DNA of 59,130 nt from an uncultured Thermomicrobiales bacterium (GTDB lineage: Bacteria; Chloroflexota; Chloroflexia; Thermomicrobiales; UBA6265), in contig CADCWE010000229.1 in NCBI GenBank assembly GCA_902806325.1, positions 1 to 59,130 on the forward strand, read 5' to 3'. Every line of letters starts with the position of its first letter. Positions within the stretch are counted from its first letter, which is position 1. The notes below the pieces were generated by a model, which worked only from the letters and a program-made list of their open reading frames with translations, made no database searches and was not told the origin of the DNA. Shown one piece after another: positions 1 through 59,130 of this stretch. The position numbers were made by a program, and so were the translations under genes.

Positions 1-671
1 TCCTGCTCGACGTAGCGGGCAGCCATGATGTCGGCCTGCTCGCCGGCGACGCCGAAGTCGGAACGGTAGCGGTTCGGGTGGGGGACGTGGGAGACGCCGT
101 ACATGAACGGGCCGAAGTAGGTTTCGTTACGGGACGCGGTCAGGCTCATCGCGCCCATCGTCATCCCGTGATACGACCCGCGGCGGGCGATAACCTTGTA
201 GCGGCGCGGGAAGCCGCGCATCGCCTGGACCTGCTTGGCGATCTTGACCGCGGTCTCGACCGCCTCCGACCCGCCGGAACAGAAGTAGAAGCGGTCCAGG
301 TCGCCGGGGGTGATCTCGCTCAGCTCGTGCGCCAGTTCGGCGGCCGGGCCGGTGGTGAAGCTCATCGCCGACACGTAGGCCAGCTTGCGGGCCTGGGCGC
401 CCATCGCGTCGGCGATCGCCTCGCGGCCGTGGCCGGCGTTGACGACCCACAGCCCGGCGATGCCGTCGAGGTACTCCCGGCCCTGGATGTCCCAGAGGGT
501 GGACCCTTCGCCGCGGTCGAAGACGCGCAGGCCGTCCTGCTCGGCGAGGTGGACCCACGGCGCCTGGTGGATCCAGACGTGGTCCAACGCTTCCTGCGCT
601 ATCGCCGCCGGGCTGATCGCCTCGATCAGCGCCGTCGCACCGTTGCCGCTCCCGCGCACGTCCGTGACCAT
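1..671 (-). CDS. Class III PLP-dependent aminotransferase (5' part; runs off the window edge)
   Basis: Manual translation from ATG at 671 (GGAG RBS): ...GEGSTLWDIQGREYLDGIAGLWVVNAGHGR...FYFCSGGSEAVETAVK...IARRGSYHGMT, all class III motifs. Absent from the ORF track because no stop lies in the window. Confidence 0.92.
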   Translation of the reverse strand, partial: MVTDVRGSGNGATALIEAISPAAIAQEALDHVWIHQAPWVHLAEQDGLRVFDRGEGSTLWDIQGREYLDGIAGLWVVNAGHGREAIADAMGAQARKLAYVSAMSFTTGPAAELAHELSEITPGDLDRFYFCSGGSEAVETAVKIAKQVQAMRGFPRRYKVIARRGSYHGMTMGAMSLTASRNETYFGPFMYGVSHVPHPNRYRSDFGVAGEQADIMAARYVEQ

Positions 672-1152
672 CCTGGAATTTCTCCTCGTCGCGCTCTTGG
701 TGGGTACACCCCGTAGGGCGAGGAGTATAGCAGGGGGGTGTCCTTGACCCCGGAACCGGGGAAGGCCCCGATCCGCCCCGGCCATGAATCCGGGGACCGG
801 TTCCTCCTTCGTAGGGTCTCCGAGTTCAGGAATGGGGGATCGACAGGCATGCGATCGTGGACGACGCGGTGGCAAACGCCCCCCCGCGGGCCCGCGGGGC
901 GATCGGGGGCGGGGTTGGGTCCCCGCGTTCCGAGGGGCCTTGCACCCCGGCCGCCGCCTCCCGTGTTCGGCGCGAACGCCGGTGGGAAAGGCCCGCTGGA
1001 ACCCGCGCGCCCGAGCGCGGGCGAGGAACTGGGGCGATGCTTTTCTGGAGAGCCACGTCGGTCACCTCGAACCCCTGGACCATCCCCATCGGCACGTGGG
1101 GCATCGCGGGGTCATCGGATTGAGCCCCCCCTTGCCAAGGCCACGCCTGATT

Positions 1153-1389
1153 CTATGGATCGCGATCCGGTGGGCGAACTCGGGGCCGGGAGCGGGCGAG
1201 GAACGCCTCGATCTCCTCTCGGTCGAACCGGTAGATCCCGCGCTGGCCGTATCGCACGGCGCCGAATCGGCCCTCGCGGGCCCAGGCGACGACGGTGGCG
1301 CGGGTGACCCCGAGCAGAGCGGCGGCCTCGGCCGTGGTCAGCCCCCGGGGACGGTCGCCGCTCGGTGGCTGGTCGAGGCGACCGCCCAT
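1153..1389 (-). CDS. Small excisionase/MerR-like (HTH_17) DNA-binding protein
   Basis: LTTAEAAALLGVTRATVVAWAREGRF..YRFDREEIEAFL pattern; ATG at 1389 with GGAGG upstream. Confidence 0.8.
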   Translation of the reverse strand: MGGRLDQPPSGDRPRGLTTAEAAALLGVTRATVVAWAREGRFGAVRYGQRGIYRFDREEIEAFLARSRPRVRPPDRDP

Positions 1390-1570
1390 GGCCTGGTTCC
1401 TCCGTGGTGCGCGAATGCCGGTGCGGATGGGGGTACTCCTAAGACCCCCCAATAAGGCTAGCCCAATTGGGTCCTGGGTGGAAGCCAGCGGTTGACGCCC
1501 GCTCGTGGGGGGTGGGATGATCGTGGCACGTCGCGCTCGGTTCGCCACGGATTCGGAGACGATCGCCCCG

Positions 1571-1918
1571 ATGACCGCATCCGACGACCGGCGCGTCCGC
1601 GATCACCCCGTCCTCGGCCAGCTGCCGGACGTGCCCGAGGTGGCGTTCTCGTTCGACGGCCGTCCGGTGTTCGGGCGGGCGGGCGAACCGATCATCGCCG
1701 CCCTGTTCGCCGCCGGGGTGCGGGTGCTGCGAACCACCGAGGGCGGCGAACCGCGCGGCGGGTATTGCCTGGTCGGGCGGTGTGGTGACTGCCGGGTGAC
1801 GGTCGACGGCCGGCCCGACGTGCTGGCCTGCCAAACGCCGGTCCGGGCCGGATCGCGCGTCGACACCCAGCACGGTCTCGGGACCTGGCCGGCTGATGAC
1901 GCGGACCGCCCGGCGTGA
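1571..1918 (+). CDS. 2Fe-2S binding subunit (sarcosine/opine/proline oxidase-type)
   Basis: FDGRPV..GEPIIAALFAAG..RGGYCLVGRCGDC..VDG..VLACQTPV (Fer2_4-like); stop overlaps the next start (GTGA). Confidence 0.88.
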   Translation: MTASDDRRVRDHPVLGQLPDVPEVAFSFDGRPVFGRAGEPIIAALFAAGVRVLRTTEGGEPRGGYCLVGRCGDCRVTVDGRPDVLACQTPVRAGSRVDTQHGLGTWPADDADRPA

Positions 1919-3192
1919 GATCCGTCCAGGTGGCGGTGGTCGGCGGCGGCCCGGCGGGCTTGATGGCCGCGATCGCGGCGCGCGGCGCCGGCGCCGAGGT
2001 CGCGCTCTTCGACGAGCACCCGACCTTCGGCGGGCAATTGCGCTACCGGGCGACCGGGTTGGCCGGGATCGTTTCGCCGATCTCGGGTCGGGCGGGGCTG
2101 CCACCGCCGGCGCTGGTCGCCGGGTTGATCGGCGTCGCCGCGTCGTCCGGCGTCTCGCTGCGGCCGAACGCCGTGGTCTGGGGCATCTTCGCGGACAACG
2201 AACTCGGCGTCAGCGGGCCGGACGGCGGCGACCGGGTGCGGGCGGAGCGGGTGGTGCTCGCCACCGGCGCCACCGACCGGCCGCTGCCGTTCGCGGGGGG
2301 CACATTGCCGGGCGTGTTCTCTGGCCGTGCCCTCCAGATCTTGCTCAACCAGCACCGGGTCCGGCCGGGGCGGCGGGTGGTGGTCCTCGGCGCGGGGGCC
2401 GAAGCGGCCGAGGTGGCGGCGGACGCGCGGTTGGCCGGGGCGGACGTCGTGGCGGTCTTCGACCCCGGCGACGATTGGGGCGCGGTCGTCGCCGAAGGCC
2501 GGGATGGGGTCGAGGCCGTGTCCCTTGGCGGTCAGCGCCACGCCGCCGACGTGGTCGCGGTCGCCGTCGGTCGCCAACCGGACGCGACCCTGGCGTTGGT
2601 AGCGGGCTGCGCGGCCGGATACGCCGCCGACCGGGGCGGACTGGTGCCCGTGCGCGACCGGCGGCTGGGTGGCACCGTGCCCGGCATCCTGATCGCCGGG
2701 GACGCCGCGGGCGTCGGCGAGGTCGCCGACGCCTTCGCCGAAGGCACCGTGGCCGGGCTGGTCGCCGCCGTCGACCTCGGGTTCTCGGCCGGTGACGCGC
2801 TGGCCACGGCGCTGGACCGGCTCCATGGGTTGGCCCCGGATCGCCTCGCCCCGGTTGCCCCGCTGGGCCAGGGCGACCCGGCTGGCGCGACACCATGGGA
2901 GCCGGTCGGGGCGGAATCGGCCGGTGGACCGCGGGCGGTGGTCTGCCGGTGCGAGGCGGTCGCCAAGGGCGAGATCGTGGCGGCGATCGCCGCCGGTGCC
3001 CGGACGATCAACGACGTCAAGCGGCGGACCCGGGCCGGGATGGGCACCTGCCAGGGCGTGTACTGCGTCGCCGCGATGGCGGCGTTGCTGGGACACCACG
3101 CCGGGATCCCGCCGGACCGGCTCGACCCGATGACGGCCCGGCCGCCGGTCCGCCCGATCCCGCTCGGTGCGGTGACGGATTCCAACGGGTAG
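1915..3192 (+). CDS. FAD/NAD(P)-dependent oxidoreductase with C-terminal BFD-like 2Fe-2S domain (OoxA/HcnB/SoxA-like)
   Basis: GGGPAG, LATGA, IAGDAAG motifs; C-terminal VCRCE..VKRRTRAGMGTCQG..C..RPP. Confidence 0.88.
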   Translation: MRSVQVAVVGGGPAGLMAAIAARGAGAEVALFDEHPTFGGQLRYRATGLAGIVSPISGRAGLPPPALVAGLIGVAASSGVSLRPNAVVWGIFADNELGVSGPDGGDRVRAERVVLATGATDRPLPFAGGTLPGVFSGRALQILLNQHRVRPGRRVVVLGAGAEAAEVAADARLAGADVVAVFDPGDDWGAVVAEGRDGVEAVSLGGQRHAADVVAVAVGRQPDATLALVAGCAAGYAADRGGLVPVRDRRLGGTVPGILIAGDAAGVGEVADAFAEGTVAGLVAAVDLGFSAGDALATALDRLHGLAPDRLAPVAPLGQGDPAGATPWEPVGAESAGGPRAVVCRCEAVAKGEIVAAIAAGARTINDVKRRTRAGMGTCQGVYCVAAMAALLGHHAGIPPDRLDPMTARPPVRPIPLGAVTDSNG

Positions 3193-3327
3193 CGGCCCGA
3201 CACGCTCCGCGTCCATCGTCCGCGTCCGCGCCCCGATCCGTCGCATGGCGCTACACTTGACCGCGCACGTCCCGGGGGCACGACCGGTGCTCTCCTCGCT
3301 CGCGTCCGGTGGCCGGGCTGATGCATC

Positions 3328-4530
3328 GTGGCCTCGACCCCGTTCCCGCGTTCCCCGAGGTGGCCCTTGACCCCGCCGATGACGCCGACCCGGGTGATGA
3401 TCAACACGCTGGCGGTGTTGTTCGTGATCGGGCTGGTCTGGCTCGTGATCCAGATCCGCTCGATCATGCTGGTGCTGATCCTCGGCATCCTGCTCGCGGC
3501 GGCGATCGAGCCGCTGGTCAACCGGCTGCGACGGCGCGGCTTTTCGCGCGGCCAGGCGATCATGGCGATCTACGCCGGGTTGCTCCTGACCCTGGCCCTC
3601 CTGATCTACCTGGTGGTGCCGCCGCTGATCACCCAGGCGACGGGTCTGTTCGACGAGATCCCGGGCATCTTCGACAACCTCGAACAGCAAGCCGTGGCCA
3701 GCCGCAACGACTTCATCCGGTCGGCCGGCGTGCGCACGATCCGGCGCCTCGATTCAACCTGGACCAACCTCCAAACCAACCCGCCGATCGGCACCGACAC
3801 CGCCCTCGGCCTGGTCACTTCCGTCCTCGGGGTGCTCGTGACCACCGTGACCGTGATGATCGTCGCCTTCTATTGGATGACCGAGAAGGCGATCATCAAG
3901 CGCCTGATCCTGGGGCTCGTCCCGCTGGACCGGCGGGACCGGGCGCACGGGTTGTGGGACGAGATCGAGGGCAAACTCGGCGGTTGGACCCGCGGCCAAC
4001 TGATCCTGATGGGCGTGATCGGGGTCATCTCGGCGATCGCCTACTTCGCCCTCGGCCTGGAGTTCTGGCTCCCCCTCGGGATCTGGGCCGGGCTGACGGA
4101 ACTGATCCCGTTCATCGGGCCCTTCCTCGGCGGCGCGGCGGCGGTGCTGGTGGCGTTGACGGAGTCGTGGCAAAAGGCGCTGATCGTGGTCGGGTTCGTG
4201 CTGATCCTGCAGCAGTTGGAAGGCTCGGTGCTGGTGCCGCGGGTGATGCGCAACGCCGTCGGGATGAGCCCGCTGACGGTGATCCTGGCGGTGCTGATCG
4301 GCGGCGTGCTGCTGGGGCCGTTCGGCTCGGTGCTGGCGATTCCGGTCGGCGCCGCGGTGCAGGTGGTCCTCCAGGACCTCCTCCGGGAACGGGAGAACGA
4401 CATCGACACGGGCGAGACGGGCGAACGGATGGCCGCCGCGCTCGCGGGCCGGCTGGAGCAGGTGGTCCCCCCGCCGGCGATCGAGCCGGTCGGCGCCGGC
4501 CGCGGCGCGGCGGGCGATGGGGGCGACTAG
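3328..4530 (+). CDS. AI-2E family transporter
   Basis: Multiple TM helices; ELIPFIGP, QQLEGSVLVPRVM, LAIPVGA motifs. Confidence 0.9.
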   Translation: MASTPFPRSPRWPLTPPMTPTRVMINTLAVLFVIGLVWLVIQIRSIMLVLILGILLAAAIEPLVNRLRRRGFSRGQAIMAIYAGLLLTLALLIYLVVPPLITQATGLFDEIPGIFDNLEQQAVASRNDFIRSAGVRTIRRLDSTWTNLQTNPPIGTDTALGLVTSVLGVLVTTVTVMIVAFYWMTEKAIIKRLILGLVPLDRRDRAHGLWDEIEGKLGGWTRGQLILMGVIGVISAIAYFALGLEFWLPLGIWAGLTELIPFIGPFLGGAAAVLVALTESWQKALIVVGFVLILQQLEGSVLVPRVMRNAVGMSPLTVILAVLIGGVLLGPFGSVLAIPVGAAVQVVLQDLLRERENDIDTGETGERMAAALAGRLEQVVPPPAIEPVGAGRGAAGDGGD

Positions 4531-4584
4531 GCGGTCGCGGCGGCGATCAGGGGCGGATTCGCGGACGGCACCGGGGAGGCGACG

Positions 4585-5640
4585 ATGGACGCGGGGGTGG
4601 CGGCGAGGGCGACGGGACACGGTGCGGCCGGGTCGCTGGCGCGGACGCTGGTCGGGTTGTTCGACGACCGCATCGACGCCGAGCTGGCGTTGGCGGCGCT
4701 ACGCAAGTCGGAGCGCCCGGCCGATCAAATTTCGGTCGTGGTCCGCGACCGCGAAAACGGCGACGAGGCCGAGCGCACCGACGTCGCCCGCGCCCTGGTC
4801 GCCTCCGCGTTGGACGCGGTCGGCGGCTGGTTGCAAGGCCTGGCCGCCCTGATCGTCCCGGAACGGGGAACCTTTCTGGTGGCCGGGCCGATCGGCGCGG
4901 CGTTGGCCGGGATCAAGGGCGATCCGAGCGGACAACGCGGTGCGCTCGCGGTCACCGCGACCGGCAACTTGGACTCCACCGCGCTTTGCAACACCCTGCA
5001 CGGCTTCGGGTTCACCGCCGACGAGGCCAGCTACCTCGATTCGCGGCTGAACGCGGGCTCGACCTTGATCGCGGTCTCGCTCGACGACCCGAAGACGCTC
5101 GGCGAGATGCGACGCTTTTTCGCCGAACACAACGCCGTCCACATCGGCCTCGCCCAAACCGACGAGGGGCACGTCGCGCGGGTGCGCGCCCTCATGGCCG
5201 CGCCGCCGGAACGGTCGAGCGAGGGCGACGTGTTGGTCGCCGACGCGGTGGCGCCGCTGCGCCGCCTCTGCCACCCCCTGGACGGGGACCGGGCCCCGGC
5301 GTGCGGTCGGATGGTGATCGACGAGGACGGCAACGAGATCGGCGCGGTCGCCGAGGTCCTGGCCGACAACGACCCCGGCAGCGGTTCCGGCGACGCGACG
5401 GTGGTCCGCTATCTGGTCGTGGCCTACGGCGGCGTGCTCGGGATCGGTCGCCACCACGTCGTGGTGCCGATCGAGCTGGCGGACGTGTCGGTGGTCCCGG
5501 TGCGGGTGGTCGCCGACAAGGAGCTGGTCCGTCACGCCCCGTCGTTCGACGCCGACGACCCGTTCAGCCGCCGCGAAGAAGATGCGGTCTGCGCCTACTA
5601 TGGCGTCCGGCGCTACTGGCTGACCAACGGGGAGGCGTAG
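4585..5640 (+). CDS. General-stress-protein-like N-terminal domain fused to a PRC-barrel domain
   Basis: LVGLFDDRIDAELALAAL..ISVV and LVAGPIGAAL in the N-half; GRMVIDEDGNEIGAVAEV..VRYLVVAYGGVLGIG..VVVP..YYG in the C-half. Confidence 0.72.
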   Translation: MDAGVAARATGHGAAGSLARTLVGLFDDRIDAELALAALRKSERPADQISVVVRDRENGDEAERTDVARALVASALDAVGGWLQGLAALIVPERGTFLVAGPIGAALAGIKGDPSGQRGALAVTATGNLDSTALCNTLHGFGFTADEASYLDSRLNAGSTLIAVSLDDPKTLGEMRRFFAEHNAVHIGLAQTDEGHVARVRALMAAPPERSSEGDVLVADAVAPLRRLCHPLDGDRAPACGRMVIDEDGNEIGAVAEVLADNDPGSGSGDATVVRYLVVAYGGVLGIGRHHVVVPIELADVSVVPVRVVADKELVRHAPSFDADDPFSRREEDAVCAYYGVRRYWLTNGEA

Positions 5641-5655
5641 GCCCGGCCCGACCGG

Positions 5656-6111
5656 CTACGGTTCGTCCTCGGCGGCGTTGATCGCGGCCAGCACTTCACC
5701 GGGGGGCGGCGCGCCGGCTTCGCGGAACACGACGCGGCCGTTCTTGCCGACGACGACGACCGTGCGCGCGATCCCCGAGCCGTCCGGTTTGGTTGCGCCG
5801 TAGGCGGTGGCGACCGCCAACCCATCGTCGACCAGGAGGTCGAACGGGAAGCCCTGGGCCTCGACGAAGGCGCGGTGGCTGTCGGCGCTGCCGTGGTTGA
5901 TCCCGTACGGTTCGGTGCCGGCGGCGCGGAATTCGGCGATGGCGTCGCCCACGGCGACGAGCTGGTCCGTTCAGCCGGAGGTCGCGTCCTTCGGGTAGAA
6001 GATCAACAGCGCCCGCTTGACCCCGCGCAGATCGCGCAGCCGCGTTTCTTCCCCGTGCGCGCCGTGCAGCGCGAAGTCCGGCGCCTCGTCTCCAACCTCG
6101 ACCTGGGCCAC
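5656..6111 (-). CDS. bcp: Peroxiredoxin (BCP/PrxQ type), probable selenoprotein with Sec encoded by TGA at 5971-5973
   Basis: ORFs 5971..6210 and 5656..5952 share one frame: VGDEAPDFAL..LLIFYPKDATSG-TGA-TDQL..FPFDLLVD..VATAYG..IARTVVVVGKNGRV. The TGA sits at the PxxxTxxC cysteine. GTG start at 6111 with AAGGAG RBS. Confidence 0.85.
5943..5959 (-). promoter_or_regulatory. Bacterial SECIS-like stem-loop
   Basis: CGUCGCC-GUG-GGCGACG: 17 nt, starts 11 nt 3' of the in-frame UGA, with GU in the apex. Confidence 0.7.
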
Positions 6112-6242
6112 TGTCGGCTCCTTCCCCGTGTTGGTGTCGCGCTCCGATCGGCCGCCATTGTACGCTCCCGGTACGATGGTGGACCGCCACGCTTCGACTC
6201 GGGACTTCACCGTGCCGGGCTCGGGTCGAACCCAGGAGTGTC

Positions 6243-6953
6243 ATGGATCGTCCAGCCGCCGTCGCCGCGCTCTACGACATCCACGGCAACCTGGCCGCGC
6301 TGGAGGCGGTCCTGGCCGAGGTGGAACGGCTGGGAATCGAGCGGATCGTGGTCGGCGGGGATATCGTTTGGGGGCCGGAGCCGGTGCCGACCCTGGAGCG
6401 GTTGATGCGGCTCGGCAGCCGCGCCCGGTTCATCCGCGGCAATGCCGACCGCGAGGTCGCGGACGGGTCCGCCGGGCCGAACGCGGACCCGGCGGTGGAG
6501 GTGGTCACGCGCTGGTGCCACCGCCAACTGAACGCCGGGCAACGCGCGTTCTTGGGCGCGCTGCCGGAGCGGGTCTCGTTGGACGTGCCGGGGTGGGGCC
6601 CGATCCTGTTTTGCCACGGGTCGCCGCGCCGGGACGACGAGGCGATCCACGCCTGGACGAGGGAGGAGGACCTGGCGCCGATGGTCGCCGCGGTCCGCGA
6701 GGGGGTCGTGGTCTGCGGCCACACCCACGCGCCGTTCGACCGCGACGGGGCCGGAAAGCGGATCGTCAACGCCGGCAGCGTTGGCTTGCAGTACGGCGCG
6801 GGCGCCAGTTGGGCGCTGGTGGGACCGGAGATTGAGCTGCGCCGGACCCCGTACGACGTCGAGGCGGCGGCGACGCGGATTCGGCGCTCGGGCGTACCGG
6901 ACCCGGAAATCTTCGCCGACCATATCCTCGACCCGCCGCCGATGCCGACCTAG
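6243..6953 (+). CDS. Metallophosphoesterase (calcineurin-like, YfcE-type)
   Basis: DIHGN, GD, GNAD, CHGSP, GHTH, NAGSVG motifs. Confidence 0.92.
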   Translation: MDRPAAVAALYDIHGNLAALEAVLAEVERLGIERIVVGGDIVWGPEPVPTLERLMRLGSRARFIRGNADREVADGSAGPNADPAVEVVTRWCHRQLNAGQRAFLGALPERVSLDVPGWGPILFCHGSPRRDDEAIHAWTREEDLAPMVAAVREGVVVCGHTHAPFDRDGAGKRIVNAGSVGLQYGAGASWALVGPEIELRRTPYDVEAAATRIRRSGVPDPEIFADHILDPPPMPT

Positions 6954-7498
6954 CGGAACACGTCCGCGACCGGTAGCCGGAACCCCGGCAGCACGTCCTC
7001 GCCGTCCAGGGCGTCGCCGTCGCCGAGGGTGACCGGCCCGCGACCGGCGCGGTGGACATCCACGACCCGGCGTGGCGGGTCGGCGTACCAGACCAGCGCT
7101 GTGCCGGCGTCGAGGTATTCGCGGACCTTGCGAACGACGTCGGGGCCGGTCTCGGACGGGGAGCGGATCTCGACGGCGAGGTCTGGAGGCCCCGGAAAGT
7201 AGCCGTCGTCGGCGTCGTCGGCGGGAATCCGATCGGCGCGCACGAAGGCGACGTCCGGGCAGACCAGGGTCAGCGGCTCGCGAGAGAGCAGGAATCCGGT
7301 CTCGGCCGAATACACCCGCCCCGACCCGTGCCGGCGGACGAACCAGCCGAGGCCGAAGTGAAACTCGTCCGCGCTCTCGCCGTGCTTGCGGGTCGCCGCC
7401 GCCAACCGGATCAACTCCCCGCGGATCACGTCGTAGCGGTGGGCGTCGTCCGGCAGCGCAGCCACGTCGGCAAGGGTGAACAGGGCGGTCGTGTTCAT
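6950..7498 (-). CDS. Uma2 family (PD-(D/E)XK) endonuclease
   Basis: YDVIRGEL, PDVAFV, PDLAVEIRSPS, KVREYLDAG, VLPGFRLPVADVF. Confidence 0.92.
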   Translation of the reverse strand: MNTTALFTLADVAALPDDAHRYDVIRGELIRLAAATRKHGESADEFHFGLGWFVRRHGSGRVYSAETGFLLSREPLTLVCPDVAFVRADRIPADDADDGYFPGPPDLAVEIRSPSETGPDVVRKVREYLDAGTALVWYADPPRRVVDVHRAGRGPVTLGDGDALDGEDVLPGFRLPVADVFR

Positions 7499-7596
7499 CG
7501 TTGGAGGCCTCCCGACGCCGGCTCGCGTGGTCGCGGCGCCCGGACCACTGGGCGCCGCGGAGCGACCAGTCTAGCATCGCGGCGTCGGGATCCGCC

Positions 7597-8322
7597 CTAC
7601 CCATCCATGGGCGGCGATCCAGCGGCGACGAACGCGGCGGCGTCGTACCCCATCAAGCCGCCCAAGCGTTCGACCGTGATGTCGGCCCCGGACCACGGCC
7701 CTGGACCGGCCGCCGCCGCGTACTTGCCCTGCTGGACCAGGACCCGGGTCAGGGGGGCGGCCAGGCGCTCCTTGACCTTGGTCAGGTTGTCGGGTTTGTC
7801 CTCGACGAGCACGTAATGGTCGGCCGGCAGGGCGGCGGTGACCTCGCGCAGGTAGAGTTCCTTGTGCGGGTAGACGAAAACGAAGCCGTCGACCATCGCG
7901 TCCAACCCGGCGCGGGCGATCTTGGTCGGCTGGTAGGTGGGATCACCGTCGGAGAGGATGGCGACGCGGCCGAGCGCGCCGAGGTGGGCCAGCGTCTCGG
8001 CGGTCTGCGGGTACAGGAAGTCGGCGTACGGGAAGGCGACGACCAGATCGGCGAGGGCGAACCGTTGGTCGCGGGTGGCCGCCGGGGCTTCGTCGCCGGC
8101 GGACGAGAGACCGGTTTCCTCGTGGAAGCGGGCCAGGGTCAGGGGGTAACTGACGACCCCGGCCTCGGCCCGCACCTGCTCGTAGATGCGCCAGAAACGC
8201 CCGGTCTCGGCCGCGCCGAGCAGCGCTTCGAGGCGATGGCCGATCTCGGTTTTGGCGACGTCGTTGTCGATCAGGGTGTTGTCGACGTCGACGAGGAAGG
8301 TGACGCGGGGCGGGGCGGTCAT
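7597..8322 (-). CDS. HAD-superfamily hydrolase
   Basis: FLVDVDNTL (motif I), ILSDG (II), K (III), VEDK (IV). Confidence 0.85.
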   Translation of the reverse strand: MTAPPRVTFLVDVDNTLIDNDVAKTEIGHRLEALLGAAETGRFWRIYEQVRAEAGVVSYPLTLARFHEETGLSSAGDEAPAATRDQRFALADLVVAFPYADFLYPQTAETLAHLGALGRVAILSDGDPTYQPTKIARAGLDAMVDGFVFVYPHKELYLREVTAALPADHYVLVEDKPDNLTKVKERLAAPLTRVLVQQGKYAAAAGPGPWSGADITVERLGGLMGYDAAAFVAAGSPPMDG

Positions 8323-8646
8323 CGGCGGGCCCTTTGATGACGGTTCGTTCGGCGTCGGAGACCGTTTCCAGGTCGGCCGACTGACTGCTGCCCCGGACGG
8401 CGTGCCGGACCGGTTGCCTCTCGCTCGCTGCGCCGACCCGCCGGGGTATGGTACCCCACCGCCGCGGTTCTCACGGCGAACGGGCCAGCGCTCGCAGGGA
8501 CCGACGCCCTCCGAGCGCTGGCCCGTGGTCTGGCTTGTTCCGTCTGCCTGGATGGGGGAGCAACGCGACGGCGTGTCTCGCCCTCGGACTTGACGGTGGC
8601 CACCCGATTGGCGGGGGACTACGCTTCGGTGGGTGTCGGGATCTCG

Positions 8647-9051
8647 TCAGGCATCGGCGGGACGCTCCTGCACCGACCAGCCGTTGCCGTCGGGATCGCT
8701 GAAGAAGAGGAACGCGTTCCAGGGGCCCCCGTGGCCGTCGACCCGGTCGCCGCCCTCGAAGTGCTGCACCGGGCCGATCTCCATGCCACGCCCGACCAGC
8801 TCCGCCCGAGCTGCCGCGATGTCCGGGACCACGAGTTGGATCCCCTGCACCGACCCCGGCTGCCCGCCCCCCATCCCGGTGCCCACGGCGATCGAGCAGG
8901 CCGAGCCGGGCGGGGTCAATTGCACGACGCGCACCGCGTCGGAGATCTGGGTGTCGTGGTCGACGACGAAGCCCATCTGTTCTTCGTAGAAGCGTTTCGC
9001 CCGGTCCACGTCGGCGACGGGGATCACGACCAGTTCCAGCTTCCAGTCCAT
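8647..9051 (-). CDS. VOC/glyoxalase family protein
   Basis: VIPVADVDRAKRFY..VQLTPPGSACSI..FSDPDGNGWSVQE; ATG at 9051. Confidence 0.92.
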   Translation of the reverse strand: MDWKLELVVIPVADVDRAKRFYEEQMGFVVDHDTQISDAVRVVQLTPPGSACSIAVGTGMGGGQPGSVQGIQLVVPDIAAARAELVGRGMEIGPVQHFEGGDRVDGHGGPWNAFLFFSDPDGNGWSVQERPADA

Positions 9052-9121
9052 CGAAGGGCGTCCTTTCTGCTGCGTTTCGTCCTGGCGTCCCGTCGCCGGA
9101 CGCCGGTGGCGCGGCCCGTCG

Positions 9122-9718
9122 CTATCGCGCGACCCGGAACCGCAGGTGCGTGACACCGGACCCCTCGACGGTTCGGATCCGTTCCAGCGGGATCGGGTCG
9201 GCGCCGAGCGCATCCAGGTAGCGGACCCCAGCGCCGAGCAAGACCGGCGCCAGGTCGATCCCGATTTCGTCCAGCAGCCCCGCCTGGAGACATTGCCGGA
9301 CCAAGCTGGCCATCCCGACCGCCACGTTCTTGTCGCCGGCGGTCGCCTTGGCCAGGGCGACGGCGCGCTCGACGCCCTCGGTGACGAAGGTGAACGGGGC
9401 GTCCGGATGCGCCCAGTTCTGGGGCGCCGCGTGGGTGACGACGAAGACCGGCACGGCGAACGGGTGCTGGCCGCCGAAGCCGCCGGTGATGTCGAACGTG
9501 CGCCGCCCGATCACCAACGCACCGGTCGTCGCCAGCAGTTCCCGGAGGTGGGCGGCGCTGGCGGGCGACACCTTCCACAGCCAGTCGCCGCCCGGCGGGC
9601 GGACCTCGGTCTCGCCGGTGCCGTACCAGTCGAACAGCGGCCCGACCGTGTCGTCCGGCCGGGCGATGAAGCCGTCCAGCGACACCGTCGCCCCGGCGAT
9701 GACCTTGCCCACGCTCAC
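9122..9718 (-). CDS. Dihydrofolate reductase/RibD C-terminal family protein
   Basis: TVSLDGFIA, IGRRTF, PVFVVTH, LQAGLLDEI..APVLLGAG; GTG start overlaps the upstream stop. Confidence 0.88.
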   Translation of the reverse strand: MSVGKVIAGATVSLDGFIARPDDTVGPLFDWYGTGETEVRPPGGDWLWKVSPASAAHLRELLATTGALVIGRRTFDITGGFGGQHPFAVPVFVVTHAAPQNWAHPDAPFTFVTEGVERAVALAKATAGDKNVAVGMASLVRQCLQAGLLDEIGIDLAPVLLGAGVRYLDALGADPIPLERIRTVEGSGVTHLRFRVAR

Positions 9719-10203
9719 GCTCCTTGGGCCGCGCCCATCTCGGCGACCAACTCCTCCAGGCGCTCGTACCCGTCGTCGACCCCGCCTTCCATGCCGGAGG
9801 CGATCATCGCGTCGCGGGCCTCGACGGATTGGTAGACGGCGTTGGCGCGGACCACGGTTTGGTCGCCCCGCTCCTCGAAGGTCAGCGTTTCCAGGGAGAC
9901 GTGACCCGGCGCGCCCTCGAACTCGAAGGTGCGGACGATGCCGTCCGGTGACGGCGTGCCGTGGAAGACGCCGCGGAACCCGAAGGCGTTGCCATCGGCG
10001 TCGCGGTGGATGAAGCGCCAGGTGCCGCCGTCGCGGGCCTCGTAGCGATCGACGGTCATCGTCAGACCGCGCGGCCCGAGCCACCGCACCAGCAGATCCG
10101 GCTCGACGTGGGCGCGGAAGAGCAGATCGCGCGAGGCGGCGAAGGCGCGCGTGATGACGAGTTGTGGCATTCCGGGTTCGGCGACGATCTCCGTTTTGGC
10201 CAC
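9715..10203 (-). CDS. SRPBCC/AHSA1 family protein
   Basis: LVITRAFAASRDLLFRAH.EPDLLVRWLGP..GGTWRF..ARDAMIASGMEGG. Confidence 0.9.
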   Translation of the reverse strand: MAKTEIVAEPGMPQLVITRAFAASRDLLFRAHVEPDLLVRWLGPRGLTMTVDRYEARDGGTWRFIHRDADGNAFGFRGVFHGTPSPDGIVRTFEFEGAPGHVSLETLTFEERGDQTVVRANAVYQSVEARDAMIASGMEGGVDDGYERLEELVAEMGAAQGA

Positions 10204-10239
10204 GGTGCGCTCCTTTCTGGCGGTCGCCCGCTTCGGGGC

Positions 10240-10575
10240 TTAATCGGGTCGGTCCCCTTGAAGGTCTGCGAGCAACGCGTCGAGCCGGTCGTAGGACTGG
10301 TCCCAGTAGTCCCGGTATTCGGCCAGCCAGGCGGTCGCCTCTCGCAGCGGTGCCGCTTCCAGGTGGCTGAGACGGGCGGTGGCGCGGCGGCGGCGCGAGA
10401 TCAGGCCGGCCTGTTCCAAGACCCGCAGGTGGCGCGAGATGGCGGGCTGCGACACCGCGAACGGGGCCGAAAGCTCCGCCACGTTGGCGTCGCCTTCGGT
10501 CAGCCGGGCAAGGATCGCGCGCCGCGTGGGGTCGGCGAGCGCGCCAAAGACGACGCTGAGCCGGTCAGCGGTCAT
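10240..10575 (-). CDS. ArsR/SmtB family transcriptional regulator
   Basis: FGALADPTRRAILARL..VSQPAISRHLRVLEQAGLI; first gene of an arsR-SRPBCC-DHFR-VOC operon. Confidence 0.92.
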   Translation of the reverse strand: MTADRLSVVFGALADPTRRAILARLTEGDANVAELSAPFAVSQPAISRHLRVLEQAGLISRRRRATARLSHLEAAPLREATAWLAEYRDYWDQSYDRLDALLADLQGDRPD

Positions 10576-10594
10576 CCATAACCACCTCATTTCA

Positions 10595-10637
10595 TAACTA
10601 TATGGTTAAATATACAGCCCGGGCTTGGCGGTGTCAA
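10595..10637 (-). promoter_or_regulatory. Sigma70-type promoter plus palindromic operator for the ArsR operon
   Basis: TTGACA (10637-10632), 17 bp, TATATT (10614-10609), immediately followed by TAAC-N6-GTTA (10595-10608). Confidence 0.75.
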
Positions 10638-11770
10638 GACCCCGAGGGATCGCGTCGCGCCTCCGGCATGGGCCCGTGAGTCTCCCGCGGGAACGTCAGC
10701 ACGCCGCCGCGGACCGAGACGTGGACGCGGTCGCCGGGGCGGATCCCGCCGTAGGGGCCGAGGCGGGCGCGGAGGGCGCGGCCGGTGTCGAGGCGGACGG
10801 TCATGGTTTGGTCGTGGCCGTAGAAGGCGCGGGCCAGCACCGTCGCATTCGCCCCGGGCAGGGTGCCGACCAGGGGTTTGGTCAGGCGCAAACTTTCCGG
10901 GCGCAGCATCACCTCGACCGGGCCGTCGGCCTGGCCGGTCGTCGGCAACTCGCCGAGGTCGCAGACGACCCGCCGCCCGTGCCCTTCGCCGGGGAGGAAC
11001 TCGGCGTCGCCGACGAAGGCGGCAACGGCCTTGGTCGCCGGCCGGTGGTAGACCTCCTCCGGCCCGGCCGCCTGGACCACCCGCCCCTCGCCCATGACCG
11101 CGATCCGGTCGGCCAGGCTGAGGGCTTCCTCCTGGTCGTGGGTCACCAGCACCGCCGTTTGGCCGGCGGCGGCGAGGATCTGGCGGACCTCGGCCCGGAC
11201 GGAAGCCCGCAACTCGGCATCCAGGTTGGAGAACGGCTCGTCGAGCAGGATCACCGCCGGTTCCGGGGCCAGGGCGCGGGCCAGGGCGACCCGCTGCTGC
11301 TGGCCGCCGGAGAGCTCGTGCGGCATCCGATCGTCGAAACCCGCCAACCCAACCCGCTCCAGTGCCGCCGCCACCCGTGCCTCCCGCTCCCGGACCCGCG
11401 GCAGCCCGAAGGCGACGTTGCGCCCGACCGAGAGGTGGGGGAACAGGGCGTAGTCCTGGAACACCATCCCGATCCGGCGCCGCTCCGGCGCTTCGTCGCA
11501 CCGCGGTCCGGAGACCAGTCGCCCGCCGACCTCGATCGTGCCCGCGTCCGGCGTCTCGAACCCGGCGATCAGACGCAGGGTCGTGGTCTTGCCGCAGCCG
11601 CTGGGCCCGAGCAGGGCGACGACCTCGCCCGGCCGCGCGATCAGATCCAGCCCGTCGACCACCGGCACGGTGCCGAACCGCTTGACTAATCCGGCGCAGC
11701 GCAACGCCGGCTCGGCGTTTGCGTCGACCGCGTTCGGGGGGCTCGGCATCGCGGAAACGGCGGCGCTCAC
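10634..11770 (-). CDS. Fe3+ ABC transporter ATP-binding subunit (FbpC/FutC-like)
   Basis: GPSGCGKT, LSGGQQQRVALARAL, LLDEPFSNLD, TOBE-like C-terminus; GTG start overlaps the permease stop. Confidence 0.92.
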   Translation of the reverse strand: MSAAVSAMPSPPNAVDANAEPALRCAGLVKRFGTVPVVDGLDLIARPGEVVALLGPSGCGKTTTLRLIAGFETPDAGTIEVGGRLVSGPRCDEAPERRRIGMVFQDYALFPHLSVGRNVAFGLPRVREREARVAAALERVGLAGFDDRMPHELSGGQQQRVALARALAPEPAVILLDEPFSNLDAELRASVRAEVRQILAAAGQTAVLVTHDQEEALSLADRIAVMGEGRVVQAAGPEEVYHRPATKAVAAFVGDAEFLPGEGHGRRVVCDLGELPTTGQADGPVEVMLRPESLRLTKPLVGTLPGANATVLARAFYGHDQTMTVRLDTGRALRARLGPYGGIRPGDRVHVSVRGGVLTFPRETHGPMPEARRDPSGS

Positions 11771-13488
11771 CCGTCCCCCCGCGCGATCCGGGAACGGCGG
11801 TGCGGTTGGTCGCGGTCGCGCGCCACGAGCAAAATGGTCGGCATTGCGGAGACCGCAATCAGGGCCAGCGCCGGGGCGGCGGCCTGGGCGTAGCGGCCGG
11901 AGCCGGTGGCCGACCAGATCGCCGTCGAGAGGGTCTCGAACCCGGTCGGCTTCAGCAACAGCGTGACCGGCAGCTCCTTCATCACCGTCAGAAAGACCAG
12001 CGCCGCCCCGGCCGTCACGCCCGGCCGCGCCAGCGGCACCGTCACCGACCGGATCGCCCCCAGCGGGCCGCGACCAAGCGTCCGCGCCGCTTCTTCCATC
12101 CGGGGGTTGATCTGGAGCAAGGATGTCCGTTCCGCCCCGACCGCTTGGGGCAGAAAGCGGACGACGTGGGCGAGGACGAGGAAGGGCAGCGTTTGGTAGA
12201 GCGGCGTCAGGTAGCGGGCGCCGAGAAAGACGAAGGCGAGCGCGATCACGATCCCCGGCAGGGCGTAGCCGAGGTAGCTCATCCGCTCGACCGCAACCCC
12301 GACCGGCCCCCGGTGTCGCACCGCCAAAATTGCCACCGGCAGCGCGGCCAGGGTCGCCGCCGCCGCCGCCAGCAGACCGACCTGGAGCGAGTTCGCCGCC
12401 CCGGTCAGCACCCCGTCCAGCGCGTCGCCGCGCGACAACCCGCGCCCGAACCACCAGACCAACACCCCGATCGGCAACGCCAGCCCCAGGCCGACGACCG
12501 CCGCGCAGTAGCAGAGCGCCGGCCACCGCCACCGCCCGAGGGGGACCGGCCGCGCTCGCCGCGCCGCGCCGCCGCCCAACCGGTGGTAGGCCGCCCGCCG
12601 CCCCCGGACCCGGGCCTCGGCCAGCAGCAGGGCACAGGCGAACACCACCAACAGCAGCGACAGCGCCGCGGCCAGGGTGCGGTCGAAGGACGAGCGGTAC
12701 TGGACATAGATGGCGCGGGTGAAGGCGTCGTAGCGGAGCAGGGTGACGACCCCGAAATCGCTGACGGCGTAAAGCGCGGCCAACAGCGACCCGGCCGCGA
12801 CGGCGGGCCGCAACTGCGGCAGCGTGGAGACGAAAAAGGTCCGCCAGGGGCCGTAGCCGAGACCGCGCGCCGCCTCGTCCAGCGCCGGGTCCAACCCGGC
12901 CAGCGCCGCCCGCACCCCGAGCAACACGTAGGGGTAGGTGAACAAGGTCAGCGTCAGCCAGGCGCCGCCGAAGCCGTAGATCGGCGGCAGGCGCTCGATC
13001 CCGAGCGGGGAGAGCGCGTCGTGGAGCAGACCGCGCGGCCCGAGCGCCGCCACGATCGCCAGCGCCCCAACGTATGAGGGAACGACCAGCGGCAGCACCG
13101 CGGCCGTGGCCCACCACCGCCGCCCCGGCAGATCGGTTCGCCCCGTCAGCCAGGCCAGCGGCACCGCCAAGAGCGCGGTCGAGGCGGCGACGGCGAGGGC
13201 CAACCCGGCGGTGTTGAGGGCGATCCGGGCGGTGCGCGGGCGAAGCAGGAGATCCCAGATTCCAGCGCCCGCCCCGGCGGTGCGCAGCACCAGGTAGACC
13301 AGCGGTACCGCCATCGCCAGCGCCACCAGGACGGCGGGAACCCAGATCAGCGCCGGCGCCCGACGCGACCCCATCCCCCGGCGCCGCCCCGGCCACGCCG
13401 AGCGCCCCGGCAGCGGCGGCGGGCCGATCCGGGGCGCGGCGATTCCCGTTAGTGGCGCCGGCTCCGCGCGGGGTCGAAGCGACTGCAA
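11767..13488 (-). CDS. Fe3+ ABC transporter permease (FbpB/FutB-like); start uncertain
   Basis: Two EAA loops (LDEAARGLG, MEEAARTLG), SDFG and MKELP motifs. Confidence 0.9.
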   Translation of the reverse strand: MQSLRPRAEPAPLTGIAAPRIGPPPLPGRSAWPGRRRGMGSRRAPALIWVPAVLVALAMAVPLVYLVLRTAGAGAGIWDLLLRPRTARIALNTAGLALAVAASTALLAVPLAWLTGRTDLPGRRWWATAAVLPLVVPSYVGALAIVAALGPRGLLHDALSPLGIERLPPIYGFGGAWLTLTLFTYPYVLLGVRAALAGLDPALDEAARGLGYGPWRTFFVSTLPQLRPAVAAGSLLAALYAVSDFGVVTLLRYDAFTRAIYVQYRSSFDRTLAAALSLLLVVFACALLLAEARVRGRRAAYHRLGGGAARRARPVPLGRWRWPALCYCAAVVGLGLALPIGVLVWWFGRGLSRGDALDGVLTGAANSLQVGLLAAAAATLAALPVAILAVRHRGPVGVAVERMSYLGYALPGIVIALAFVFLGARYLTPLYQTLPFLVLAHVVRFLPQAVGAERTSLLQINPRMEEAARTLGRGPLGAIRSVTVPLARPGVTAGAALVFLTVMKELPVTLLLKPTGFETLSTAIWSATGSGRYAQAAAPALALIAVSAMPTILLVARDRDQPHRRSRIARGDG

Positions 13489-13607
13489 CGCCTTCTCCAG
13501 TGCCAGGTGGCCAAATCGGCCGGACGCGGCAAGGGTATCAGGTCGGGATCGTGCCCCACGACGAGTACCCCCATTGGCCGGGACGACCTGCTACCTGGCG
13601 GACGAAC

Positions 13608-14795
13608 CTACAGCAATCCGACCTCGGTCAGCAGCGCCTGGGTGCCTTCTAGGTCGGCAAGGTCGGTCAGGTCGATCTCCGGGAGCTCCAGGTCCGCCAG
13701 CGACGGCAGATCCGCGGCGGGCGCCACTCCTTCGATCAACGGGTACTCGGAGGTCTCCTCGGCGAAGTAGGTTTGCGCCTCTTCGCGCAGCAGATAGTCG
13801 ACGAAGGCGAGCGCACGCTCGGCGTTCGGTCCATCGGCGACCAAGCCGACAGCGGTGACGTTGATCAGCGAGCCGGGGTCACCGGCGGGGAAGAAGTGGT
13901 TGGCGATCGGCAGTTCGCCTTCTTCGGCCTGGATCTCGTAGAGGTAGTAGTGGTTGACCAGGCCGAGCGGGATCTCCCCCGCGCCGACCGCGCGGACCAC
14001 GGCGCCGTTGCTGTCGCCGAAGTTGACCGGCTCGTTGGCGATCATGCCCTCCAGCCAGGCGCGGGCGCCGTCCTCGCCTTCCAGGATCCGCAGCGCGGTG
14101 ACGAACGCCTGGAACGACGCGTTCTCCGGCGCCCAACCGACCTTGCCCCGCCATTCCTCGTTCGCCAAATCGAGCACGGAGGCGGGCAGATCGGCCTCCG
14201 CCAGCAGATCGGTGTTGTAGACGGCGACGCGGGCGCGGCCGGAGACGCCGACCCAGAGGCCGTCCGGCGAGCGGAACTCGTGCGCGACCCGCTCCAGGAG
14301 CTCGTCCGGCAGCGGGGCGAGGCGCCCTTCCTGAGCGAGGGCGCCGAGCGCCCCGGCGTCCTGGCCGAAGAAGACCCCGGCCGGGGAATTGTCGCCTTCT
14401 TCGAGCAGGGTCGCCGCCAACTCGCCGGTGCCGGCGTAGCGGACCTCGGCGTCGATCCCGGTCGCACCTTCGAAACGGGCGATCAGGTCGCCGACCAACT
14501 CCTCGTTGCGCCCGGAGTAGATCGTCAGCGTTCCCGCCGACCCAACCGGACTGCCGCCGGCGGGGGGGGCGTCGGTCTCCTCGGCCTCCGGATCGGCTTC
14601 CGGATCGGCCTCTGGGTCCGCCTCCGCTTCCGGCGTCTCGTTCTGGGCGACCGCCCAGGGGGCGGGCAGCGCCGTCGCCGCCACCGCCAGCCCGGCGCCG
14701 CCGGCGGCGACGAGGCGCATTACGGCACGCCGGTTGAGCTGACGCCGGTAGACCGCCCAGAGGTCGGTCCGCTCGCTGGGATCCCGCTCGAACAT
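13608..14795 (-). CDS. Fe3+ ABC transporter substrate-binding protein (FutA/FbpA-like), Tat-type signal
   Basis: LNRRAVMR..AVA-Q signal; TIYSGR, RARV..YN and LVNHYY iron-ligand motifs. Confidence 0.9.
   Translation of the reverse strand: MFERDPSERTDLWAVYRRQLNRRAVMRLVAAGGAGLAVAATALPAPWAVAQNETPEAEADPEADPEADPEAEETDAPPAGGSPVGSAGTLTIYSGRNEELVGDLIARFEGATGIDAEVRYAGTGELAATLLEEGDNSPAGVFFGQDAGALGALAQEGRLAPLPDELLERVAHEFRSPDGLWVGVSGRARVAVYNTDLLAEADLPASVLDLANEEWRGKVGWAPENASFQAFVTALRILEGEDGARAWLEGMIANEPVNFGDSNGAVVRAVGAGEIPLGLVNHYYLYEIQAEEGELPIANHFFPAGDPGSLINVTAVGLVADGPNAERALAFVDYLLREEAQTYFAEETSEYPLIEGVAPAADLPSLADLELPEIDLTDLADLEGTQALLTEVGLL
14587..14622 (-). repeat. 12-bp coding tandem repeat (EADP x3) in the SBP linker
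   Basis: Protein reads EAEADPEADPEADPEAEE. Confidence 0.8.
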
Positions 14796-14838
14796 CGACT
14801 TTCTCCGTCGTAGCGCGTGTCGCGTCGGTCGCCGTGTG

Positions 14839-14897
14839 AATCCCGACGGAACAAGTCGGAATAGCGAAACGCTAGCCGGACGGAGACCGGCTGTCAA
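14839..14897 (-). promoter_or_regulatory. Promoter of the Fe ABC operon with a 25-bp palindromic operator
   Basis: TTGACA (14897-14892), 17 bp, TAGCGT (14874-14869); operator AATCCCGAC-N7-GTCGGAATA at 14839-14863 (+ strand). Confidence 0.72.
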
Positions 14898-14963
14898 CCC
14901 TCCCCGGCGCCGATGCCGGAAGCGGGTCGTGACCGGGGTCGGCCGATTGCGGCCGTCGCGGGT

Positions 14964-15641
14964 CTATTCGCCCGGCTGGGCGCCGTCGTCGTCCCAGCCC
15001 AGCCACCGGGTTAGGGCCGGGGCCGGGATCCGCTCGCGGGTCGGCGGGGCGCCGTCGGGGTAGCCGAGGTAGACGAAACCGAGGACGAACGCCCCCTCGG
15101 GAAGCCCGAGGTGCGCCTTCACCGCCGGGTCGTAGCACGGGTCGCCGGTGCGCCAGATGGCGGCCAAGCCTTCGGCGTGGGCGGCCAGGAGCAGGTTCTG
15201 GATCGCGGCGGCGCCGGCGGTGACCTCTTCGATCTCGACCACCTTCGGCGCCACGGTTGGTTCGACGGCGACCGCGATCACCACCGGCGCCCGCAGCGGT
15301 TTGCCAGCCGCCTTGGCATAGGCAACCGCGGCGTCCTCCGACCCTTCCGGGTGCCGGGCCGCTTGGGCGCGGCCGATCGTCTCGCCGAGGGCGTTGCGCG
15401 CCTCGCCGGCCAGCACCACGAACCGCCACGGCTGGGTCAGGCGGTGATTCGGCGCCCAGGTCGCCGCCTCCAGCAGGCGCGCGATGGTCGCCCGGTCGGG
15501 GCGCTCCGGCCGGACCCGTCCGATCGAGCGCCGGTCGCGGATCGCCGCCAGCACCGGATGTTGCGGGTGCTCGGCCGAGGCGGGCGCGACGGCGACGGTC
15601 GCCACGTGCGTCGTTGATGCAACTGCCGCAGGTGTCCCCAC
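14964..15641 (-). CDS. Nitroreductase family protein (YdjA-like)
   Basis: IRDRRSI, AATWAPNHRLTQPWRF, AAIQNLLLAAHAEGLAAIWRTG. GTG start 15641 chosen for its GGAG RBS and position downstream of the promoter. Confidence 0.88.
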   Translation of the reverse strand: MGTPAAVASTTHVATVAVAPASAEHPQHPVLAAIRDRRSIGRVRPERPDRATIARLLEAATWAPNHRLTQPWRFVVLAGEARNALGETIGRAQAARHPEGSEDAAVAYAKAAGKPLRAPVVIAVAVEPTVAPKVVEIEEVTAGAAAIQNLLLAAHAEGLAAIWRTGDPCYDPAVKAHLGLPEGAFVLGFVYLGYPDGAPPTRERIPAPALTRWLGWDDDGAQPGE

Positions 15642-15677
15642 GAATCGTGCTCCGTTTCGTTGGCGGCGTGCCGTTTC

Positions 15678-15732
15678 AATCCCGACCTGATTGATCGGAA
15701 TAATGCTAGCCACGGTCCATGCCTGGTGTCAA
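15678..15732 (-). promoter_or_regulatory. Promoter of the nitroreductase gene with the same 25-bp operator
   Basis: TTGACA (15732-15727), 18 bp, TAGCAT (15708-15703); operator AATCCCGAC-N7-ATCGGAATA at 15678-15702 (+ strand). Confidence 0.72.
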
Positions 15733-15898
15733 GAGCCCTGCGAGCGCCGCTCAGCGATGCCGGGGCCAGCAGCGAACGCCGCGCCGACCGGGATGGTATG
15801 GTTGCCAAAGACGGTAGCCGGGATTTCACGACGAGACGACCGCCTATCGGGGCCGGCCCGCTTCCGGACCCCGGTTTCCCGCCGCCGAGGAGGATTCC

Positions 15899-16396
15899 AT
15901 GGCCGAGCACGAACCCCGCCGGCACGCCGGCGCCAACCTGGCGCACGTCAACCTGACCGACGACGACCTCTCCGAAGACGACCTGGCCGGTGCCGATCTC
16001 ACCGACGCGGTGCTGAAACGGACCAACCTCCATGGCGCCCATCTGGACCACGCCCGGATGCAGCGCGACGATCTCTCCGGCGCCAACCTTTCCGACGCCC
16101 ATCTGCCGGACGCCAACCTCCGCGGGGCGAACCTGGCCGGAGCCAATCTCGCGCGGGCCGACCTGTCCCGCGCGAATCTGACCGCCACCGATCTTCGCGG
16201 CGCCGACCTGACCGGCGCCGACCTGACCGAAGCCGACCTGCGCGACGCCAAGCTGGACCGCGCCAACCCGGAGGCGGCCCGCTCCATCGCCGGCGCCTCG
16301 TTCCGCGGCGCGACCGGGCTGTCCGACGCCCAGCGCGACGACTGCGGCACCAAGTGGGCCGTGCTCGACGCCGCCACCGAGGAGCCGGCGGGGTAG
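15899..16396 (+). CDS. Pentapeptide repeat protein
   Basis: Long A(D/N)Lxx array; GGAGG RBS. Confidence 0.92.
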   Translation: MAEHEPRRHAGANLAHVNLTDDDLSEDDLAGADLTDAVLKRTNLHGAHLDHARMQRDDLSGANLSDAHLPDANLRGANLAGANLARADLSRANLTATDLRGADLTGADLTEADLRDAKLDRANPEAARSIAGASFRGATGLSDAQRDDCGTKWAVLDAATEEPAG

Positions 16397-16598
16397 CGCC
16401 TTCGGACGCGGCGGATCCCCAATCACCGAAACGCTCGGCCCCCGTTCCCTCGGCGACCACGGGGAATGGGGGTCGTGTCGCCTCGAACGTGCTTCCTTTG
16501 CCTAACCATCGGGACCCACGATCGAGGGAGAGGGGGTGCGTGGATGGCGAGACTCGTCCGTCGCCGGCGCGGTCATCCAACGGGGCGTTATTGGTTTG

Positions 16599-16637
16599 TT
16601 GACTCCCGTTTGACAGTTGGGCGCCGCCGCTTAGACT
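16599..16637 (+). promoter_or_regulatory. Putative phoX promoter with 11-bp-spaced direct repeats
   Basis: TTGACA (16610-16615), 16 bp, TAGACT (16632-16637); TTGAC occurs at 16599 and 16610. Confidence 0.45.
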
Positions 16638-16762
16638 AACCTTCCCCAGGATCATCCGCGAGGTGCGGACGCGTTGCCCTGAGGGGGGCGGTGCGGGGTC
16701 CGACCGCCGGTGCCCCGACGACGGGCGGCCCCGGCGGAGGTGGAGGAAGGAGCGGGAGCTCG

Positions 16763-18772
16763 GTGATCGACTACGAAGGCGACAAGGACAAGATCTATTC
16801 GATCAACGGCCGCGGTGAGGCGTTCGCGGACGTGCTGGCGCGGCGACTCAACCGCCGGGGGCTGCTCAAGAGCGCGGCGGCGGCTTCGGCCCTGGCGGTC
16901 ACCGGCCCCCGCCTGGTGCCCGCCCCGGCGGCCGCCCAGGGCACGCCAACGGCCGGCGCGGCGGTCGGCAAGCTGGCCTTCGCCCCGATCTCGCTCGACG
17001 AGGGGTCCGAGCTGGTGGTCGCCGAGGGGCACCGCGCCACGGCGTTCCTGAGATGGGGCGAACCGCTCTTCGCCGACGCGCCGGACTTCGACCCCGAGGC
17101 CCAGACGCCCGAGAGCCAGGCGAAGCAGTTCGGCTACAACTGCGACTGGATGGGCTTTTTCCCCCTGCCGCAGGGGTCGGACGCGTCGGATCACGGCTTG
17201 CTGGTGGTCAACCACGAGTACACCAACCCGGAGTTGATGTTCCCCGGCTATCTCAGCCCGAACCCGGAGTACAGCCCGCCCGCGTCCGACGACGCGCCGC
17301 CAGACGTGCCGGAGTTCCTGACCAACCCAACCCAGGAGATCGTCGACACCGAACTCGAAGCCCACGGCCTGTCCGTGGTGGAGATCCGGCGCGACGAAAC
17401 CGGCGAGTGGCAGATCGTCCGCGACTCCGAGTACAACCGCCGGCTCACCGCCACCACCCCGATGGAGGCGACGGGACCGGCGGCCGGGACCGACCTCCTC
17501 AAGACATCCGCCGACGCGACCGGCACGCGGATCAGCGGTACCCTTAACAATTGCGCCGGCGGCGTCACCCCCTGGGGCACGGTCGTCACCGGTGAGGAAA
17601 ACTTCCAGCAGTACTTCGCCAACCTCGGCCAGCTGGCCGAGGACGACCCGATCCGCGTCGCCCACGACCGGTTCGGGATCGAGGAAGGCTCGTCGGAGCG
17701 GCGGTGGGAAGAGTTTCACGACCGCTTCGATCTGACCAAGGAGCCGAACGAGCCGTTCCGCTACGGCTGGGGCGTCGAGTTCGACCCGTACGACCCGGAA
17801 TCGGTGCCGAAGAAGCGAACCGCGCTCGGCCGCGCCAAGCACGAGGGCCACACCTCCTTCGTCGCTCCCGGCGGACAGGTCGCCATCTATTCGGGCGACG
17901 ACGAGCGGTTCGAGTACGCCTACAAGTTCGTCACCACCGGCAGCTACGACGAGAACGACCGCGCCGCGAACATGGATCTGCTCGATGAGGGCACCCTCTA
18001 TGTCGCCAAGTTCAACGAGGACGGCACCGGCGAGTGGCTGCCGCTGGTCGCGGGCGAGGGCGAACTGACCGAGGCGAACGGCTTCCCGACCCAGGCCGAG
18101 GTGGTCGTCAACGCCCGGTTCGCCGCCGACGCGGTCGGCGCGACCAAGATGGACCGGCCGGAAGACTTCGAGACCAACCCGGTCACCGGCAAGGTCTACC
18201 TGGTCTGCACCAACAACAGCCGGCGCCAGCTGGAGGAAACCGACGCGGCCAACCCGCGGCCGCAGAACCTGGGCGGCCACATCATCGAGATCACCGAGAC
18301 CGGCGACGACCACGCCGCGACCACGTTCAACTGGGAGATCTTCATCCTCGCCGGCGACCCGGCCCAGGGATCGACCCACTTCGCCGGCTTCGACACCGAC
18401 GAGGTCAGTCCGATCGCATCGCCGGACAACATCACCTTCGATGTCGACGGCAACCTCTGGATCTCGACCGACGGCCTGGGCAACACCCTAGCGGGCAACG
18501 ACGGCCTGTTCGTGGTCCCGACCGAGGGCGAGGAGCGCGGCTTCGTGCGCCAGTTCTTCAGCAGCGTTCCCGGCGCCGAGGTCTCCGGCCCGGTGTTCAC
18601 GCCGGACAACACCTCCTTGTTCGCCTCGATCCAGCATCCCGCGGAAGGCAGCTCGTACGAGGAACCGACGATCCGCTGGCCCGACGGCGGCGACGCCCCG
18701 GTCCGCCCAAGTGTGGTCGTGATTCAGGCGGCCGACGCCACGGCGCGAGTCGGCACGGGCGGCGCGGTCTAG
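16763..18772 (+). CDS. phoX: PhoX family alkaline phosphatase (Tat-exported)
   Basis: LNRRGLLKS signal; FGYNCD, VNHEY, NNCAGGVTPWGT..GEEN, ALGRAKHE, MDRPED, SPDN, SIQHP motifs. Confidence 0.93.
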   Translation: MIDYEGDKDKIYSINGRGEAFADVLARRLNRRGLLKSAAAASALAVTGPRLVPAPAAAQGTPTAGAAVGKLAFAPISLDEGSELVVAEGHRATAFLRWGEPLFADAPDFDPEAQTPESQAKQFGYNCDWMGFFPLPQGSDASDHGLLVVNHEYTNPELMFPGYLSPNPEYSPPASDDAPPDVPEFLTNPTQEIVDTELEAHGLSVVEIRRDETGEWQIVRDSEYNRRLTATTPMEATGPAAGTDLLKTSADATGTRISGTLNNCAGGVTPWGTVVTGEENFQQYFANLGQLAEDDPIRVAHDRFGIEEGSSERRWEEFHDRFDLTKEPNEPFRYGWGVEFDPYDPESVPKKRTALGRAKHEGHTSFVAPGGQVAIYSGDDERFEYAYKFVTTGSYDENDRAANMDLLDEGTLYVAKFNEDGTGEWLPLVAGEGELTEANGFPTQAEVVVNARFAADAVGATKMDRPEDFETNPVTGKVYLVCTNNSRRQLEETDAANPRPQNLGGHIIEITETGDDHAATTFNWEIFILAGDPAQGSTHFAGFDTDEVSPIASPDNITFDVDGNLWISTDGLGNTLAGNDGLFVVPTEGEERGFVRQFFSSVPGAEVSGPVFTPDNTSLFASIQHPAEGSSYEEPTIRWPDGGDAPVRPSVVVIQAADATARVGTGGAV

Positions 18773-18810
18773 GGAATATCCAGCGCGATCGGTCTCCGAA
18801 CGGCCCCTTC

Positions 18811-18846
18811 CCAAGCCCCTCCCCCTGGTTCGGGGGAGGGGCTTGG
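18811..18846. terminator. 15-bp perfect GC hairpin between convergent genes (REP-like or terminator)
   Basis: CCAAGCCCCTCCCCC-tggttc-GGGGGAGGGGCTTGG. Confidence 0.6.
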
Positions 18847-18873
18847 TGATTTCCAACACGGCGGGACGCCCCT

Positions 18874-20139
18874 TTACGTGCGGCTGGCGCTCGCCCCACG
18901 CCGGCCATCGCCGCCGCCGCGAGCAGCGACGCGCCGACCATCCCCCACAGAACCGACCCGTAGCCGCCAGCGGCGGCGTAGGCCGCGCCGGCGCCGACCG
19001 GGGCCAAGCGCCCGCGCCCCGGCGAGGAACAAGGCCAGCATCCCGTTGATCGCCCCGTAGTGCGCCCGCCCGTAGAACTCCGCGACCAACCCGGTGCGCA
19101 TCAACGTCACCACGCCCCGCCCCGCCCCCAGGAGGAGAACGGCGATCAGGACCCCCGCCCGGTCCGGCCAACCCATCAGCACGGCGAGGGCGATGGCTTG
19201 GAGTCCGAACACCCAGGCGGTCAGGGCGACCGGCGAGAGACGCCCGCCGAAGACGGTCGCCACCACCCGCGCGCCCACCTGCGCCGCCCCGATCAGGCCG
19301 GTCGCCCCGGCCGCGAACGCGGCGCCGTCCCCGCGCTCGGTCAGGTAGGGGATCAGGTGGACCCCGACCGCGACCGTGGCGAACGTTTCCAGGAGGAACG
19401 CCACGGTCAGCCACTAGAAGGCCGCATCGCGCAGCGCGTCGCGCGCCGTCACGTCGGAGGGGTTGGTTTCAACCACCGGGGCGTCGGCGATCGCGCGGGG
19501 AGCGGCGCCGTCCGGGAGTAGACCGAGATCCTCCGGACGCCGACCCAGCAGGAGGGCGTGGGGCGGGATCGTCGAGTGGGCCAACACGCCGGCGAGGACG
19601 ACCAGCGCCCGTCGCCAGCCCAGCGCCTCTGCCGGCGCTCCCGAGAGCGGGAGAAAGATCGTGCTCGCGAAGCCGGCGGCGACGGTCACCAGGATCAACG
19701 CCCGGCCCCGGTCCCGCGCGAACCACGTCGCCACCGTCGCGAAGGTCGGCTCGTAAAGGGTGGTCGCCATCGCCAGGCCAATCCCCGCCCAGATCAGGTT
19801 ATAGGCCAGCAGGCTCTCGACGCCGGCCCAGTCGAGGACCAGCAACGACCCGGCGACCGACCCGGTGGTCATCAGCGCCCTGGGGCCGTGCCGGTCGAGC
19901 CAGCGGCCGGCGAACGGGGCGGCGAGACCGGAAACCAGCAACGCCAGCGAGTAGCCCCCGGTCAAGGCGGCGGTGGACCAGCCCAACTCGGCCCGCAGCG
20001 GAACGAGAATCACCGAGAAGGCGTAGTAAAGGACGCCCCAGGAGACGGTCTCGGTGGCGGCCAAGGCTCTGGCCACCACCCAGCCGAAGTAGGGGCGCCG
20101 CCCGATCCCCGGTCCGGACGCGTTCGCGTGGCCCGGCAT
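18874..20139 (-). pseudogene. MFS transporter (ArsK-like by context), disrupted
   Basis: MFS motif A (GRWLDRHGPR). In-frame TAG at 19414-19416 (RDAAF*WLTVAFLL) and a frameshift near 19005; the last TM helices (APVGAGAAY..YGSVLW) lie in another frame. Confidence 0.8.
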
Positions 20140-21597
20140 CTACTCCTCGTTGATGGGGCCGCGGCACGCGCCGCGCGCCGCGGCGGACAATTGGATCACC
20201 TGGGGCGCGGTCCCGCCGCAGCAACTGTTGGCAGCGGTCCCGGTGGAGGCGGAAGGGCCGGTGCCACAGCAGCTTGCCGATTCGCCCTCGGGGGCGCTGC
20301 CGACGGCGCAGCAGGCAACGCCGCGCTCGGCGAGGACATCGGTCGAGCAGACCCCGGTTTCCGGGAGCACCAAACGGACCTCCCGCGCCGCCGCCCAGTC
20401 GCCGGCGATGGCGGCGGCGACCGAGCGCACCTGTTCGTAGCCGGTCAGCATCAGAAAGGTCGGCGCCCGGCCGTAGCTCTTCATCCCCACCACGTAGACG
20501 CCGGCGTCGGGGTGCTTGAGTTCCTCCGCACCGTGGGGCGGGACGGAACCGCAGGAGTGGACGTTGGGGTCGATCAGGGGGGCGAGCGCCGCCGGGCTTT
20601 CGATAACCGGGTCCAGGTTGAGGCGAAGCTCGGCCAGCATCGCAAGGTTGGGCCGGTAGCCGGTCGCGACCACGATCTCGTCGACCGGGGGCAAGACGTC
20701 GTCGTCCCCGGCGACGGCGACGCCATCGGCGGTCGCCGTCAACCGCGCCGTTCGGAACCCGGTCGCCAGGCGGAGGTGCCCGTCCTCGACCAGCCGGCGG
20801 ACGCGCTCCCCCAGCGCTCCGCGAGCCGGCAGCGCGTCGGCGATGCCGCCGCCGAACAAGGACCGCAAACGATCGGCCGGCTTGCGGACGGCCCAGGTCA
20901 CCGCCGTGCCCGGCGCCTCGCCGGCGAGGGTCATCAGATCCAGTAGGGCGTTGAAGGCCGAGTGCCCGCCGCCCACGACCAGCACCCGTTTGCCCGCGTA
21001 ACGCGCCCGGTGGAAGCCGAGCGCGTCGGGGATGCCGGCGAAGATCCGGTCGGCAAGTTCCCGCTCGCCGATCGCCGGCACCCCGGCGGCCCCGAGCGGG
21101 TTCGGCGTCGCGGTGGTGCCGGAAGCGTCGATCACCGCCTTGGCCAGGAACGGCGCTTCCTGGTCGTCGGCCGTCCGGATGGTCAGGAGATAGGGGGCTC
21201 GATCGCGGCCGTCGGACTTCATCTTGTCGAAGCCGTCGCGAGTCACGGACACCACCCGGGATCCGACCCGGATGCGCGAGTGCAGCGCGGGCAGCGTGGC
21301 CAGCGGGGCGAGGTAGCGTTCGACCACCTCTTGCCCGGTCGGGTATTCGTCGGGGTCCGGCTCAACCCATCCGCCCGCCGAGAGCAGGGCGCGCGCGGCG
21401 TCGTCGACGACGTAGCGCCAGGGCGAGAAGAGGCGGACGTGGCCCCAGCCGAGCACGCCGGAGCCGACGACCGGCCCGGCCTCGAAGACGATCGGGTCTT
21501 CGCCCCGGGCGAGCAGGTGGGCGGCGGCGGCGAGACCGACGGGTCCGGCGCCGATGACGGCGACCGGGAGTGCATCGCGGCGGTGGTTGGGTTCCAT
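20140..21597 (-). CDS. Flavin-dependent oxidoreductase/monooxygenase with Cys-pair-rich tail (ArsO/ArsV-like)
   Basis: GAGPVG, DASG, GGGHSA, ATGY, PNVHSCGSVPPHG, GMKSYGRAPTFL; tail contains three CC pairs. Confidence 0.8.
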   Translation of the reverse strand: MEPNHRRDALPVAVIGAGPVGLAAAAHLLARGEDPIVFEAGPVVGSGVLGWGHVRLFSPWRYVVDDAARALLSAGGWVEPDPDEYPTGQEVVERYLAPLATLPALHSRIRVGSRVVSVTRDGFDKMKSDGRDRAPYLLTIRTADDQEAPFLAKAVIDASGTTATPNPLGAAGVPAIGERELADRIFAGIPDALGFHRARYAGKRVLVVGGGHSAFNALLDLMTLAGEAPGTAVTWAVRKPADRLRSLFGGGIADALPARGALGERVRRLVEDGHLRLATGFRTARLTATADGVAVAGDDDVLPPVDEIVVATGYRPNLAMLAELRLNLDPVIESPAALAPLIDPNVHSCGSVPPHGAEELKHPDAGVYVVGMKSYGRAPTFLMLTGYEQVRSVAAAIAGDWAAAREVRLVLPETGVCSTDVLAERGVACCAVGSAPEGESASCCGTGPSASTGTAANSCCGGTAPQVIQLSAAARGACRGPINEE

Positions 21598-21639
21598 GAC
21601 GATCGGTCCTTTCGGCGACGGGAGGTGCCCCGTTCCTCC

Positions 21640-21662
21640 ATCGAATAACGACGATACTCGAT
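21640..21662. promoter_or_regulatory. ArsR-type operator (overlapping imperfect ATCGA-N6-TCGAT boxes)
   Basis: ATCGAataacgACGAT (21640-21655) and AACGAcgatacTCGAT (21647-21662), upstream of the flavoprotein gene. Confidence 0.5.
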
Positions 21663-21707
21663 GAAATGACCCCGGGCGGTGTCCTGCCGGGTCACGCCTT
21701 TTTGGTG

Positions 21708-22073
21708 CTAGGCGCTCAGAATTCGGCGGGCCGCTTCGGGAAACTCGGCCAGGCAGGCGCGGTTGACGCGGTAGTACATGAAGGTGCCGCGCCGCTCGGC
21801 GACCACGAAGCGCACGTCGCGCAGCACCTTCAGATGGTGAGAGATGGCCGACTGGCCAAGTGGGAAGCGGTCGACGATGTCGCAGACGCAGAGCGGCTCT
21901 CCGCTCCCGGCAAGCAGATTCAGGATCCGGAGCCGCGTGGGGTCGGCCAGGGCCTTGAACCAGCCGGCGTACTCCTCGGCCTGCGCCTCGGTGACTGACG
22001 GCGATAGGTCGACCGGCGGCCGGCCGGGGGCCGTCGGGATCGTTCGGGGGCGCTCAAGGGTTGCGCTGGCCAT
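21708..22073 (-). CDS. arsR: ArsR family metalloregulator (alpha3 CVC site)
   Basis: FKALADPTRLRILNLL..PLCVCDI..QSAISHHLKVL. Confidence 0.88.
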   Translation of the reverse strand: MASATLERPRTIPTAPGRPPVDLSPSVTEAQAEEYAGWFKALADPTRLRILNLLAGSGEPLCVCDIVDRFPLGQSAISHHLKVLRDVRFVVAERRGTFMYYRVNRACLAEFPEAARRILSA

Positions 22074-22110
22074 GGTGCGGCGTTCTCCTCGACCGGATCA
22101 TCGCCCATTC

Positions 22111-22126
22111 ATCGAGGTTTGTCAAT
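22111..22126. promoter_or_regulatory. ArsR-type operator upstream of arsR
   Basis: ATCGA-ggtttg-TCAAT imperfect palindrome, same format as the 21640 site. Confidence 0.55.
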
Positions 22127-22538
22127 GGATGCCGCAACGCTCGTCGATGCGGATGCGATCGTGTCGGTGCCCCTATCCGAACCGCCCGCCTCCGCGACGA
22201 GCGGTTGCAGCCCGACGGTCCTCTCCCCCCGTGGACCTCGTCGCGGCGAAGGCGCCGGGGTCGCGGGAGCGCCAGCGCCGTGCGGGGCCGTGGCGGCGAC
22301 CGCCGGCGCCCGACCGTCCGCGTTCTCGGTGGTCGGGCGCGTCCGTGCCGGGAGAGCGCTATCCTCGACCTGGTCGCCGCGGGTGCGGTCGCTGGGGATC
22401 CCCGGGTGCCTCTGCCCCGGAATCCATTCCGGGGCCGTCGTCGGTGGCGGGCATGGTCTTCCTCACGCATCGGTATCGGATGCGGGAGCATACGCCCGGG
22501 CGAGCGGGACCGGGAAATCCGGCTGACCCGTTCCCTCG

Positions 22539-23570
22539 TCACCCCGCAAAATGGTCGAACGCGCCGGCCGCAACCGCCGATTCCGTCCCGTTCGCGTCCA
22601 GCAACAGCAGCGACGGTCGGCTATCCCCCACGGGAACGACGTCGCCGATCGCGGTCAGGGTGGCGCCGATCGCGGCGGCGGCCCCGCGGAGGGGGCCGAA
22701 GGCGTCCGGGGCGATGGTGAACAGCAGCTCGTAGTCTTCGCCGCCGCGGGTGCCGAGGGCGAACCAATCGGCGGGGAAGAGGGCGCGAACGGCGGCCGGG
22801 ATCGGGATCGCGGCGGCGTCGAGCCGGGCCGCGACGCCGCTGGCGGCGAGCAGCTTGGGCAGATCCCCGAAGAGGCCATCGCTGAGGTCCATCGCCGCGC
22901 TGGCGCCGTGATCGAGGAGCAGACCACCGAGGACGACGCGCGGCCGGGGCCGGAGGTGAGCGGCCAGGAGCAGATCGGCGGTGGTGGCACGCGGGCGACC
23001 GGAACCGGCCTGAAGCAGGCGCAGACCCGCCGCCGCCGCGCCGAGGGCGCCGCTGACGGCGACCAGATCGCCGGCTCGGGCGCCGCCGCGGGTCAGCGCC
23101 CGGCCGGCGCGTGTTTCGCCGAGCGCGGTGACGTGGAGCGCCAACCCGGCCGGGGAGGCGACCACGTCACCGCCGGCGACGAGGACCCCGTGGGCGGCGG
23201 CGAGGGCGCCGGCGCCACGGTAGAGATCTTCCAGATCGGCGACGCGCTCGGATCCCCGTAGGCCGAGGGTGAGGGTCACCAGGCGAGGCACGGCGCCCAT
23301 CGCCGCGAGATCCGAGAGGTTGACCGCCATCGCCTTGTGGCCGAGGCTGGTCCAGTCGGTCCAATCGAGGCGGAAGTGAACCCCCTCGGAGAGACCGTCG
23401 GCGGTGACGACCAGGGTTTCGCCCGGGGTCGGCGTCCAGAGCGCGGCGTCGTCGCCGATCCCGAGGACCAAGCTCGGATCGGCAACGGTCGCGGGCGGCA
23501 GCGCCGCCCGCAACGCCGCGATCAGGCCGAACTCGCCGACCTCCCGCACCGTCCGGCCGTCGTCGGTCAT
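22539..23570 (-). CDS. thiL: Thiamine-monophosphate kinase
   Basis: VGEFGLI, GIGDDAA, EGVHF, GHKAMAVNLSDLAAMGA, AMDLSDGL, GGEDYELLFT. Confidence 0.95.
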   Translation of the reverse strand: MTDDGRTVREVGEFGLIAALRAALPPATVADPSLVLGIGDDAALWTPTPGETLVVTADGLSEGVHFRLDWTDWTSLGHKAMAVNLSDLAAMGAVPRLVTLTLGLRGSERVADLEDLYRGAGALAAAHGVLVAGGDVVASPAGLALHVTALGETRAGRALTRGGARAGDLVAVSGALGAAAAGLRLLQAGSGRPRATTADLLLAAHLRPRPRVVLGGLLLDHGASAAMDLSDGLFGDLPKLLAASGVAARLDAAAIPIPAAVRALFPADWFALGTRGGEDYELLFTIAPDAFGPLRGAAAAIGATLTAIGDVVPVGDSRPSLLLLDANGTESAVAAGAFDHFAG

Positions 23571-23599
23571 CGAAGCGTGCCCGGTGGACGTTTCGCCGC

Positions 23600-24160
23600 C
23601 TACGAGCGGAGATCGGCGGCCAGGATCAGCCGCTCGGCGTCCGGTTGGAAGAAGAGCCGGGCCACCGACGCGGTGCGCAACACGGCAAAGATCAGGAGTC
23701 CAGCGCCCGAGGTGCCGGGGGCCAACGAGGCGTCCGCGAAGAGCGTCTCGGCGGAGTCCTCGGCGAGCTGGGCGCTGGCGTTGCGGAAGACGAACCCTTC
23801 GGCGTCCTGGACGACGAAGAAATAGCCGTAGACGTCGACGGGGCGCGGGCCGGTGACCGCGGCCTCGATCGCGACGGCGACGTAGCGAAAGCCGGGTTGG
23901 GGGGCGTAGTTCGGATCGTAGGCATCGAAGGGGTCGACGACATCGGTGACCGTGATCGACGCCGTTTCGGCCCCTTCCGGGCCAATCACCGAGACCGCGT
24001 CGCCGGCCCGGGGATCGTTCCCGCAGGCGCCGCCCGCGGCGGGGGTGGCGTCCTGGGCGGACGCGCCGGCGTGGGTCCAGGCCAGCAGTGACCCGGCTCC
24101 GACCGCGCCCGCGCCGCGCAGCGCGGTCCGCCGATTGATCCGCGAACCAGTGTTGACCAC
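23600..24160 (-). CDS. Tat-exported protein, DUF4352-like Ig-fold domain
   Basis: INRRTALRG..ASA-QDATP signal; PQPGFRYVAV..FVVQDAEG..LAPG..GLLIFAV. Confidence 0.7.
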   Translation of the reverse strand: MVNTGSRINRRTALRGAGAVGAGSLLAWTHAGASAQDATPAAGGACGNDPRAGDAVSVIGPEGAETASITVTDVVDPFDAYDPNYAPQPGFRYVAVAIEAAVTGPRPVDVYGYFFVVQDAEGFVFRNASAQLAEDSAETLFADASLAPGTSGAGLLIFAVLRTASVARLFFQPDAERLILAADLRS

Positions 24161-24356
24161 GATCGTTTCTCCTTGCTCGACGCGACGACCGACGCCGCTC
24201 CCCGCGGCGCCGCCGGGTGGGCGTCCCGCCGCCAGTATCCGACCCTGCCGGGGCGCGGTCAATCGTCCGGACGGTGGCGCACGCGCGCGATCGGCGGCGG
24301 CGGCTGGGGTACGCTGAAGCGTCGGAACGACGACCGCAGCCGAGGAGGGCCAGATC

Positions 24357-24860
24357 GTGAGCCAGCGACCCGCCGAACCGATCGCGCCGGGACCGGGACA
24401 GGAGTCGGTCTGGGACTACCCGCGACCGCCGCGGCTCGAGCCGAGCGCGCGCCGGGTGCGGGTGGTGCTCGGGGGCGAAACGATCGTCGACACGACGCGG
24501 GCGTGGCGGGTGCTGGAGACGAGCCACCCGCCGGTCTACTACGTCGCCAAAAGCGACATATCCCCTAAGGCATTGGTGCGCACGAATCGCCGCTCCTTCT
24601 GCGAGTACAAGGGCACCGCGTCCTACTACACGGTCCGGGCCGGGGGGCAGACCGCCCCCGATGCCGCCTGGACCTACCTCGACCCGACCCCAGCCTTCGC
24701 CGCCCTCGCCGACCACGTCGCGTTCTACCCCGGTCGGATGGACGCCTGCTTCCTCGACGACGAGCCGGTCCGCGCCCAACCCGGCGACTTCTACGGCGGG
24801 TGGATCACCGACGAGGTCGTCGGTCCCTTCAAGGGGGATCCGGGGACGATGGGTTGGTAG
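24357..24860 (+). CDS. DUF427 domain protein
   Basis: ESVWDYPRPP, VLETSHPPVYY, SFCEYKG, AAWTY, GDFYGGWIT. Confidence 0.92.
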   Translation: MSQRPAEPIAPGPGQESVWDYPRPPRLEPSARRVRVVLGGETIVDTTRAWRVLETSHPPVYYVAKSDISPKALVRTNRRSFCEYKGTASYYTVRAGGQTAPDAAWTYLDPTPAFAALADHVAFYPGRMDACFLDDEPVRAQPGDFYGGWITDEVVGPFKGDPGTMGW

Positions 24861-25264
24861 GCGACCCCTGACCATCCGCTTCCGACGGCATCGATGCGGT
24901 CCAGCGTGGCTCGATCGTTCCCCAGCGTACCGGGGGTGCTGAACGGATCCGGTTGGGGACGAGGTCGTGACCGGCCACTCCCCTCCTACCCGAGCCGGTG
25001 CGGTTCGAGGCCAGACGGTGTCGGTTGGTCCCCTTATGTTGTCCGGGCATGAATCCTCACGCCTTCATCCCCAACCGACGTTTCCCGATTGGCCTCCCCG
25101 ATTTCCGAGGAACGGCCGATGTGCCAGGTGGGCCGTTAACGGCGCTCCGATCCCGACGAGCCCGCGACCGATGGACGGTGACGAGTCCCTCTTGTTCTTC
25201 GCTACAACGCGGAGGGGACGTTAACGATCTCTTGAAACGTCGCGCCAGGCGCTCGGCGAGCGTA

Positions 25265-28063
25265 ATGTCGACCGCCACGCGATCAACAAAGCGGCAACAG
25301 ACCCACAATTCTCCCCCATCGCCGTTGTCGCCCTCGCCGATTTCGACCCACCAATCGAAGGCAGTGCTCTTGAGCGGACGCCCCCCAGCCGCCACCGCCG
25401 TCTCTCGCTTCCCGAGCCATGGGCCGGGTATCGACGACCTGCTGCGGCGTGTCCGGTCGGCGGCCGGAATCACGCAAGAGGAACTGGCGGCGAGGTCCGG
25501 GGTCAGCGTGCGCGCCATCAGCAACCTCGAGCGCGGGCTGCCCCACCGACCCAGGCCGGAGACCGTGCGCCACCTGGCCGATGCCCTGGAATTGGACGCG
25601 TCCGAGCGAGAACGCTTCGTCGGCGCGGCGCGCGCGCACGGTCGAGAGACCAATGACCGGGCGCCGGTCCCGGTCGCGCCGGTGCCGCTGATCGGGCGGG
25701 ACGATGTCGTCTCCGCCGCGCGGGACCGGTTGACGTCCCCGGAAGTCGGGCTCCTGACCCTCGTTGGACCGGCCGGGGTCGGCAAGACCCGGCTGGCGAT
25801 CGCGCTCGCGGGCGAGGCCGGGGATGCGTTTCCGGACGGCGTCTGCTGGGTCGAGGTGGCGCCGCTGATGGCAACCTCGCTGGTCCTGCCGGCGGTGGCG
25901 CGGGGGCTGGGCGTGCGCGGCGCGAACGAGCGGGGGGTGGCGGGGGCGGTCGCCGCCCACTTGCGGTGCCGCCGCCTGTTGCTGGTGCTGGATAACTTGG
26001 AGCACCTGCCGGGGGTGGCGGGCGTGGTCGAAGACCTCGCCGCGGCCGGACCCGGCGTCACCGTGTTGGCGACCAGCCGCGAGCCGTTGCGTTTGCGCCG
26101 CGAACACATTTGGCCGGTGGCGCCGCTGGCATTGCCGGAACCAGACGCCGGCGACGACCCGGATAGGTTGGCCGGGGGTGGCGCGGTGGCGCTGTTCCTC
26201 CGGCGGGCCAAGGCGGCCAACCCGGGATGGCGGTTCACCCGCGCCAACGCGGCGGCGGTGGCCGCCTTGTGCGTTCGCCTCGACGGGCTGCCGCTGGCAA
26301 TCGAGCTGGCGGCGGCGCGGCTCGGCGTGGTCTCCCCGGCCGTGATGCTGGACCGGTTGGCGCACCACTTCCCGCTGGCTGCTTGGGAAGCCCCGGATCT
26401 GCCGGCCCGCCACCACACGCTCCAGGCCGCGATCGGCTGGAGCTACGACCTGCTGGAGCCCGCGGAGCAAGCCTTGTTTCGCCGCCTCGGCGTGTGCGTC
26501 GGCGGGTGGACGCTCGGAGCGGCGGCGGCCGTGGCCGGCGACGGAGTGGCGGGGGGTCGAGAGACGGAACGTCTCTCGACCCGCGACCGACCGTCGTCCC
26601 TCCTTCCCGTCCCCCCGTCTCCCCATCTCCCCGTCTCCGTGCTCAATGCCCTTGCCTCCCTGGTTGACAAGAGTCTGATCCAGACCGTTCCGGTGGACGA
26701 GGACGACGGCAAGGCGGATCACCGGTTCGGGATGTTGGAAACGATCCGGGCGTTCGCCGTCGATCGGTTGGAGGAGAGCGGGGAGGGCGATGCGGTTCGC
26801 GCCCGGCACGCGGCGCACGTGTTGGCGCTGGCCGAACGGGCCGAACCGGCGTTGACCTCCGGCGACCAGGTGGCGTCGCTGGACCGCTTGGAGCGGGAGT
26901 CGGGCAACATCGGGGCGGCGCTTGATTGGGCGTTGGGCCGGGGCGACGCGACGTTGGCCTGCCGGATCGGCGGGGCGCTGTGGCGGTTCTGGATGATCCG
27001 GGGCCACCGCGTCGAAGGCCGTCGCTGGTTGGACGCGGCGCTGGCAAACGCCGACACCGTGGTGCCGTCGGTCCGGGCGCGGGCGCTGCTGGGCGCGGGC
27101 CGATTGGCGCGGGAAGTCGGTGACCTGGCAGGCGCACGGGAGCGCCTCGAGGCCGCGTTGGCGCTCCACCGGGCGGCAAACGACGCGCCCGGGATCGCGT
27201 CGCTGCTGGGGCAGCTTGGCGTGGTGGCCTACGACCGCGGGGCGTTCGCCGACGCGGCCCGGCTCCACGGCGAGAGTCTGGTCCTGCGCCGCGAACTGGG
27301 CGACGCCTGGGGAGCCGCCTCGACCACGACCAATCTGGGCGAGGTGGCGCGCCAACGGGGCCGCAACGAGGACGCGGCGGCGCTGCACGAGGAGAGTTTG
27401 GCCTTGTTCCGCGCTCTCGGCGATCCGTGGGGGATTGCGTTGGCGCTGGCCAACCTCGCCCTCGCCCGGCACCGGTTGGGGCAGGACGCGGCGGCGGCGG
27501 CCCTCCTCGCCGAGAGCCTGGACGTCCACCGAACCTGCGCCGACCGGGTCGCCATCGCCGAGATCTTCGAGCACCTGGCGTCCGTGCTGCTGGCGCGCCG
27601 CGACGCCGAACCCGCGACCCGGTTGCTGGCCGCCGCCGCCGGACTACGGGAGGAGGGCGACGCCCCCCGGCCCCCGAGCGACCGCGCCGATCTGGCCCGA
27701 ACCGTGGCCGGCGCCCGGGCCGCGCTTGGCGACGCGGCGTTCGAGCGCGACTGGCAAACCGGGCGCGCGGCGCCGCTGGCGCAGATCGTGGCGGAGGCGA
27801 GCCAGCGTGCGATCGGTGCCTCCAGCTCGGCCTGGACGCCCGCGGGTCCCCGCGGCGTCGCCGGGCGGGCCGGCGGCTTGACCCAGCGCGAGCTGGAGGT
27901 GCTCCGCCTGGTGGTCGACGGCCGGTCCAACCGCCAGATCGCCGACGCGCTGTTCGTCAGCCGCCGCACCGCCGCCGCCCACGTCGCCGCCATCCTGGCC
28001 AAGCTTGGGGCCGGCACCCGGGCCGCCGCCTCCGCCCAGGCGGTCCGTCACGGATTGGTTTGA
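25265..28063 (+). CDS. XRE-HTH / STAND ATPase / TPR / LuxR-HTH transcriptional regulator (start uncertain)
   Basis: TQEELAARSGVSVRAISNLERG; GPAGVGKTRLA; LLVLDNLEH; LDGLPLAIELAAAR; TPR repeats; LTQRELEVL..SNRQIA..ILAKLG. Confidence 0.9.
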   Translation: MSTATRSTKRQQTHNSPPSPLSPSPISTHQSKAVLLSGRPPAATAVSRFPSHGPGIDDLLRRVRSAAGITQEELAARSGVSVRAISNLERGLPHRPRPETVRHLADALELDASERERFVGAARAHGRETNDRAPVPVAPVPLIGRDDVVSAARDRLTSPEVGLLTLVGPAGVGKTRLAIALAGEAGDAFPDGVCWVEVAPLMATSLVLPAVARGLGVRGANERGVAGAVAAHLRCRRLLLVLDNLEHLPGVAGVVEDLAAAGPGVTVLATSREPLRLRREHIWPVAPLALPEPDAGDDPDRLAGGGAVALFLRRAKAANPGWRFTRANAAAVAALCVRLDGLPLAIELAAARLGVVSPAVMLDRLAHHFPLAAWEAPDLPARHHTLQAAIGWSYDLLEPAEQALFRRLGVCVGGWTLGAAAAVAGDGVAGGRETERLSTRDRPSSLLPVPPSPHLPVSVLNALASLVDKSLIQTVPVDEDDGKADHRFGMLETIRAFAVDRLEESGEGDAVRARHAAHVLALAERAEPALTSGDQVASLDRLERESGNIGAALDWALGRGDATLACRIGGALWRFWMIRGHRVEGRRWLDAALANADTVVPSVRARALLGAGRLAREVGDLAGARERLEAALALHRAANDAPGIASLLGQLGVVAYDRGAFADAARLHGESLVLRRELGDAWGAASTTTNLGEVARQRGRNEDAAALHEESLALFRALGDPWGIALALANLALARHRLGQDAAAAALLAESLDVHRTCADRVAIAEIFEHLASVLLARRDAEPATRLLAAAAGLREEGDAPRPPSDRADLARTVAGARAALGDAAFERDWQTGRAAPLAQIVAEASQRAIGASSSAWTPAGPRGVAGRAGGLTQRELEVLRLVVDGRSNRQIADALFVSRRTAAAHVAAILAKLGAGTRAAASAQAVRHGLV
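26554..26636. repeat. In-frame palindrome plus 8-bp tandem repeats inside the regulator CDS
   Basis: GGGTCGAGAGACG-gaa-CGTCTCTCGACCC (26554-26582), then CCCC(G/A)TCT-like unit x4 (26605-26636). Confidence 0.75.
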
Positions 28064-28250
28064 ACGATACCTCGGCTACGCCGTTGCACCGGTGACCGAC
28101 GCCCGGCAGGACGGGTCCGGCGCCGGATTGGCCGGTCGGCCGATGCGCACGATCCTTCCTCGGGCGGACCATGCTTTCCGGCGAACGCTCGGCGTCGCCG
28201 CTGGTCCGGGCAATCGCCCGGTACGCCCGTTCTCGGAGGAGGAGCCAACG

Positions 28251-29489
28251 ATGACCCACGCCCGCCCCAATCGGGGCACGACCCGCTTGGCCGCCCTGTT
28301 CGGTTTGGCCATGGCCCTGATGCTGGTGGCCGGTCTTGGCAACCCGATCGCCGCCCAGGACGCCACCCCGGAACCCGCCGCCGAGCCGGCCGGGCTCGAC
28401 GAGGTCGCCCCGGCGCCCGCCTCGGTCGGCACGGACATCCCGCTGACCTACTTCGGTCCGCCGCCGTCCGAGGTGACCAAGGAACTGGTCGGCCCGGTCG
28501 AGCTGCTGCGCGCCGGCGAGATCGATATGGAGGCGGGCACGGTCACCTTGCCGCTCTACCGGGGCCAGATGACCGACGGGTCCCCGGTCTGGTACATCTT
28601 GACCGACACCACCGACGAGGCCAACGCCGAAGCGCTCGGTCTGAACCACTCCGCCAAGTTGGCCTACGCCAACGTCGAGGGTGGCGTCCGCCAAGCCACG
28701 CTGCAGAACGACCTGACCCTCACCTTCGAGGCCGGCGCGGTCGACTTCGCGCCGGAGGCGCGGCTGGAACCCGGTGCGGGCGAGACCCCGTTCCCGCCGG
28801 CGGTCGCCGAGCCGGGATCGGTCGGCGACGCCGCCTACACCCCGCTGGTCCAGATCTCCAACGCCGGGGGCCACATCTACAACGCCCCGATCGTGGCCTA
28901 CGGCGTCGAGGCCGACCGGCTCGGCTTCTGCGACGGCAACCCGGACCACTCCCTGGTCCACGACCGTGTGGTCTCGATCTGTCCGGACGAGCAAACCGTG
29001 ACCTTGCGGATGGTGATCGGCTTCAGCTTCGCGCGGCCGGTCTTCTACGTCAGCCTCGATGCCTCCGACCCGGTCGTGGCGACGCTCGAAACCTCGACCC
29101 ACGCCCCGGCGATGGCCAACATCCAGGTCGGGTTCGACGACGGCGCCTTCAGCGCGGTCGAGCGCCTCTTCGTCACCGCCAACGGCCCGACCGGCGCCGA
29201 CAACCCGCAGCGGCAGGGCCTCAACAGCGCGATCATGGGCGAGGGCACCGGGCCGCTCAACGTCTTCGGCGGCGTGCCGACGATCGCCCTCGACTACAGC
29301 CCGATGTGGGACCTCAACCTCGGCGTCTGGACCCAGGAGGCGATCGACGCCGGCTACCGCTCCCGCCTGATCGACGAATTCCAGATCCTGGGCTTGGCCG
29401 AGCAGGGCCACCTGACCGGCCCCGACGGCGGCCCCTACGGCTCGACCGGGTTCATCGTCAACTGCCCGATCGTGGCCCGTCTGTTGTAG
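28251..29489 (+). CDS. Secreted hypothetical protein
   Basis: GGAGG RBS; Sec-type signal ending AA-QDATP; normal GC3 bias; family not confidently recognised. Confidence 0.8.
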   Translation: MTHARPNRGTTRLAALFGLAMALMLVAGLGNPIAAQDATPEPAAEPAGLDEVAPAPASVGTDIPLTYFGPPPSEVTKELVGPVELLRAGEIDMEAGTVTLPLYRGQMTDGSPVWYILTDTTDEANAEALGLNHSAKLAYANVEGGVRQATLQNDLTLTFEAGAVDFAPEARLEPGAGETPFPPAVAEPGSVGDAAYTPLVQISNAGGHIYNAPIVAYGVEADRLGFCDGNPDHSLVHDRVVSICPDEQTVTLRMVIGFSFARPVFYVSLDASDPVVATLETSTHAPAMANIQVGFDDGAFSAVERLFVTANGPTGADNPQRQGLNSAIMGEGTGPLNVFGGVPTIALDYSPMWDLNLGVWTQEAIDAGYRSRLIDEFQILGLAEQGHLTGPDGGPYGSTGFIVNCPIVARLL

Positions 29490-29648
29490 TCCGCCGCCCC
29501 GATCGGGATCCCACCGTTCCGATCGCACGCGGCCGGAGGGGCGACCCGATCCCGGGTCGCCCCTCCCTGTGGTCCGGGAGCGACGACCGGGGCTGGGCGG
29601 AGCGGAACGGGCGGCACGCGACGGTCGGGTTGAAGTACCCTTCGCGGC

Positions 29649-32600
29649 ATGGCCGCTCCCGATCCGTCCCAGCACGCATTTCCGCCCGACGCCGTCGTCC
29701 CGACGCCATCGGTGATGACCGGGACGCCCCCTCGGGCGACGGCGCGTCGTCGCCCGTCCGCCGCCGGAGCGGCGGACGGCGGGCTCGATCCCGCGATCGA
29801 GGCCCAGATCGACCAGTTCGGGGTGCTGTACCCGTTCCCGCTCGACGAGTTCCAGCGGGAGGCGATCCGAATCCTGCTCCGCGGCGATTCGGTGATGGTG
29901 GCCGCGCCCACGGGTACCGGAAAAACGGTCGTCGCGGACTGGGGAGTCTACGAGGCGTTCCGCGGCACCGGCCGCGTCCTCTACACCACCCCGATCAAGG
30001 CGCTCTCGAACCAGAAGTATCGCGACCTGCGCGCCGTCTACGGCGATCAGGTGGGCTTGCTGACCGGCGACGTGTCGGAGAACCGGGACGCCCGCGTCGT
30101 CGTGATGACGACCGAGGTCCTGCGCAACATGCTGCTGCAAACGCCGTGGGATCTCGACGACGTCGGCTGCGTGATCTTCGATGAGATCCACTATCTGGCC
30201 GATCCCGAGCGCGGCACCACGTGGGAAGAGGCGATCATCCTCTGCCCGGACCACGTTCAGTTGATTTGCCTCTCGGCCACCGTCTCCAACGCCGCCGAGA
30301 TCGCCGCCTGGATCGGGCGCACCCACCGTCCGATCCGCCTCGTCACCCACACCGAGCGCGCCGTGCCGCTCTCGCTCTCCTACTTCGTGGACGGCAAGCT
30401 GCACCAGGTGGTCGACCACACCGGGGCCGTGGTCAAGCAGTTCCCGCACACCGGCGGCGAGTTGCGGCGGCAGGCGGGCAACCGCGCCCACGGCCGCCGC
30501 TTCGCCGACCGCGAGGCGGCCGAGGCGGGAGAACCGCAGCCGCGCGAGATCGTCGACGCCCTGGCCGCGAACCGGATGCTCCCGGCGATCTACTTCTTGT
30601 TCAGCCGCAACGACTGCCAGGCCTTCGCCGAGCGCTTGGCGGTGATGCGCCCGCATTTGATCGGCCCGGCCCAGGTCGCCCAGATCGACGCCATCGTCGC
30701 CGCGCTGCTGGCCGGGTTGACCGACGACGACCGGGAGCTGGAGCAGGTCCGCTTGGTCACCGCCCTGGCCCGGAAGGGGCTTGGGTTCCACCACGCGGGA
30801 TTGCTGCCGATCCTGAAGCAGCTGGTCGAGGTCTTGTTCGGGCGCGGGCTGATGCAGGTCGTCTTCGCCACCGACACCCTCGCCCTTGGCGTCAACATGC
30901 CGGCCCGGACCGTGGTCGTCGGCCGGATGAGCAAGTGGGACGGGCGACGGCGGCGGATGCTGATCCCGAACGAGTTCCAGCAGATGGCGGGCCGCGCCGG
31001 GCGGCGGGGGATGGACGCCTTCGGCCACGTCGTGGTCCCGTACTCGCCCTGGATCACCTTTCGCGAGACGCTGGAGATCGGCACCGGGCCGTTGGAGCCG
31101 GTCCGCTCCGCGTTTGCGATCCGCTACAACACCGTGCTCAACCTCTGGGACCCGCCGCAGGGCGAGCGCGTCCGGGCGATGCTCCAACAAAGCCTGGCCC
31201 AGTTCCAGACCGCGGAACGGATCCGCCAGCTGGAAGACGACATCATCGAGATCGGCGGCGATATCGCCGGCGTCCCCCAGGGCTGCCTGATCGGGTTGGA
31301 CGCGGGCGACGAACTCTTGGAGGACTACCGTGGGTTGACCCGGACCCTGACCGCCGCCGAGGGCAAGCAGCGGCGCTTAGCGCAAGAGTTCGACGAGTTG
31401 TCCCAGAACGTGGTCGGCGGCACGCCCTGGCCGGAACCGGGGCGCCAAGCCTTGCGGCGGGCGTTTCGGACCGCGCCCGTCGGGTTGGTGGCCCACCACC
31501 GGCAGCGGGGGTGGGGCGTCTTCCTCGGTCACGGCGGGCGGGGCGGGGTCGGGTTGTTCTTGTTCGGGAACGAGATCGTCCTGGTGCCGGAGTACAAGGC
31601 GATCGACCACCTTCCGGACAACAAGATCGTGCCGGTGCCATCGGCGCTGATCGAGCCGCCGGACACGATCGCCGACGCCGGGCTGCTGGTCTCGGCGGAG
31701 GAGTTGGCGAGCATCGCCGACGCGCTGGCCGTTCTGGACCTGCCCGATCTGCGGGCGCTGGCGGTCGCGCACCGGGAGCGGGAGTGGGCCCGCGTCGCCG
31801 ATGGGCTGCGCGGCCTGGAAGGCGCGCGCGAGGAGGCCGACGAGCAGGTTCGCCTCCTTCACGCGGCGCGCGAGGTCCACCCCTGCCACCCCTGCCCGCG
31901 GCGGAAGGAACATCGGGACTATCTGGCCCGGATCGACGCCCTGGAGAAGGAAGGGCGGCTCCTGGAGACGGTACTGGAGCGCGAAACGGAGGCCGAGGAC
32001 GCCCGGATCCGGGGCGTGATCCGGGGCATCCGTGACGTCCTCCACCGCTTTGGCTACCTCCACCGCGGCTACCCGACCGCCAAGGCCGACATGCTGGCCG
32101 ACGTCTTCGACAACGACGGCCTGATCCTCTGCGAGGTGGTCGACCGCGGCTGGCTGGACGCGCTGCCGGCGGACGAGCTGGCGGAGTGCTTCTCCTGGTT
32201 CTCGTTCGACCGCGACTACCGCTACGCCAACCACTACACCCTGCCCGACCGCCTGGTCTTGCTGCGCCGCCGCCTCGAAGACCTCGAACACGACGTGCTG
32301 GGCGAGGAGCGCGACCACGGCTTGTTCATCTCCGAAGGCCACAACCAGGCCTTCTACGGCGCCGCCCGGGCCTGGTGCCGGGGCGCGACGATGGCCGAGA
32401 TCGGGGAAAGCCTGGAACTCTCCGAAGGCGACCTGGTGATGACCTTCAACAAGACCATCGACCTGATGCGCCAGGTGCGCGAAATGCTGGCCGACGCGAT
32501 GCCGGACCATCCCCTGCGAGAGAGCCTCCGCGCCGCCGAACGCCTGCTGCGGCGGGGCATCGTCGAGCAGTCGCTGACGCTCGGGTTCGCGCCGGTCGCC

Positions 32601-32873
32601 GATCTGCCGCCCGTCGACGCCGTCGCGGGCGAGGACGACGCGGACCCGGCACCGCCGCCGAAGAAGCGTAGCCGGCCGCGGAAGGCGGCCCCGGAGGATG
32701 GGGTATCGTCGGCGGTGGTGGCTCCGAAGCCGCGCCGGCGGAAGGCGGCGGCGACCGACGCGACGGAACCGGCGAAGACGCGCCGCCGGAAGGCGGACGA
32801 CGGGGGAACGCCACCGCCGCCGCGGCGCGGTGAGCAGGATCCGGCGGCGTCGAAGCGGCGACGCGGGGCCTAA
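29649..32873 (+). CDS. helY: Ski2-like DExH RNA helicase (HelY-like)
   Basis: APTGTGKT, PIKALSNQKY, DEIH, LSAT, FHHAG, ATDTLALGVNMPA, QMAGRAGRRG, DSHCT-like C-terminal domain. Confidence 0.88.
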   Translation: MAAPDPSQHAFPPDAVVPTPSVMTGTPPRATARRRPSAAGAADGGLDPAIEAQIDQFGVLYPFPLDEFQREAIRILLRGDSVMVAAPTGTGKTVVADWGVYEAFRGTGRVLYTTPIKALSNQKYRDLRAVYGDQVGLLTGDVSENRDARVVVMTTEVLRNMLLQTPWDLDDVGCVIFDEIHYLADPERGTTWEEAIILCPDHVQLICLSATVSNAAEIAAWIGRTHRPIRLVTHTERAVPLSLSYFVDGKLHQVVDHTGAVVKQFPHTGGELRRQAGNRAHGRRFADREAAEAGEPQPREIVDALAANRMLPAIYFLFSRNDCQAFAERLAVMRPHLIGPAQVAQIDAIVAALLAGLTDDDRELEQVRLVTALARKGLGFHHAGLLPILKQLVEVLFGRGLMQVVFATDTLALGVNMPARTVVVGRMSKWDGRRRRMLIPNEFQQMAGRAGRRGMDAFGHVVVPYSPWITFRETLEIGTGPLEPVRSAFAIRYNTVLNLWDPPQGERVRAMLQQSLAQFQTAERIRQLEDDIIEIGGDIAGVPQGCLIGLDAGDELLEDYRGLTRTLTAAEGKQRRLAQEFDELSQNVVGGTPWPEPGRQALRRAFRTAPVGLVAHHRQRGWGVFLGHGGRGGVGLFLFGNEIVLVPEYKAIDHLPDNKIVPVPSALIEPPDTIADAGLLVSAEELASIADALAVLDLPDLRALAVAHREREWARVADGLRGLEGAREEADEQVRLLHAAREVHPCHPCPRRKEHRDYLARIDALEKEGRLLETVLERETEAEDARIRGVIRGIRDVLHRFGYLHRGYPTAKADMLADVFDNDGLILCEVVDRGWLDALPADELAECFSWFSFDRDYRYANHYTLPDRLVLLRRRLEDLEHDVLGEERDHGLFISEGHNQAFYGAARAWCRGATMAEIGESLELSEGDLVMTFNKTIDLMRQVREMLADAMPDHPLRESLRAAERLLRRGIVEQSLTLGFAPVADLPPVDAVAGEDDADPAPPPKKRSRPRKAAPEDGVSSAVVAPKPRRRKAAATDATEPAKTRRRKADDGGTPPPPRRGEQDPAASKRRRGA

Positions 32874-32989
32874 GACCCCGCGCTCGGCGGAATCGGCGCC
32901 GCGCCGTCATCGCGTCGCCATCGCCCTTCGTTGCCCGGTTGTGCGATTGCCCCGCCCCGCCCGCCGCTGCCCGACACCCGCGAGGATCC

Positions 32990-34552
32990 ATGTCCACCCC
33001 CACCCAGCGCATCGTCGTCATCGGTTCCGGCTTTGGTGGCCTCGCCGCCGCCGTTCGTCTCGCCGCGCGCGGGCACCAAGTGACGCTGGTCGAGAAGCGA
33101 GACCAACCCGGCGGTCGGGCCTACGTCTACCGCCGGGATGGGTTCACCTTCGACGGCGGTCCGACGGTGATCACGGCGCCGTGGTTGATCACGGAATTGT
33201 TCGAGCTGGCCGGGAAACGCCCGGCGGACTACGTTTCGCTGGTCCCGATCGACCCGTTCTACCGGATCTTTTTCCCGGACGGGGCGCACTTCGACTACGC
33301 CGGTGACCGCGACCGGATGCTGGCCGAGATCCGCCGCGTCAGCCCGCACCCGGGGGACGCCGACGGCTACCTGGAGTTCGTCCGCCGCACGGAGCGCATC
33401 TTTGCCAAGGGCTTCACCGAGTTGGCGACCAAACCGTTCTTGCGCGTCGGCGACATGATCAAGATCGTGCCCGACCTGGTCAGGCTGGAAAGCCAGCGCT
33501 CCGTTTACGGCTTCATCGCCCGCTTCGTCGAAGACGACCGGCTGCGCCAGGTCCTCTCGTTCCACCCGCTGCTGGTCGGCGGCAACCCGTTCCAGACCAC
33601 CAGCATCTACACCCTGATCCACCACCTGGAGCGGGAGTGGGGCGTCTGGTTCGCGATGGGCGGCACCGGGGCGGTGGTCGATGCCCTGGTTCGGCTGTTC
33701 GGCGAACTGGGCGGCACGCTGCTGCTGGACGCGGAAGTCGGGGAGATCACGACCGAGGGGCGGCGCGCCACCGGCGTCCGGCTCAAGGACGGACGCGAGA
33801 TCCCGGCCGAGTCCGTGGTCTGCAACGCCGACGTCGCCGGCGCCTACCAGGGGTTGCTGCCGGCGGGCGTCCGCCGCAAGTACACCGACCGTCGGTTGGC
33901 CCGAACCCGCTACTCGATGTCCTTGGTCGTGATCTACTTCGGCACCGATCGCCAGTACCGGGGCGGGGACGGCCCGGTGCTGGCCCACCACGACATTATT
34001 CTCGGCCCCCGCTACGGGCCGCTCCTGGCCGACATCTTCAACCGCAAGACGCTGGCGGACGATTTCTCCCTCTACCTGCATACGCCGACGCTGACCGACT
34101 CCAGCCTGGCCCCGCCTGGCTGCGAGGCGTTCTACGTTCTTGCCCCGGTGCCCCACCTCGGCGGCGCCACGGACTGGGCGACGGCGGCCAAGCCGTACCG
34201 GGACAAGATCATGGGGTTTTTGGAAGAGCGTTACCTGCCGGGCTTGTCCAAACACCTGGTGACGGAGCACATGATCGACCCCCGCCACTTCCGGGACACG
34301 CTCAACTCGTACCTCGGGTCGGCCTTCTCGGTCGAGCCGATCCTGACCCAGTCCGCCTGGTTCCGCCCCCACAACCGCTCGGAAGAATTGCCGAACCTCT
34401 ATTTCGTCGGCGCGGGCACCCACCCCGGCGCCGGCCTGCCCGGTGTGCTCTGCTCGGCCAAGATCGCGGACGATTTGATCGCCGAGCCGTTGTCGAGGGA
34501 CACGCAACCGGGGGAGCGAAACGTGAGAACCGCTCAACCCAGCCACCGGTGA
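32990..34552 (+). CDS. crtI: Phytoene desaturase
   Basis: IGSGFGGLAAA, GFTFDGGPTVIT, LLVGGNPF, QSAWFRPHN, LYFVGAGTHPGAGLPGV. Confidence 0.95.
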   Translation: MSTPTQRIVVIGSGFGGLAAAVRLAARGHQVTLVEKRDQPGGRAYVYRRDGFTFDGGPTVITAPWLITELFELAGKRPADYVSLVPIDPFYRIFFPDGAHFDYAGDRDRMLAEIRRVSPHPGDADGYLEFVRRTERIFAKGFTELATKPFLRVGDMIKIVPDLVRLESQRSVYGFIARFVEDDRLRQVLSFHPLLVGGNPFQTTSIYTLIHHLEREWGVWFAMGGTGAVVDALVRLFGELGGTLLLDAEVGEITTEGRRATGVRLKDGREIPAESVVCNADVAGAYQGLLPAGVRRKYTDRRLARTRYSMSLVVIYFGTDRQYRGGDGPVLAHHDIILGPRYGPLLADIFNRKTLADDFSLYLHTPTLTDSSLAPPGCEAFYVLAPVPHLGGATDWATAAKPYRDKIMGFLEERYLPGLSKHLVTEHMIDPRHFRDTLNSYLGSAFSVEPILTQSAWFRPHNRSEELPNLYFVGAGTHPGAGLPGVLCSAKIADDLIAEPLSRDTQPGERNVRTAQPSHR

Positions 34553-34925
34553 TGGACCACCGGCCTAGCCGGTCTCGGATCGAGAACGTGTTCGGCGCGC
34601 CGTTGATGAAGGCGTGGGCGATGGACGCAGCGGCGGTCGGGGCCAGGACCGGTGCTTGGGGGACCACCAAAGTCCCCGGATGTCGCGGTCGCGACGGGGA
34701 CGGCCACTCGCCGACCCGATCCCGCCAGGCCCGATAGAGAAGCTCGAAATCGTCCCAGGTCTGCGACACCAACAAGTGGTCCGATCGGACCGCCATGGCC
34801 AGGACCTCGTGGTCGCTCGTCCCGTTCGAAATATCCGCCGGGGTTAACCAGACGTGGTGTCCGCGCGTTTCGCGCGACCGTCGCGGTTCGGACGCCGTGC
34901 TCTCATCGAGCACGATGTCGGCCAT
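34302..34925 (-). CDS. DUF5615/PIN-like toxin candidate, possibly degenerate (3' end runs antisense into crtI)
   Basis: IVLDE..GHHV..GTSDHEVLAMA..LLVSQ..DDF..HPG.LVV pattern. Confidence 0.5.
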   Translation of the reverse strand: MADIVLDESTASEPRRSRETRGHHVWLTPADISNGTSDHEVLAMAVRSDHLLVSQTWDDFELLYRAWRDRVGEWPSPSRPRHPGTLVVPQAPVLAPTAAASIAHAFINGAPNTFSIRDRLGRWSITGGWVERFSRFAPPVACPSTTARRSNRPRSWPSRAHRAGRRRGGCPRRRNRGSAILPSGCGGGTRRTGSGSARPRRPTRGTS

Positions 34926-34931
34926 GCCTCG

Positions 34932-35255
34932 CTACGCCATCCACCCTTCGTTAGGAAGCAGACGAATGACATCGATCGGCGCTCGATGGCGACGGGAGCA
35001 GGCGATGGCCGCCCGAACCGCGTCTTCCGGGAGGTTCCAATTGTTGGCCCCCTCGGCGACGCTCTCTCCGCTCGAGCGGATCGAGATCACCTCCCACACC
35101 GACGGGCATCCGCCCTTCGCGTCCACCTTCGCTTCGTGGCGCCCCGGCTTGTGCGGGTTCGGCACGATGGATTGGGCGATGAGCGCGTCCGCCTGCTCGT
35201 CGGTGACGACCGCCCCGTCCAACAGGATGGCTTGCTGCTGAACCGCCCAAGCCAT
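34932..35255 (-). CDS. DUF433-like antitoxin candidate
   Basis: SVWEVI..SVAE.A..WNLPEDAVRAAIA pattern; ends 6 bp upstream of the PIN-like ORF. Confidence 0.55.
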   Translation of the reverse strand: MAWAVQQQAILLDGAVVTDEQADALIAQSIVPNPHKPGRHEAKVDAKGGCPSVWEVISIRSSGESVAEGANNWNLPEDAVRAAIACSRRHRAPIDVIRLLPNEGWMA

Positions 35256-35372
35256 GGTGGGATCCTCTCGCCAACAACCTACCGGCCCGGGAAACGCCTT
35301 CTCTCCCGCGCCCCCGGACCGTTGAGAGAGAAGGGCGCCTCCCGTCGGGTTGGTTGGCGGGGCGCCTCGCCG

Positions 35373-36431
35373 CTACCCCGCGTCGGCGGCGACGACCGTC
35401 CGCCGTTCGCCGGGGGCGAGCACGTTGCCGCGGTTGTCCTCTTCGAACTCTTCCTCGAGTTCGGCTTCGTCGACGAACTCGTCGTCGTCCTCGTCGTCCT
35501 CGTACTCGTCGTCGTACTCGTCGTCGTACTCGTCGTCGGCGGCGACCGCGTCGGCGGCGGGGACGGTGCCGACGGCGATCACCTCGTCCTCGTCGTCCTC
35601 TTCCTCGCGGGGCAACCCTTCGTGGAGGTCAAGCGGGCGGCGGTACCCCGGCAGGGCGTCCTGGACCAGGGGGTGGGCCGGGTTGAGCTCGGTGGTGACG
35701 AGTTCCTGACCCTGGCCGTTGATGGTTTGGCGCTTGGTCAGGATGCCCTTGCGGAGGAACTCCATCACCTTGGCTTCGATGTGCTCCGAGGGCAGCAGGG
35801 TGCGGTCGAGGAATCGCCACAGGGTGCGGCTCATGTGGCTCTGGGTCGGCACAAAGCCGTCGTGCAACTGCTGCACGTAGGCGTTGATCGCCCGGATCAC
35901 CGCCAGGTCGACGTCGACCGACTGGGTGACCTGCAGCGGGTCTTCCTCGCCGGCGGCGGCGACCAGATCCGGGCTGACCGAGCCGGGCACGCCGCAGATC
36001 ACGACCCGCTTGCCGAGCCGGTTGCGCAGCGTCGTGACGACGCGGATGAAATCCTTGTCCCCGGTGAAGAGCAGAAAGGTCTTGATGTCCGGCCGCGCCA
36101 ACGCCGTGTTGACGATGTCGATCACGAAGTTGAGATCGGAGCGGGATTCGATCTTTTCGCGCCCCGCCTGGTCCGTCGTCCGTTTCGCCGGGTAGTGCTG
36201 GGCCTCGAACCCGGCGACGTCCAGGCGCATCCGGACCGGAGGCGGGTGCTGGTCGAAATCGGCGTAGGCGCGGGCAACCGCCATCAGACCGTAGCGCAGC
36301 GCCTTGTCGCGCCAGGAGAGGGGATCGGGTTCTCGGCCGTAGGAGTTGATCGTCGAGTAGCGGATGTTCTCGAAGTCCACGAAGACCGCCACTTCCCCGC
36401 CGGATCCCACTTGAGGTCCTTCGCTCGCCAT
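35373..36431 (-). CDS. NYN domain (LabA/DUF88) protein with acidic C-terminal tail
   Basis: VAVFVDFENI, ARAYADF, SDL..VID, FLLFTGDKDF, GSVSPDL; GGAGG RBS. Confidence 0.9.
   Translation of the reverse strand: MASEGPQVGSGGEVAVFVDFENIRYSTINSYGREPDPLSWRDKALRYGLMAVARAYADFDQHPPPVRMRLDVAGFEAQHYPAKRTTDQAGREKIESRSDLNFVIDIVNTALARPDIKTFLLFTGDKDFIRVVTTLRNRLGKRVVICGVPGSVSPDLVAAAGEEDPLQVTQSVDVDLAVIRAINAYVQQLHDGFVPTQSHMSRTLWRFLDRTLLPSEHIEAKVMEFLRKGILTKRQTINGQGQELVTTELNPAHPLVQDALPGYRRPLDLHEGLPREEEDDEDEVIAVGTVPAADAVAADDEYDDEYDDEYEDDEDDDEFVDEAELEEEFEEDNRGNVLAPGERRTVVAADAG
35500..35535 (-). repeat. 12-bp coding tandem repeat (DDEY x3)
   Basis: TCGTACTCGTCG x3 on the + strand. Confidence 0.85.
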
Positions 36432-36669
36432 TGCTGCCTCCACCGCCGTTCCACTACCGCGCCGGAACCGGGGACGGATCGCGCCGATCTGGATTCGAGA
36501 TTCGCGGTCCGCCCATAGCCCGGCGCTAGCCATTACCGACGGGCGCGTCGCCCGTCCTCCGCCATGGATTCCGGCGCCCGCCCGCGCCGCGCGCGGACCG
36601 GGCCAGCCCCGGAACCGGCCACAGTCTAGCATGGGCGATCCGGCCGGTTTGCGGCCGGCGTCGAGACGG

Positions 36670-37680
36670 TCACGCGCCCGCCGCCCGCGCGCCCAGGATC
36701 GCCGCCCCGACCACCCCGGAATTGTCGCCCAGACCGGCCCGAACGATCGCGACCGCCGCGCCGGGCACCGGCAGCGACTCCCGCTTCGCCCGCGCCGCCG
36801 CGAAGTCGAAGAGCAGATCGACCGCCTCGATCACGCCGCCGCCGAGGATGATCCGGGTCGGGCTGATCAGGTTGATCGCCGAGGACAGGCCGAGGCCGAG
36901 GTAGCGCGCCGCGTCGGTGATCGTCTCGACCACCAGCTCGTCCCCGGCCGCCACCGCCTTGGCCAGGATCCCGGAGCGCAGCGCCGCGCCGCCCGGTTCG
37001 TTCTCCTTAATCTCCGCCAGCATGTCCGACAGCACCGAGGTCCGGCCCCGGCGCAATTCGCCGAGGAGCGCCTTCGTGATCGCCGTCCGCGAGGCGTAGG
37101 CTTCGAGGTGGCCGCGCCCGCCGCAGCCGCAGAGGCGACCGTCGGCGGCGATGGTCAGATGGCCGATCTCGCCGGCGGTGCCGGCCGCGCCGGGCACGAG
37201 TTCGCCGTTCCGCACCAGCGCCCCGCCGACGCCGGTGCCGACGAAGACGCAGACGAAATCCGGCGCGCCCTTGCCGGCGCCGAAGGCCGCCTCGCCCATC
37301 GCCGCGATCTGGACGTCGTTGCGCAGCGCCGCCGGCACCCCGTAGCGCTCGGTCAGCAGGGCGGCCATCGGCAGGTCGACCGTCGCCTGGCTGAGGTTGG
37401 GGGCGCCGCGGAGGACGCCCCGCTCGGCATCCACCTGGCCGGCGATGCCGACCCCGATGCCGCCGATGACCTCCTTCTTCTCCAGCGCGGCGGCGGCGAT
37501 CGCCTGGTCGGCGGTGCCGTAGATCCGCTCCATCAGCTCGTCCGGCCCGTCGTCCGGTTTGGTCTTTTTCTTCCCGGTCCCGAGCACCTTGCCGGAATGG
37601 AGGTCGACCACCGCCGCCAGCACCTTGGTGCCGCCGAAATCGACCCCGAGCGCGTACCGACCCCGGTCTTTGCCCGCCAT
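36670..37680 (-). CDS. ROK family sugar kinase (glucokinase-like)
   Basis: GVDFGGTK, NDVQIAAMGE, GTGVGG, GEIGH..CGCGGRGHLEAYAS. Confidence 0.92.
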   Translation of the reverse strand: MAGKDRGRYALGVDFGGTKVLAAVVDLHSGKVLGTGKKKTKPDDGPDELMERIYGTADQAIAAAALEKKEVIGGIGVGIAGQVDAERGVLRGAPNLSQATVDLPMAALLTERYGVPAALRNDVQIAAMGEAAFGAGKGAPDFVCVFVGTGVGGALVRNGELVPGAAGTAGEIGHLTIAADGRLCGCGGRGHLEAYASRTAITKALLGELRRGRTSVLSDMLAEIKENEPGGAALRSGILAKAVAAGDELVVETITDAARYLGLGLSSAINLISPTRIILGGGVIEAVDLLFDFAAARAKRESLPVPGAAVAIVRAGLGDNSGVVGAAILGARAAGA

Positions 37681-37700
37681 GCTGGCCCTCTCCCCGTTCG

Positions 37701-38642
37701 TCACCCGCGGTCGAGCAGTTCCAGCACCGGGGCGAGCGCCTCGACCGCCGCCTCGCCGCTGGTCGTCGGCATCAGTTGGACGTGGGAGACGCCTTCGGCG
37801 GCGAAGCCGCGCAGCGCCGCCGCGATCTCCTCGGCCGACCCGGCCAGGGGGCGCGGCGCGTAGTCGGCGCCGGCCAGCGCGGCGTCCAACCCCGGCGGCA
37901 CCACCAGCAGCCCGATCGTGCGACCCAGGCTGGCCGGGTCTCGCCCTTCAGCGGCGCAGGCGGCGTCGAGCGCCTCTCGCAGCGGCGGCACGGCCGCCGG
38001 TGTGTTCTCGTGCGGCACCAGCCAGCCGTTCCAGAGGTCGGCGTGCTGGGCGCAGAGGCGCAGCATCCTGGGTCCGGAGGCGAGGGCGCCGATCAGGATC
38101 GGCGGCCCTTGGGGGCGCGGCCCGCGCGGGCGCAGCACGCAGTCGCGGGCGGTGTAGTACTGCCCCTGGTGGTCGACCGCGCCGTCGCGCAGCAGCGTTT
38201 TGATCAGCCCGACCGCTTCCGCGAACCGGCCAACCCGGTGGTCGTAGGGGTAACCGAAGGCGGCGTACTCCGGCTCGTGCCACCCGGCGCCGAGGCCGAG
38301 GATCAGGCGCCCGCCGGAGACCTCGTCCAGGGTGTCGGCCATCTTGGCCAGCAGGGCCGGGTTGCGGAACCCGGTGCAGAGCACCAGCGTCCCCAGCTCC
38401 ATCCGCGCCGTGCTCGCCGCCAGCGCCGACAACAGCGACCAGCACTCCCACGGCCCGTGCGCCGGTTGCCCCTCCGCCTTAAAGATCAGGTGGTCCGGGA
38501 TCCAGAACGAGTCGAACCCGACCGCCTCCGAGCGCTCCGCCATCCGCCGGATGTCGGCCCAGCGCAGTGCCCCGTCCCGCATCCCCCCCTGCATCGCGGA
38601 CACGAACATCCCGACCTTTAACGGTCGCCCCGATTCGCCCAC
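37701..38642 (-). CDS. LLM-class flavin-dependent oxidoreductase (copy 3)
   Basis: GFDSFWIPDHL, RNPALLAKMADTLDEVSGGRLILGLGAGW; GTG start with AGGAGG RBS. Confidence 0.9.
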   Translation of the reverse strand: MGESGRPLKVGMFVSAMQGGMRDGALRWADIRRMAERSEAVGFDSFWIPDHLIFKAEGQPAHGPWECWSLLSALAASTARMELGTLVLCTGFRNPALLAKMADTLDEVSGGRLILGLGAGWHEPEYAAFGYPYDHRVGRFAEAVGLIKTLLRDGAVDHQGQYYTARDCVLRPRGPRPQGPPILIGALASGPRMLRLCAQHADLWNGWLVPHENTPAAVPPLREALDAACAAEGRDPASLGRTIGLLVVPPGLDAALAGADYAPRPLAGSAEEIAAALRGFAAEGVSHVQLMPTTSGEAAVEALAPVLELLDRG

Positions 38643-38735
38643 CGTACCCTCCTGCGTCGCCGAACCGGGGGGCATTATCAACGAACGGCGCCGGAAGTGG
38701 TCGCGGTCGCCGCCGTTGGGGGACAAAGGAATAAT

Positions 38736-39674
38736 CTATCGCGAAGGTTCCCGTGCATCACGGTCGAGCAGGGCAAGCACCGGGGACAACGCCTCGATTG
38801 AGTCGACCGTGATCGGGTCGAGGACGAGTTGGACGTGGGCCACGCCGGAGCGGGCGACGGCACGGAGCACGTCGGCCAAGGCTTCGGGGCGGCCTTCGAG
38901 CGGGGGCGAGGTGCCGTAGCTGGAGACGCGGCCGCGGGCGCCGGGGAGTCCGATCAGGAGGGCGACGGTGCGCTCCAGGGTCGCCGGGTCGCGGCCGGCG
39001 GCGCGGCAGGCGGTGTCCACGCGGGCCAGCAGCGGCGGCAGGGCGGCCGGGTCGTTGCCGAAGTCGGCGTACCAGGCGTTCCAGGAATCCACGAACGGCA
39101 GGGTCAGGCCGAGGACGCGGGGGCCGAGGCTGCCGATCATCAGCGGCGGGCCGTCCGGGCGTGGGCCGCGCGGGGTAAGGACGCAGTCGCGGGCCTGGTG
39201 GTAGTCCCCAGCGAAGTCGATCGCACCGTCGCGGAGCAGGGTGCGGATGATGGTGAACGCTTCCGCGAAGCGGTCCACCCGGTGGTCGAACGGGAACCCG
39301 AAGGCGGCGAACTCGGCCTCATTCCAGCCGGCGCCGACGCCGAGGACCAACCGACCCCCGCTGATCTCTTCGACCGTGGCCGCCTTCTTGGCCAGCATCG
39401 CCGGGTTGTGGAAGCCGAGGCAGGCGACCAGCGGGCCGATCTCGACCCGCCGCGTGGTCGTCGCCAGCGCCGCCAGCAGCGACCACGCCTCCCACGGCCC
39501 GACCGGTTCCGCCCCCCGGTCCCGGTAGAGCAGGTGGTCGCCGACCCAGAGCGAGTCGAACCCGGCGCCCTCGGCCGTGCGCGCCATCTCGGCCAGCTCG
39601 GCCCACGGGACGTGGCGCTCGGCCTCCGGCAATTGGACCCCGACCTTGAGCGGGCGGCGACGCGATTCGCTCAT
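38736..39674 (-). CDS. LLM-class flavin-dependent oxidoreductase (copy 2)
   Basis: GFDSLWVGDHL, HNPAMLAKKAATVEEISGGRLVLGVGAGW; ATGA overlap with the upstream gene. Confidence 0.9.
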   Translation of the reverse strand: MSESRRRPLKVGVQLPEAERHVPWAELAEMARTAEGAGFDSLWVGDHLLYRDRGAEPVGPWEAWSLLAALATTTRRVEIGPLVACLGFHNPAMLAKKAATVEEISGGRLVLGVGAGWNEAEFAAFGFPFDHRVDRFAEAFTIIRTLLRDGAIDFAGDYHQARDCVLTPRGPRPDGPPLMIGSLGPRVLGLTLPFVDSWNAWYADFGNDPAALPPLLARVDTACRAAGRDPATLERTVALLIGLPGARGRVSSYGTSPPLEGRPEALADVLRAVARSGVAHVQLVLDPITVDSIEALSPVLALLDRDAREPSR

Positions 39675-40702
39675 CCGGCGCCGTCCCCGTCCAGGCGCGC
39701 GATCACGCCGGCGAACCACTCGACGCTTTCCGGGGTGCATGGGTCTAGCCCGCAGACGAAGTGTTGGATGCCGAGGGCGCGGAAGGACCGAATGGCGTCG
39801 GCCAGCGCGTCCTCGTCGCCTTCCATCGCGTCGGGCCGCACGCCGAGGTAGCCGGGGAGGGCGATGTTGGCGCCGGCCGTGCGGACCACGCTCGCCGGGT
39901 CGCGCCCGACCTCGCGGCAGGCCGCGTCCAGCGCGTCCAGCTTCGGCTTGAGGTCCTCGCCCGATCGCTGCCAGCCGGAGTTCCAGGCGTCGGCGTAGCG
40001 GGCCAACAGCCCCAGCATCCGAGGGCCAGAGCTGCCGATCAGGATCGGCGGGCCGCCGGATTCTGCCCGCGGGCCGCGGGGCAGGTTGAGCATCCCCTCG
40101 GCCTGGAAGAACTCCCCGTCGACATCGGCGCGGCCGTCGCGCAGCATGCCGTGGATGATCCGGATCGCGTCCTCGAAGCGGCCAACCCGGTGGTCGAACG
40201 GGAAGCCGAATTGGCGGTACTCCGGCTCGTGCCAGCCGGCGCCCAGGCCGAGGATGAACCGCCCCTGCCCGATCTCGTCGATCGCCTCGGCCATCTTGGC
40301 GATGACGCCGGGGTTGCGGAACCCGGTGCAGGCGACCAGGCAGCCGATCTGGATCGCGCTCCCGTTGGTGGCCGCCGCCAACCCGGCCATCGTCGTCCAG
40401 CACTCCCAGATCCCGCGCGGCGCGGTTCCCGCCGGCAGTTCGAAGACCAGGTGGTCGGCGAACCAGACCGCGTCGAACCCGACCGCGTCCGCCGTTTGGG
40501 TGATCGCCAGCATGTCGGCGAACCGCGGCGTCGGCCCAAACGCCGACCCTTCCGAGATCGGCACCATCAGGCCGAGACCCATCGCCCGGCCGGGGCGGGG
40601 GGACGGCCACCGGTGGGGACCGGGGTTCGGGGTCCGGGGTCTGGGGCCTGGCGGGGCATTCGGGGCATCGGCGCCCTTCGTTTCGCTGGAGTCACCGATC
40701 AT
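39671..40702 (-). CDS. LLM-class flavin-dependent oxidoreductase (copy 1)
   Basis: GFDAVWFADHL, RNPGVIAKMAEAIDEIGQGRFILGLGAGW. Confidence 0.9.
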   Translation of the reverse strand: MIGDSSETKGADAPNAPPGPRPRTPNPGPHRWPSPRPGRAMGLGLMVPISEGSAFGPTPRFADMLAITQTADAVGFDAVWFADHLVFELPAGTAPRGIWECWTTMAGLAAATNGSAIQIGCLVACTGFRNPGVIAKMAEAIDEIGQGRFILGLGAGWHEPEYRQFGFPFDHRVGRFEDAIRIIHGMLRDGRADVDGEFFQAEGMLNLPRGPRAESGGPPILIGSSGPRMLGLLARYADAWNSGWQRSGEDLKPKLDALDAACREVGRDPASVVRTAGANIALPGYLGVRPDAMEGDEDALADAIRSFRALGIQHFVCGLDPCTPESVEWFAGVIARLDGDGAG

Positions 40703-40764
40703 GGACGTACCCTCCCTGGCAAACGGCCCTGCGCCACGACAATCCCCAGCCCCCAGCCCCCCGT

Positions 40765-41553
40765 CTACTCCAGGTTCATCCGCCGCAACCGCCACGCCGC
40801 GAGGACGACCGAGACGACCGAGACGACGACGACGACGATCAGGGCGGCCCGGAGGCCGGTGGCGTTGTCCAGGGTGTAGGCGGGATCGTCGAGCCGGTCG
40901 ACGAAGATGGACTCGACGTAGTGGCGGATGCTGACGATCCGGATCCCGGTCAGGAAGCGCCCCAAGAGGCTTTCCCAGACGAAGACGTAGACGATCCCAA
41001 CCAGCAGCGCCCGCGGGATCACCAGGCTGACGAAGAGGAACACGGAGGCGGTGGCGACGACCCCGGCGGTGGCGGCGACGAGCATCGGCCCCAACACGGA
41101 GGTCAAATCGAGGTTCTCGGCGGCGCGGCGGAAAACCGGCTGGTAGTCGCTGGCCGCGACCCGGACGATGCCGTAGGTCGCGAGCAGCCCGGCCAGCACC
41201 GCCGGCACGGCGACCACCAGCACCCCGAGCAGCTTCTCGAACGCGATCCGCAGCCGCCCCATCGGCTTCATCGTCAGGTACGGCAGCGTCCGGTCCTCGA
41301 CCTCGTTGCCGAGCGCCCCGGTGGCCAGGATCAGGACCATGATCGGCAGCAACGTCGGCGCCATCAGGCCCCGGAAGACGACCTCGACCAGATAGTCGCG
41401 CGGCGTCGCGACGGTGGTGTTGATCAGGTAGATCAGCGCGAACAGGCACGGGATGGCCGACATCGCGACGACGACGCGGACGGCCTTGCCGCCGAGGAAT
41501 TGGCGGACCGTCAGGGTGGTGACGGGGAAGGTGCGCCAGAAGAGGTTGGTCAT
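40765..41553 (-). CDS. ABC-2 type exporter permease
   Basis: About six TM helices; NEVEDRTLPYLTMKPMGR motif. Confidence 0.88.
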   Translation of the reverse strand: MTNLFWRTFPVTTLTVRQFLGGKAVRVVVAMSAIPCLFALIYLINTTVATPRDYLVEVVFRGLMAPTLLPIMVLILATGALGNEVEDRTLPYLTMKPMGRLRIAFEKLLGVLVVAVPAVLAGLLATYGIVRVAASDYQPVFRRAAENLDLTSVLGPMLVAATAGVVATASVFLFVSLVIPRALLVGIVYVFVWESLLGRFLTGIRIVSIRHYVESIFVDRLDDPAYTLDNATGLRAALIVVVVVSVVSVVLAAWRLRRMNLE

Positions 41554-41610
41554 CGAAGGATTACCTCGGCGGCGAGACTCACCGCGATCCCGTGGATCCC
41601 ACCAACCACG

Positions 41611-42615
41611 CTACCGCTCCACCAGATACGCGAACACCGACGTCAACGACTCGTCGTCAGGTTGCACCTCGAACAGTCGAATCCCGTAGCGCTTGGCGGC
41701 GGCGGGGACGGCGCGGTAGAAGGCGCGAACGTCGTCGGTTTCGGCGACGATGCGGCCTTCGTGGTCGAAGCGGAGGGCGCGGGTGGCCGGGTCGGCGATC
41801 AGGGCGGCGGCCAGGCGGCGGGGTTGGTCGGTCCGGATCCGGACGGCGTGGTCGTGGGCGTCGATCTTGTCGCGGATCGCCCGGAAGTCGCCGGCAGCCG
41901 CGAGCTTGCCGTTGACGATGACGACAATGTTCTCGGCGAAGCGCTCGACCTCGACCAGGACGTGAGAGGAAACGAGCACCGTCTTGCCGGACCGGCCAAG
42001 GGCGCGGATCAAGGCTATCAGGCCGGCCCGCTGGACCGGGTCGGTGCCGTTCAAGGGTTCGTCCATAAGCACGACCTGCGGGTCGTGGACCAGGCACGCG
42101 GCGACCTTGATCCGCTGCCGCATGCCCTTCGAATAGCCGCCCATCTTGCGGTTTGCGGCGTCGCCCATCTCGACCAGGCCGATCGCCCGCTCGGTGGCCC
42201 CGGCCGGGTCGGGCAGCTTTTGGAGGATCGCGTTCATCCGCACGAACTCGCGGCCAGAGAGGTACGGGTAGACGGATTCTTGTTCCGGGACCAGCCCAAG
42301 TTGCTTGTAGACGCCGGGTCGACCGCGGGCGGGGCCGCCGAGGATGGTGATCTCGCCGGAGGACGCGGCGAGCAGCCCGGCCATCATCTTCAGGATGGTC
42401 GACTTGCCGGCCCCGTTCGGACCGAGCAGGCCGGTCACCCCCGGGCCGACGCCGAAGGAGACGTCGGAGACGGCGACCACGTCGCCGTACCACTTCGAGA
42501 CGTGGTCGACGACGATGGTCGGCTCCCGGCCCGCGATCACGCCGGGCAGATTCGCCCGCTCCAGCGGCGCGACGTGTCCGTTGTCGGGGATGAACACCCG
42601 GCGTTGCCTACTCAT
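41611..42615 (-). CDS. ABC exporter ATP-binding protein
   Basis: GPNGAGKST, YSKGMRQR, MDEP, SSH. Confidence 0.93.
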   Translation of the reverse strand: MSRQRRVFIPDNGHVAPLERANLPGVIAGREPTIVVDHVSKWYGDVVAVSDVSFGVGPGVTGLLGPNGAGKSTILKMMAGLLAASSGEITILGGPARGRPGVYKQLGLVPEQESVYPYLSGREFVRMNAILQKLPDPAGATERAIGLVEMGDAANRKMGGYSKGMRQRIKVAACLVHDPQVVLMDEPLNGTDPVQRAGLIALIRALGRSGKTVLVSSHVLVEVERFAENIVVIVNGKLAAAGDFRAIRDKIDAHDHAVRIRTDQPRRLAAALIADPATRALRFDHEGRIVAETDDVRAFYRAVPAAAKRYGIRLFEVQPDDESLTSVFAYLVER

Positions 42616-43501
42616 CGGGCACGTACCGCCACAGCATGACCAGGCAACAGATCGCCACCACCACCAGCATCACCGCGACGTAGGTCCAGAGCGCGAGCTC
42701 CGACAGGTCGATGTCGCTGTCCGGCCAGAGTGCGCCAACCAACCCGATGGTGGTTTGACCGGCGGACAGGAAGACCAGGTAGTCGTGGTAGGCGCTGCCG
42801 CGGTCAACCGCCTCGAACAGCGCCACCCCCAGCGCCTGAGTAATCAGGAAGGCGACCACGATCACCGCCACCGCCACGCTCTTGCGCCCGGTGAACGACG
42901 AGATCATCAGGCCAATCGCGCCCAGGTAGAGCGCGATCAACCCGCCAGCGACCGCGACCCGCGCCAGGTCGTCCAGGTTGTCGCCCATCGCCGATAGCGG
43001 GGCGTCCGCCAGCAGCTGCAAGAACAGCCAGAGCAGAAACGCCGGGATGAAGGAGATCGTCAACGTCAGCAGCGCGGTCGCGACCAATTTGGCGAGCAGG
43101 TAGTCCAGGCGCGTGATCGCGCGCGAGAAGTAGAGCGGGAGCACGTTCTCGCGCCGGTCCCCGCACACCATCTCCGGCGCGATGGTGGCGACGAACAAGC
43201 CTTCGATGACGAAGGTGAAGATGAAGAAGTCGGCGTAATCCCAGACCTCGGCGTTGGGCGCGAAGGCGGTGATGCCGACGACGAGGATCACCGGAAAGGC
43301 GGCCGCCACGTAGAGCAGGATCGGGATGATCTTCGCCGTCCAGCTCTTCTTGATCCCCAGCGCGCGCTTGGCGGAGTAGCGGACCAGCGCCCAGGCCGCC
43401 GCGCCGCGCCCCAGCTGGGGGCCGTCGTAGTGCTTGTAGCCGCGGTCGAAGACCTCGCCGTAGCGGGCCGGCTGCCCGATCGGTGCTTCAGACAGCGCCA
43501 T
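42608..43501 (-). CDS. ABC-2 type exporter permease
   Basis: TM helices; DRRENVLPLYFSRAITRLDYLLAK motif. Confidence 0.88.
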   Translation of the reverse strand: MALSEAPIGQPARYGEVFDRGYKHYDGPQLGRGAAAWALVRYSAKRALGIKKSWTAKIIPILLYVAAAFPVILVVGITAFAPNAEVWDYADFFIFTFVIEGLFVATIAPEMVCGDRRENVLPLYFSRAITRLDYLLAKLVATALLTLTISFIPAFLLWLFLQLLADAPLSAMGDNLDDLARVAVAGGLIALYLGAIGLMISSFTGRKSVAVAVIVVAFLITQALGVALFEAVDRGSAYHDYLVFLSAGQTTIGLVGALWPDSDIDLSELALWTYVAVMLVVVAICCLVMLWRYVPDE

Positions 43502-44507
43502 CGCTGGCCCCCCCGGTGCCGTTCTCGACGCCGACGTTGCCGAGGTAGACGTCCTCGAGGGAGCGCGACCGGGAGCGCAGGGAGCGCAGCGGCAGGTCGA
43601 GGTCGGCGGCGGCGTCGCGGATCGCGTCGTAAACGTGGTCGCCGTCGCGGCGAATCACCAGCTCCCCCCAGACGTCGTCGTCCTCGCTGGGCCGGACGTG
43701 AAGCCCGGCGGCGGTCAGGCGGGCCACGAACGGCCCCGGGTCGCCGTCGAGGCGGACCAGCAGGTTGCCGCCGTCGTCGCCCAAATCGCCGATCGGTTGC
43801 GAGACCACGAGACGCCCGCCGCTGAGGATCACGACGTGTTGGCAGACGCGCTCGATGTCTTCCAGGATGTGGGACGAGACGACGACGGCGATGCCGAGGT
43901 TGCGGTGGATGCGGGCGATCAGGTCCAGCATGTCCTCGCGCCCCTGGGGGTCCATGCCGTTGGTCGGTTCGTCGAGGAAGACCAGGTCCGGGTCGTGGAC
44001 GATCGCCTGCGCCAGTTTGACGCGCTGCTTCATGCCGGTCGAGAAGCCCTTGATCAGGCGGTAGCGTTCCTCGTCCAGCCCGACCTGGTAGAGCACGTCG
44101 GCGGCGCGCTGGCGAGCGGCGCGGCTGGGCAGCCCGCTCATCTCGGCCATGTGGCCGACGAAATCGGCGGCGGTGGTGCCGGGCGGCAGGCAGTCGGATT
44201 CCGGCATGTAGCCGACCCGCTCCCTGATCTTGATCCCCTGGTGCCGGGTGTCGAAGCCGAGGACGCTCGCCTGACCGGCCGAGGGCTTGGCCAGACCCAG
44301 CAACAGGCGCAGCAGCGTGGTCTTGCCCGCACCGTTGGCACCGAGCAGGCCGACCGACGCGCGGGGGATCGTCAGGTCGAGCCGATCCAACGCCAGGTGG
44401 CGACCGTAGCGTTTCTCCAACCCCCGCGCCTCGACGACCGGAGGCGGCGCGACCTCCGGGACGACGGACATCGGTGCGGCGATCGTTCTCTCGTCGACGG
44501 CGATCAT
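43488..44507 (-). CDS. ABC exporter ATP-binding protein
   Basis: GANGAGKTT, FSTGMKQR, LDEPT, SSH. Confidence 0.93.
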   Translation of the reverse strand: MIAVDERTIAAPMSVVPEVAPPPVVEARGLEKRYGRHLALDRLDLTIPRASVGLLGANGAGKTTLLRLLLGLAKPSAGQASVLGFDTRHQGIKIRERVGYMPESDCLPPGTTAADFVGHMAEMSGLPSRAARQRAADVLYQVGLDEERYRLIKGFSTGMKQRVKLAQAIVHDPDLVFLDEPTNGMDPQGREDMLDLIARIHRNLGIAVVVSSHILEDIERVCQHVVILSGGRLVVSQPIGDLGDDGGNLLVRLDGDPGPFVARLTAAGLHVRPSEDDDVWGELVIRRDGDHVYDAIRDAAADLDLPLRSLRSRSRSLEDVYLGNVGVENGTGGASDGAV

Positions 44508-44752
44508 TGGCCCTTCATCCCGCCCGCGACTCCCCGGCTGACCGGCGGATATTCCGTTCCATTGCCTCGTGCGCGGCCAGTCTACCAGCCCCGGCCGCTC
44601 AAACGCCGTGGGGCCTGCCCGGACGGCTAGTTCCCGCCCCCGTCACCCTGGCGATGGCCCGTCCCCGCCGGCGGCGTACCCTTGGCACCAGTCGAACCGT
44701 CTTCCGCCGCGCCGGTTGGTCGCGGCGCCGTTTCAGCCAAGGAGACCATCCC

Positions 44753-45679
44753 GTGGACACGCAGATCAACCCCGGCGTCCTCGCCCAACTCTCCGACGAC
44801 CTCGCCGACGCGGTCGAGCGGGCCGGTGCCGGGACCGTGACCGTCAACGCCCGACGCCGGATGCCGGCCAGCGGCATCGTCTGGAGCGCCGACGGCCTGA
44901 TCGTCACCGCCAACCACGTCGTCGAGCGCGACGACGACATCACGGTCGATCTGCCGGACGGCCGCTCCGTCGCCGCGACCGTGGTCGGCCGCGACCAGGG
45001 CAGCGACATCGCGCTGCTGCGGGCCGAGGCCGGCGACCTGCCGGTGGCGCCCCGCGCCGAATCCGCCGCCGGCGGCCTCAAGCCCGGGCATCTGGTGTTG
45101 GCCGTCGCGCGGCCGGGACCGAGCGGCCCGATGGCGTCGTTCGGTGCCGTCAGCGTGGTCGGCGGCGCCTGGCGCACCCACCAGGGCGCGACCGTCGACG
45201 GCTTCATCCGCGCCGACGTGGCGATGCTGCCCGGCTTCTCCGGCGGCCCGCTGGTCAACGCCGCCGGCGAGATCGTCGGCCTCAACTCCTCTACCCTCGG
45301 CCGGGGCGGCGGCCTGACCGTGCCGGTCTCGGCGATCCAGAAGGTCGCCGACGCCCTGCTCAGCCACGGCAAGGTCCGGCGCGGCTTCCTCGGCATCGGC
45401 GCCCAAGCCGTCCGGATCCAGGCCGCGCTCGCCCAATCCATCGGCGTCGAGCAGGAGCGCGGCTTGCTGGTGGTCGGCGTCGAGCCGGACGGCCCGGCCG
45501 AAAAGGACGGCCTCTTCCTCGGCGACGTGATCATCGCCCTCGACAACCAATCCGTCTCCGAGGTCGAGCAATTGCAAGACCGCCTGACCGGCGATTGGGT
45601 CGGCCGCAAGATTCCGATCCGCGTCATCCGCGGCGGCGCCCTGCACGAACTGGCGGTGACGGTCGGGGAGCGGGGATAG
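44753..45679 (+). CDS. S1C (HtrA-like) serine protease with PDZ domain, no signal peptide
   Basis: TANH, SDIALL, PGFSGG triad motifs; GFLGI PDZ loop; GTG start with AAGGAG RBS. Confidence 0.9.
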   Translation: MDTQINPGVLAQLSDDLADAVERAGAGTVTVNARRRMPASGIVWSADGLIVTANHVVERDDDITVDLPDGRSVAATVVGRDQGSDIALLRAEAGDLPVAPRAESAAGGLKPGHLVLAVARPGPSGPMASFGAVSVVGGAWRTHQGATVDGFIRADVAMLPGFSGGPLVNAAGEIVGLNSSTLGRGGGLTVPVSAIQKVADALLSHGKVRRGFLGIGAQAVRIQAALAQSIGVEQERGLLVVGVEPDGPAEKDGLFLGDVIIALDNQSVSEVEQLQDRLTGDWVGRKIPIRVIRGGALHELAVTVGERG

Positions 45680-45732
45680 GGCGGGCGGAATGGCCTTATC
45701 CTCCTCGCCAGCACAATCTCACCAACCCCCAG

Positions 45733-45810
45733 CCCCCTGCCCCCCGCAATCGGGGGGCAGGGGGAGCCGTTCGCCCCTCCCTCGGATCGGGAGAGGGGTT
45801 GGGGGAGGGG
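45733..45810. repeat. Pair of REP-like GC hairpins between the two protease genes
   Basis: Perfect 14-bp stem CCCCCTGCCCCCCG-caat-CGGGGGGCAGGGGG, then imperfect CCCCTCCC..GGGAGAGGGG. Confidence 0.65.
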
Positions 45811-45863
45811 GATGATCGGCGCTCCCGTTTCCTTTACGATCGAAGAAAGGATCCAATCAGCCC

Positions 45864-46754
45864 ATGGTCGCCACGCTCGAATCTCCTCCGGCAATCGGGA
45901 TCGCTAGGGTTCTCTCCAACGCCGCGGCCGAGACGGTCGGCCGGGTCCGGGACAGCGTCGCCGTCGTCTACCAGCGGGGCGGCAACGGCGCCGGGGTGAT
46001 CTGGCGCGCCGACGGCCAGATCGTCACCAACAACCACGTCGCCCGCCACGATCGGATGGAGATCGTGCTCGCCGACGGGCGGCACTTCACCGGTATCGTC
46101 GCCGCCCGCCACCCGGACCGGGACCTGGCGGTGGTCAAGATCGCGGCCGAGGGGTTGCCGGCGATCGAGGTCGGGGACTCGGCGACGGTCCGCCCGGGGC
46201 AGCTCGCCTTCGCCGTCGGTCATCCGCTGGGGTGGCGCGACGCGATCACCGCCGGCATCGTCGTCGCCGCCGGCCAGGCCGCGACGGCGGGCGGGCCGCG
46301 CACCGGGGACTACCTGCAAACCGACGTCGCGTTGCTGCCCGGCAACTCCGGCGGGCCGCTGGCCGACGCCCACGGCCGGGTGATCGGGATCAACACGATG
46401 GTCAACGGCCGGTTGTCGTTGGCGATCCCGAGCCTGGCGGTCGAGCGGTTCGTGTCCGGCGGCCCCGCCGACGGCCAAGCCTATCTGGGCCTAAACGGGG
46501 TGGTGGTGCCGCTGCGGCGAACCGACCACGCCGCCGGGTTCCTGATCACCGAAGTTGAGGACGGGACCCCGGCCGACCGCGCCGGCCTGATCGTCGGCGA
46601 CGTGATCGTCGCCGTCGCCGAGCGTTCGATCGAGGACCAGGAGTCGCTGCCGGCGGCGATGCTCCGCCTCAAGCCGGGCGACGCGGTCGCGATCCAGGTC
46701 CTGCGCGGGGGCGAGCCGCGCGCCTTCACCGTCGTCCCGACCGAGCGGGCGTGA
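45864..46754 (+). CDS. Second S1C (HtrA-like) serine protease with PDZ domain, no signal peptide
   Basis: TNNH, RDLAVV, PGNSGG; AYLGL PDZ loop. Confidence 0.9.
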   Translation: MVATLESPPAIGIARVLSNAAAETVGRVRDSVAVVYQRGGNGAGVIWRADGQIVTNNHVARHDRMEIVLADGRHFTGIVAARHPDRDLAVVKIAAEGLPAIEVGDSATVRPGQLAFAVGHPLGWRDAITAGIVVAAGQAATAGGPRTGDYLQTDVALLPGNSGGPLADAHGRVIGINTMVNGRLSLAIPSLAVERFVSGGPADGQAYLGLNGVVVPLRRTDHAAGFLITEVEDGTPADRAGLIVGDVIVAVAERSIEDQESLPAAMLRLKPGDAVAIQVLRGGEPRAFTVVPTERA

Positions 46755-47491
46755 GTTCGCCGGGGTCCGCCGGGAAGCCGCCCCCCGTCCCCGATCGGGA
46801 CGGGGGCGCGGCGCCGCTGCGCGTGTTGGTCGTCGCCGCCTACCCGGCGGTGCGGGCGGGGTTGGCGACGCTCTTGTCCCAGGCGCCGGGGTCGGATCTA
46901 TTGCCGGTCGATCTCGGCAGCCGGGGCGGCGCCCGTGGGGCGTCGTGGACCGGCGGCCCGGGCGGAGACCGGCTGGCCGCCTTCGCCGAGCCGGACGCGG
47001 ACGTGATCCTGACCGACGTCGCCGGGTTGCCCGACGACCGGCTCGATCAACTCGCCGACGCCCACCCCGGCGCCCCGTTCGTCCTCCTCGGCGCCAACCC
47101 GGCGACCGACGGGCCGGGTCTTGCCGCTGGTCCGGTCGCGTACCTGTCCCCAGACGCCGACGGTCCGACCCTGGCGGCGGCGGTGCGCGGCGTGGCGCTC
47201 GGTCTGACCGTGCTCGACCCCGGCCTGGCCCTCGCCGCCGGCATCCACGCCCACCCCGCCGAATCCCCCCGCCCCCTGGGCGCCGACGACCGCGAAACCC
47301 TGACCGCCCGCGAGCGCGAAGTCCTCCGCTTGGTCGCCGACGGCCTGCCGAACAAGGCGATCGCCCGCGCCCTCGGCATCAGCGAGCACACGGCGAAGTT
47401 CCACGTCGGGTCGCTGTTGTCCAAACTGGGCGCCGGCAGCCGGACGGAGGCGGTGACGCTGGCAACGCGGCGTGGGCTGCTGGCGATTTGA
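46751..47491 (+). CDS. NarL/LuxR family regulator with degenerate receiver domain
   Basis: LTAREREVL..PNKAIA..HVGSLLSKLG HTH; receiver reads VLVVAAYP (no acidic pair) and AYLSPDA (no Lys); GTGA overlap with protease 2. Confidence 0.85.
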   Translation: MSSPGSAGKPPPVPDRDGGAAPLRVLVVAAYPAVRAGLATLLSQAPGSDLLPVDLGSRGGARGASWTGGPGGDRLAAFAEPDADVILTDVAGLPDDRLDQLADAHPGAPFVLLGANPATDGPGLAAGPVAYLSPDADGPTLAAAVRGVALGLTVLDPGLALAAGIHAHPAESPRPLGADDRETLTAREREVLRLVADGLPNKAIARALGISEHTAKFHVGSLLSKLGAGSRTEAVTLATRRGLLAI

Positions 47492-47610
47492 CGGATTGGT
47501 GTTCGGGCACGATCGGTCGTGATGCCGGCGGGCAGCCGCGGCAGCCGCGAACCGGGGCCGCCCCCGTCCCCAGCCACCACGATTCAATCGGGAGCCCGAG
47601 CGTCTCCCGG

Positions 47611-48279
47611 CTAGTGGTTCCCTTCGGTGAAGTCGTCCACGAACACGACCGCCATCCGCGCCGGACCCTGGACCCCGACCGTCAGCACCCGCTCGATGTC
47701 GGCGGTGCGGCTGGGGCCGGTGACGAGGGTGGCGTAGGCGCCGCCGGGCCGGAGGGCGAGGTCGCGCAGCACCGGCGCGGCCTCGTCCAGCGAGGGAACC
47801 AGGGCGTCGGTCGGGCAAACGATGAGCTGAGACGCGGCGAGCATCCCGATCGCGCGGTCGGGGAGGGTTGATTCGGCCAGGAGCAAGGAGGCGGTCTCGG
47901 CGATGGCGAGGGAGGCCAGGCTGAGGCCGAGCGGGGCATCGCGGGTTTTGGCCGGGTCGCCGGGCGGGACGGGATCGAGACCGGCGGCGATCAACGCGGC
48001 GATCAGGGCCGGGGCGGCGGCGCGCAACTCGGCGGCGACGAGCGGGCGGGGGGCGCCGACCGCGGCGGCGAAGGCGGCGATGGCGCCGGCGGCGCTGTCC
48101 CAATCCGGGGCGCGATCGACGCGGACGCCGAGGGCGTCGGCGCGGGCGCGGAAGGCGTCGAGGAGGGGATCCGGCGGCGCGGCGGGCGGTGACGCAGCGG
48201 GCGGGGTCGCGGTCACCGGCAGGGGCCCCGCAGCGGGTGTCCGCGATCGGAGCGCGTTGGTCCCTTGAAGGGCGGACAC
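47611..48279 (-). CDS. LUD domain protein (LutC/YkgG-like)
   Basis: AIAETASL, LVTGPSRTADIERVLTVGVQGP. Confidence 0.9.
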   Translation of the reverse strand: MSALQGTNALRSRTPAAGPLPVTATPPAASPPAAPPDPLLDAFRARADALGVRVDRAPDWDSAAGAIAAFAAAVGAPRPLVAAELRAAAPALIAALIAAGLDPVPPGDPAKTRDAPLGLSLASLAIAETASLLLAESTLPDRAIGMLAASQLIVCPTDALVPSLDEAAPVLRDLALRPGGAYATLVTGPSRTADIERVLTVGVQGPARMAVVFVDDFTEGNH

Positions 48280-48344
48280 GGGGGGCCGCCCCTACACGCA
48301 CGGTCTGACACCTCCAACAAGCGCGTCATCGAACCGCCTACCCG

Positions 48345-49955
48345 CTAGAGCATCGCGCCGATGATCCAGGGGTTGAACTCTTCTTCGCCGACGCCGGCGA
48401 TCTCGCTCTTGCTCTGTTTGCCGGAGGCGACGGCCAGGATCTCTTCGAAGATCTCGCGGCCGAGCTCTTCGAGGGGGGCGCCGTCGAGGACCTTGCCGGC
48501 GTTGACGTCCATGTCCGGTTCCTGGGCGGCGTAGAGGGTGGCGTTGGTGGCGATCTTGATCGAGGGGGCCGGTTTGAAGCCGAAGCAGGAGCCGCGGCCG
48601 GTGGTGAAGACGACGATGTTGCACCCGCCGGCGACCTGGCCGGTGACCGCGACCGGGTCGTAGCCGGGCGAGTCCATGTGGACGAAGCCGCGCTCGGTGA
48701 TCCGCTCGGCATAGCCGACGACCTGGGTCAGGGGAGTGTTGCCGGCCTTGGCGATCGCGCCGAGGCTCTTCTCGTAGATCGTGGTCAGGCCGCCGAGTTT
48801 GTTGCCGGGGGCGGGGTTGTTATCAATGCTGGCGCCGAAGGTCGCGGTGTAGCGCTCCCACCAGTGGATGCACTCGACCAGCTTTTCGCCGACCTCGCGG
48901 GAAACGGCGCGCCGGGTCAAGAGGTGCTCGCCGCCGTAGACCTCGGTCGTCTCGCCGAGGACGACGGTGCCACCCTGGCGGACGATCTCGTCGGCGGCGA
49001 GGCCGAGACCGGGGTTGGCGGTGACGCCGGACCAGGCGTCGGAACCGCCGCATTGCAGCGCGACCACCAGTTCCGAGGCTGGGATCGGTTCGCGGACCGC
49101 GTTGTTCGCCTCGGGCAAGAGGCGCTCGACGGCGGCGATGCTCGCTTCGACGGTCTTGGCGAAGCCACCGTCTTGCTGGATGGTCAGAACCAGCGGCCGA
49201 TGCCCGTTGCCGTTGGCGCCCAGGCTGGTCGCTTCGATCATGTCGGTCGGCTGGTTGACCTCGCAGCCGAGGCTGAGGATGACGTAGGCGGCGACGTTCG
49301 GGTGGTCGACGATCCCGGCCATCGTCCGTTGCAGTTGGCCGAGGTCGGACGACCCGTAGTGGGCGCCGCAGCCGCCCTTGGTCGGGAAGGCGATCACTCC
49401 GTCCACGTTCGGGTAGGCGGCCATGATCTCGGGGTTACGAAAATGCTCGACCACCCGTCGGGTGGCGGACGACGAGCAGTTGACGGAGGCCAGGACGGCG
49501 ACGTAGTTGCGGGTGCCGACCCGGCCGTCCTTGCGCCGGAATCCTTGAAAGGTGCGTCGCTCGGACTCCGGCACGTACTCGACCGGGACGTACTCCGAGG
49601 CGTGGGCGTAGTCCAACTCGAGCGTGCCTTCGCCGACGGCCAGATTGTGGCTGTGGACGTGGACGCCGGGCCGCACGTCCTGGGTCGCGAAGCCGATGAT
49701 CTGGCCGTAGCGGCGGATCGGCTCGCCCTCCGGAATGGCGCGCAAGGCGACTTTGTGCCCGGGCGGGATCATCCCTTCGACGCGCACCTCGCCGCCCGCC
49801 GTCCGGAGCACCGTTCGCGGCAGGAGCGGCTGCTTGGCGATCGCAACGTGGTCGTTGGGGTGGAGCAGCACGGCGACGTCGGCGAGTTCCACCGGCTCCT
49901 TGGACGCCTTGGCAAACGGCATCATCGCGTCGGGGCGGGGGGCGGTGGCGGACAT
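48345..49955 (-). CDS. UxaA family sugar-acid dehydratase (SAF plus altronate/galactarate dehydratase)
   Basis: HPNDHVAIA, GHKVA, HVHSHN, GRVGTRN, LQCGGSD, GNKLGGLTTIYEKSLG, FTTGRGS. Confidence 0.93.
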   Translation of the reverse strand: MSATAPRPDAMMPFAKASKEPVELADVAVLLHPNDHVAIAKQPLLPRTVLRTAGGEVRVEGMIPPGHKVALRAIPEGEPIRRYGQIIGFATQDVRPGVHVHSHNLAVGEGTLELDYAHASEYVPVEYVPESERRTFQGFRRKDGRVGTRNYVAVLASVNCSSSATRRVVEHFRNPEIMAAYPNVDGVIAFPTKGGCGAHYGSSDLGQLQRTMAGIVDHPNVAAYVILSLGCEVNQPTDMIEATSLGANGNGHRPLVLTIQQDGGFAKTVEASIAAVERLLPEANNAVREPIPASELVVALQCGGSDAWSGVTANPGLGLAADEIVRQGGTVVLGETTEVYGGEHLLTRRAVSREVGEKLVECIHWWERYTATFGASIDNNPAPGNKLGGLTTIYEKSLGAIAKAGNTPLTQVVGYAERITERGFVHMDSPGYDPVAVTGQVAGGCNIVVFTTGRGSCFGFKPAPSIKIATNATLYAAQEPDMDVNAGKVLDGAPLEELGREIFEEILAVASGKQSKSEIAGVGEEEFNPWIIGAML

Positions 49956-50015
49956 GCGGGAACGCTCCTTCGGTTTCGGGACGCAAACGATGATGGGGGG
50001 ATTGTACCGCCCACG

Positions 50016-50041
50016 GACCCCAGACCCCAGACTCCAGACCC
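50016..50041. repeat. Heptamer tandem repeat (GACCCCA-like, about x3.5)
   Basis: ggaccccagaccccagactccagacc, between the SDR and UxaA genes. Confidence 0.65.
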
Positions 50042-50045
50042 GACG

Positions 50046-50828
50046 TCACCGCGCCGTCAGCCCCCCGTCGATCACCATCTGGGCGCCGGTGACGTAGGCG
50101 GCCTCGTCGGAGGCGAGGTAGAGGGCCAGCGGGGCGATCTCGTCTGGGCGACCCATCCGGCCAAGGGGTTGGCGGGCGTGGAGGGCGGCCCGGGTCTCCT
50201 CCAGCTCGTTGGCGTGGAACCGGTGCAGGTAGGCTTCGACGAACGGGGAGTGGATCGTGCCGGGGCAGATGCAGTTGCAGCGGATGTTCTGATCGACGTA
50301 ATCCATCGCCAGCGATTGGGTCATCGAGATCACGGCGCCTTTGGTCGCGCAGTACGCGAAGCGGCGATTGACGGCGACCATCCCGGCGATCGAGGCGATG
50401 TTGACAACGACGCCGCCCGTCGGCTCCTGGATCAGCATCTGATCCACGCCGGCCAAGGAGCAGTAATAGACGCCGTTGACGTTGACCGCGACCAACCGGT
50501 CGAAGTCCTCCGGCGCCGTCTCGGTCAAGCTGCCGACGTGGCCGATCCCGGCGTTGTTGACCAGGATGTCCAACCGGCCGTGGCGACGGACGGTCTCGGC
50601 GACCGCCGATCGCGCGCTCTCCAGGTCCGCCACGTCGAGGCGCACGGGAAACCCGGTCCCGCCCCCGGCGGCGATCTCCTCCGCGACCGCCGCCGCGCCG
50701 TCCTCGGCGATGTCGGCGACCGCGACGGCGGCCCCCTGCCGGGCGTAGAGCAGCGCGATCTCGCGCCCGATCCCCGATCCCGCGCCGGTCACCAGCGCCG
50801 TTTTGCCGTCCAACCTGAACACGCGCAT
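50046..50828 (-). CDS. SDR family oxidoreductase (UcpA / 2-keto-3-deoxy-sugar-acid dehydrogenase-like)
   Basis: TGAGSGIG, NNAG, YCATK, CPGT, ARQPLGRMG. Confidence 0.9.
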   Translation of the reverse strand: MRVFRLDGKTALVTGAGSGIGREIALLYARQGAAVAVADIAEDGAAAVAEEIAAGGGTGFPVRLDVADLESARSAVAETVRRHGRLDILVNNAGIGHVGSLTETAPEDFDRLVAVNVNGVYYCSLAGVDQMLIQEPTGGVVVNIASIAGMVAVNRRFAYCATKGAVISMTQSLAMDYVDQNIRCNCICPGTIHSPFVEAYLHRFHANELEETRAALHARQPLGRMGRPDEIAPLALYLASDEAAYVTGAQMVIDGGLTAR

Positions 50829-50917
50829 TCCCCCACGCAAACCGGCGGTAAGGGAAGCATTCTAGCGTGGGAGACGCCAGAGGAGGGTCATGGATCGAGA
50901 GGGCGTCGCCCACACCA

Positions 50918-51010
50918 GTCAATCTGAGCGAAGCGAAGAATCTTCTGCCGCAGCAGCGTCGTCCGGTCTTGTCCGACGACGAACGAGGTTCTTCGCTTCG
51001 CTCAGAATCG
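50918..51010. repeat. Palindromic repeat element (REP/MITE-like)
   Basis: Perfect 18-bp inverted repeat TCTGAGCGAAGCGAAGAA (50923-50940) / TTCTTCGCTTCGCTCAGA (50989-51006). Confidence 0.8.
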
Positions 51011-51068
51011 CCCCAAAATGGGTGGACTTATCCAAACGTTGTCCCTAGCAGGCGCACCGTATGCGCCT

Positions 51069-52406
51069 CTACGAGGCGACCAGCAGTTCCGCGGTCAGGC
51101 CGCTGCGCTCGCCCGCGGCGAGGAGGCGGGCGGCGGGGAGACCGGTGGCGGGGACGTGGACGGTCGCCGTGCCGGTTTCGGAGACGGTGACGCGGGTCGG
51201 GGGGGCGGCGTCCGGGGCACGATCCCAGGTCAGCGCCACCGTCTCACGCGGGCCGAAGCCGCTCAGCGCGAGGGCAAGCGGACCGCCAGATAGACCCTGG
51301 TCGGGCGCCAGGGCGAGGGCGGGGGCGACCCCGATGATCACGACGGCAATGCGCTGGCTCTTCGCGCCCTGAACGACGAGGTTGTGGGACCCGCCAGGGG
51401 CGGCGGGGAACGTGAGCCGGGTCGATGTCGGCACGCCGAGGTCGCGGGCGCTCTGGAACGAGGCAATCGGTTCGGACGGGATCACGCCCCAGGCGTCGCG
51501 GCCTTCCCAATAGACATCGATCCGCTCGCCGCGAGCGAAGTGGGCGCAGGTCAGCGTTGTCGCGGCCCCGACGGCTCCGGACGGGTCGTCGAGGGTGCAG
51601 CGGGCCGGTTCCGGCAGGTCGACGATCCGGCCCTGGCGGACGGCGAACGGCGTCGTCGCGACGTTGTTGGCCTCGCGCCCGCCTTCGGCGATCCGGCCGG
51701 CGGGGTCGACCGTGTAGCGGATCGCGTACTCGCCGTCGGGTAGGGGGTGGGCGCCGAGATCGATCCATTGTTCCGGCAGGGCGGCGTGGTAGCTGTCGCC
51801 CCACCCGACCGACATCCCCTGGCGGGTCTGCTCGCAGCCGCGGTAGCCGGCCTTGCTCGGGCCGACACGGGTCACCCGCACGCTGTCGAGGACGCACGAA
51901 CTCATTTTGGCGCCGGCGTGGCGGGTCGTCTGGAACGACCCGTCGGGGGCCTTCTTCAACAGCAGATAGGCGGCGAACCCGTCCAGGTGGTAGTGGTAAT
52001 GATTCGGGTGGTAGACCAGATTGGAGCCGACCGGTATCTGCTGGACCAGGCGACCGCCGGTTTCGGCGTCGTACAGGTTCTGGAAGAGCGACGTGCTGGC
52101 CAACCGGTTGGACGGGTTGATGTTGCCTTCGAGTTCGAGCCGCCCTTCGCCCGGGTTCCAGGCGATGGTGGTGAAGCGCAGCAGGTGGTGCGGCAACCCG
52201 TCGTCCAGCACTTCCCGCGAGAAGAAGAGGTCCGTCGGCGGTTTGGCGACTAGGTCGGGGAACCGGGGGGCGCCGGCTCCGCCGACGCGCGGCATCACCC
52301 CGGAGGCGGCCAACACCCCGCCGAGGAGCACGAACGCCACGGCCAGCCGCGTTCTCGTCGGCCCGCTCCGGCGGCGCAATGAGCGTGGTGTCCCGCCATT
52401 CGTCAT
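51069..52406 (-). CDS. Secreted lysyl oxidase-like protein with C-terminal beta-rich domains
   Basis: N-terminal signal/TM; PDL..LLRF; YHPNHYHYH (Cu site); AKMSSCVLD; QGMSVGWGDSY..QWID; DGEY..VDP..IAE..NN. Confidence 0.85.
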   Translation of the reverse strand: MTNGGTPRSLRRRSGPTRTRLAVAFVLLGGVLAASGVMPRVGGAGAPRFPDLVAKPPTDLFFSREVLDDGLPHHLLRFTTIAWNPGEGRLELEGNINPSNRLASTSLFQNLYDAETGGRLVQQIPVGSNLVYHPNHYHYHLDGFAAYLLLKKAPDGSFQTTRHAGAKMSSCVLDSVRVTRVGPSKAGYRGCEQTRQGMSVGWGDSYHAALPEQWIDLGAHPLPDGEYAIRYTVDPAGRIAEGGREANNVATTPFAVRQGRIVDLPEPARCTLDDPSGAVGAATTLTCAHFARGERIDVYWEGRDAWGVIPSEPIASFQSARDLGVPTSTRLTFPAAPGGSHNLVVQGAKSQRIAVVIIGVAPALALAPDQGLSGGPLALALSGFGPRETVALTWDRAPDAAPPTRVTVSETGTATVHVPATGLPAARLLAAGERSGLTAELLVAS

Positions 52407-52480
52407 GGCGGTAAGGGTACATCACCTTCGGCGCCGTGGCAGGGGTTCCGGCTACGCCACCGCCGCCGCGCCCCGGTCCG

Positions 52481-53377
52481 CTACGGCCGGATCTGGACTT
52501 CCGCCAAGCCGCCGATCTGCGCGATGCTGGACGGGTTGCCGAACTACCATCGGACGTAGCGCGCCGACACCGACGGCCGGATCTCCCGCCACTGTCCGGC
52601 CTGACCGCCGGCGAAGGGTGCCGTCAGCGATGTCCAGGCGACCTGGTCGGTCGGCACCGGGATCCGCATCTCCGGGGCCAACCCGTCGGTTCCAAGAACC
52701 CAGCGAACGGCCCCGATCGGCTTGGTCGCGCCGAGATCGACGTAGACGTAGGCGGCCGTGGGAGGCGTCGAGCACAAATTCGACGCCCAGATCGTCGCCA
52801 GGTTGTTGTCGAAGACGGCGTACGAGGTGCTGGAGTTGGCCAGCCGGCCGCTGCCGGCGATCCGATACGGCACGGGAACGGCGGTCGCCGTCGCGGTCGG
52901 CGGAAATGCGGTCGCGGTGGCCAGCACTCCGGACGGCGTCGGTTCCGCGGTCGCCATTGGCATTGGCGTCGACGTCGATGTCCGCCGCACGCCGGATCTC
53001 CGGGTCGGTGTTTGGGTCGCGACGACCGAGGTCGCGGCGCGGGTGGCGGTGGCGGTGCGGGTGGCGGTGGCGGTCGCCGTCGCGGGTAGGCTGACCGAAA
53101 ACGACACCCGAGCCTGGGCGCCGCTGGTTTGGTCAACCGCCTCAACCGGGTGCGCCCCGCCGGACGACGCCGGGATCAGCGCCAACCCGTCGGCCAGCCA
53201 TTCGCGGGACGGTTACATCCCGTTCGGCGGCAGGGTCCGCAGCTCCGGATAGAGCGCCGGACCGGCGCCGCCGGAGGGCATCGCCCTCGTGCCGAACAAC
53301 CCGATCACCACGAGCACAGCTGCGATCGCCCCGACCCGTCGCATCGCCCAGCCCCTTCTCCGCGCGAGCGCCGACAT
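52481..53377 (-). pseudogene. Degraded paralog of the LOX-like gene: signal, LOX N-terminal stub, Thr-rich linker, F5/8 type C-like domain
   Basis: Single frame from ATG 53377 (AAGGAGG RBS) with internal stops TAA 53213-53215 and TAG 52544-52546; ends ..ARYVRW*FGN..GGLAEVQIRP*. Confidence 0.72.
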
Positions 53378-53722
53378 CCGGCCGCCTCCTTGCGGAGGGC
53401 GGGCCGGGCGGTTGTTTGTTCGACAAGACCACTGTCGGGGCAATTGGGCGGACGTCAAGGAGTGCGAAGTCCACGGCTCGCACGCGGCGAGGACCTTGGT
53501 TGACCGTGTCGGTCATGGAGGCCAATCGGCGATCCTCTCTGGCGTCCTTGCGCGGGGCCGAAGCCCCCCGCCAGGACGGCTCCCAGCGTCACCCACCTGT
53601 CCCCTTGGGCCAGGACGGCGCCGTGGCCACCACGCCACTCCCCGCGCCAGGACGGCGTTCGGGTCCACCGACCGGACTCCGTTTCCACCGCCACGCTCGA
53701 AGATCCGGACGCATCGTCAACC

Positions 53723-54997
53723 TCAACCCGCGTTCGCCCGCGCCCGCCGCGCCCGGACCGACGCCGCCAGGTCCCGCAGCACCGGCACGGTCGTGTCCCA
53801 GCCCATGCAGCCGTCGGTGATGCTTTGGCCGTAGACCAGATGCGTTCTGTCGGTCAAGCGCTGCTGGCCGTCGACCAGAAAGCTCTCCATCAGGACGCCG
53901 ATGATGCCGCGTTGCCCGGCGGCGATCTGCTCCGCGATCGCGGCGGCGACCACCGGTTGGCGACGGTAGTCCTTGGCGCTGTTGCCGTGGCTGGTGTCGA
54001 TCATCAGGCGCGCGGGCAGCCCGGCTTCGGCCAGCGTGGCCAAGGCGGCCTCGACGTGGGCGGCGTCGTAGTTGGGGCCGCCGCTTCCGCCACGGAGGAT
54101 GACGTGGGTGTCGTGGTTGCCGCGGGTGACGACGATCGCGGCCAGGCCCTGCTCGGTGACGCTGAGAAACTGGTGGGGGAACGCCGCCGCCTGCATCGCG
54201 TCGATCGCCACCTGGACATCGCCGCTGGTCGCGTTTTTGAACCCGATCGGCATCGAAAGACCGGAGGCGAGGTTGCGGTGGACCTGGCTCTCGGTGGTCC
54301 GGGCGCCGATCGCGCCCCAGGTCACGGCATCCGTCAGGAATTGGGGCGAGATCGGATCCAAGAACTCGCAACCCGCCGGCAGACCGAGTTCGACCACGTC
54401 CAGCAGCACCCGCCGGGCCAGGCGCAGGCCGTCGTTGACGGCGAAACTCTCGTCGAGATAGGGGTCGTTGATCAGGCCTTTCCAGCCGACGGTGGTGCGC
54501 GGCTTCTCGAAGTAGACCCGCATCACGATCCGCAGGTCCGCGGCCAGTTCACCGGCGAGGCCCGCCAGCCGCCGGGCGTAGTCCAGCGCCGCCACGCCGT
54601 CGTGGACCGAGCATGGACCGACCACCACCAGCAGCCGGTCGTCTTCGCCGCGTAGCACCCGAGCGACCTCGCGCCGCGTCCGCTGCACCGTCTCGGCGGC
54701 GGACGGTGAAAGCGGCAGCTCTTCCATCATCACTTCCGGCGGCACCAGCGGCCGGATCCGGGCGACGCGGAGGTTAGAGGTGCGGGGCGGCTCGTCGGTC
54801 TCCGGTGCCAGGACGCGGGCGACCCCGGGCAGGGCCGCCAACGCGGCGCCGAGGTCCGGTTCGGTCTCGCCCTCGACCGCCACCACGGACCCGCCGCCGC
54901 CGCCGAACAGCGCGCTGCCCAAGCCCGCTTCGGCGATGCGCGCCCGCACCGCCGCCAGCGCGCCGTCGCCCGCCCCATCCTCCATCAAGACCAGCAT
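53723..54997 (-). CDS. aroF: DAHP synthase, class I-alpha barrel with extra N-terminal ferredoxin/ACT-like domain
   Basis: GPCSVHD, RVYFEKPRTTVGWKGLINDP, IGARTTESQVHR, DTSHGNS, YGQSITDGC. Confidence 0.92.
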   Translation of the reverse strand: MLVLMEDGAGDGALAAVRARIAEAGLGSALFGGGGGSVVAVEGETEPDLGAALAALPGVARVLAPETDEPPRTSNLRVARIRPLVPPEVMMEELPLSPSAAETVQRTRREVARVLRGEDDRLLVVVGPCSVHDGVAALDYARRLAGLAGELAADLRIVMRVYFEKPRTTVGWKGLINDPYLDESFAVNDGLRLARRVLLDVVELGLPAGCEFLDPISPQFLTDAVTWGAIGARTTESQVHRNLASGLSMPIGFKNATSGDVQVAIDAMQAAAFPHQFLSVTEQGLAAIVVTRGNHDTHVILRGGSGGPNYDAAHVEAALATLAEAGLPARLMIDTSHGNSAKDYRRQPVVAAAIAEQIAAGQRGIIGVLMESFLVDGQQRLTDRTHLVYGQSITDGCMGWDTTVPVLRDLAASVRARRARANAG

Positions 54998-55068
54998 CGC
55001 CGCGATCCTTCCCCCGGGCGCCGCGGCCGAGCGCGGCGATCCCGACCGAATTCCCCTAGGCTCGCACC

Positions 55069-55095
55069 AAAAAACCAGAGGCCGGGGCCTCTGGT
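55069..55095 (-). terminator. Rho-independent terminator between the GDPD gene and aroF
   Basis: CCAGAGGC-cccg-GCCTCTGG stem followed by TTTTTT on the minus strand. Confidence 0.8.
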
Positions 55096-55135
55096 CGCCG
55101 CTGACCGGCTGCCTGCGCGGTTCGTGGTGGCCATG

Positions 55136-55882
55136 CTAGTGCGGCGATTTGGGGGCGTCAAGCGTCGGCGCGAGCGCGGCCCGGACCGCGACCGGGTCCG
55201 GGGTCATGATGCCGTCCAGTCCTGCGGCGACCGTTTCCGGCGCCGATTCGGGGCGGCGGCAGTTGCCGAACACCAGCAGCCCGCGCCGGTGGGCGTCGTC
55301 GGCCACCGCGCGGTCGATCGTAGCCCACGGCAGGCTGACGCCGCGCGCGCCGACCGCCTCCGCCCGCGCCAGATACACCGCGTGGGCATCCGGCGTGGTG
55401 GCCGGGGCGGTCAGCAACGTGACGCGGACGCCCGGGGCACGTTCGCGTGCGCGCCGGGCCAGAGGGTCACCGGTCAACCAGAGCCAGACGCGATCCTCGG
55501 CGCCGTGTTTGGCCACCACCCGCAGTACCCGGTCAAGTCCGCGCCGGTTGCCGGATTTGAGGTCGAGCGCCAGCAAGAATCCCTCCGGCGCCGCGTCGAG
55601 CGCCTCGCCCAGGGTCGGGATCCGCTCCTGGCCGGCGCCCCGAAGCACCAGACGGCGCAGCAGCCAGAGCGGGAAAAGGCGGATCAAGCCCCGGCCGGTG
55701 GTGGTGCGCTTCAGCCACGGGTCGTGGATCACGACCGGGTCGCCGAATAAGGCGTAGCGGATGTCGATCTCGGCCATCGCGGCCCCGAGCGCCGCCGCGC
55801 CGCGGATCCCGGCCAGGCTGTTCTCCGGCGCGCCGGGGGCGGCGGCGCGGTGGGCAACGATCCAGGGGAGATTGTGCGCCAT
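55136..55882 (-). CDS. Glycerophosphodiester phosphodiesterase family protein
   Basis: IVAHR..PENSL, EIDI, VVIHD..LKRTT, RIPTL.EAL, DGIMT.DP. Confidence 0.88.
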   Translation of the reverse strand: MAHNLPWIVAHRAAAPGAPENSLAGIRGAAALGAAMAEIDIRYALFGDPVVIHDPWLKRTTTGRGLIRLFPLWLLRRLVLRGAGQERIPTLGEALDAAPEGFLLALDLKSGNRRGLDRVLRVVAKHGAEDRVWLWLTGDPLARRARERAPGVRVTLLTAPATTPDAHAVYLARAEAVGARGVSLPWATIDRAVADDAHRRGLLVFGNCRRPESAPETVAAGLDGIMTPDPVAVRAALAPTLDAPKSPH

Positions 55883-56045
55883 CACCGGTCGCGACTCCTC
55901 GTCCTTCCGTGGTCCTTGCGGCAAACGCCCGGGGTTTGTGACCCTTGGATCCGATAGGGCCGCGTCGAACTGGCCGTGACCGGTGCCAGTCCGCCTCGAT
56001 TCCCCGGCCCCACCGGGCTAAGGACTGCTGTCCTACGAACGACCA

Positions 56046-56077
56046 CCCCTCGCCCGGTCGTTAAACCGGGCGAGGGG
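56046..56077. repeat. REP-like 13-bp hairpin
   Basis: CCCCTCGCCCGGT-cgttaa-ACCGGGCGAGGGG; a related imperfect hairpin lies at about 56148-56173. Confidence 0.6.
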
Positions 56078-56230
56078 AGAAGACGATCCAACCGGGTGTC
56101 GGGGACGGGCGTGCTCGGCGCGCCCCGGGCCACGTCGGGGCTTTCGTCCCCTCTCCTCGTCGCGGGAGCGGGGTGGCCGTTGGTCCGGGACGAAGGATCG
56201 CCGGGGCGGCGGCCGATCGGGACCGTCCCC

Positions 56231-57088
56231 CTACCCGCTCCGCTTCAGCCGCCCGGTCCGCTTGGCGAAGCGTTCGCCGATCTGGAAGACCCAGATCCCG
56301 AGCGGGACGCAGATCGCGCCCATCACCAGCAGCGGCCAAAGTTCGTCGCCGAGGCTGGTCGTGCCCTGGCCGTCGAGCAGGGTGTCGCGGACCCCGTCGA
56401 GGGCGTAGTAGACCGGGGAGAATTGGGCCAGGCTCTGCATCCAGCCCGGCAGGACATCGATCGGGTAGTAGACGCCGGAGATCAGGAGCAGCACGGAGGC
56501 GAAGATGAACGTCACCTGCTGCCCCTTCTCCGGGGACAACAGCGGCATCACCGCCGCGACCATGCCGAACCCGATCAAGGAGATCGAACAGGTCGCCAGC
56601 ACCAGCAGGGCGCCGAGGAAGTTGGCGTTGCCCAGGTCGAGGTCGAAGAAGAGCGCGATCACCCCCAGGATGACGATCGAGCGCAGGATGCCGTAGACGA
56701 TGGCGTAGACGCTGGTCCCGATCAGGTGGGTGGCGCGGCTGGCGGGGGCCATGAACGTGTACTCGATGGTGCCTTCCCACCGCTCCCAACTGACCGTCTC
56801 GGAGAGGATGTCGAACAGCATCGACAGGTAGCTCCAGAGCAAGGCCCCGATCAGGAGGTAGGTGGTGGCCCGCCCACTGCCCTCGAAGCTGCCCCCGGTT
56901 TCCTCCACCGCCGCGCCGATGAAGCCGATGCTCATCGCGTTGGCGGTGGTGTAGCCCAGCCAGACCACTTCCCACCAGAAGTAGCGTTTGGTCAGGTAGT
57001 AGTTGCGTTGGGCGAAGCCCCAGGCGGCGACGATCTCGCTCAGCCAGCGGGCCTTGCGCCCGTACGCCAGTTGCGCTTGGAGCGCCAT
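56231..57088 (-). CDS. ABC-2 type exporter permease
   Basis: WERWEGTIEYTFMAP, SGVYYPIDVLPGWMQ..SPVYYALDGVR. Confidence 0.92.
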   Translation of the reverse strand: MALQAQLAYGRKARWLSEIVAAWGFAQRNYYLTKRYFWWEVVWLGYTTANAMSIGFIGAAVEETGGSFEGSGRATTYLLIGALLWSYLSMLFDILSETVSWERWEGTIEYTFMAPASRATHLIGTSVYAIVYGILRSIVILGVIALFFDLDLGNANFLGALLVLATCSISLIGFGMVAAVMPLLSPEKGQQVTFIFASVLLLISGVYYPIDVLPGWMQSLAQFSPVYYALDGVRDTLLDGQGTTSLGDELWPLLVMGAICVPLGIWVFQIGERFAKRTGRLKRSG

Positions 57089-57900
57089 CAGTTCACCCCG
57101 GCTTTCTCGGCCTTTTCCGATTCGCGCGCGTCGGCGTCCTCGAGCGAGGTGCCGGAAACGGCCATGAAGACTTCTTCCAGGCTTGGCAGGTGGCCGTTCT
57201 GCTGGTAGCGGCGCTTGAGCGCGTCCGCCGTGTCGAGTTCGACGATCCGACCGTCGACCATGATCCCGATCCGGTCGCAGAGGTCCTCGGCCTCGCCCAT
57301 GTCGTGGGTGCAGAGCAGGATCGAGGAGTCGTGCTGGGCGCGGATCGCGTTGACCAGGTCCTGGACGTCCTTCTTGCTCCGCGGGTCGAGGCCGGTGGTC
57401 GGCTCGTCAAGCAGCATCAGCATCGGCGAGGTCAGGAGCGCCCGGGCGAGGGCGATCTTCTGCTGCATCCCCCGCGAGAGGTGCTCCATCGGTTCCCCGA
57501 CCCGTTTCATGTCGAAGCCGATGCTTTCGAGGATGGTGCCGATCCGGGGCAGGGCCTCGCGACCGGTGACGCCATACAGCTTCGCCCCGTAGAGCAGGTT
57601 CTCCCGCGCCGAGAGCTTCTTGAAGAAGCTGGCCTCGACGCTGACCCGGTTCATCGTCTGTTGGACGATCTTCGGCTTGCGCACCGCGTCCACGCCGAAG
57701 ACCCGGATCTCGCCCGCGTCCGGCAGGATCAAGGTCGAGATGACGCGGACCAGGGTGCTCTTGCCGGAGCCGTTCGGGCCGAGGATGCCGACGACCTCGC
57801 CCCGCTCGACGTTCAGCGAGACGCCGTCGAGGGCGGTCGTCATCTCGCCCCGCTTCTTCTTGAACTGCTTGCGGACGGTGGTCAGTTCGAGGGCGCGCAT
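57088..57900 (-). CDS. ABC exporter ATP-binding protein
   Basis: GPNGSGKST, LSRGMQQK, LDEPTTGLD, CTH; ATG at 57900 with GGAG RBS. Confidence 0.93.
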   Translation of the reverse strand: MRALELTTVRKQFKKKRGEMTTALDGVSLNVERGEVVGILGPNGSGKSTLVRVISTLILPDAGEIRVFGVDAVRKPKIVQQTMNRVSVEASFFKKLSARENLLYGAKLYGVTGREALPRIGTILESIGFDMKRVGEPMEHLSRGMQQKIALARALLTSPMLMLLDEPTTGLDPRSKKDVQDLVNAIRAQHDSSILLCTHDMGEAEDLCDRIGIMVDGRIVELDTADALKRRYQQNGHLPSLEEVFMAVSGTSLEDADARESEKAEKAGVN

Positions 57901-58080
57901 GGGAGGCTCCAGTCGGAAGTCGTACGTCGAAAAGCAGGGAGGGGGCCTTAAGGTCGCCCCAGACTCGGACCCGGAGGGACTTCGGCGGTCCATCTCCGGG
58001 TGCCCGCTGGGCGATTCAGCCCCGGGAAAGCCGCGCGATACCGGGATGCACCCTTTACGCCTCCCTCCGGATTCCGGGAC

Positions 58081-58115
58081 AAAGAAAACCCCCGGACAGC
58101 GCGCTGTCCGGGGGT
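58081..58115 (-). terminator. Intrinsic terminator within the 5' leader of the ABC exporter operon
   Basis: Palindrome ACCCCCGGACAGCGCGCTGTCCGGGGGT running into a TTTTCTTT tract on the minus strand. Confidence 0.8.
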
Positions 58116-58146
58116 CCGTTGCTGGCTCATCGCGGTTCGGGAACGG

Positions 58147-58254
58147 TCAGGTCCTTACCTGGACGCGTTCGGGGAACGGGATGGGCACGGCACGGGCCGA
58201 CCCGGACGGCACGGGGCCGCCTCGGAACCGGATACCCAGGATCGTGCTTGCCAT
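58147..58254 (-). CDS. Putative 35-aa leader peptide (uORF)
   Basis: GGAG RBS, then MASTILGIRFRGGPVPSGSARAVPIPFPERVQVRT-TGA, located between promoter and terminator. Confidence 0.5.
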   Translation of the reverse strand: MASTILGIRFRGGPVPSGSARAVPIPFPERVQVRT

Positions 58255-58317
58255 CGGGTTCACTCCGGCGCCATGGGTTCCCATGGCGCGATGAACCGGC
58301 AACTGCCGGTACGAACC

Positions 58318-58346
58318 AGATTAGGGCAGGCGACCCGGGTTGTCAA
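58318..58346 (-). promoter_or_regulatory. Sigma70-type promoter of the ABC exporter leader
   Basis: TTGACA (58346-58341), 17 bp, TAATCT (58323-58318). Confidence 0.7.
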
Positions 58347-58679
58347 CCGGAATCGGACCGTTTATCGCGGGCTTCCGCGCCCGGGACGGCGTTGACCGCC
58401 TGGCGGAATCCGGCGCCTGCCACGGGCGCGGCGGACGCGCCCATCCCCGTGCCCAAGACCGACCTGCGGCCGGCGGCGGTCGAGATCCCATACGCGGGAA
58501 ACAAGCGGCGGACGAGGGCGCTGCCGGCCTGCGTTGAAGCCGGCTCGTCGTCTTCGCCGCGCGGCCCGATGCGGCCACCTCCCGGGCGGCCCCGTCGTCC
58601 ACCCGGCCGACCCGCCCCGCGGCACCGCGATAAACGCCGGGACGGAACCGGGGTCGCCTCGCCGGCGACGGCGACGGTG

Positions 58680-59130
58680 AGGTGTCGGTCGATGGCGGAG
58701 GTCGCGGCGTTGCGGCAGTCGGCCCACGCGGCGACGGCGCGTTCCAGGGCCGCGCGATCGCCGAACCGTTGGGCCAGGCACTAGCGCGCCGGCACGCGCA
58801 ACCCCAGCTCGGCCGGGGTCCGCCGGCTGCCGTGCTTGGGGGTGTGGCGGGTCTCCAGCTTGTCCGCCAGGAGCTTGGCCTCGGCCGGCGGGAAGGCGGC
58901 GGAGAGGGAGGCCGGGGAGTGCGTGTCGGGCTAGTCGAGCACCGGCACGAGCGTCTCCGCCGCCGGGTCGTGGACGTCGACGAGGCTCTTGACGCGGCGG
59001 GCGAAGGCGGGCCGCGTCCGTTGGTCGCTGACCGAGCCCGCGCGCCGGCCGCGCAGCGGCTCCGCCACCAGGAAGCGGTCGGCGGCCCCGCCCCGCGCGT
59101 ATTCCGGGTCGCGCCGAGCGGGCCGGCCGG
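58680..59130 (-). mobile_element. Degenerate IS630-family transposase remnant (continues beyond the window)
   Basis: Manual translation RRDPEYARGG..EPLRGRR..QRTRPAFA..LVD..VLD*PDTHSPASL..FPPAEA..HTPKHGS..AEL..AR*CL..ALERAVAAWADCRN matches the DDE_3 pattern; stops at 58931-58933 and 58781-58783. Confidence 0.85.

What the first reader, a model, noticed from the sequence alone, without database searches (positions are those of the whole stretch)
5656..6111. Hidden selenoprotein: BCP/PrxQ peroxiredoxin with UGA at the catalytic Cys and a SECIS-like hairpin
Seen: two ORFs in the track are one frame broken only by TGA (5971-5973) in FYPKDATSG-TGA-TDQL; the joined 151-aa protein has no Cys at all; a perfect 7-bp stem with a GUG loop (5959-5943) begins 11 nt after the UGA. 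Established: PxxxTxxC carries the peroxidatic Cys of peroxiredoxins, and the E. coli fdhF SECIS is a 17-nt upper stem-loop 11 nt from the UGA with an apical GU. Inference: this is a 1-Sec peroxiredoxin with no resolving Cys that pipelines would call a pseudogene or two fragments. It implies Sec decoding in this organism.
Basis: partly seen in the sequence, partly recalled or inferred. Interest (0 to 1): 0.85.

Follow-up and report, generated by a model that had tools for sequence, protein, structure and literature searches.

The report
Selenocysteine peroxiredoxin gene split by annotation
This is a real peroxide-detoxifying enzyme gene whose catalytic residue is selenocysteine encoded by UGA, so gene callers cut it in two; the enzyme type is already known, but here it is shared by most of a family of soil Chloroflexota.

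Summary
Window 6111-5656 (minus strand) is one 151-codon frame. It is broken only by TGA 5973-5971, at the peroxidatic position of PxxxTxxC. A 7-bp/GUG hairpin starts 11 nt after the TGA.

- **Protein:** it is a full-length AhpC/TSA peroxiredoxin (Pfam E 4e-31; model pLDDT 96; nearest folds BCP/PrxQ and AhpE).
- **TGA/Cys alternation:** in 86 genomes of the same family with an ortholog, 52 carry one in-frame TGA and 34 do not. The TGA lies at the catalytic column in 50 of the 50 I checked, and the 8 non-TGA orthologs I read have TGC there.
- **Hairpin:** it is kept with compensatory changes in TGA forms (76.5% paired against 32-51% in slid controls; loop G-U invariant in 50 of 50). Cys forms lack it (39.3%).
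- **Machinery:** the genome has selA, a full selB, a Sec-containing selD and a TGA-containing fdhA.
- **Sequence check:** an independent metagenome contig carries the same TGA.

The weak point is that tRNA-Sec is not in this 93.6%-complete, 273-contig assembly. There is also no protein-level evidence.

Sec peroxiredoxins (TxxU) have been known since 2001-2005, so this is a new member of a known kind. The gene itself is of modest interest. More notable is that the genome carries at least 10 candidate selenoprotein genes.

The parts
5656..6111 (-). Complete selenoprotein gene: 151 codons (GTG start 6111-6109, UGA-Sec codon 47, TAG stop 5658-5656). It encodes a 1-Sec peroxiredoxin of the AhpC/TSA family.
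   Evidence: frame. (PF00578 E 4e-31, residues 6-129 on profile 1-123/124). (model pLDDT 96, pTM 0.91). (Foldseek: BCP and AhpE chains, TM 0.82-0.91).
5971..5973 (-). In-frame UGA read as selenocysteine (U47), at the peroxidatic position of P40-x-x-x-T44-x-x-U47.
   Evidence: TGA lies at this column in 13 of the first 21 orthologs, with TGC in the other 8, and in 37 of 37 further TGA rows fetched. It is unchanged in independent DNA contig X3 record 10, which spans 5876-6216.
5943..5959 (-). SECIS-type hairpin: 7-bp stem and GUG apical loop, 11 nt after the UGA (18 nt from the UGA to the loop).
   Evidence: Across 50 TGA-form orthologs, 76.5% of cells pair against 32-51% when slid, 42 cells have changes on both sides (shuffles 21.5, 0/500), and loop G22 U23 is invariant. 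Cys forms pair at 39.3%, no better than slid controls. It fits the published bSECIS constraints (PMC13188914 Fig. 2 legend).
5934..5969 (-). Possible lower extension of the hairpin (3 further pairs, CGG/CCG) in the minimum-energy fold. It was not tested for conservation.
   Evidence: MFE -13.8 kcal/mol for this span. This is inference only.
6118..6123 (-). Shine-Dalgarno-like AAGGAG, 6 nt upstream of the GTG start.
   Evidence: Read directly from the sequence. The start position agrees with homolog N-termini.
5764..5766 (-). Codon of R116, the conserved active-site arginine of peroxiredoxins (…GIARTVVVVGK…).
   Evidence: R116 is invariant in the 36-sequence alignment A3. The coordinate is computed from the start at 6111. 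The residue's role is established knowledge, recalled.

Best explanation
The locus is one gene for a selenocysteine-containing peroxiredoxin in a Thermomicrobiales (Chloroflexota) genome from soil or biocrust. The enzyme is 1-Cys-type and BCP/PrxQ-AhpE-like.

**Decoding (inferred).** During translation, SelB carrying Sec-tRNA(Sec) binds the mRNA hairpin 11 nt downstream of UGA-47. The hairpin has a 5-7 bp stem and an apical loop with an invariant G-U. This inserts Sec instead of terminating, giving a 151-residue enzyme.

**Chemistry (inferred from the family).** The selenolate U47 is activated by P40, T44 and R116. It attacks a hydroperoxide and becomes a selenenic acid. The protein has no other Cys, so it must be recycled by an external thiol partner, such as a thioredoxin- or glutaredoxin-like protein or a low-molecular-weight thiol.

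**What is shown here:**
- the frame, the family, the fold and the active-site motif;
- TGA/Cys alternation at the catalytic column;
- a covarying hairpin specific to TGA forms;
- SelA, SelB and SelD genes, and other TGA-containing selenoprotein genes, in the same genome;
- the TGA in an independent sample.

**What is inferred:** actual Sec insertion, the SelB-hairpin contact, the peroxidase activity and the reductant.
For: 1. **Family and fold.** PF00578 E 4e-31 over the full length. AlphaFold model pLDDT 96. The Foldseek top hits are all peroxiredoxins: BCP 9a4d_B, 5enu, AhpE 1xvw (TM 0.90), Bcp1 3drn (TM 0.87-0.88). The profile search against PDB gives Bcp1 3drn 89.7 bits and AhpE 76 bits. 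P40, T44 and R116 are invariant in 36 homologs.
2. **Sec/Cys alternation.**
   - Of 108 genomes of the same family, 86 have a match at E <= 1e-30. 52 of these carry one in-frame TGA and 34 carry none (91 rows: 52 TGA, 39 none).
   - I read the TGA at the FYPxDxTxG-U column in 13 + 37 = 50 of these 52. The other 2 were not fetched.
   - The 8 non-TGA orthologs I read have TGC there.
   - Amino-acid conservation runs through the TGA on both sides.
3. **Hairpin.**
   - With 13 TGA forms: 75.8% paired, 5 of 7 pairs with changes on both sides, covariation 0.277 against 0.126 in shuffles (0/500).
   - With 50 TGA forms: 76.5% paired, 42 doubly changed cells against 21.5, covariation 0.260 against 0.108 (0/500), slid controls 32-51%. 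G22 and U23 are invariant.
   - With 8 Cys forms: 39.3% paired, which 465/500 shuffles reach.
   - A hairpin meeting the bSECIS constraints at MFE <= -7.5 kcal/mol was found in 12 of 13 TGA forms and 1 of 8 Cys forms (constraints from PMC13188914).
4. **Machinery and other selenoprotein genes in G000.**
   - selA.
   - selB, a 652-aa ORF with GTP_EFTU, D2, the SelB beta-barrel, and SelB-wing_2 and wing_3.
   - selD with TGA in …AAG-U-AGK….
   - fdhA with TGA in …ARI-U-HSASV….
   - Seven further thioredoxin-fold or CMD genes with TGA in UxxC/CxxU-type motifs.
5. **Not a sequencing error.** X3 comes from a different study and its contig 5876-6216 has 2 other differences, so it is a different strain. 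It keeps the TGA.
6. **Co-occurrence with tRNA-Sec.** Among the 12 same-family relatives scanned, all 3 with the TGA form (G002, G003, G006) have a tRNA-Sec above cut-off. All 4 that have an ortholog but no tRNA-Sec (G001, G004, G007, G008) have the Cys form.
Against: - **tRNA-Sec is missing.** It was not found in this assembly by several methods:
  - ARAGORN at default settings found none.
  - The best RF01852 hits score 41 bits against a cut-off of 47, and ARAGORN calls the six places looked at ordinary tRNAs (Trp, Gly, two Ser, two Leu).
  - blastn with eight relatives' tRNA-Sec sequences found nothing longer than 19 nt in the rows I saw (output cut at 3000 characters).
  - My own structural pattern scan gave 0 hits.
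- **The gap argument is unproven.** Synteny around selC is not conserved among relatives, so I could not show that it lies in an assembly gap.
- **The hairpin is not unusually stable on its own** for this base composition (z 0.08). RNAalifold's own consensus keeps only 3 pairs.
- **Pairing is imperfect.** About a quarter of cells do not pair in the fixed register, partly because some orthologs have a bulged 3' arm. One of 13 TGA forms (G003) reaches only -6.3 kcal/mol within the 48 nt examined.
- **Transcription is not demonstrated.** Contigs from RNA libraries cover both halves of the gene, but none has 31 nt on both sides of the TGA, and such libraries can hold DNA.
- **No selenium-level evidence exists.** There is no protein, mass-spectrometry or 75Se evidence.
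- **Relatives are not independent**, so the counts overstate the number of independent events.
Confidence: 0.92

Rival explanations
1. The gene is a pseudogene (or two unrelated short ORFs) created by a nonsense mutation at the catalytic Cys codon, and only fragments, if anything, are made.
For: Table 11 reads it as two ORFs. The protein collection holds the window's own product only as the 98-aa C-terminal piece, P0008. tRNA-Sec was not found in the assembly.
Against: The same TGA sits at the same column in 50 of 50 orthologs checked, at 47-73% identity, with conservation on both sides. A nonsense mutation would not persist across genera. The TGA-specific covarying hairpin and an intact Sec machinery with Sec-SelD and Sec-FdhA are not expected for decay.
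Confidence: 0.02
2. The TGA is a sequencing or assembly error of TGC/TGT in this metagenome-assembled genome.
For: The source is a 273-contig metagenomic assembly. Cys forms up to 72% identical exist.
Against: An independent DNA run from another study (X3, record 10, 5876-6216, two other differences) bridges the site with no difference at 5971-5973. RNA-library contigs X2 (5622-5980) and X7 (5958-6130) also read it unchanged. 49 other checked genomes have TGA at this column.
Confidence: 0.01
3. UGA-47 is read, but not as Sec. It could be read as Trp or Gly under a reassigned code, as Cys, or by near-cognate read-through, and the hairpin only slows termination.
For: One database homolog (P0026, 9 member sequences) is recorded with W at this column. 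No tRNA-Sec was found in the assembly. Cys can be loaded on the Sec pathway when selenium is scarce (recalled, not checked here).
Against: The column is Cys in 35 of 36 aligned sequences (34 database homologs plus the query's stand-in C for U47), and it is the essential peroxidatic residue. TGA is the commonest terminator of open frames of 600 codons or more in this genome (599 TGA, 487 TAG, 210 TAA; a crude count), so it is not globally reassigned. The W in P0026 is most simply a pipeline translating TGA with a TGA=Trp table (inference). The genome's other in-frame TGAs all fall in classic Sec motifs: SelD G-U-A-G-K, FdhA R-I-U-H, and UxxC/CxxU.
Confidence: 0.04
4. Sec is inserted, but the 5943-5959 hairpin is not the functional SECIS. 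Its conservation is a by-product of the conserved V/S-A-V-R/G-D peptide and codon bias, and another element recruits SelB.
For: The hairpin lies in a conserved coding stretch. Its energy is unremarkable for the composition. RNAalifold keeps only 3 pairs. The review notes that some bacterial SECIS elements do not fit the consensus model.
Against: Pairs 15-31, 16-30, 17-29, 18-28 and 21-25 change on both sides while staying paired (42 cells; 0/500 shuffles reach this). Sliding the partner by 1-3 nt drops pairing from 76.5% to 32-51%. The loop G-U, which includes a synonymous-free position, is invariant in 50 of 50. Cys forms lose the helix. Spacing (18 nt), loop size (3 nt) and loop G all fit the published model.
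Confidence: 0.07

Closest known systems
Sec-containing peroxiredoxin (Prx) selenoprotein family, motif (P)xxxTxxU. First shown in Eubacterium acidaminophilum (PrxU, Söhling 2001), then found computationally in many bacteria and metagenomes.
   Same: It has the same Pfam family (PF00578), the same T-x-x-U active-site motif, and Sec in place of the peroxidatic Cys, with Cys homologs widespread. The review table lists 'Peroxiredoxin (Prx) PF00578 TxxU' and a conserved PxxxTxxU motif (PMC13188914 passages). The Sargasso Sea study lists 43 Prx selenoproteins under COG1225 with TXXU (PMC1088965 passages). A 2016 survey lists 91 Prx selenoproteins in 78 organisms (PMC5029168 passage).
   Different: It is not the PrxU equivalog: NF040737 scores 38.2 bits against a cut-off of 270. 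It belongs to a short (about 150 aa) clade with a single redox residue that is confined, as far as I searched, to one Thermomicrobiales family. Neither of my two searches aimed at this found a paper describing Sec peroxiredoxins in Thermomicrobiales. The papers' supplementary tables could not be opened and might list such members.
BCP/PrxQ peroxiredoxins (e.g. Sulfolobus solfataricus Bcp1, PDB 3drn; Xanthomonas PrxQ, 5iiz)
   Same: They give the best profile match in PDB (3drn 89.7 bits, 2ywn 83.4) and have the same fold (TM 0.82-0.88). Sources name the Cys homologs 'peroxiredoxin Q/BCP'. The best NCBIfam model is Bcp, PRK09437.
   Different: The score is below the NCBIfam Bcp cut-off (63.8 against 140). 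There is no second Cys: typical 2-Cys BCPs have a resolving Cys five residues after the peroxidatic one (recalled). Here that position is Leu, and 23 of 34 Cys-form database homologs in A3 have one Cys only. It uses Sec instead of Cys.
Mycobacterium tuberculosis AhpE (Rv2238c), the 1-Cys peroxiredoxin subfamily
   Same: It is the best single-sequence PDB hit (55.9 bits, E 4e-14) and gives the highest TM-scores and lowest rmsd to the model (0.90-0.91, 1.5-1.6 Å). It also has a single redox residue and similar length.
   Different: Identity is only 28-30%. The profile search ranks BCP chains higher. AhpE uses Cys and is known from Actinobacteria (recalled).
Escherichia coli fdhF SECIS and the bacterial SECIS consensus model
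   Same: The hairpin lies in the coding sequence just after the UGA. It is a 17-nt stem-loop starting 11 nt from the UGA, with G-U in a small apical loop. It meets all four constraints quoted in PMC13188914 Fig. 2: loop 3-9 nt, stem 4-16 bp, G in the first two loop positions, and 16-37 nt from UGA to loop with MFE <= -7.5 kcal/mol.
   Different: It has no bulged U in the upper stem as in fdhF (recalled). In most orthologs the loop is effectively C-GUG-C on a 5-bp core. Binding to this organism's SelB is untested.

Membership tests
Peroxiredoxin (AhpC/TSA, PF00578) | Significant full-length match to the family profile | tested here: met
   PF00578 E 4e-31, 108 bits against a cut-off of 26, residues 6-129 on profile 1-123/124.
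Peroxiredoxin (AhpC/TSA, PF00578) | Active-site PxxxTxxC(U) motif plus the conserved distal Arg | tested here: met
   P40-K-D-A-T44-S-G-U47. P40, T44 and R116 are invariant in 36 homologs.
Peroxiredoxin (AhpC/TSA, PF00578) | Thioredoxin-type Prx fold | tested here: met
   Model pLDDT 96, pTM 0.91. The listed Foldseek matches are all peroxiredoxins, TM 0.80-0.91.
Peroxiredoxin (AhpC/TSA, PF00578) | Peroxidase activity | not testable with these tools
   This needs an enzyme assay.
BCP/PrxQ subfamily | Scores as Bcp/PrxQ with curated subfamily models | tested here: not met
   PRK09437 (Bcp) 63.8 bits against a cut-off of 140. PrxQ (NF053650) 59.4 bits against 260.
BCP/PrxQ subfamily | Closer to BCP/PrxQ than to other Prx subfamilies | tested here: inconclusive
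   The profile search ranks Bcp1 3drn first (89.7 bits) and AhpE next (76 bits). The single-sequence search ranks AhpE first (55.9) and BCP at 47.6. Foldseek E-values favour BCP and TM-scores favour AhpE.
AhpE (1-Cys) subfamily | Single redox-active residue, no resolving Cys | tested here: met
   There is no Cys codon in the gene apart from U47. 23 of 34 Cys-form database homologs in A3 have one Cys.
Bacterial selenoprotein (SelB/SECIS-dependent UGA recoding) | In-frame UGA aligned with Cys in homologs, with conservation on both sides | tested here: met
   50 of 50 checked TGA orthologs and 8 of 8 checked Cys orthologs share this column. Family tally: 52 TGA against 34 non-TGA genomes.
Bacterial selenoprotein (SelB/SECIS-dependent UGA recoding) | [quoted passage not shown] | tested here: met
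   Own sequence: 7 bp, loop GUG, 18 nt spacing, -13.8 kcal/mol with the lower stem. Covariation is shown. The constraints come from PMC13188914.
Bacterial selenoprotein (SelB/SECIS-dependent UGA recoding) | selA, selB and selD in the genome | tested here: met
Bacterial selenoprotein (SelB/SECIS-dependent UGA recoding) | tRNA-Sec (selC) in the genome | tested here: inconclusive
   It was not found in the assembly. The assembly is 93.6% complete in 273 contigs. 15 of 20 relatives have one above cut-off, at contig ends in 2 of the 15.
Bacterial selenoprotein (SelB/SECIS-dependent UGA recoding) | Selenium actually incorporated at the UGA | not testable with these tools
   This needs 75Se labelling or mass spectrometry.
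PrxU (NCBIfam NF040737 equivalog) | Score above the equivalog cut-off | tested here: not met
   38.2 bits against a cut-off of 270.

The most novel reading that the evidence does not exclude
This gene is the ancestral state of a whole clade. A family of Thermomicrobiales from soils and biocrusts, presumably aerobic, is selenoprotein-rich, with at least 10 candidate Sec genes in this genome, mostly thioredoxin-fold. It has kept a 1-Sec peroxiredoxin with no resolving Cys in most members, and reverted Sec to Cys repeatedly where the Sec trait was lost. Such a lineage would run against the view that aerobic bacteria rarely keep selenoproteins. It would also suggest that Sec in a single-residue peroxiredoxin is selected for resistance to irreversible over-oxidation in desiccation- and light-stressed crusts.
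Probability: 0.35. Interest if true: 0.5.

Novelty: new member of a known kind. Interest (0 to 1): 0.3.

Why it matters
**Annotation.** The gene is currently stored as a 98-aa fragment. At least 18 of the 120 listed database homologs are similar 97-119-aa C-terminal pieces, and one is recorded with Trp at the catalytic site. An active antioxidant enzyme is therefore being mis-annotated across a whole family of soil Chloroflexota.

**Biology.** The case adds a well-supported clade (TGA in 52 of 86 genomes with an ortholog) to the known Sec-peroxiredoxin family. It comes with a clean natural Sec/Cys series and a covarying SECIS, useful for studying Sec-to-Cys exchange and SelB-SECIS recognition in a high-G+C lineage.

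**Wider point.** The genome's many other TGA-containing redox genes point to a selenoprotein-rich organism from an oxic habitat. According to the reviews read here, that is uncommon.

The finding does not reveal a new mechanism.

Tried and rejected
- **Rfam scan of 5000-7000** at E <= 10 gave only two chance-level hits (13.4 and 12.8 bits). Nothing in it was a SECIS.
- **Promoter and terminator consensus scan** of 5500-6350 found none, so transcript ends remain unknown.
- **RNAalifold on the 13 TGA forms** kept only 3 pairs.
- **tRNA-Sec hunts in G000:**
  - ARAGORN at default settings found none.
  - The RF01852 own-genome hits are all below cut-off; ARAGORN calls the six places looked at ordinary tRNAs.
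  - Rfam E-value scans around selA, selB and selD found only ordinary tRNAs.
  - ARAGORN at relaxed thresholds gave one candidate at -ps95 (C25:722-810). I rejected it because it has a poor D-arm and no match to relatives' tRNA-Sec in the blastn rows I saw. At -ps85 there were 23 such calls among 4988 calls in all, which is noise.
  - My own pattern scan gave 0 hits.
  - blastn with eight relatives' tRNA-Sec sequences found nothing in the rows I saw.
- **Synteny, to place selC in a gap:**
  - One relative's flank maps to the very end of contig C185.
  - That neighbour is not shared by the nine other relatives' selC loci compared.
  - Flanks of three of them (L066-L068) map to contig interiors, except one short hit at the start of C31.
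  - I dropped the argument.
- **RNA-library contigs:**
  - X2 covers 5622-5980 and 6006-6174. X7 covers 5736-5918 and 5958-6130.
  - None has 31 nt on both sides of the TGA, and contigs cannot show expression, so I do not claim transcription.
- **Neighbouring genes** give no functional link: AI-2E transporter, a weak YflT/PRC-barrel protein, a metallophosphoesterase and Uma2.
- **Complex prediction, the protein-atlas search and the search of protein representatives** were not used because they were not needed.
Tables S6/S7 of PMC1794560, on the Sec/Cys peroxiredoxin distribution, may bear on the novelty claim.
- **Unpublished genomes.** G006, G010, G069, G085 and G108 are unpublished, and the following rest partly on them:
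  - The 13/8 split and alignments A1, A2 and A4 include G006 (a TGA form, L038) and G010 (a Cys form, L034).
  - The tree includes both.
  - The 52/34 tally includes G006, G069 and G108 (TGA) and G010 and G085 (none). Without the five it is 49 TGA and 32 none, of 81 genomes.
  - The tRNA-Sec co-occurrence count includes G006 and G010.
Full report
**Observation**

On the minus strand, 6111-5656 is a single reading frame of 151 codons with one internal stop, TGA at 5973-5971, in FYPKDATSG-TGA-TDQL. Table 11 splits it into ORFs 5971..6210 and 5656..5952. The read-through product has no Cys codon. Eleven nucleotides after the UGA lies CGUCGCC-GUG-GGCGACG (5959-5943), a perfect 7-bp stem with a 3-nt loop. 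The GTG at 6111 is preceded by AAGGAG with a 6-nt spacer and agrees with the N-termini of full-length homologs.

**What the protein is**

The joined product matches Pfam AhpC/TSA over the whole domain (E 4e-31). The AlphaFold model built on 36 homologs is confident (pLDDT 96, pTM 0.91). Its listed Foldseek neighbours are all peroxiredoxins. P40, T44 and R116, the residues that with the peroxidatic Cys make the Prx active site (recalled knowledge), are invariant in the alignment.

Subfamily assignment is not clean.
- NCBIfam's Bcp and PrxQ models score far below their cut-offs (63.8 against 140; 59.4 against 260).
- A profile search of PDB ranks archaeal Bcp1 (3drn, 89.7 bits) above M. tuberculosis AhpE (76 bits).
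- The single sequence ranks AhpE first, and AhpE gives the best TM-scores (0.90-0.91).

I therefore call it a short, 1-Cys-type BCP/PrxQ-AhpE-like peroxiredoxin. It is not the PrxU equivalog (38.2 against 270).

**Sec/Cys alternation**

A six-frame search of 40 relatives found orthologs with '1 TGA' inside the match. Reading the 21 closest (all in the same taxonomic family, at least 45% identity) gave TGA at the catalytic column in 13 and TGC in 8. Conservation continues on both sides.

A search of all 108 held genomes of the family found a match at E <= 1e-30 in 86. Of these, 52 have one TGA and 34 have none (91 rows). I fetched 37 of the 39 further TGA rows (the 2 from unpublished genomes were left out). 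All 37 have TGA at FYPxDxTxG-U.

On a maximum-likelihood tree, the 21 orthologs form one clade (support 98/97), with Sec and Cys forms interspersed. The ML tree needs 6 changes, and the well-supported branches alone force at least 2. One Cys group (G008, G001, G004) is nested inside Sec forms.

**The hairpin**

In the fixed register (columns 15-21 with 25-31 after the UGA):

| Set | Cells paired | Other measures |
|---|---|---|
| 13 TGA forms | 75.8% | 5 of 7 pairs changed on both sides |
| 50 TGA forms | 76.5% | 42 doubly changed cells against 21.5 in shuffles (0/500); covariation 0.260 against 0.108 (0/500) |
| 50 TGA forms, partner slid 1-3 nt | 32-51% | control |
| 8 Cys forms | 39.3% | no better than slid or shuffled controls |

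Loop positions G22 and U23 are invariant in 50 of 50. The core is a 5-bp helix with a C-GUG-C or GUN loop. This window's copy extends the helix to 7 bp.

The element meets the published bacterial SECIS constraints: loop 3-9 nt, stem 4-16 bp, G in the first two loop positions, 16-37 nt from UGA to loop, and MFE <= -7.5 kcal/mol (PMC13188914 Fig. 2 legend, passages read). In my own scan, 12 of 13 TGA forms and 1 of 8 Cys forms have such a hairpin.

Two cautions apply. The single-sequence fold is no more stable than shuffles of this G+C-rich stretch (z 0.08). RNAalifold by itself keeps only 3 pairs. The argument therefore rests on comparative data.

**Sec machinery**

The window's genome (G000, 4.17 Mb, 273 contigs, 93.6% complete) encodes:
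- SelA (408.7 bits).
- SelB, a 652-aa ORF with the GTPase domain, domain 2, the SelB beta-barrel and both SelB winged-helix domains.
- SelD, with an in-frame TGA in …AAG-U-AGK….

FdhA also has a TGA, in …ARI-U-HSASV…, followed by a stable hairpin.

tRNA-Sec was not found by ARAGORN, by Rfam RF01852, by a pattern scan or by blastn with eight relatives' tRNA-Sec sequences, in the rows I saw. Those eight share an identical 26-nt 3' part. Fifteen of 20 relatives have a tRNA-Sec above cut-off, and two of the 15 lie at contig ends. The gene is most likely unassembled here, but I could not show that.

Among the 12 same-family relatives scanned for tRNA-Sec:
- The 3 with the TGA form all have one.
- The 4 that have an ortholog but lack tRNA-Sec all have the Cys form.

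This is a small sample of related genomes.

**Independent sequence**

Public runs holding this stretch are biocrust and soil metagenomes and metatranscriptomes. A DNA contig from a different study (X3, 5876-6216) differs at two other places and bridges the TGA unchanged. RNA-library contigs cover both halves of the gene, but none bridges the TGA by 31 nt on each side. A sequencing error is excluded. Transcription is not shown.

**How databases see it**

Full-length Cys homologs of 149-162 aa are named 'peroxiredoxin Q/BCP' or 'peroxiredoxin', and are from Thermomicrobiales, Chloroflexia or Chloroflexota where a name is given. The window's own product is stored as the 98-aa C-terminal piece (P0008). 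At least 18 of the 120 listed hits are 97-119-aa pieces covering 54-78% of the query. One cluster (P0026) has W at the catalytic column. This is probably a TGA=Trp translation (inference).

**Comparison with what is known**

Sec peroxiredoxins are an established family.
- The 2026 review lists 'Peroxiredoxin (Prx), PF00578, TxxU' and speaks of a conserved PxxxTxxU motif, citing Söhling 2001 (passages).
- The Sargasso Sea study found 43 Prx selenoproteins under COG1225 with TXXU (passages).
- The 2006 survey counted 12 Prx selenoproteins with five Cys-to-Sec events, and only 3 selenoproteins in Chloroflexi (passages).
- The 2016 survey counted 91 in 78 organisms (passage).

Neither of my two searches aimed at this returned a paper on selenoproteins of Thermomicrobiales or on a Sec-containing PrxQ/BCP/AhpE clade like this one. 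Supplements were closed. The finding is therefore a new member, in fact a new clade, of a known kind.

**Mechanism**

The frame, the motif, the fold, TGA/Cys alternation, the TGA-specific covarying hairpin, and the Sec genes are shown.

The rest is inferred from established knowledge of bacterial Sec decoding and of 1-Cys peroxiredoxins:
- SelB·GTP·Sec-tRNA(Sec) binds the hairpin and decodes UGA-47.
- U47 reduces peroxides through a selenenic acid.
- With no resolving Cys, an external thiol system regenerates it.

The identity of the reductant is unknown.

**In passing**

The same genome has seven more TGA-interrupted redox genes with classic motifs:
- Five AhpC/TSA-type genes, four with UxxC and one with UxC.
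- One AhpD/CMD-type gene with CxxU.
- One SelW/Rdx-type gene with CxxU.

With SelD, FdhA and this gene, that makes at least 10 candidates. The reviews read here say selenoprotein-rich bacteria are mostly anaerobes, so this count is notable for a soil or biocrust organism.

**Verdict**

The remaining doubt is the unassembled tRNA-Sec and the absence of protein-level evidence. Novelty is a new member of a known kind, and interest is modest (0.3).

Noticed in passing
G000 contigs outside the window: C202:13934-14281(+), C202:13143-13493(+), C142:2436-2897(-), C262:43738-44058(+), C10:11485-11841(+): Five more AhpC/TSA-family genes each have one in-frame TGA at the redox motif: GDW-U-PYC, GSW-U-GC, HFG-U-TPC, TYG-U-INC and SLT-U-PYC. 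They look like 'Prx-like thiol:disulfide oxidoreductase' selenoproteins. Two of them sit about 440 nt apart on C202.
   Followed up: partly
G000 C260:5103-5351(+) and C152:15886-16092(+): A CMD/AhpD-like gene has TGA in NNCEF-U-QD (CxxU). A Rdx/SelW-like gene has TGA in EYCTS-U-GY (CxxU). With SelD, FdhA and the six AhpC/TSA genes, the genome has at least 10 candidate selenoprotein genes.
   Followed up: partly
G000 C27:3953-4900(-) and C3:3888-7199(+): SelD is itself a selenoprotein here (…AAG-U-AGK…). FdhA has TGA in …ARI-U-HSASV…. Both are followed by stable hairpins in 60-nt folds.
   Followed up: partly
Other families of the same order (e.g. G019:C1:428369-428767, G015:C1:1921353-1921751, G013:C63:34241-34633): A second, more distant peroxiredoxin group (31-36% identity to this protein) also shows '1 TGA' inside the match in 10 rows from other families of the order. 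Sec peroxiredoxins may therefore have arisen, or been kept, more than once in this order. The position of those TGAs was not checked.
   Followed up: no
Protein P0026 (database cluster of 9 sequences): This homolog is recorded with Trp at the catalytic column (YPADRTAG-W-TNQL) and has no Cys at all. It is probably a Sec form translated with a TGA=Trp table by the source pipeline.
   Followed up: no
window 6950-7498(-), 6243-6953(+), 4585-5640(+), 3328-4530(+): The neighbours are a Uma2-family putative endonuclease, a calcineurin-like metallophosphoesterase, a protein with weak YflT and PRC-barrel matches, and an AI-2E family transporter. The peroxiredoxin gene is flanked by a convergent and a divergent gene and looks monocistronic.
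   Followed up: partly
G000 C185:1-1226: In one relative (G005), the gene next to tRNA-Sec has its G000 ortholog running to within 6 nt of the start of the 3.6-kb contig C185. This is a weak hint of where selC might be missing. The neighbourhood is not shared by the nine other relatives' selC loci compared.
   Followed up: partly
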